Positions 1 to 24,618 of a stretch of DNA of 24,618 nucleotides are shown here, one piece after another. The position numbers and the translations under genes are program-made. A model generated the notes under the pieces. It saw only the letters and a list, made by a program, of their open reading frames with translations, was not told where the DNA came from and searched no databases. Numbering within the stretch: the first letter of the stretch is position 1; the number at the start of each line of letters is the position of its first letter. Source of the DNA: a virus (Duplodnaviria > Caudoviricetes); the IMG/VR virus record IMGVR_UViG_3300020203_000096, positions 1 to 24,618 of that record; one strand, written 5' to 3'.

Positions 1-2
1 CC

Positions 3-287
3 ACGCTACCAACCATTTTTGCCCACGTGGCCACAGCCGCAGCCGCCCTTAACTGGCAAGGGCCGGCCCTTTGCCATGCCTTGCATGGCGTGGTAAAAAT
101 GCGCGCTGAGCTTGCGCCGGGCTTGGTCCCAGCGGCACAAGCAAGGGCCATAAATGGTACACTGTATGCGCAAGCCATTGCTTTACAGCGCGCGCAAGAG
201 CAAGCGGCCGCAGTCACTGCGGCCCTAAACAGCGCTTTGCTGGCTCTGGCGCTGTTGTTGCCACAGGCCACAGACTACAGGCCATAG
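3..287 (+). CDS. Hypothetical Ala/Leu-rich protein, possibly 5'-truncated by the window edge
   Basis: Frame is open from base 3 to TAG 285-287 (ORF track starts it at GTG 27). Ala-rich, only 3 acidic residues, lies in the GA/TC-depleted island. No recognisable family. Confidence 0.35.
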   Translation, partial: TLPTIFAHVATAAAALNWQGPALCHALHGVVKMRAELAPGLVPAAQARAINGTLYAQAIALQRAQEQAAAVTAALNSALLALALLLPQATDYRP

Positions 288-316
288 GCCGTAGGCCATA
301 GGCCATAGGTTATAGG
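261..316. repeat. Degenerate 7-bp tandem array, 8 copies, consensus CCATAGG
   Basis: ccacagg ccacaga ctacagg ccatagg ccgtagg ccatagg ccatagg ttatagg, read directly. Confidence 0.9.
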
Positions 317-363
317 CCACCCCATAGGGTGGCCCTTGCCACCCCATAGGGTGGCCCTTGCCA
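316..363. repeat. 22-bp perfect tandem duplication, each unit containing a hairpin
   Basis: GCCACCCCATAGGGTGGCCCTT at 316-337 and 338-359, plus partial GCCA. Each holds the stem-loop GCCACCC-CATA-GGGTGGC. Confidence 0.92.
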
Positions 364-481
364 TGCCTTAACCCCACCCTAGGCGCGGCCGGTGGTAGAA
401 TGTTACCCCAAGGTGGTCCCGTGCCCATCGCTCTCGCCCACCTCCAAATCAAAATAGTGCAATCACAAACACTAGAATAAG

Positions 482-586
482 AATCGAGGATGAAATCGAG
501 GATGAAATCGAGGATGAAATCGAGGATGAAATCGAGGATGAAATCGAGGATGAAATCGAGGATGAAATCGAGGATGAAATCGAGGA
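482..586. repeat. Perfect 12-bp tandem array (AATCGAGGATGA), 8 full copies plus 9 bp
   Basis: Read directly. It generates the MKSR, DFIL and FHPR periodicity in the overlapping ORFs. Confidence 0.98.
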
Positions 587-965
587 GATGGACTCCCAAT
601 AGGGTGCAAAAGACAACTGACGAGCCCAAGAGGACCAGGAAACTCACCCATTGCTCTCGAAACGTATTGATGGTAAACTAGCCTTATCAATTTTACGAGT
701 TCAATGGCCCGCGCCCGGAGCAATACTATGATCACCGAATCAGAACTGAAAGCATGTCGGCTCGCGTGGATCTCTTTCAAGATGCCGAATAGGACGAACA
801 ACGGACCAGAGTTGATGGACGACGGAGTGAGATATCTTCGTCTGTCGAGCGAGCAGGTTACTGGAGTGGTCAGAAAAGCGATGCTGTTGAAAGCTGGTGA
901 AGTGCTGAGCGCGAATTTACCTCAGGGCGTTTTCGAGGTTATGGTCGTTTCCTTTGGGCTATGTT

Positions 966-987
966 GGAATCGACTCAAGTAGATTCC
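966..987 (+). promoter_or_regulatory. Dyad motif copy A (GGAATCGACT-CA-AGTAGATTCC), operator-like
   Basis: 10-bp arms with one mismatch. One of four related copies. Confidence 0.6.
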
Positions 988-1013
988 TCCTTGAATAACG
1001 AGAAAATTCATAC

Positions 1014-1042
1014 TTGCAAGAAGGCTCAAATGAAAGTAAAGG
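1014..1042 (+). promoter_or_regulatory. Putative sigma70 promoter for the terminase operon
   Basis: TTGCAA (1014-1019), 17 bp, TAAAGG (1037-1042). Preceded by AACGAGAA, as is the promoter at 2904. The -10 is weak. Confidence 0.45.
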
Positions 1043-1053
1043 TGAATCTGAAA

Positions 1054-1074
1054 GGAATCGACGCAGTATATTCC
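1054..1074 (+). promoter_or_regulatory. Dyad motif copy B (GGAATCGAC-GCA-GTATATTCC)
   Basis: Just downstream of the predicted transcription start, 88 bp after copy A. Confidence 0.6.
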
Positions 1075-1095
1075 TCTACAAAGAGATCAATAACC

Positions 1096-1314
1096 ATGCC
1101 TCCAACAGAAGTCATAAAGACACAGTTTCCAGGACCAGGATTTAGAACTGTAGAGTCCACTCTCGAAACGTCGAAGACTCTTGGTATGACCGACATCGTA
1201 GTCGTCGGCTTCGATCGACATGGTGATTTCGTGCTGAAGACGTCTTCCATGCAACGAAAAGACACTCTTTGGCTGCTCCAAGTCGCGATTCAGAATACGA
1301 TGAAAGATCAATAG
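1096..1314 (+). CDS. Small hypothetical phage protein (72 aa)
   Basis: Part of ORF 961..1314. ATG 1096 (MPPTEVIK...) is preferred because 961-1095 is occupied by promoter and dyad motifs and AAGAGA lies upstream. Ends 3 nt before terL. Confidence 0.65.
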   Translation: MPPTEVIKTQFPGPGFRTVESTLETSKTLGMTDIVVVGFDRHGDFVLKTSSMQRKDTLWLLQVAIQNTMKDQ

Positions 1315-1317
1315 CAC

Positions 1318-2844
1318 ATGGCTTTAGATCAATATCCTGATAATGTGATCTGGAAGCCACAGAAGGGGTCGCAAGAGGCGTTCCTTTCTTCTACTCCGAT
1401 CTTTGAGGTCCTCTTCCAGGGATCACGAGGCGGTGGCAAGACAGATTCCCTTCTGATGTCGTTCGGGATGCACGTTGGCAAGGGATTTGGAGCCGGTTGG
1501 AAGGGCGTCTTGTTCCGGCAGACCTACAAACAGCTTTCAGATGTGATTACCAAGACAAAGAAGTGGTTTCCGCAGATTTGGCCTGGAGCAAGATTCAACG
1601 GGAGTGAACATAAGTGGGTCTGGCCCTCTGGCGAAGAACTTCTGCTTCGTCAGTTCAAGCGGGACGACGACTATTGGAACTATCACGGTCACGAGTATCC
1701 ATGGATCGGTTGGGAAGAACTTTGTAACTGGCCTGACGACACTGGATACAAGAGAATGTTCTCGTGCTGCCGGAGTTCGACTCCTGGTATGCCACGGATG
1801 GTTCGTGCGACGACGAATCCGTATGGTCCCGGTCACAACTGGGTCAAAATGAGATTTCTGCCTTCTACAATGAACATGAAAGTTCGTAGGGAGTTGAAGG
1901 ACGAACGCGGTATTCCTGAGCCGCCTCGTTTGTCGATCTTCTCCCGTCTGGAAGAGAACCTGGTTCTTCTCAAAGAGGATCCTGACTATGTGAACAAGAT
2001 CGCAGCGGCGGCTCGCAACGATGCTGAGCGAAAAGCATGGCTTGAGGGATCGTGGGACATTGTCGCTGGTGGAATGTTCGACGATGTTTGGGACCCGGCT
2101 TTCAATGTCCTTCGTCCGTTCGTTATCCCGGATCGATGGACCATCGATCGGAGTTTCGACTGGGGTTCCTCACGTCCGTTTTCTGTTGGCTGGTGGGCGA
2201 GAAGCAATGGCGAAGATGTGCAGTTGAAGAATGGTCAGTGGCGATCCACAGTTCGTGGCGATCTGTTTCGTATCCGTGAATGGTATGGATGGACAGGGAA
2301 GCCCAACGAAGGGAAGCAGATGCTGGCGACCGACATCGCTCGTGGGATGGTCGAGAGGGAGATCAAGTGGGGATATCGCATTGCTGGTGATGGATCATAT
2401 TGCCGTGTGAAAGGTGGAGTTGCAGACTCGCAGATTTTCGCTGCCGAGAATGGGAACTGCATTGCCGTTGATATGAAGACCAAGGTTCGACTCGAAGATG
2501 GAATTCGTTACAAGGGAATCTATTGGGGCGAAGCTGACAAGCGCCCGGGATCGCGTCACACAGGTTGGGTGCAGATGCGCCAGATGATCAAGAACGCTCA
2601 TCCCACCATCTTGGGCTTGAATGCAGAAGAGAAGCCAATCTACGGCCCAAGAGAGAAAGCTGGACTCTACATCTTTGACAACTGTGAGCAATGGATACGA
2701 ACTGTTCCTGTTCTTCCGAGGGATGAAGACGATCCTGATGACGTTGATACGAGGACAGAAGATCACATTGCCGATGAAACGAGATATCGTGTCCGTTTCG
2801 TTGGAATGAAGATCGGTCAGGGGACCACGACTGGAATGAATTAA
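1318..2844 (+). CDS. terL: Terminase large subunit
   Basis: 508 aa. N-terminal WKPQKGSQ, Walker A GSRGGGKT, Walker B WIGWEEL, coupling motif ATTNP, nuclease motifs SFDWG and EDHIADETRY. First gene of the head module. Confidence 0.96.
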   Translation: MALDQYPDNVIWKPQKGSQEAFLSSTPIFEVLFQGSRGGGKTDSLLMSFGMHVGKGFGAGWKGVLFRQTYKQLSDVITKTKKWFPQIWPGARFNGSEHKWVWPSGEELLLRQFKRDDDYWNYHGHEYPWIGWEELCNWPDDTGYKRMFSCCRSSTPGMPRMVRATTNPYGPGHNWVKMRFLPSTMNMKVRRELKDERGIPEPPRLSIFSRLEENLVLLKEDPDYVNKIAAAARNDAERKAWLEGSWDIVAGGMFDDVWDPAFNVLRPFVIPDRWTIDRSFDWGSSRPFSVGWWARSNGEDVQLKNGQWRSTVRGDLFRIREWYGWTGKPNEGKQMLATDIARGMVEREIKWGYRIAGDGSYCRVKGGVADSQIFAAENGNCIAVDMKTKVRLEDGIRYKGIYWGEADKRPGSRHTGWVQMRQMIKNAHPTILGLNAEEKPIYGPREKAGLYIFDNCEQWIRTVPVLPRDEDDPDDVDTRTEDHIADETRYRVRFVGMKIGQGTTTGMN

Positions 2845-2857
2845 ATAGGAATCGATA

Positions 2858-2878
2858 GGAATCGACGAAGTAAATTCC
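2858..2878 (+). promoter_or_regulatory. Dyad motif copy C (GGAATCGAC-GAA-GTAAATTCC), preceded by a duplicated half-site
   Basis: In the terL-portal gap. ATAGGAATCG is tandemly repeated at 2845-2864. Confidence 0.6.
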
Positions 2879-2903
2879 TCCGCAACAACGAGAATAAAAG
2901 TCC

Positions 2904-2932
2904 TTGCCAGATACCTCGGATGGAGCTACGCT
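2904..2932 (+). promoter_or_regulatory. Putative sigma70 promoter for the portal gene
   Basis: cTTGCCA (2904-2909), 17 bp, gcTACGCT (2927-2932). Fits the alphaproteobacterial CTTG...GCTA pattern and is intergenic. Confidence 0.6.
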
Positions 2933-2947
2933 GCATTTCAAACGCGG

Positions 2948-2968
2948 AAAATCTACTGCGTCGATTCC
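2948..2968 (-). promoter_or_regulatory. Dyad motif copy D, inverted (reverse complement GGAATCGAC-GCA-GTAGATTTT)
   Basis: 17/21 identical to copy C in opposite orientation. Sits immediately before the portal RBS. Confidence 0.6.
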
Positions 2969-2980
2969 ATGGAGACTCGT

Positions 2981-4462
2981 ATGTCGCGGGACATTTCTTC
3001 GAAGCACCCTCAATATGTCGCAATGCTTGAAGACTGGATTCTGATGAGCGATGCTTATCGTGGTCAGCGTCAAGTCAAGTCGAAGCGAACGGCTTATCTT
3101 CCGGCGACGAGTGGGCAAATTGCCGATGGAATGACGAACACGGAACAGGTGGGATACAAGGCTTACGATTCTTATCTGCGGAGGGCTCGTTTCCCGAACT
3201 TCGTCCGTGAGGCTGTCCAGACAGCTGTCGGGATGCTCCACTCCCAGCCAGCGAAGATCATTCTGCCGAAAGGTATGGATGGAATTCGTTCGTCAAAAGG
3301 AGAAGATCTTCCTCAGTTGCTACGCCGTATCAACACTGAACAGTTGATTTCTGGTCGTATCGGTCTTCTTGCCGATCTGCCGACTTCCGGTGGGAACATT
3401 CCTTACATCGCCACCTATACGACAGAGCGTATCATCAATTGGGATGATGGAACAGTTGAGGGACTTGTTCCGCAGGTGATGAATCTCGTTGTTCTTGACG
3501 AATCCGAATACGAGCGTGGGCTGACCTCGTTCACGTGGGAGATCGATGAGAAGTATCGTGTTCTGGTCATCGGCAACATCAATCAGAACGAATCTGCTGC
3601 CGCCTATAAAGTCGGTGTTTTTCTTACCAAAGATATCGAGTTCAACCCAGATCAGTTGAGGGCTCCGTCTCTTCTCGGAAAGACCCTGGAAAAGATTCCT
3701 TTCGTTATCATCAACTCGTGTGATCTTGTGTCTGATCCCGATGAGCCGCCTCTGCTGGACCTCGGCGAACTCTGCATGACGATCTATCGTGGTGAGGCAG
3801 ACTATCGCCAGAACCTGTTCATGCAAGGTCAAGAGACGCTGGTCGTGATCGGTGGAACACAAGAAGAGGACGAGAGTCTTCGGACTGGTGCCGGTGCAAG
3901 AATCGATATCAGCAATCCTCAGGGTGATGCCAAGTTCATTGGAGTCACAGCCAATGGTCTTTCGGAACAGCGAGAAGCATTGAAAGACGATCGTGGACAC
4001 GCTGGCTCCATGGGCGCTCAATCACTTGATAGCACCAGTCGCGAACGTGAAAGTGGCAAGAGCCTCGGTATTCGTATCGCCGCTCGAACAGCCGATCTCA
4101 ATCAGGTCGCTGACACCGGAGCGAAAGGTCTTGAAACTGCGCTCAAGATTTGCGCCGAATGGATGGGCTTGAATCCAGCAGAGGTTTCTATCGAGCCCAA
4201 CAAAGAGTTTGGCAATACAGAACTGACCGGCCAGACGATGGTCGAACAGCAGACTGCCCGGAATCTCGGCTTCCCGATTTCCGCTCGCAGCCTCCACCAG
4301 ATAGCATTCGATCGTGGACTCACGAAGTTGACCTTCGAAGAGGAATTGAGTGCTATTGAAAAGGAGGAGAAGACAGTCTTGAAACGTGACCCTTCTGGTG
4401 ATCGCAATGGTGACCAAAAGAACAAGACTGGAAACCCGTCTCAAGAGAATCAAAACAACTAG
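2981..4462 (+). CDS. Portal protein (DUF4055-like)
   Basis: About 493 aa directly after terL. HPQY...W...D.Y.G, YLP, Y..YL.RARFPN and PPLLDL motifs are typical of this portal family. GGAG at 2971-2974 favours ATG 2981 over 2969. Confidence 0.9.
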   Translation: MSRDISSKHPQYVAMLEDWILMSDAYRGQRQVKSKRTAYLPATSGQIADGMTNTEQVGYKAYDSYLRRARFPNFVREAVQTAVGMLHSQPAKIILPKGMDGIRSSKGEDLPQLLRRINTEQLISGRIGLLADLPTSGGNIPYIATYTTERIINWDDGTVEGLVPQVMNLVVLDESEYERGLTSFTWEIDEKYRVLVIGNINQNESAAAYKVGVFLTKDIEFNPDQLRAPSLLGKTLEKIPFVIINSCDLVSDPDEPPLLDLGELCMTIYRGEADYRQNLFMQGQETLVVIGGTQEEDESLRTGAGARIDISNPQGDAKFIGVTANGLSEQREALKDDRGHAGSMGAQSLDSTSRERESGKSLGIRIAARTADLNQVADTGAKGLETALKICAEWMGLNPAEVSIEPNKEFGNTELTGQTMVEQQTARNLGFPISARSLHQIAFDRGLTKLTFEEELSAIEKEEKTVLKRDPSGDRNGDQKNKTGNPSQENQNN

Positions 4463-4485
4463 CGTGATGCTGAAAGGAATGATCG

Positions 4486-5322
4486 ATGCCGATCGAATTG
4501 AAATATGACAACGAGGACGCTCTGCCGGAAGCGTTCCGCAACGAGACTATCTTCGCCGAACTCTTTACGAGGAACGATGATGGCTCGATTTCGGTGACAG
4601 GTGTCACCGGGATGAAGACCCAGAAAGATGTGGACTCTGTGTCCGAGGCGCTTCGCAAGGAACGCAACGATCACAGGCTCACGAAAGATCGGCTGAAACC
4701 GTGGGGTGAACTCAATGCTGAGGAAACTCTCACTCAGCTAGATCGCATCCGCGAACTGGAAGCCGCTGCTGGTGGCAAGCTGGACGACGATGCGATCAAC
4801 AAGATCGTTGATGGCCGTTTGGCACAGAAGACAGGTCCTCTCGATCGTCAGATCAAAACGATCGGTGAAGAGCGTGATGCTCTTACACAGGAGAACGCCG
4901 GTCTGAAGAACTCGATCATCACTCGCGATCGCAACGACTCTGTTCGCGCCGAGGCAACCAAGGTGAAGTCTCACGCGACGGCGGTTCCGGACATCGAAGG
5001 TGCTGCCTCAGTGATGCTGGAGCAGAACGAAGAAGGCAGGTGGATCACCAAGTCAGGAATTGAAGGTATCACTCCTGGTCTCGGTATTGATGGCTGGCTT
5101 CGCGACATGCAGAAGCTTCGCCCTCACTGGTGGCCCGAAAGTGAAGGCGGTGGCGCTCGTGGCGGAAACGGTGGGACCGGTTTCAATGGAGCGAATCCTT
5201 GGTCGGCGAAAAGCTGGAATCTCACCGAGCAAGGCAAGGTCTTCAAGGACAGCGCCGACCTCGCTGGTCGCCTTGCCAAAGCCGCGGGGACTTCCTTGGG
5301 CGGTCCTCGGCCGAAAGCCTGA
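4486..5322 (+). CDS. Capsid scaffolding protein
   Basis: 278 aa between portal and capsid. Coiled-coil segments (ALRKERNDH; IGEERDALTQEN), Gly-rich linker, C-terminal NPW..SWNLTEQG motif. RBS GAAAGGA. Confidence 0.8.
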   Translation: MPIELKYDNEDALPEAFRNETIFAELFTRNDDGSISVTGVTGMKTQKDVDSVSEALRKERNDHRLTKDRLKPWGELNAEETLTQLDRIRELEAAAGGKLDDDAINKIVDGRLAQKTGPLDRQIKTIGEERDALTQENAGLKNSIITRDRNDSVRAEATKVKSHATAVPDIEGAASVMLEQNEEGRWITKSGIEGITPGLGIDGWLRDMQKLRPHWWPESEGGGARGGNGGTGFNGANPWSAKSWNLTEQGKVFKDSADLAGRLAKAAGTSLGGPRPKA

Positions 5323-5329
5323 AAATTAC

Positions 5330-5366
5330 GCTTGCACCGGAGTCTGAATTGAGTTATGGTGCAAGC
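5330..5366 (+). promoter_or_regulatory. Putative sigma70 capsid promoter embedded in a 9-bp inverted repeat
   Basis: TTGCAC (5332-5337), 17 bp, TATGGT (5355-5360). GCTTGCACC (5330-5338) and GGTGCAAGC (5358-5366) are perfect reverse complements. Confidence 0.65.
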
Positions 5367-5372
5367 ATCAAC

Positions 5373-5424
5373 CCGATCAGGGGATCGGTTTCCTCCGACT
5401 GAGCAGGGGCTCGTTGTCGGTTTT
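5373..5424 (+). promoter_or_regulatory. Twin-hairpin leader upstream of the major capsid gene
   Basis: CCGATC-AGGG-GATCGG (5373-5388) and CCGAC.GAGC-AGGG-GCTC...GTCGG (5395-5420), followed by TTTT. Confidence 0.6.
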
Positions 5425-5456
5425 CCCAAAACGCCAATGCTCGAAAGGAGAATCAC

Positions 5457-6530
5457 ATGGCAGCAGGCCCCGCAACTCGCGTGAGCGACGTAGTCGTTCC
5501 GCAGATTTTCACTGGCTACGTCCAGCAACTCACGGAAGAGAAATCTCGCATCATTCAATCAGGCATGGCCGTTCGCGATCCCGCGATCGACGGTCTTCTG
5601 GCTGGTGGTGGTCTTACCTTCAACCTTCCGTCCTGGCGCGATCTGGACAATGATATCGACCGGGTTTCCAACGACTCCTCGTCGGTGTTCGACACCGCAG
5701 ACTCCGCAGCGAACGCGGCTGGCTCTGGCACTTCGCCGGAACGCCCTCCAAATCCGCAGAAGATTGGCAGTATTACCGAAGTCGGCGTTCGTCTCGAGCG
5801 GAACCAGTCCTGGTCGACCATGTCGCTCGCTGCGACTCTGGCCGGCTCCGATCCGATGGCTGCGATCGCCGATCGTGTCGCCTATTACTGGACCCGCCGA
5901 CTGCAAACCGCTTTCGTGTCGACGTGGAAAGGTGTGATCGCAGACAACACGGCAAACGACTCCGGCGATTACACGAACAATGTCTCTGGCGCTTCTTATG
6001 TGGCGGGCGTCACAGATTTCTCGGCCGAGGCGTTCCTCGATGCTGCCTTGACGATGGGCGACAGCATGGAAGATCTCACAGCCGTGATGGTTCATTCGGT
6101 CGTCTACAGCCGTATGCAGAAGAACAACCTGATCGACTTCATTCCGGACTCGACTGGTGCTGTGAACATTCCCACGTTCCTGGGTCGCGAGGTCGTGATT
6201 GACGACGGTATGCCGTTCGCATCCAACGTCTATCAATCGTGGATGTTCGGTGGTGGTGCGACTCGTCTGGGTATCGGCTCTCCGCCGGTTCCCACGGAAG
6301 TCGATCGCCGTCCTGGGGCGGGCAATGGCAGCGGACAAGAAATCCTCTACAACCGTGCGGAATGGTGCATCCATCCCGTCGGCCATGCGTGGATTGGCAC
6401 GGCTCCCAATGGTGGTCCAGCGAACACCGGCACGGCTGGTGACGATCTGGACGAGGCAGCTTCCTGGAACCGTGTCTACACGGAAAGGAAGCAGATCAAG
6501 TTCGCGCGGCTGGTCACCCGCGAGGCGTGA
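5457..6530 (+). CDS. Major capsid protein
   Basis: 357 aa, strong RBS GAAAGGAG, GC-rich codons. N-terminal TRVSDVVVPQIF, GG.TFNLPSW.DL, VMVHSVVY, TFLGREVVIDD and C-terminal WNRVY..KQI are typical of YuA-like siphovirus capsids. Confidence 0.92.
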   Translation: MAAGPATRVSDVVVPQIFTGYVQQLTEEKSRIIQSGMAVRDPAIDGLLAGGGLTFNLPSWRDLDNDIDRVSNDSSSVFDTADSAANAAGSGTSPERPPNPQKIGSITEVGVRLERNQSWSTMSLAATLAGSDPMAAIADRVAYYWTRRLQTAFVSTWKGVIADNTANDSGDYTNNVSGASYVAGVTDFSAEAFLDAALTMGDSMEDLTAVMVHSVVYSRMQKNNLIDFIPDSTGAVNIPTFLGREVVIDDGMPFASNVYQSWMFGGGATRLGIGSPPVPTEVDRRPGAGNGSGQEILYNRAEWCIHPVGHAWIGTAPNGGPANTGTAGDDLDEAASWNRVYTERKQIKFARLVTREA

Positions 6531-6536
6531 TCTGTA

Positions 6537-6569
6537 GCGGGGGCGGCTTCCGGTAGCGGTCGCCCTCGC
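6537..6569 (+). terminator. GC-rich hairpin after the capsid gene (weak terminator or mRNA-stabilising stem)
   Basis: GCGGGGGCGGC pairs with GTCGCCCTCGC (11 bp, two G-U). No U-tract follows. Confidence 0.4.
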
Positions 6570-6598
6570 GTCACCCTCAGTTCTGAAAGGAGAACGTC

Positions 6599-7117
6599 AT
6601 GGGTAAAGGACTTCCTCGATCTTTGTCTCGCGGTGACAAACGCAAACAGGAGCTCGTCAAAGAACGAATTCGTATTTCTGGCACTGTCAGCGTCTTGGCG
6701 GCGGGTGCTGGTGTCGGTTTCGGGACCCTTGTCATCGGTGATTTCCCCGAAGGCAACATTCTGTTCTTGGGCGCAGTCACCAATATCAATTTCAGTGGAA
6801 CTGGTAGCGATGCCAATCTTGTCGACGCCTGGAACGGAGATTTCGGTATCGGCACGGGACCTGATGCCAACGGAACTCTCACCGGCATAGAAGTCGATAT
6901 CATCGCTTCTGCAGCCATCGGTCCAGCCGCCGCAGAAATTGCGCCGGTTGTGAGGGCGGTCAACGCAACGCAAGCGATCTTCGACAATACCGATGGATCG
7001 CTGGAAATCAACCTCAACGTCCTCATCGATGCCGCTGATATCGCAGATGCCGCGACTGTCGTGCTTACAGTCACCGGCGAACTTCTCCTGTGCTACACTG
7101 TGCTCAGCGACGACTAA
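6599..7117 (+). CDS. Putative virion structural protein (possible head decoration)
   Basis: 172 aa, RBS GAAAGGAG, directly after the capsid gene. Basic N-terminal arm (MGKGLPRSLSR) then a beta-rich body. Function is inferred from position. Confidence 0.6.
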   Translation: MGKGLPRSLSRGDKRKQELVKERIRISGTVSVLAAGAGVGFGTLVIGDFPEGNILFLGAVTNINFSGTGSDANLVDAWNGDFGIGTGPDANGTLTGIEVDIIASAAIGPAAAEIAPVVRAVNATQAIFDNTDGSLEINLNVLIDAADIADAATVVLTVTGELLLCYTVLSDD

Positions 7118-7129
7118 GGAGAACTGACC

Positions 7130-7813
7130 ATGTCGAAAGCGAAAATTGTCGAGGCCCTTGCCGGAATGGATGCCTTGGACGACGATCAGTGGACCCAGAA
7201 TGGTGATCCGCTGGTCGACTACCTCAAGGAGAAGACTGGTATCGAAGTCCTGAGTCGTCAGGAAATCTTCGAGGCCGATCCTTCTTTCAACCGCAAGAAA
7301 CTCATGGAGGGTGGAAATGCCGAAAAAGCCGATGACGAAAAAGAAACCGATCAAAAAGTGAACGACGAGATCGATCTCGACATTGACACCTCGTCGGCCG
7401 GGACCCTTGCTGATTTCGACGAACCGCTTCCTGAGAAGGAGTTCGCGATGTTCCTTCGTGGTGTGCCCAAGGAAGACCTCGAGGAGATCGAATCACTGAT
7501 TATACAGCAGCAGACCGAAGTCACTCGCAACGTCGAACATCTGAGCGATCTTCGTAATCGGCTCAAGATGTCGCTGATGTTCGTTCAGTCACGAATCAAG
7601 ACCGAATTGCCGATGCAAACCAACGCCGAGGCGATACGTTCATACATCGATTCGCAGAACGAACAACGGGCTGAACGTTCGGCGAAACAGAAGGCTGTGA
7701 TGTCTCAGTTTGGTTCGTTGAAAGACATCAACCCTCGCTCTCAGCTGGATCAGGCTATGGTGCGGAAAACGAAACGCGGCGGCAAGCGTCCCGCTCGTGC
7801 TTTGTTGAAGTGA
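7130..7813 (+). CDS. Hypothetical head-region protein (227 aa)
   Basis: RBS TAAGGAG. Small N-terminal helical domain (EALAGMD..DDDQWTQNGDP), acidic linker, coiled coil and a very basic C-terminus (RKTKRGGKRPAR). Confidence 0.75.
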   Translation: MSKAKIVEALAGMDALDDDQWTQNGDPLVDYLKEKTGIEVLSRQEIFEADPSFNRKKLMEGGNAEKADDEKETDQKVNDEIDLDIDTSSAGTLADFDEPLPEKEFAMFLRGVPKEDLEEIESLIIQQQTEVTRNVEHLSDLRNRLKMSLMFVQSRIKTELPMQTNAEAIRSYIDSQNEQRAERSAKQKAVMSQFGSLKDINPRSQLDQAMVRKTKRGGKRPARALLK

Positions 7814-7820
7814 GGCTGTG

Positions 7821-7943
7821 ATGGCCTCACCTCCGAAACCAAGATTCGCTAGCCTGAAGAATTCGCCGCCCAAGGTGAAAGCGAAACTTCAAGCTTCGCT
7901 TTTCATCGCGAGGGAAAATCGCAAGAAGAAGCTGGGGCCGTAG
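7821..7943 (+). CDS. Small basic protein (40 aa), below the ORF-track cutoff
   Basis: MASPPKPRFASLKNSPPKVKAKLQASLFIARENRKKKLGP. GAGG at 7812-7815. Fills the gap between the flanking genes almost exactly. Confidence 0.65.
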   Translation: MASPPKPRFASLKNSPPKVKAKLQASLFIARENRKKKLGP

Positions 7944-7946
7944 AAA

Positions 7947-8843
7947 ATGACGCTCATCGTAGAAACGGGTATCGGCGTCTACGGGGCGAACGGCTACGTT
8001 CCGGTTTCTTTTGTGACCAACTACCTCACTTTGCGAAATCGTGTTACAGAGAACCTGTGGTCAACTTCTACTGTCTCAGTTCAGGAAGCTGCAATCATCG
8101 CAGCAACAGATTATCTGGAGAAGAGGTTCAGTCATAAGTTCAAAGGTCTCCCTCTGTCCTCTTTCTCGGCCACCTTTGCAGAGGGTTCTGTTTCCTTCGT
8201 TGGGCTCCCTGCCAACAATGACACTCTCACTTTGGGCGACATGATCTACACGTTTGTGACTTCTCTCTCTGGAGCACCGAACGAAGTTCTCATTGGTTTG
8301 ACGATAACCTTGACTGCGAGCAACTTCGCCGATGCCGTGATGGCTTTGCCAGCGGCGGCGGGTGTTACCTATGGCACGGCAACGGTAGCAAGCCGCCACA
8401 GCACGGCCACAGCGGCGGCGGGCGTGGTGGCACTGGTAGCACTGGCCCCCGGCGCAAGCGGTGCCTATACGGTGCTCTCCGAGGCCGCTCCGAACATCAC
8501 AATTTCGCCTTTTATTGGAGGTCTTGATGGTGGGATTCAGCCATTGTCTTGGCCTAGACAATACGTCTACGATGATCGTGGAAATACCATCGCTGGAATT
8601 CCTGAGAGAATCAAGCAAGCGACTTCTGAGTATGCCGTTCGTGTCTTGAACGGCGTCTTGCTCAGAGATCCTACTTCTGATGATTTTGGTGGACCTGTGA
8701 CTTCTCGTCGTGAGAAGGTTGGTCCTATTGAAGAAGAATATCAGTATGCCTCGAATATGACAATCTCGAGGTTTCCTGCTGCTGATCGTCTTCTATATCC
8801 CTTCTTGGTGAATGGTGGAAGAGGAGGAGTCATTCGTGACTGA
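7947..8843 (+). CDS. Head-tail adaptor (DnaT-like phage family) with an internal inserted domain
   Basis: LIVETG.G...AN.Y, AAII.ATDYLE..F..KFKG, QPLSWPR, IPERIKQAT.EYA and REKVGPIEEEY motifs. About 125 extra aa lie between FKG and QPLSWPR. Confidence 0.8.
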   Translation: MTLIVETGIGVYGANGYVPVSFVTNYLTLRNRVTENLWSTSTVSVQEAAIIAATDYLEKRFSHKFKGLPLSSFSATFAEGSVSFVGLPANNDTLTLGDMIYTFVTSLSGAPNEVLIGLTITLTASNFADAVMALPAAAGVTYGTATVASRHSTATAAAGVVALVALAPGASGAYTVLSEAAPNITISPFIGGLDGGIQPLSWPRQYVYDDRGNTIAGIPERIKQATSEYAVRVLNGVLLRDPTSDDFGGPVTSRREKVGPIEEEYQYASNMTISRFPAADRLLYPFLVNGGRGGVIRD

Positions 8844-9237
8844 TTTCTACAATGGACTTGCAGCGACTGCCATTCGGATGATTAACAAAAGAGGAAGATC
8901 GATCAGATTGATTCGCTTTGATGAGACAGCTGCAAACGCCGCTCGTCCTTGGAGAGGCCCGCCGAGCAGTCCCACTGAACCTGGATCTAATGTCTTTGGA
9001 GTCTTTGTCCCACCGATTTCCGTTCGCCAATTTGGTTTGAGCGCTCTCGGTCTTGGCACAGAGATGGAATCAATGATCGCCGTAAGCGAACAGATCATAA
9101 TCGTTTCTGCTGGAGAAATCGATCTTCGACAGTTCTCAGAAGTTTTGGATCAATCAGAAAGATGGGGAATCTTCGCCTCTCAAATTCTCAAGCCCGGGAG
9201 CACGACTCTACTCGGATTTCTTGGAGTCCGTAGATGA
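8836..9237 (+). CDS. Head closure / head-tail joining protein
   Basis: GTG 8836 follows GGAGGAG (8823-8829). FY.GLAATAIRMI.KRGRSI start and LKPG.T.LL...VRR end. Follows the adaptor. Confidence 0.7.
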   Translation: MTDFYNGLAATAIRMINKRGRSIRLIRFDETAANAARPWRGPPSSPTEPGSNVFGVFVPPISVRQFGLSALGLGTEMESMIAVSEQIIIVSAGEIDLRQFSEVLDQSERWGIFASQILKPGSTTLLGFLGVRR

Positions 9238-9653
9238 GCGTCACATTCTCAGATGCTGTCGATCAGATCATGGACCTTTTCAAGGCCGCGTGGGATACGA
9301 CCGGCTTTCCAACCTACTACGAAGATGTTCGTCAACAACGGGACTCTAGCGAGAATCCGTGGTCGACAACTACGCTCCGTCATGCTTCGGGGCAGCAGAC
9401 GACCCTCGGAACGGCGACTGGAACAAGCCGTTTTGCAAGAGAGGGATTGCTCGTTGTTCAGATATTTACCCCGGCAGGAAAAGGCTTGCAAGAAGCCTAT
9501 AATTTGGCTAAGGTTGTGGTCGACGCCTACGAGGGTTCTACAACTCCAGGGGGAGTGTGGTTCAGGAACGTGAGGTTGAATGAAGTCGGTCGGGATGGCA
9601 GGTTCTTTCAAATGAATGTCCTTGTTGAATTCCTATACGATGAACTCAAATGA
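9234..9653 (+). CDS. Tail terminator protein
   Basis: 139 aa. R.G..VVQIFTPAGKG, GVWFRNVR.NEVG and FQMNV.VEF.YD motifs. Immediately before the tube gene. Confidence 0.78.
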   Translation: MSVTFSDAVDQIMDLFKAAWDTTGFPTYYEDVRQQRDSSENPWSTTTLRHASGQQTTLGTATGTSRFAREGLLVVQIFTPAGKGLQEAYNLAKVVVDAYEGSTTPGGVWFRNVRLNEVGRDGRFFQMNVLVEFLYDELK

Positions 9654-9666
9654 TGGAGAGCCTTAA

Positions 9667-11202
9667 ATGGTGCAAGTCGCAAAGATTGACTCCAACTCCA
9701 CGGGCCTTGCTTACGCCGAGGAATCAGCCCTCGCAACGTTGAGCGTGCCTGTTTGGATTGCTCTGGAGCCGAATGGTTATGGTGATTTCGGCAGCGAAAT
9801 CACAAACGTCTCCCCGACGCCAATCACGAACACTCGTTCGCGCAAGAAAGGTGTGACAACCGATCTGGACGCGACGGCGCAGTTCAATCACAACCTTTCC
9901 CTCTGGAACCTGGAGGATATCCTTCAGGGGTTCATGTTCGCCAGTTGGGAACGCAAAGGTCGCGAAGTCGTCACGGCTGTTGACATTGATGGGGCGAACC
10001 CTGACGAGTATGAAGTCGCCAGCACGACAGGCTTCGTGGTCGGCAGCCTCATTCGTGGATTTAAGTTCACCAACGCCGCGAACAACGCTCTCAATGTCGT
10101 GACAGTGGTCACTTCATCGACTGCGGTCGAGGTTGCGACTGGCCTTCTCGTCGCGGAAGCTGCTCCTCCGGCCGGTGCCTATATTCAGGTCGTCGGCTCT
10201 CAAGGTGCCGCTGGTGACATCGATGTGGATGCGGCAGGCGATCTCGTCGCGCTGACCTCGACATCTTTGGACTTCACCACTCTTGGTCTGGTTGCTGGTC
10301 AGTGGATTTTCGTTGGTGGAGATGCGGTTGGCAATCGCTTCACGACGGCTGCGAACAATGGGTTCAAACGTGTTCGCACTATCGCAGCAACTCGCCTGAC
10401 GCTGGACAAATCCACTCTGGCGATGGTCACCGAAGCTTCTACTACGGAGACTATCCAGATCTTCTACGGCGATGTCCTTCGCAACCGTGTCGGTTCCAAT
10501 ATCGTTCGTCGCACCTATCACCTGGAACGTCTGCTCGGCGCTCCCGATGACGCGGCACTCAGCAGCATTCAGACGCAGATCATCAAAGGTTCAGTCGGCA
10601 ACGAATTCACCTTGAATGTCCCGACTGCGAATCTCGTGAACGTCGATCTCGGCTTCGTCGGCACTGATGAAGAACTCCGCGACTCGACTGCTGGCCCCCT
10701 CCAGTCGTCTGTCACGACGCCGATGCTGACTGACGTGTTCAACACCTCGTCGGATTTCAGTCGCATCAAGATCGCTCTGGTTTCCGGTATCAACGAGGCA
10801 CCGGCTTCTCTCGCTGCTTTCATCACTGAAGCGACGATCAATATCAACAACAACGTTTCGCCCAACAAGGCGGTCGGGACGCTCGGGGCTTTCGATCTTA
10901 CGGCTGGTATCTTCCAGGTCGGCGGATCGATAACGGCCTACTTCAACAATGTGAGCGCCATATCTTCTGTCCGCAACAACTCGGACATTACAGTGGATAT
11001 GGCGATGGTGAAAGACAACGGCGGGATCGTCATTGATATCCCGCTCATCTCCTTGGGCGACGGACGTTTGAACGTTTCGCCCAATGAGGCGATCAAAATC
11101 CCGCTCAACATGGAGGCAGCGGATGCGAGTGCAATCTTCAGTGGATACACTCACACCCTGATGTGGACTTGGTTTGGCTATCTGCCGGATGCCGCCGAGT
11201 AA
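9667..11202 (+). CDS. Major tail tube protein
   Basis: 511 aa, RBS GGAGAG. KIDSNSTGLAYAEE, W.ALEPN.YGDFG, RSRKKGVTTDLDA, ININNNVSPNKAVG and VGGSITAYF motifs. Precedes the chaperones and tape measure. Confidence 0.88.
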   Translation: MVQVAKIDSNSTGLAYAEESALATLSVPVWIALEPNGYGDFGSEITNVSPTPITNTRSRKKGVTTDLDATAQFNHNLSLWNLEDILQGFMFASWERKGREVVTAVDIDGANPDEYEVASTTGFVVGSLIRGFKFTNAANNALNVVTVVTSSTAVEVATGLLVAEAAPPAGAYIQVVGSQGAAGDIDVDAAGDLVALTSTSLDFTTLGLVAGQWIFVGGDAVGNRFTTAANNGFKRVRTIAATRLTLDKSTLAMVTEASTTETIQIFYGDVLRNRVGSNIVRRTYHLERLLGAPDDAALSSIQTQIIKGSVGNEFTLNVPTANLVNVDLGFVGTDEELRDSTAGPLQSSVTTPMLTDVFNTSSDFSRIKIALVSGINEAPASLAAFITEATININNNVSPNKAVGTLGAFDLTAGIFQVGGSITAYFNNVSAISSVRNNSDITVDMAMVKDNGGIVIDIPLISLGDGRLNVSPNEAIKIPLNMEAADASAIFSGYTHTLMWTWFGYLPDAAE

Positions 11203-11224
11203 TAGACAACAAAGGAGTGACCAT

Positions 11225-11677
11225 ATGTCGATGTATTCACAATTCGAAACCGACCCTCACCTGGAGAAAACTGGTGTCTGGGTCGATTACGGTGATTTCC
11301 GTGTTCTCCTTGGTCGTGCAGGTGGCGCGAACAAGAAATATATGAAATATGCCGAGCAGAAGTCGAAGCCGTTCCGTCGGGCGATCCAAGCCGGTGTGAT
11401 GCCTGAGGAGCGTTCGAAAGAATTGCTGTTCGACATCTATGCCAACGCTGTGATCCTCGACTGGAACGTCTCTGACGGTGTCAACGAAGTCACTGGCGAA
11501 ACGATCTGGAAGCGCGGCATCCACATGCCAACTGGAGAGACCGGCGACTTCTCCTACGACAACCTGATGATGACGTTCCGTCGTCTTCCGGACATTTTCT
11601 TCATGCTTCAGAAAGAAGCCGAACAGATCTCGATCTTCCGGAAGGAAGAGTTGGAGGAGGAAGCAAAAAACTCGTAG
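11225..11677 (+). CDS. Tail assembly chaperone (lambda gpG analogue)
   Basis: AAAGGAG at 11211-11217 supports ATG 11225. FETD..LE..GVWVDYG and RAGGANKKY motifs. Ends ...EAKNS with a slippery heptamer. Confidence 0.85.
   Translation: MSMYSQFETDPHLEKTGVWVDYGDFRVLLGRAGGANKKYMKYAEQKSKPFRRAIQAGVMPEERSKELLFDIYANAVILDWNVSDGVNEVTGETIWKRGIHMPTGETGDFSYDNLMMTFRRLPDIFFMLQKEAEQISIFRKEELEEEAKNS
11665..11671 (+). other. -1 programmed ribosomal frameshift site A AAA AAC
   Basis: X XXY YYZ heptamer in the correct phase (GCA AAA AAC TCG TAG). The -1 frame is open through to 12003. Confidence 0.85.
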
Positions 11678-12003
11678 AGGTCTTGATTCATGCTCTGAAG
11701 AGAGGGAGCATCGAAATCAAGATCATGGCAGAAGCACTAAGGGAAGATCGAGAAATCCCTGACGAAATAGCTTTCGCCCCAGAGATAGGATCAGGTCTTG
11801 AACTCTACTATTATGGGTTCATGGACATTTCAAGCAGTCGACAGATCGGCATGGGACTCGGTCCTATTCCCTGGAAGATTGTTCATGATTACTGTGTTGC
11901 CCTAGAACTGGACGAGGATCAAACAGAGGCGATGCACTATCACATAGCGGAGATGGATGGAGCCTTCATGGAGCACAATCGGTCAAAGAGTAAAGGCAAG
12001 TAG
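11665..12003 (+). CDS. Frameshift extension of the tail assembly chaperone (gpGT analogue)
   Basis: -1 frame reads KKLVEVLIHALKRG...F.D.SSSRQIGMGLGPIPW...IAEMD. The TTG at 11683 lacks a well-spaced RBS. Confidence 0.8.
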   Translation, partial: KKLVEVLIHALKRGSIEIKIMAEALREDREIPDEIAFAPEIGSGLELYYYGFMDISSSRQIGMGLGPIPWKIVHDYCVALELDEDQTEAMHYHIAEMDGAFMEHNRSKSKGK

Positions 12004-12468
12004 ATGGCTACTCTTCTCCAGTTTTCAAGAAACATGCGGGTGCGCGGAAGCAAAATCGAGAACAGTTCTATTGGTCTCGTAAAGCGGATTGCCAAGCGTG
12101 CTCTCATTGGGCTGGTCGAAGGGACACCTGTTGACAAAGGCGTTGCTCGCTCCAACTGGAGAGTTTCTATCTATAATCCGACTCGTGCAGTGATTCCAGC
12201 ATATCTCCCTGGCAAGAATCTCGGCCGGGGAGAGCGTTCCAACGCGAGGGCTGCGATTGCCGCTGGCATTGCACAAATCAACCTGTTGAGAGTCGGGGCT
12301 GCTTTCGGCACAGGACAGGCTGGTCGTGCCCTTTTCATAACTAACGCCATTCCGTATCTTGGTAGATTGCGGACTGGATCTTCTACTCAACAACCGAAAG
12401 ATTGGGTTTCTATTGCTTTGATTGAAGCAAGATCAGAGATCAGTTCTGTTCGCCTCTTGGAGCGGTAA
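12004..12468 (+). CDS. Neck / tail completion protein (HK97 gp10-like)
   Basis: TPVDKGVARSNW, FITN..PY..RL..GSS.QQP motifs. Basic, 154 aa. Confidence 0.8.
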   Translation: MATLLQFSRNMRVRGSKIENSSIGLVKRIAKRALIGLVEGTPVDKGVARSNWRVSIYNPTRAVIPAYLPGKNLGRGERSNARAAIAAGIAQINLLRVGAAFGTGQAGRALFITNAIPYLGRLRTGSSTQQPKDWVSIALIEARSEISSVRLLER

Positions 12469-12471
12469 AGA

Positions 12472-15400
12472 GTGACAACTGAAATCATCAATATCGTAAT
12501 TCGTTCTGTCGGCGCTCGCGTCGTCAAGAGGGAATTAGAAAGTATTGGTGAGAGTGCCACTGGAGCCGCAAGAGGAGTGACCGGACTTCAGACTGCGATC
12601 GTTACTGTCGGTCTTGCTGCTGTAGTCGCTGTCACTGGTCTTGTCCGTATGCTGGACACTCTTACAGGTTTTGAGAACAGGCTTCGTCTTGTGACTTCGA
12701 CCAGTCGTGAATTCAACGATGTCCAAGCTGAGTTGTTTGCTATCTCTGCAAGAACCAGAAGTGACTTCGAAACTACAGCACAAATCTACACAAGAACTGC
12801 TTTGTCAGTTCGTGAACTTGGTATCAGTCAACGACAGACTTTGGCGTTCACAGAGTCTCTGAACCAAGCTGTTGTTCTTTCAGGAGCAAGTGCCAGAGAA
12901 GCAAACGCTGCTTTGATACAGCTTTCTCAAGGTATTGCATCCGATCGTCTCGGTGGAGACGAACTTCGTTCTGTTCTGGAACAACTTCCGTTTGTTGCAG
13001 ATATCATCGCAAAAGAACTTGGACTAACTCGTGGTAAATTGAGAGAACTTGGTCGAACGGGAGCCATCACTGGTAAGACCATTCTTGATGCTTTCAGGAA
13101 CGCTCGAAGAGAAATCAACGATAAATTCCTTGAGACTATTCCCACGATCAGTCAAGCGTTCAACGTTCTTCGGACGAACCTTCTGGAAGTTCTGGATGCT
13201 CTCGACGACACGACCGGTGCCAGTGGCGCTGTCGCTAATGCGATTATTGGGATAGCGAATTCTTTGCAGATCGCTCTTCCTGTTCTCGCAGCGTTCGGCA
13301 TAAGTCTCGCTGTTCGTTTTGCGTCGAGGTATATTGCAGGGATAACCGCTGCGATTGCCTCCGAAATTCGTTTCCAGATGGCTGTCCAGTCTGGCAGCGT
13401 GATTCTTAGGAATAGTGCAAGAGAAGAACAACTGAGATCGGCGGCTTTGTTGGCCTCTGCTACTGCTCAGAATACTTCGTCGGTTGCAAAGGTTCGTGAC
13501 ATACAGTTGACGGTTGCGGGTCTTCAATCAAATCTTGAGACTATCAAACTACAGAGGGCACAAGCTGCAAACTACGTTCAACTCCAGCAAGGTATCGCGC
13601 TCGCTACCGGCAGAACATCAGGATTGATCGCTGCAAGAATATCACTGAACAATTCGTCGAGAGCACTTATCGTCACTGAGAGAGCTCTTCGTGCTGTGAC
13701 TGGTGAACTGACAGCGGCACAACTTCTTCTCACGGGAAGCACGAGTGCTCTGTCTGCTGCCCAAGCGAGAGCGGCTGCTGCTACAGCGTTGACCGCGACT
13801 TTCGGCGCAACTCTTATCCGACTGATCCCAGGACTCGGTCTCGTGGTGACTGCTTTCACTCGTCTCATCACTCTCTTGGGCGGTCCTCTCAGTGCAGCTT
13901 TCATCGCGTTGTTCGTGATCTTCGCTCTGTATAAGTCGCAGAGCAAGATCATTGAAGAAGCGAACAGAGCCGTTGAGGATACTGTTTTCAGTCTAAAGTC
14001 AGCTTATGAAGAAGTTGGTGGTGTTCTAGAAGATGTCACGGAAGATCTTCTCGGGTTTACTGAGATCGAACTTCTTACTCAAATCACTGAGCAGGCAGAT
14101 CTTGCAGCAAAATCTATGCGAAGCCTCGACAAGGACATATTCGCTGTTTCTTTACTTCTCAAAAAGGAAATAGGAGAGAGTCCTATAACTGCTTTCCTTG
14201 ACGAAGCCTCAGTAAAGCTTAAAGATGGAACCTTAAATCTCGAAGAATTCAGAGATGGACTTTCCGATATCTCGGTCGGAATTGACCCAAGCGCACTAAC
14301 TGCTTTCCTTGACGAAGCCTCAGTAAAGCTTAAAGATGGAACCTTAAATCTCGAAGAATTCAGAGATGGACTTTCCGATATCTCGGTCGGAATTGACCCA
14401 AGAGCACTAACTGCTTTCCTTGACGAAGTCTTTGAAAATCTTAAAGATGGAACCTTAAATCTCGAAGAATTCAGAGATGGACTTTCCGATATCTCGGTCG
14501 GAAATGACCCAGGCGCACTTTCGCTGATAACTAACTTGATAAAGTTATCAAGAGATACTGGATCGACTGTAGAGTCTTTGAATCGTCTTCAAGACGTATT
14601 GACAGTTATCACTGGAACAGAGGCAGAAGCGTCTGCCGCTCTCGAACGTCTCGGTATCTCCGCTGGTGGAGCAGGCGATGCAATCGCTGTTGCTGTTAAA
14701 GACATAGATACATTCGAAGACGCTCTTACAGCGATAAGCAACTTCATTCCAGAATTTGAAAGAGCGGCTAAGGTTCAAGAAGATATCGCAAAAGTGACCG
14801 CCATCTACAAAGCTGGTCTTGCAATCTTGAACACCCAATTGACAGAAGGCAAGATATCACAAGTTACTTTCTCAGATGCCACGCAAACTCTCGGTCAGCG
14901 ATTGATAGCTGCAATAGCTGTGATCGATGGAACGACTGAGGCTATTGAGAAAGCCACTACTGCTTACGATTCTTATATCAACAGATCGGACCTCGACGCT
15001 GGTCTCAGTCGTCGTCAGGAATCCCTTCGCCGTGAAGAAGAAGCTCTTGCTGATGTGACTGCCGAGTTGACCAAGAATAACGCGACAGTCGATCTGTTCA
15101 CAGGGACTTCAAATGTTTACGTTGAAAGGCTGAAAGAAATCAACGATCAATTCGATCGTCTTGCAAATGAAAATCGTTTCTCGCAAACCAGTGCAGAAGT
15201 TGAAGCTACCGTCAAGGTGATGACGGATGCCTTCGCACGTCTCGGTGAGAATTTTGACAGTTTGAACGAACAGACCACTGGTCTTTCTATCTCCGATGTA
15301 TCTGCCTTGCTTGATGTTCAACTGCTTAACACCGAACAGAGGACTCAATCTCTTACAGAAATGTTGTCCGGACTTGCTGATGGTCTCCAGGAAACTGGCT

Positions 15401-17016
15401 CTGCCGGAGTGTCAAGTGCCACTCAACTTAGAGTTTTGATTGCTGGTCTTGAAGACGGGACAACGACCGGAGCCCAACTTCGTTTGGCTCTGTTGCAGAT
15501 TGCTTCGTCAACGGGCGGTGTCCTCGGTGATCTTGCTCTTGAAGCGATTGAACTGTCCAGATCTTCTGATGAGGCTGGAACAGACACGGAACGTTTGAGA
15601 GCGATCCTTGCAGTTCTTGGAGGAACGGCTGGGAGTGCAGATCGTGCTCTCCTTGGGCTTTCCGGAAGTGCGAATGTTGCTGCATCAAGTGTCCGTGGTC
15701 TCGGTGGTGCTGCGATGGCGACAATCAATGCTCTCAGAACTTTGGCAGGATTTGTTCCTGAACTGGCTGCTGCTCAAGACGTAGCAGATCAAATGCTAGA
15801 CGCCCAGACCGCCTTCCAAAGCGGAGTTGGTGGACTTGATCAACAACTCAGTGCTGGGACACTTTCTCTCGATAACTATGCAGCACAGATCAGTCGTCTG
15901 CAAGAGACCTACGCTCTAGCTCGTTCAGAGATCGATGGGACTGCCGCTGCCCAAAGAAGTGCGAACGAGGCTTTCAAAGAATACACCGATGACAGTGCTC
16001 TCGGTGCGCTTGATGATCGTGCTCGTGCTATTGAAACGGAAACTCGTCGCTACAACGAATTGGTCGCAACTCTGCAGACCGGTGAAAATGCGACTTCCAG
16101 AATTGCAGACGTCACTGCTCAGTTTCAGCAGAGGCTTGCTACAGTCAACGCAGAATTCGATGCTCTCGCTGAGGGCAATTCTGGTGGTGCCTCTGGTGCT
16201 GCGAAGACTGTTGAAGAAATCTCCGATGCAATGGAAAGAAAACTGGAGATCGTCGATTCTCTTCTGGAGCCGCTGAGAACTTATACCATGGAAATGGAAA
16301 TTCTCAATCAACTGCTGCAAGAAGGAACTCTAAATCAAGATCAATTCTCTCAGTCCGTTCTTACTGCTCGTATCAGGTTCCTTGAAAGCCAGACTACGAT
16401 GCAGGCCGGTTTTGAGAGAGGGTTCCTCAAAATCATCGAGCAGACTGCCGACGCAGCCTCGCAGATGGAGAATATCATCACGACTGCCTTCGATGGTATG
16501 TCGTCTGCGATCGCTGATCTTGTTGTCGATGGAACTGCAGATTTCGGCTCTCTGATCCGTAACATCAACAAGATGATAGTTCAGCTTGTCGTCTCTCAAG
16601 GCTTCCAACAGTTGTTTGGTGGTGAAACCGGACTTGGTGGCGAGGGTGGTGGAACTAAGAAAGGTCTCTTTGGAGCCTTCTCTGGTTTCCTTGGAGGCAT
16701 TGTTGACAGTATATTCGGGATCGGAGAGGCGGCTATCCCAGGAGCGGCGCAGGGTGGTAGTTTCCAAGTGGGACCGAGTTCAGGCTTCGGTGGGTTGGAC
16801 GGGCATGACAATCGTCTTGTCCCGCTTCGTTTGAAAGATGGTGAGCATGTTGAAATCACTCCTCGAGGAGAAGAGCCCGGTGGCGGTCGTGGTAGCACAG
16901 GAACGACTGTGATCTTCAACGTAACCACTCCCGATGCACAATCGTTTCAAGCAAGTCAAAGTCAGCTTGCCGCTCGTGCCGCTCGTATGATCAGTTCTGG
17001 TAGAAGGAACATGTGA
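12472..17016 (+). CDS. Tail tape measure protein
   Basis: 1514 aa, Ala/Leu-rich and helical. N-terminal tape-measure domain (NRLRLVT...LFAIS.RTR; ALIQLSQG...LGGDELRSVLEQLP). C-terminal VIFNVTTPDAQSF.ASQSQLAA resembles GTA-type tape-measure ends. Confidence 0.95.
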   Translation: MTTEIINIVIRSVGARVVKRELESIGESATGAARGVTGLQTAIVTVGLAAVVAVTGLVRMLDTLTGFENRLRLVTSTSREFNDVQAELFAISARTRSDFETTAQIYTRTALSVRELGISQRQTLAFTESLNQAVVLSGASAREANAALIQLSQGIASDRLGGDELRSVLEQLPFVADIIAKELGLTRGKLRELGRTGAITGKTILDAFRNARREINDKFLETIPTISQAFNVLRTNLLEVLDALDDTTGASGAVANAIIGIANSLQIALPVLAAFGISLAVRFASRYIAGITAAIASEIRFQMAVQSGSVILRNSAREEQLRSAALLASATAQNTSSVAKVRDIQLTVAGLQSNLETIKLQRAQAANYVQLQQGIALATGRTSGLIAARISLNNSSRALIVTERALRAVTGELTAAQLLLTGSTSALSAAQARAAAATALTATFGATLIRLIPGLGLVVTAFTRLITLLGGPLSAAFIALFVIFALYKSQSKIIEEANRAVEDTVFSLKSAYEEVGGVLEDVTEDLLGFTEIELLTQITEQADLAAKSMRSLDKDIFAVSLLLKKEIGESPITAFLDEASVKLKDGTLNLEEFRDGLSDISVGIDPSALTAFLDEASVKLKDGTLNLEEFRDGLSDISVGIDPRALTAFLDEVFENLKDGTLNLEEFRDGLSDISVGNDPGALSLITNLIKLSRDTGSTVESLNRLQDVLTVITGTEAEASAALERLGISAGGAGDAIAVAVKDIDTFEDALTAISNFIPEFERAAKVQEDIAKVTAIYKAGLAILNTQLTEGKISQVTFSDATQTLGQRLIAAIAVIDGTTEAIEKATTAYDSYINRSDLDAGLSRRQESLRREEEALADVTAELTKNNATVDLFTGTSNVYVERLKEINDQFDRLANENRFSQTSAEVEATVKVMTDAFARLGENFDSLNEQTTGLSISDVSALLDVQLLNTEQRTQSLTEMLSGLADGLQETGSAGVSSATQLRVLIAGLEDGTTTGAQLRLALLQIASSTGGVLGDLALEAIELSRSSDEAGTDTERLRAILAVLGGTAGSADRALLGLSGSANVAASSVRGLGGAAMATINALRTLAGFVPELAAAQDVADQMLDAQTAFQSGVGGLDQQLSAGTLSLDNYAAQISRLQETYALARSEIDGTAAAQRSANEAFKEYTDDSALGALDDRARAIETETRRYNELVATLQTGENATSRIADVTAQFQQRLATVNAEFDALAEGNSGGASGAAKTVEEISDAMERKLEIVDSLLEPLRTYTMEMEILNQLLQEGTLNQDQFSQSVLTARIRFLESQTTMQAGFERGFLKIIEQTADAASQMENIITTAFDGMSSAIADLVVDGTADFGSLIRNINKMIVQLVVSQGFQQLFGGETGLGGEGGGTKKGLFGAFSGFLGGIVDSIFGIGEAAIPGAAQGGSFQVGPSSGFGGLDGHDNRLVPLRLKDGEHVEITPRGEEPGGGRGSTGTTVIFNVTTPDAQSFQASQSQLAARAARMISSGRRNM
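14186..14519 (+). repeat. 111-bp (37-aa) in-frame tandem triplication in the tape measure gene
   Basis: Units start at 14186, 14297 and 14408 (TAFLDEASVKLKDGTLNLEEFRDGLSDISVGIDPSAL). Copies 1 and 2 differ at one base that I can see. Confidence 0.97.
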
Positions 17017-17648
17017 TGGCTTTTCACGAAGTTCTTTTTCCAAGTGACATCAGTCGTGGCTCAAGCGGAGGTCCTCGTCGTCTCACTGACGTAGTGACCC
17101 TTCGTTCGGGATTTGAGTTTCGCAACTCTCTTTGGGCTAATTCTCGCCGTTCATACAATGCTGGACTCGGCCTTCGCCATATGGATCATCTTTACACAGC
17201 CATTGAATTCTTTGAAGCCCGTCGTGGTCGACTCCATGGGTTTCGTTGGAAAGATTGGTCAGACTTCAAATCTGGATCACCGACATCTACTATCACCAAT
17301 GCTGATCAACAGATTGGAACTGGTAACGGTGTGATAACGGTTTTTCAGTTGACGAAACTGTATTCCTCATCTTCAAGCCCTTACACCAGAGAAATCAAGA
17401 AACCAGTGGCTGGGAGTTTGACAGTTGCGATCAATGGGGTTGCGAAGACAATAACGACTGACTACACTATTGACACGACAACTGGCTTGGTGACGTTCCT
17501 CGTTGCTCCAGGGAACACTTTGTCAGTGACTGCCGGTTTCGAATTCGATGTGCCAGTTCGTTTCGATCAAGATGAAATTCTCGTGAATGTGGAACTGTTC
17601 GACTCTGGACAGGTCCCTGACTTGAGTATCATGGAGATTCGCATATGA
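17016..17648 (+). CDS. Distal tail protein, DUF2460/TIGR02217 (RcGTA g12-like)
   Basis: MAFHEVLFP.DISRGSSGGP, FFEARRGRLHGFRWKDWSDF and VTAGFEFDVPVRFD motifs. ATG overlaps the tape-measure stop. Confidence 0.93.
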   Translation: MAFHEVLFPSDISRGSSGGPRRLTDVVTLRSGFEFRNSLWANSRRSYNAGLGLRHMDHLYTAIEFFEARRGRLHGFRWKDWSDFKSGSPTSTITNADQQIGTGNGVITVFQLTKLYSSSSSPYTREIKKPVAGSLTVAINGVAKTITTDYTIDTTTGLVTFLVAPGNTLSVTAGFEFDVPVRFDQDEILVNVELFDSGQVPDLSIMEIRI

Positions 17649-18523
17649 GCAAGCTAGTCTCTTCTGCTCTACAGGTTCATCTCGATACGCGTGAAGTAAC
17701 GATGGCTCACTGTTGGAAAGTCACTCGATTGGATGGCACTGTCCAGGGTTTCACTGAGCATGATGTTCCACTGACTTTCGACTCTGTTACGTTTGAGGCA
17801 GACTCTGGATTTACTGCAACAAAGATAGATTCAAGCATTGGTCTATCTGTTGATAACCTCAATGTCGAAGGTGCCTTGAGTAGCGACACTATCAACGAAG
17901 ACGATCTTTCTTCCGGCAGGTATGATGATGCCCAAGTGGAACTCTATTGGGTGAACTTCGAAGACGTCTCGCAGAGAGTCCTCCTCAGCAAAGGAAATCT
18001 TGGTCAAGTCAAAAGAGGCGAACTCGCCTTCGATGCTGAATTGCGTTCGCAGAGCCAGAGACTTCAACAGACCACTGGACGGATATACTCAAGAACTTGC
18101 GATGCCATTTTCGGTGACTCTCGCTGTGGAGCAGACCCGACTTCTTTCGACAGCACCGGAACAGTGTCAAACGTGGTTGATAATCGCCAGATGGTTGTCA
18201 CCGGACTCTTAAACGATGTGACAGATTATTACACTTTTGGACTTCTGGAATTCACCAGCGGGGCGAATAACGGATTGAAGTTCGAAGTCAAGAGACACGA
18301 GCCAGGACTGTTAATCTTGTGGGATCAGCCGCCTTTCAACATTGCAAACACTGACACATTTGATGTCATCGCTGGCTGCAACAAATATGATACAACTTGC
18401 GCTTCGAAGTTCTCGAACATCGTGAATTTCCGTGGATTCAATTTCATTCCTGGGTCAGACTATCTCACTCGGTATGCTTTGAGAGACGGATCGCAAATTG
18501 GTCAAAGCATTTTCAATGAGTGA
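17645..18523 (+). CDS. Baseplate hub protein, DUF2163/TIGR02218 (RcGTA g13-like)
   Basis: CWKVTRLDG...GFTEHD, GLSVDN..VEGALSS, GRYD.A.V and four Cys (TCDAIFGDSRC; GCNK..TTC..KFSN..NFRGF) matching the metal-cluster motif. Confidence 0.93.
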   Translation: MSKLVSSALQVHLDTREVTMAHCWKVTRLDGTVQGFTEHDVPLTFDSVTFEADSGFTATKIDSSIGLSVDNLNVEGALSSDTINEDDLSSGRYDDAQVELYWVNFEDVSQRVLLSKGNLGQVKRGELAFDAELRSQSQRLQQTTGRIYSRTCDAIFGDSRCGADPTSFDSTGTVSNVVDNRQMVVTGLLNDVTDYYTFGLLEFTSGANNGLKFEVKRHEPGLLILWDQPPFNIANTDTFDVIAGCNKYDTTCASKFSNIVNFRGFNFIPGSDYLTRYALRDGSQIGQSIFNE

Positions 18524-18929
18524 TCGCATAACAGAGATAGCCCGTGAATGGCTCGGGACTCCTTACATGCACCAGATGTCTGAGATTGGTATAGGCTGCG
18601 ACTGCCTAGGCCTCCTCCGAGGTGTGTGGCGCACCTATTACCAACGGTCGGAGCCAGAGGAAGCTCCGAACTATACAGCCTCTTGGGGAGACCACAGAAC
18701 TGACGACCCACTCTTGGCTATTGCCAAGAAACACTTTGATGCGGTAACATGCCTTGAGCAAGCCGAGGTTTTAATGTTTCGTATGCGACCGACCGTTGCT
18801 GTAAAGCATTGCGCCATCTACACCGGAAACAAGGTCATGATTCACGCCTATTCGAATCACATGGTAAGAGAAGAGGAATTCACTGACTGGTGGAATAAAA
18901 AACTCGTCGGTAAATTCAGGTTCAAATGA
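18516..18929 (+). CDS. NlpC/P60 cell-wall peptidase, TIGR02219 (RcGTA g14-like)
   Basis: AREWLGTPY.HQ, GCDCLGLLRGVWR (catalytic Cys), KHCAI and MIHAY. ATG 18516 preferred. Confidence 0.93.
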   Translation: MSDRITEIAREWLGTPYMHQMSEIGIGCDCLGLLRGVWRTYYQRSEPEEAPNYTASWGDHRTDDPLLAIAKKHFDAVTCLEQAEVLMFRMRPTVAVKHCAIYTGNKVMIHAYSNHMVREEEFTDWWNKKLVGKFRFK

Positions 18930-21900
18930 ATGGTCTCTCTTCTTCTCACATCAGCAGTTGCCGCCTCTAGCCTCACAGGGTTTTCCTTGTTCGCAGCAAG
19001 TTTGGCGGCTGCGACGATTGGTAACTTCATTGACAGCAAACTGTTTCCAACAAATATCAGTCAAGAGGGACCAAGACTTGAGAGCATCAATCTCAGCACG
19101 TCTTCAGAAGGACAGCCTGTAAAGAGACTGTTTGGAACTTCTCGCCTTGGTGGGAACATGATATGGGTCACGAATTTTCGTGAGGTTTCTACTACCACGA
19201 CTCAAAGTGTAGGTGGAAAGGGAGGCGGTGGCGATACAATCTCAAACATTGAATACACATATTTCGTGAGTGTTGCTTTCGCTTTCTGCGAGGGTAATCC
19301 TCGTGCTTCTCTTGGGCGTATATGGGTAGACAATCGTCTCATGGAGACCAGTGGAATTATCTACAGGTTCTACCCTGGATCAGAAACACAGACAGTTGAC
19401 CCGAAGATCTTACAAATTGAAGGTGTAGAGTCAGCCTCTGCTTTTAGAGGAATTGCTTACATAGTTTTTGAAGAACTTGATCTCACAGAATTCGGAAATC
19501 GCATTCCGATGATAACAGCTGAGATTAATGTTCCTGTATATGATCTATCAGCAGATTTGTTAGAGAATTTAATTCAAAGCGTAAACTTGATTCCATCAAC
19601 TGGTGAGCAAGCGTATGCAACGACTCCAACTGTAACCTTGATAGATGACCAAGTTTCTTTTTCAAACTCCAATCTCAGTGCAGACAAAACTGATTTTGTA
19701 TGGTCTATGGAGAATTTGAAGTCACAAATGCCGAATGTCACGAGTTTGAATCTTGTGATCTCTTGGTTTGGTGATGATCTACGTCTCGGCTCTGGGACTA
19801 CGAAACCAAAGGTAGAGTTCGGACCATCTGTCAGCAGCAATTATGTCTCTGGGATAAAAGGACTGATAGACTCTGACTATGGTTTCACACAATCGACCGA
19901 TGACACTTGGACTGTCAACGGTTTGAACAGAAACAACGCAGATGTCGTTTCTAGAGATGCTCTGGACAATCCGAATTTTGGAGGGACTCCTGCTGATTGG
20001 TCAGTGACAGAGGCAATTCTATACACGATAGACACGGCGGGACTTGATGTTCATTTCTATCCGTTTATATTGATGGACATTGTCGCTGGGAACACTCTTC
20101 CGAACACTGACGGAGTGACGACTGGTCAGCCAATTTTCCCATGGAGAGGAAGAATTACTGTTTCTGCACCCTCTGTCGATAAGATGGCTGCTGCTGGAAC
20201 GGAGATGGATGCCTACATGGGTTCTGTCACAAGAACTCAGTTCTCTAACACTGGAACTAGGATAACCTACTCAGGTGCTGCTGGCGATTGGGGATATCGT
20301 CGTTTCATCTTCTTCTATGCTCATCTATGTGCTGCTGCTGCTGCTGTGAGTGTGACCCCGACACGCTTCAAGACTTTCTACATCGGAACAGAACTCGTTG
20401 GTATCAACAGAGTGAGAAACAATGCTGGCGTCTATGTTGGAACAGCCGCTCTTGTATCTATTCTCAACGATGTCCGATTAATCTTCGACAGCTACGGAAT
20501 GACTCACGTAGAACTTTCGTATGCTGCTGACTGGAGCGAATATCATTCTCATCGCCCAGAGGATGCCTCTGGAGATGTCTTGTTTCCTTTGGATGCAATC
20601 TGGTCGAATGCCGACTGTGACCATATTGGCATAGACAACTATACTCCTATCTCCGATTGGCGGGACGGAACGTCTCATCTTGACTTTGGTGTAGGGAACG
20701 ACGTTTATGGAAACCCAAGAGCGAGATACATCTACGATCAGTCTTACCTGAAAGGTCAGATCGAAGGTGGAGAACTCTTCGACTATTTCTACGCGAGTTC
20801 AGCAGATCGGGCCTCTCAGACGAGGACTCCGATTCAAGATCTGGCTCACAGCGAGCATTGGATTTTCCGTCAAAAAGACATGAGAAACTGGTGGTCCAAC
20901 ACTCACCATCCTCGCCCCCTGGGAGTCAGGGCCGCTTCTCCTTCTTCTTGGGTTGCTAGTTCAAAGAGAATTCGTTTCTCAGAATTCGGTGTTCCAACTA
21001 TTGACAAAGGGACAAATCAACCGAACGTATTCTTTGATCCGAAATCGTCTGAAAGCTTCGTTCCTTATTTCTCTAACGGAAACAGAGACGATCAAATTCA
21101 GCGTTCTTATTATGAGGCAATGATCACTTATTGGAGAGACAACTCTCCCACTTCTCCCATACGTATGATCGCATCTGCGGAAATGTGTGCATGGGCTTGG
21201 GATGCTCGTCCTTATCCTGCATTTCCGTATCGTTCAGATTTTTGGTCAGACTCTCCAAACTGGACTTTCGGTCATTGGCTGAATGGCCGTGCTGGCTCTG
21301 TTCCGTTGGCAGAGTTGGTGAAGATGATCTGTTCGTGGGTTGGGTTCACTGCCGCTGATCTTGACGTCACCGAACTAATTGGTAGGAATTCGATAGTTCG
21401 TGGCTATGTGATCGATAATCAATCTTCACCAAGAGCGTCTTTGGACCCTCTCTTCTCAGCTTATCTTTTTGATGGCTTCGAGTCTCAAGGTAAGATGAAG
21501 TTTGTCCTTCGTGAATACACAACATTCGAAGAGATCGATGTTCAGGATCTTGTGTCTCAGGGTGGGGCCAAGAGTTCTGGATATCAGATCACCAGAGCCC
21601 AAGAGACAGAGATGCCACAGAACTCGTCTGTGTCGTTCATCAACCCTGCTGATGATTATCAAGTAGCGACTGCCACTGGAAGTCGCCAGACAACGACAAG
21701 CAAGACTTCTGTCGACATGAGATATCCTTTGGTGTTTGAAACTGGTTCAGCGAAGATGCTCGCTGAGATCATGATTCAACAGGCATGGGCTGCTCGTGAA
21801 AGCATCGAGTTGGCCTTGAGCAACGATCGCATCAAATATGATCCTGGTGATGGATTCTCAATAACTATCGGAAATCGTCTCAAGAAGTTTCGCTTCTCCG

Positions 21901-22940
21901 GAATCTCCAAAGGGGACTATCTTGAGATTGATGGAAACGGCATGGACGTCTCAATCTACGATGCAGTCTCCAGCAACTATGGGAGCAACACGACGAGCAT
22001 TCTCTCAACAATCGGCAGCACGAATCTGTATTTCATGGATCTCCCCTTGGTGACTGGTGACGAGCCTCGTCCTTGGGCTCCAAGAGTGGCGGCTTTCCAA
22101 ACTCCGTTTCCTCGCTCGGTAGATATCTATGAAGTGACGAACAATGGTGCTGACTTGAGTTTCAATAATAGTATATTGGTTCCATCCCAAATGGGAATTC
22201 TGTCCGCCGCTCTGCAGATTGGACCGCACGAGATCATCGATGAGGGGAATGTTCTATCAATCGATCTTCGGTCTACGAGTTTCCAGATTCTCAGCGAAAC
22301 CGAAGAGAATGTTCGCAACGGGGCAAACGCAATCGCCATATTGACTCCTAGTGGAAACTGGGAAATACTGAAGTTTGTGAATTCTTCTTTCGTTAGTGGA
22401 GCAAGATATGATCTTACTAGACTGTTTCGTGGTCAACTCGGGACTTGGCCTATCATGGAAGTCATTCCGATTGGCTCACCGTTTGTGATTTTGAATCCTG
22501 CTGGAACGAATGTTCTTTCTATAGCGGCCGAAAGAAAACTTGATGCCATCACTTGGAGATATGGTCCGAACGTTTACGGGACGGCAAGTCCCTTCTTTAG
22601 AACTCAAACTCACACTGGTAAAGCTGTTGGAGAACTTCCTTATCCAGTGGCTGATGTTCAGTTTTTCAAGACTGCTGCTGCCGATGTTCTCATTACTTGG
22701 AGACGGCAAACCAGATTTAATGGTGAAGGATTTGATGCTGCAATCGTGCCTTTGAACGAGGACGATGAGCGGTATGAAATCGATTTACTTACGAGCCTTG
22801 ATGTGCTAATAACTACCGTGACGACAACCGTTGCATCTTACAGTTATGTTGGAGCGCCAGCGAACTTCAAAGCGCGAATTCATCAGATGTCTACCAATAT
22901 CGGCAGGGGAAGACCAGTGACAAAACAGAGTCCCTTCTAA
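18930..22940 (+). CDS. Megatron / central tail-tip protein with GTA TIM-barrel domain (RcGTA g15-like)
   Basis: 1336 aa. EGPRL, SSEG.P..R.FG, AFRGIAYIVFE.LDL..FGNRIP, SYAADWSEY, IGIDNY.PISDW, DKGTNQPNVFFDPKSSES, WAWDARPYP and GHWLNGR motifs. Confidence 0.93.
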   Translation: MVSLLLTSAVAASSLTGFSLFAASLAAATIGNFIDSKLFPTNISQEGPRLESINLSTSSEGQPVKRLFGTSRLGGNMIWVTNFREVSTTTTQSVGGKGGGGDTISNIEYTYFVSVAFAFCEGNPRASLGRIWVDNRLMETSGIIYRFYPGSETQTVDPKILQIEGVESASAFRGIAYIVFEELDLTEFGNRIPMITAEINVPVYDLSADLLENLIQSVNLIPSTGEQAYATTPTVTLIDDQVSFSNSNLSADKTDFVWSMENLKSQMPNVTSLNLVISWFGDDLRLGSGTTKPKVEFGPSVSSNYVSGIKGLIDSDYGFTQSTDDTWTVNGLNRNNADVVSRDALDNPNFGGTPADWSVTEAILYTIDTAGLDVHFYPFILMDIVAGNTLPNTDGVTTGQPIFPWRGRITVSAPSVDKMAAAGTEMDAYMGSVTRTQFSNTGTRITYSGAAGDWGYRRFIFFYAHLCAAAAAVSVTPTRFKTFYIGTELVGINRVRNNAGVYVGTAALVSILNDVRLIFDSYGMTHVELSYAADWSEYHSHRPEDASGDVLFPLDAIWSNADCDHIGIDNYTPISDWRDGTSHLDFGVGNDVYGNPRARYIYDQSYLKGQIEGGELFDYFYASSADRASQTRTPIQDLAHSEHWIFRQKDMRNWWSNTHHPRPLGVRAASPSSWVASSKRIRFSEFGVPTIDKGTNQPNVFFDPKSSESFVPYFSNGNRDDQIQRSYYEAMITYWRDNSPTSPIRMIASAEMCAWAWDARPYPAFPYRSDFWSDSPNWTFGHWLNGRAGSVPLAELVKMICSWVGFTAADLDVTELIGRNSIVRGYVIDNQSSPRASLDPLFSAYLFDGFESQGKMKFVLREYTTFEEIDVQDLVSQGGAKSSGYQITRAQETEMPQNSSVSFINPADDYQVATATGSRQTTTSKTSVDMRYPLVFETGSAKMLAEIMIQQAWAARESIELALSNDRIKYDPGDGFSITIGNRLKKFRFSGISKGDYLEIDGNGMDVSIYDAVSSNYGSNTTSILSTIGSTNLYFMDLPLVTGDEPRPWAPRVAAFQTPFPRSVDIYEVTNNGADLSFNNSILVPSQMGILSAALQIGPHEIIDEGNVLSIDLRSTSFQILSETEENVRNGANAIAILTPSGNWEILKFVNSSFVSGARYDLTRLFRGQLGTWPIMEVIPIGSPFVILNPAGTNVLSIAAERKLDAITWRYGPNVYGTASPFFRTQTHTGKAVGELPYPVADVQFFKTAAADVLITWRRQTRFNGEGFDAAIVPLNEDDERYEIDLLTSLDVLITTVTTTVASYSYVGAPANFKARIHQMSTNIGRGRPVTKQSPF

Positions 22941-24618
22941 TGGCAACGACAATCAACAATCTCCCGCTTATGGATTCTGCTCAAACGCAGAAGTATCTGA
23001 CGTTCAATTCTGCGATCAGCTATCTGGATGCTCTCGTCAATCCGACAGTTTTCAACCGAACGACATCTACTCCACCTGTGAGCCCAACGGAAGGAGATCG
23101 ATACATCATCGGTTCTGCACCGACTGGTGCATGGACAGGACTGGCCAACAGAATCGCTGTCTACATCGGCACAAATTGGGTCATTTTCACTCCTTCTGAA
23201 GGATGGAACGTCTACGATCAAGGCGCGAACGAATATGTCAGTTTCGATGGTGCTTCTTGGGTCACACTCGCTTCTTTGGTCGGTGGTCCCGGTGGTGGAT
23301 CGAGTTTTGTTGATAACGCTTTTGAATTGGTCGACAACTTGGACGGCACAAAGAAAGCGGTATTCCAGCTGTCTGGTTTCCCAACATCGACAACTTACAC
23401 ATACACTTTGCCAAACTCGAGTTCAACTCTTGCAATTCTTGCCGGGACTCAAACTTTCACTGGAATAACTACGTTCAGCGGAACGTTTGACGTCTCTGCC
23501 GCGACTGCATCACTGGGAACTGCAGTCGTGGCTTCTACTGCCAACGTAGGAAGTGGGGCAATTACGACTGGTCTCACTAAAACCGTAAACCTTGGGACTG
23601 CAGGACTTTCTGGATCGACGACAGGAGTTAACATTGGCTCTGCCATCGCTGGCGCTCTTGGAACGTTGGTTGTAAACTCACCGACTGTGACCTTTGCATC
23701 AACGGTTTCAGCGATCGCAATGGACGCTGCAAACCTGTCTGTTTTGAGGACTGGGATCGGTGGTGCAACGGCGGATGCAACAAATCGACTGTCTGTGAAT
23801 ACTCCAAACGTTCTGTTCAATAATGCTGGCACGAACATTGACATGACGTTCAACAAGAACGCATCTGGGAACGATGCTACTATGAGTTTCAAGACCGGGT
23901 TCAGCACAAGGGCGATTGTTGGCTTGGCTGGGTCGGACGATTTGACTGTCAAGGTCAGTCCTGATGGAACATCATTCTTTGACGCTTTTTCTGTTGCTCG
24001 TGCCACTGGTTTGATGAGCGTCGCCAACGGCCTGACTGTTGTTGGTGCACTGACTCTGCCAGCAGCATCAGTCACACTGGCCAATCAAGCCAATGTGGCG
24101 ACTGCTAGAATTCTTGGTCGGACCACGGCTGGCACGGGAGTTCAAGAAGCACTGACAGCAGCGCAAGCGACGGCCATTCTCGACGAGGCTACGGCCGCGC
24201 TGAAAGGGCTTGGCCCGGTGAGGTCCGGGGTCGCGACTGATTTCCTTAGCGGCACGGGCGTTTATTCCGCCCCGTTGCCATCACTGGCTTCCGATCCGGG
24301 TTCCCCCGCCGACGGGGATGCATGGTACAATTCGACCACAGACCAGTTGCGGATGCAGATGAACGGGCTGACGCGGATCCTCGATGCCGGGCCAAACCCG
24401 CATCAAGCCCCCGGTACCGGCCATTATGTGCCAATGACCATGGGCGGATCGAGCGGTGCGTTGGGCACCCTGATCGGGGCGGCAGACCGGATGGACATCT
24501 ACCCGTTCATCCCGCGCGGCGATATGACCATCGACCGGCTCAGCGTCAACTGCACCAACTCTAACGCCGGTTCCACGGTCAAGATCGTCCTCTATGCAGC
24601 CGATACAAACGGCAAGCC
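22940..24618 (+). CDS. DUF2793-family tail fibre / receptor-binding protein, 3'-truncated by the window (absent from the ORF track)
   Basis: ATG 22940 overlaps the megatron TAA. My translation: MATTINNLPLMDSAQTQKYLTFNSAISYLDALV...EGDRYIIGSAPTGAWTG...P.EGW (DUF2793), later ATADATNRLSVNTP and FKTGFSTRAIVGLAGSDDLTVKVSPDG. No stop seen over about 559 codons. Confidence 0.9.
   Translation, partial: MATTINNLPLMDSAQTQKYLTFNSAISYLDALVNPTVFNRTTSTPPVSPTEGDRYIIGSAPTGAWTGLANRIAVYIGTNWVIFTPSEGWNVYDQGANEYVSFDGASWVTLASLVGGPGGGSSFVDNAFELVDNLDGTKKAVFQLSGFPTSTTYTYTLPNSSSTLAILAGTQTFTGITTFSGTFDVSAATASLGTAVVASTANVGSGAITTGLTKTVNLGTAGLSGSTTGVNIGSAIAGALGTLVVNSPTVTFASTVSAIAMDAANLSVLRTGIGGATADATNRLSVNTPNVLFNNAGTNIDMTFNKNASGNDATMSFKTGFSTRAIVGLAGSDDLTVKVSPDGTSFFDAFSVARATGLMSVANGLTVVGALTLPAASVTLANQANVATARILGRTTAGTGVQEALTAAQATAILDEATAALKGLGPVRSGVATDFLSGTGVYSAPLPSLASDPGSPADGDAWYNSTTDQLRMQMNGLTRILDAGPNPHQAPGTGHYVPMTMGGSSGALGTLIGAADRMDIYPFIPRGDMTIDRLSVNCTNSNAGSTVKIVLYAADTNGK

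Follow-up and report, generated by a model that had tools for sequence, protein, structure and literature searches.

The window analysed here, the whole 24,618-nt stretch of IMG/VR record IMGVR_UViG_3300020203_000096, carries inside a structural gene a 137-bp island (positions 8340-8476) that contains no GA and no TC. We conclude that this island is real and selected, that with high probability it stays unmodified, and that the odds are about even for its being a landing site of the gyrase type. The full reading that we prefer, at a probability of roughly 0.5, is that of a selected, unmodified and bendable site which would escape a bulky, TC-specific modification of thymine and be wrapped by the gyrase of the host. 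A segment that is GA/TC-free, bendable and helically phased is supported; gyrase as the wrapping enzyme is our best guess. An earlier note on this DNA had proposed a signal at the DNA level that overlies coding sequence and consists in the lack of a modifiable step. This much is supported, a sequence address is not, and from the note's list of roles a landing pad fits best, with bendability and not a motif as the positive signal, while a nick, an ejection pause and recombination gained no support.

An island without GA or TC in the adaptor gene

The window is a fragment of a siphophage structural module that runs from the terminase through the tail fibre, and genes of DNA metabolism are not in it. 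Its GTA-like tail-tip genes hint, on sequence grounds, at an alphaproteobacterial host, and seven public runs, all from microbial mats, contain at least half of the window's sampled words; one of them may be its source, and no RNA run is among those listed, which has no bearing on expression. The island and the features of its surroundings are as follows:

8340..8476, no strand given: the GA/TC-free island, 69% GC, coding for adaptor residues 132-176
7947..8843, + strand: head-tail adaptor Ad1, 298 aa (phrog_477, PF20557), with many full-length homologs among 76 matches
14186-14519: a 111-bp repeat present three times in the tape measure gene, with another copy number in relative L014

Direct counting bore out the absence of GA and TC on either strand throughout the island, against a window-wide rate of 0.17 per base, and the first description was also right about the in-frame position in the adaptor gene, the peptide, the use of AGC for all three serines and the reappearance of TC at 8476. 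Runs of this length are expected 3e-8 times in the window, and when all GA/TC-free runs were listed with the island and a GA/TC-poor cluster at the left end set aside, the longest gap elsewhere was 33 bp. The peptide lacks Asp and Glu and is rich in Ala, Gly, Thr and Val; from this peptide alone about 10 GA/TC are predicted, so that the original expectation of about 24 was too high. Given the peptide, the exact probability of zero GA/TC was 1.0e-6 when codons followed genome usage, 1.6e-5 when usage was uniform and 4.7e-6 when it was GC3-rich; the synonymous-codon shuffle proposed earlier as a check thus almost never yields zero (P ~1e-6). Among 1334 windows of 45 codons the island was the minimum (z -4.4, the mean being +1.09), and a scan of ten dinucleotide classes in the window revealed such runs for GA/TC only.

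That the peptide by itself halves the GA/TC expectation would suit an island that is a functionless by-product of a low-complexity Ala/Gly peptide, of local GC bias or of recent import, as would the erosion of the run in some relatives and its lack in many homologs. We nevertheless regard this reading as highly improbable, given probabilities between 1e-6 and 2e-5 under three codon models, the confinement of such runs to GA/TC, and the age of the domain and breadth of the trough described below.

The window as a whole is enriched in both steps, with observed/expected ratios (O/E) of 1.34 for GA and 1.38 for TC (combined 1.36). The 17 further genes that were tested contain 3676 GA/TC versus 3227±21 in synonymous shuffles and only 5 gaps of at least 25 bp versus 31±5, and at their codon junctions O/E was 1.53 for GA and 1.55 for TC. 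This excess, together with the small number of long gaps, indicates that GA/TC is kept dense and even genome-wide and that the island is a local reversal. Two further features lie at the left end of the window:

1..398, no strand given: left GA/TC-poor cluster upstream of the terminase large subunit, with free runs at 1-108, 128-198 and 274-398
482..586, + strand: 12-bp tandem repeat (8.8 copies), GA/TC-saturated, directly after the left cluster and with fewer copies in L021

The left cluster consists of repeats and the 3' part of a GA/TC-purged ORF of 115 aa (window 1-287; L021:8210-8557, starting at L021:8210) that is poor in Asp/Glu, has no Pfam match and is preceded by DNA that we judged by eye to be promoter-like. 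It had been taken for the same address repeated, which was not borne out: it looks like a purged small gene plus promoter-like DNA. Another purged small gene occupies this place in G002, G003, G004 and L033. Minus-strand small-gene cassettes, each led by a repeated unit of ~35 bp, fill L021:5900-7700, where GA/TC density declines steadily toward the left cluster, and the ORF at L021:4971-5768, ~3.8 kb 5' of the large subunit, is by eye like a terminase small subunit, with no Pfam match.

Short repeats occur in the island itself:

8350..8362, + strand: 13-mer, copy 1, in-frame Ala-Ala-Ala-Gly codons
8410-8422: 13-mer, copy 2, in-frame Ala-Ala-Ala-Gly codons, varying in L006 and L016

Both copies of this 13-mer were correctly located by the earlier note, as was the 7-mer GCCACAG at 30, 260, 267, 8395 and 8406; the 7-mer is not specific to the islands, however, being found also at 1356 and 21614. 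One or both of its island copies are gone in L006, L015, L016 and L017, and the 13-mer is absent from the island of G015, a more distant relative. These observations bear on the idea that the island is an address for packaging, nicking, ejection pausing or recombination that is read via the 7-mer or the 13-mer. Such an address would agree with the position of the left cluster just 5' of the terminase large subunit and with the presence of several islands around complete genomes, but it is quite improbable, as the motifs occur beyond islands and are lost in close relatives, the structural-module islands of relatives lie in different genes, and gaps of 15-28 kb likely exceed a terminal redundancy. 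Repeat motifs as a sequence address are not upheld, since they are not conserved and the island mutates at the pace of the whole gene.

Three other candidate signals were considered and rejected. A 20-mer common to the intergenic islands of relatives had four of its nine viral matches in long GA/TC-free runs and five outside, and bears only a loose resemblance to the minus strand of the window island. A Leu-Thr codon motif in homologs is, by reasoning, a consequence of coding without GA/TC. A central GGCC was viewed as a possible cleavage site; GGCC is common in islands, and the cleavage-core test given below was negative.

Retention of the GA/TC trough among relatives

Among the close relatives, L004, L005 and L014 have an island identical to that of the window, L006 has 15 changes and still no GA/TC, and L016 has 8 changes that include one GA/TC, its run still being counted as kept. 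The run is cut to 91 bp in L015 (16 changes, one GA/TC) and to 54 bp in L017 (14 changes, two GA/TC). The substitution rate of the island in close relatives equals that of the remaining adaptor gene, which rules out a conserved binding sequence. In the close relatives, testing for selection at single sites gave no significant result (p 0.31, 0.43). Insertions of 1.3-2.2 kb, which the window lacks, are located directly 5' of the adaptor gene at L005:722-2909 and L016:2152-3476.

We compared 23 adaptors, namely those of the window and L006 and 21 from 80 loci, leaving out the duplicate L038 and short or partial matches. In the aligned segment, nine showed a GA/TC deficit at P<0.03, L025 was borderline (0.057) and 12 showed nothing; in phiJL001, the sole cultured phage to match the adaptor full-length (40% identity), the segment gave P 0.039, yet a long run is absent. 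The island-bearing adaptors form two clades, and that of the window has lost every Asp and Glu in the segment. The adaptor of G015 (60% identity) has an uninterrupted run of ~130 bp at the same place, where those of G013 and G014 have split GA/TC-free boxes. The trough recurs in homologs of 36-60% identity, whose genomes range from 43 to 61% GC. The segment is collinear and lies in an inserted domain of Ad1 (residues ~75-195; structure model pLDDT 90.7), for which fold comparison returned a faint and weakly informative resemblance to tail-sheath proteins (E 7e-4, TM 0.25). Homologs therefore do keep a GA/TC-poor window, 9-10 of the 23 adaptors together with G013, G014 and G015, and recurrence of the trough at one position in two clades and three further genomes, in an inserted domain that is old and collinear, rules out a recent import from a biased donor.

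The purged DNA of relatives is of three kinds: small genes close to the terminase that are purged in their entirety, promoter-like stretches of higher AT content, and runs of ~110-170 bp, rich in GC, that are intergenic or lie within adaptor, tape-measure or other genes, the short GC-rich GA/TC-free runs measuring 107-146 bp. The adaptor island of the window belongs to the GC-rich kind. In the structural module the island sits in the adaptor, tape measure or scaffold gene, depending on the relative. Several islands are distributed around complete genomes, at ~15 kb in G014, at most 11 kb in G015 and with gaps of 23-28 kb in G003; strict regular spacing was not upheld across the genomes compared, and the final 16 kb of the window contains no island. 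Islands that precede DNA polymerase, lysis or ligase genes in G002, G003, G004, G011, G014 and G015 have short motifs in common, finish a little 5' of a ribosome-binding site and may be homologous elements.

Many islands of relatives finish 20-40 bp 5' of a ribosome-binding site, purging extends over entire small genes with promoter-like DNA, both in relatives and in the left cluster, and the record of phage YuA annotates late-region promoters, one of them within gp57. All of this could be expected if the island acted, unmodified, as an internal promoter or as a place where RNA polymerase loads for the tail genes downstream, its bendability serving polymerase wrapping. We consider this rather unlikely, as the island has no sigma-70-like site (2 versus 1.5 expected in 7000-10000) and no sigma-54-like site (9 versus 5.6 expected in the window), its 69% GC sets it apart from the AT-richer promoter-like islands, which are a separate class, and the capsid gene of the window has no island before it. 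Alphaproteobacterial promoters can be degenerate, so that the sigma-site scans are not decisive here.

It is also improbable that the islands are priming or origin sites of a RepB'-like primase-helicase. G002 and G011 do have a RepB primase domain, and a GTG-containing 5-mer is enriched in islands (13/18, z 5.6), RepB' being described in the available part of PMC8567376 as requiring specific sites that are long and contain a hairpin and a GTG start. However, the RNA fold of the island is no better than that of shuffles on either strand (z 0.07, 1.25), its sequence is not conserved, islands are likewise present in G005, whose primase domain is of the NrS-1 type, and in the cultured phage iggy, and enrichment of the 5-mer is partly due to coding without GA/TC or to homology between islands.

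Modification genes of the relatives and of a probable second half of the genome

The 5-hmdU DNA kinase family PF18723 was found in G001, G002, G003 and G007, that is, in four of ten records, several of which are fragments. G002 and G003 possess a dUMP hydroxymethylase-like enzyme together with the 5-hmdU kinase module, which is not in the window, and G001 additionally codes for a TET-associated glycosyltransferase. The 29.4-kb sequence G011 encodes PF18723, a thymidylate-synthase-like protein and a radical-SAM protein, bears a 136-bp island of its own, and is probably the other half of the window's phage, judging from profile, coverage and size. Its tetranucleotide profile is the nearest to the window of 22 compared; its first 6 kb were covered in 30 of 30 bins in 4 of 4 runs that contain the window, at similar depth where compared; and window plus G011 amount to 62.3 kb, which matches the size of complete relatives. 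This link is indirect because the two do not overlap, and we found no contig that overlaps the window and reaches the modification module. No Que families were detected among 20 selected G011 ORFs scanned (28 are listed); Que genes of the folE/queC/queD/queE type are present in G005. ORFs of ~427 aa with no Pfam match lie between the kinase and the thymidylate-synthase-like gene at L196:13771-15051 (G011) and L107:7321-8604 (G003), and their product is a candidate modifying transferase.

Published contexts of thymidine hypermodification are TG and TC (PMC6449724 and PMC13458397, accessible portions), and its 5-hmdU-based pathway is outlined in the accessible portion of PMC8989533. TG steps are plentiful in the island and long TG/CA-free runs are absent from the window; as TC alone is purged and TG is not, we infer a TC-specific kinase, this being the context predicted for this kinase clade. 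In the phage of the window, T is thus probably replaced by 5-hmdU and hypermodified in TC through the 5-hmdU kinase pathway. High TC density would then serve as armour, and TC-free DNA would go without the bulky mark.

Islands of the same kind occur in a phage with a mapped modification of GA:

27694-27854, 39300-39456, 42700-42870, 60074-60225 and 3179-3286 of MN029011.1 (L135/L136), no strand given: GA/TC-free islands of iggy

In iggy at least 97% of GA is modified (PMC10484667, part available). Its GA/TC-free runs reach 171, 161, 157 and 152 bp, the expected number being no more than 1e-3 for any of them, and the best that other dinucleotide steps offer are single runs at 2e-3 and 3e-3. Long GA/TC-free islands were found in none of YuA, phiJL001, which is GA/TC-rich and has a kinase homolog, and the GA-modified CAjan, which modifies GA and GGC according to the part of PMC7544227 at hand; in G007 there are weak GA/TC-poor islands only. 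GC-rich GA/TC-free runs of 143-214 bp are found in the distant 5-hmdU-kinase phages L168, L174, L180 and L189.

Helical phasing and a candidate gyrase site

For scoring we used the 130-bp motif of E. coli gyrase determined by Topo-Seq (accessible parts of PMC6379681, including supplement table DS10, and of PMC13284261), a matrix from which that of the host's gyrase may differ. It puts Mu's strong gyrase site (SGS) first in Mu, and in the window it ranks highest a site that covers most of the island:

8363..8492, no strand given: best gyrase-matrix match in the window, with position 0 of the motif at 8426 and a raw score of 10.5, rank 1

Since raw scores reward GC, we used a GC-neutral version, in which the island stands at the 96th percentile; its raw top rank owes much to GC content. 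The best raw site of G011 scores 10.1. Taken singly, the window island showed no significant phasing, whether it was compared with dinucleotide shuffles (p 0.10) or with synonymous recodings (p 0.15 for the raw and 0.64 for the GC-neutral score), with p 0.12 for the arms and 0.89 for the cleavage core, where it lacks the base preferences of a strong gyrase site. Plain GC periodicity was below p 0.05 in one of 14 islands and at 0.05 in another (window island, p 0.66).

Helical phasing emerges for the islands as a class, in statistics that include related and thus non-independent genomes. In five hold-out genomes that had not been used in forming the gyrase idea, the lowest-GA/TC windows contained 9 of the 41 top GC-neutral sites versus 1.2 expected, and the 23 GC-rich islands of these genomes exceeded dinucleotide shuffles (Fisher 5.6e-8, eight at p<0.05), phasing being maximal at periods of 9.5-10.5 bp. 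The 19 discovery islands were weaker (p 0.016), as was an earlier mixed set of 30 (0.088), and GC-rich control windows gave Fisher 0.023 (5/40), so that the dinucleotide-shuffle null is somewhat lenient. The class signal is confined to the motif arms (hold-out Fisher 2.9e-7, z 6.45; cleavage core z -0.8), and the test does not resolve a two-arm phase geometry. With protein, GC and GA/TC count all fixed by recoding, phasing exceeded that of the recoded sequences in 5 of 15 coding islands versus 1 of 12 control adaptors, that of phiJL001; the adaptor islands concerned are those of G015, the closest full homolog of the island (p 0.003), L029 and L034 (both 0.004), G013 (0.047) and L041 (0.048). 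The islands of iggy near 3.2, 26.2 and 60.2 kb rank among its top GC-neutral gyrase-matrix sites. None of the five relatives searched, three of them complete, has the type II topoisomerase subunit PF00521.

A signal in the arms alone would fit any DNA-wrapping protein; gyrase is the best candidate because of the size of the footprint, the match of the arms to the matrix and the lack of a type II topoisomerase in relatives. The mechanism that we propose begins with what was observed, namely the excess and even spread of GA/TC, a local purge beyond the needs of the protein, and its retention across clades. To this the probable hypermodification of TC described above would be added as a second step. 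Thirdly, and here we see roughly as much for as against, a host enzyme that wraps ~130 bp would be blocked on decorated DNA, so that a few GC-rich, phased and undecorated windows are kept. As the structural module is almost devoid of intergenic space, one such window would have been written into a tolerant accessory domain. Tentatively, and at somewhat less than even odds, two unrelated chemistries (on thymine in TC and on guanine in GA) may have converged on a negative code, in which undecorated phased windows of 110-170 bp, spaced 10-15 kb apart and achieved by recoding even where structural proteins are encoded, are the sole entry points of host gyrase. If so, modification both shields the genome and dictates where the host may supercoil it.

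These findings address the open question of how host enzymes operate on hypermodified phage DNA. We found no description of such islands in the literature searched, most subscription papers lying outside that search. New here are the finding that more than one clade keeps the trough at the same position of a structural gene, the hold-out phasing tests, the islands in the cultured phage iggy, and the probable modification module (G011) of the window's phage. Should the armour stop essential host machines, the phage could not do without its unmodified windows, which would also lie exposed; they would be natural targets for CRISPR and nucleases, and any recoding of such phages would have to spare them. 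The island pattern also predicts the modification context of a phage from sequence alone, and in iggy, with its islands and mapped GA modification, the idea can be tested now.

Comparison with known systems

Like the 5-hmdU hypermodifying phages M6, ViI and phiW-14, the relatives and G011 encode a thymidylate-synthase-like enzyme along with a 5-hmdU kinase. TC, the step purged here, is among the contexts reported for those phages, but TG is there preferred equally or more, and the partner enzymes found here, among them a TET-associated glycosyltransferase in G001 and a radical-SAM protein in G011, are unlike those of known 5-hmdU systems. Deliberately unmodified windows are not described for phages of this type in the available text of PMC6449724, PMC8989533 and PMC13458397, and YuA, unlike the window, has neither TS-free nor GA/TC-free islands. 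The DpdA 7-deazaguanine phages iggy and CAjan target GA, the same step as here, with a different base and enzyme; they are depleted in GA/TC overall (O/E 0.8-0.9) whereas the window is enriched (1.36), and comparable GC-rich islands free of GA/TC are present in iggy and in the Que-gene phage G005.

In Mu a single central site serves transpososome assembly (PMC10052514, part available), whereas here there are several, some of them intragenic. The islands are also unlike the Mu SGS in being defined first by the absence of GA/TC and in having no cleavage-core signal, and their gyrase role is a predicted one. Helically phased arms as in strong gyrase sites are found here only for the island class. 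The 137-bp island does agree in length and GC-richness with strong gyrase sites, which are ~130 bp and GC-rich in the available parts of PMC6379681 and PMC10052514, and it has the top raw matrix score within the 24.6-kb window, as the Mu SGS has in Mu; the phage lineage has no type II topoisomerase of its own, judging from the five relatives searched.
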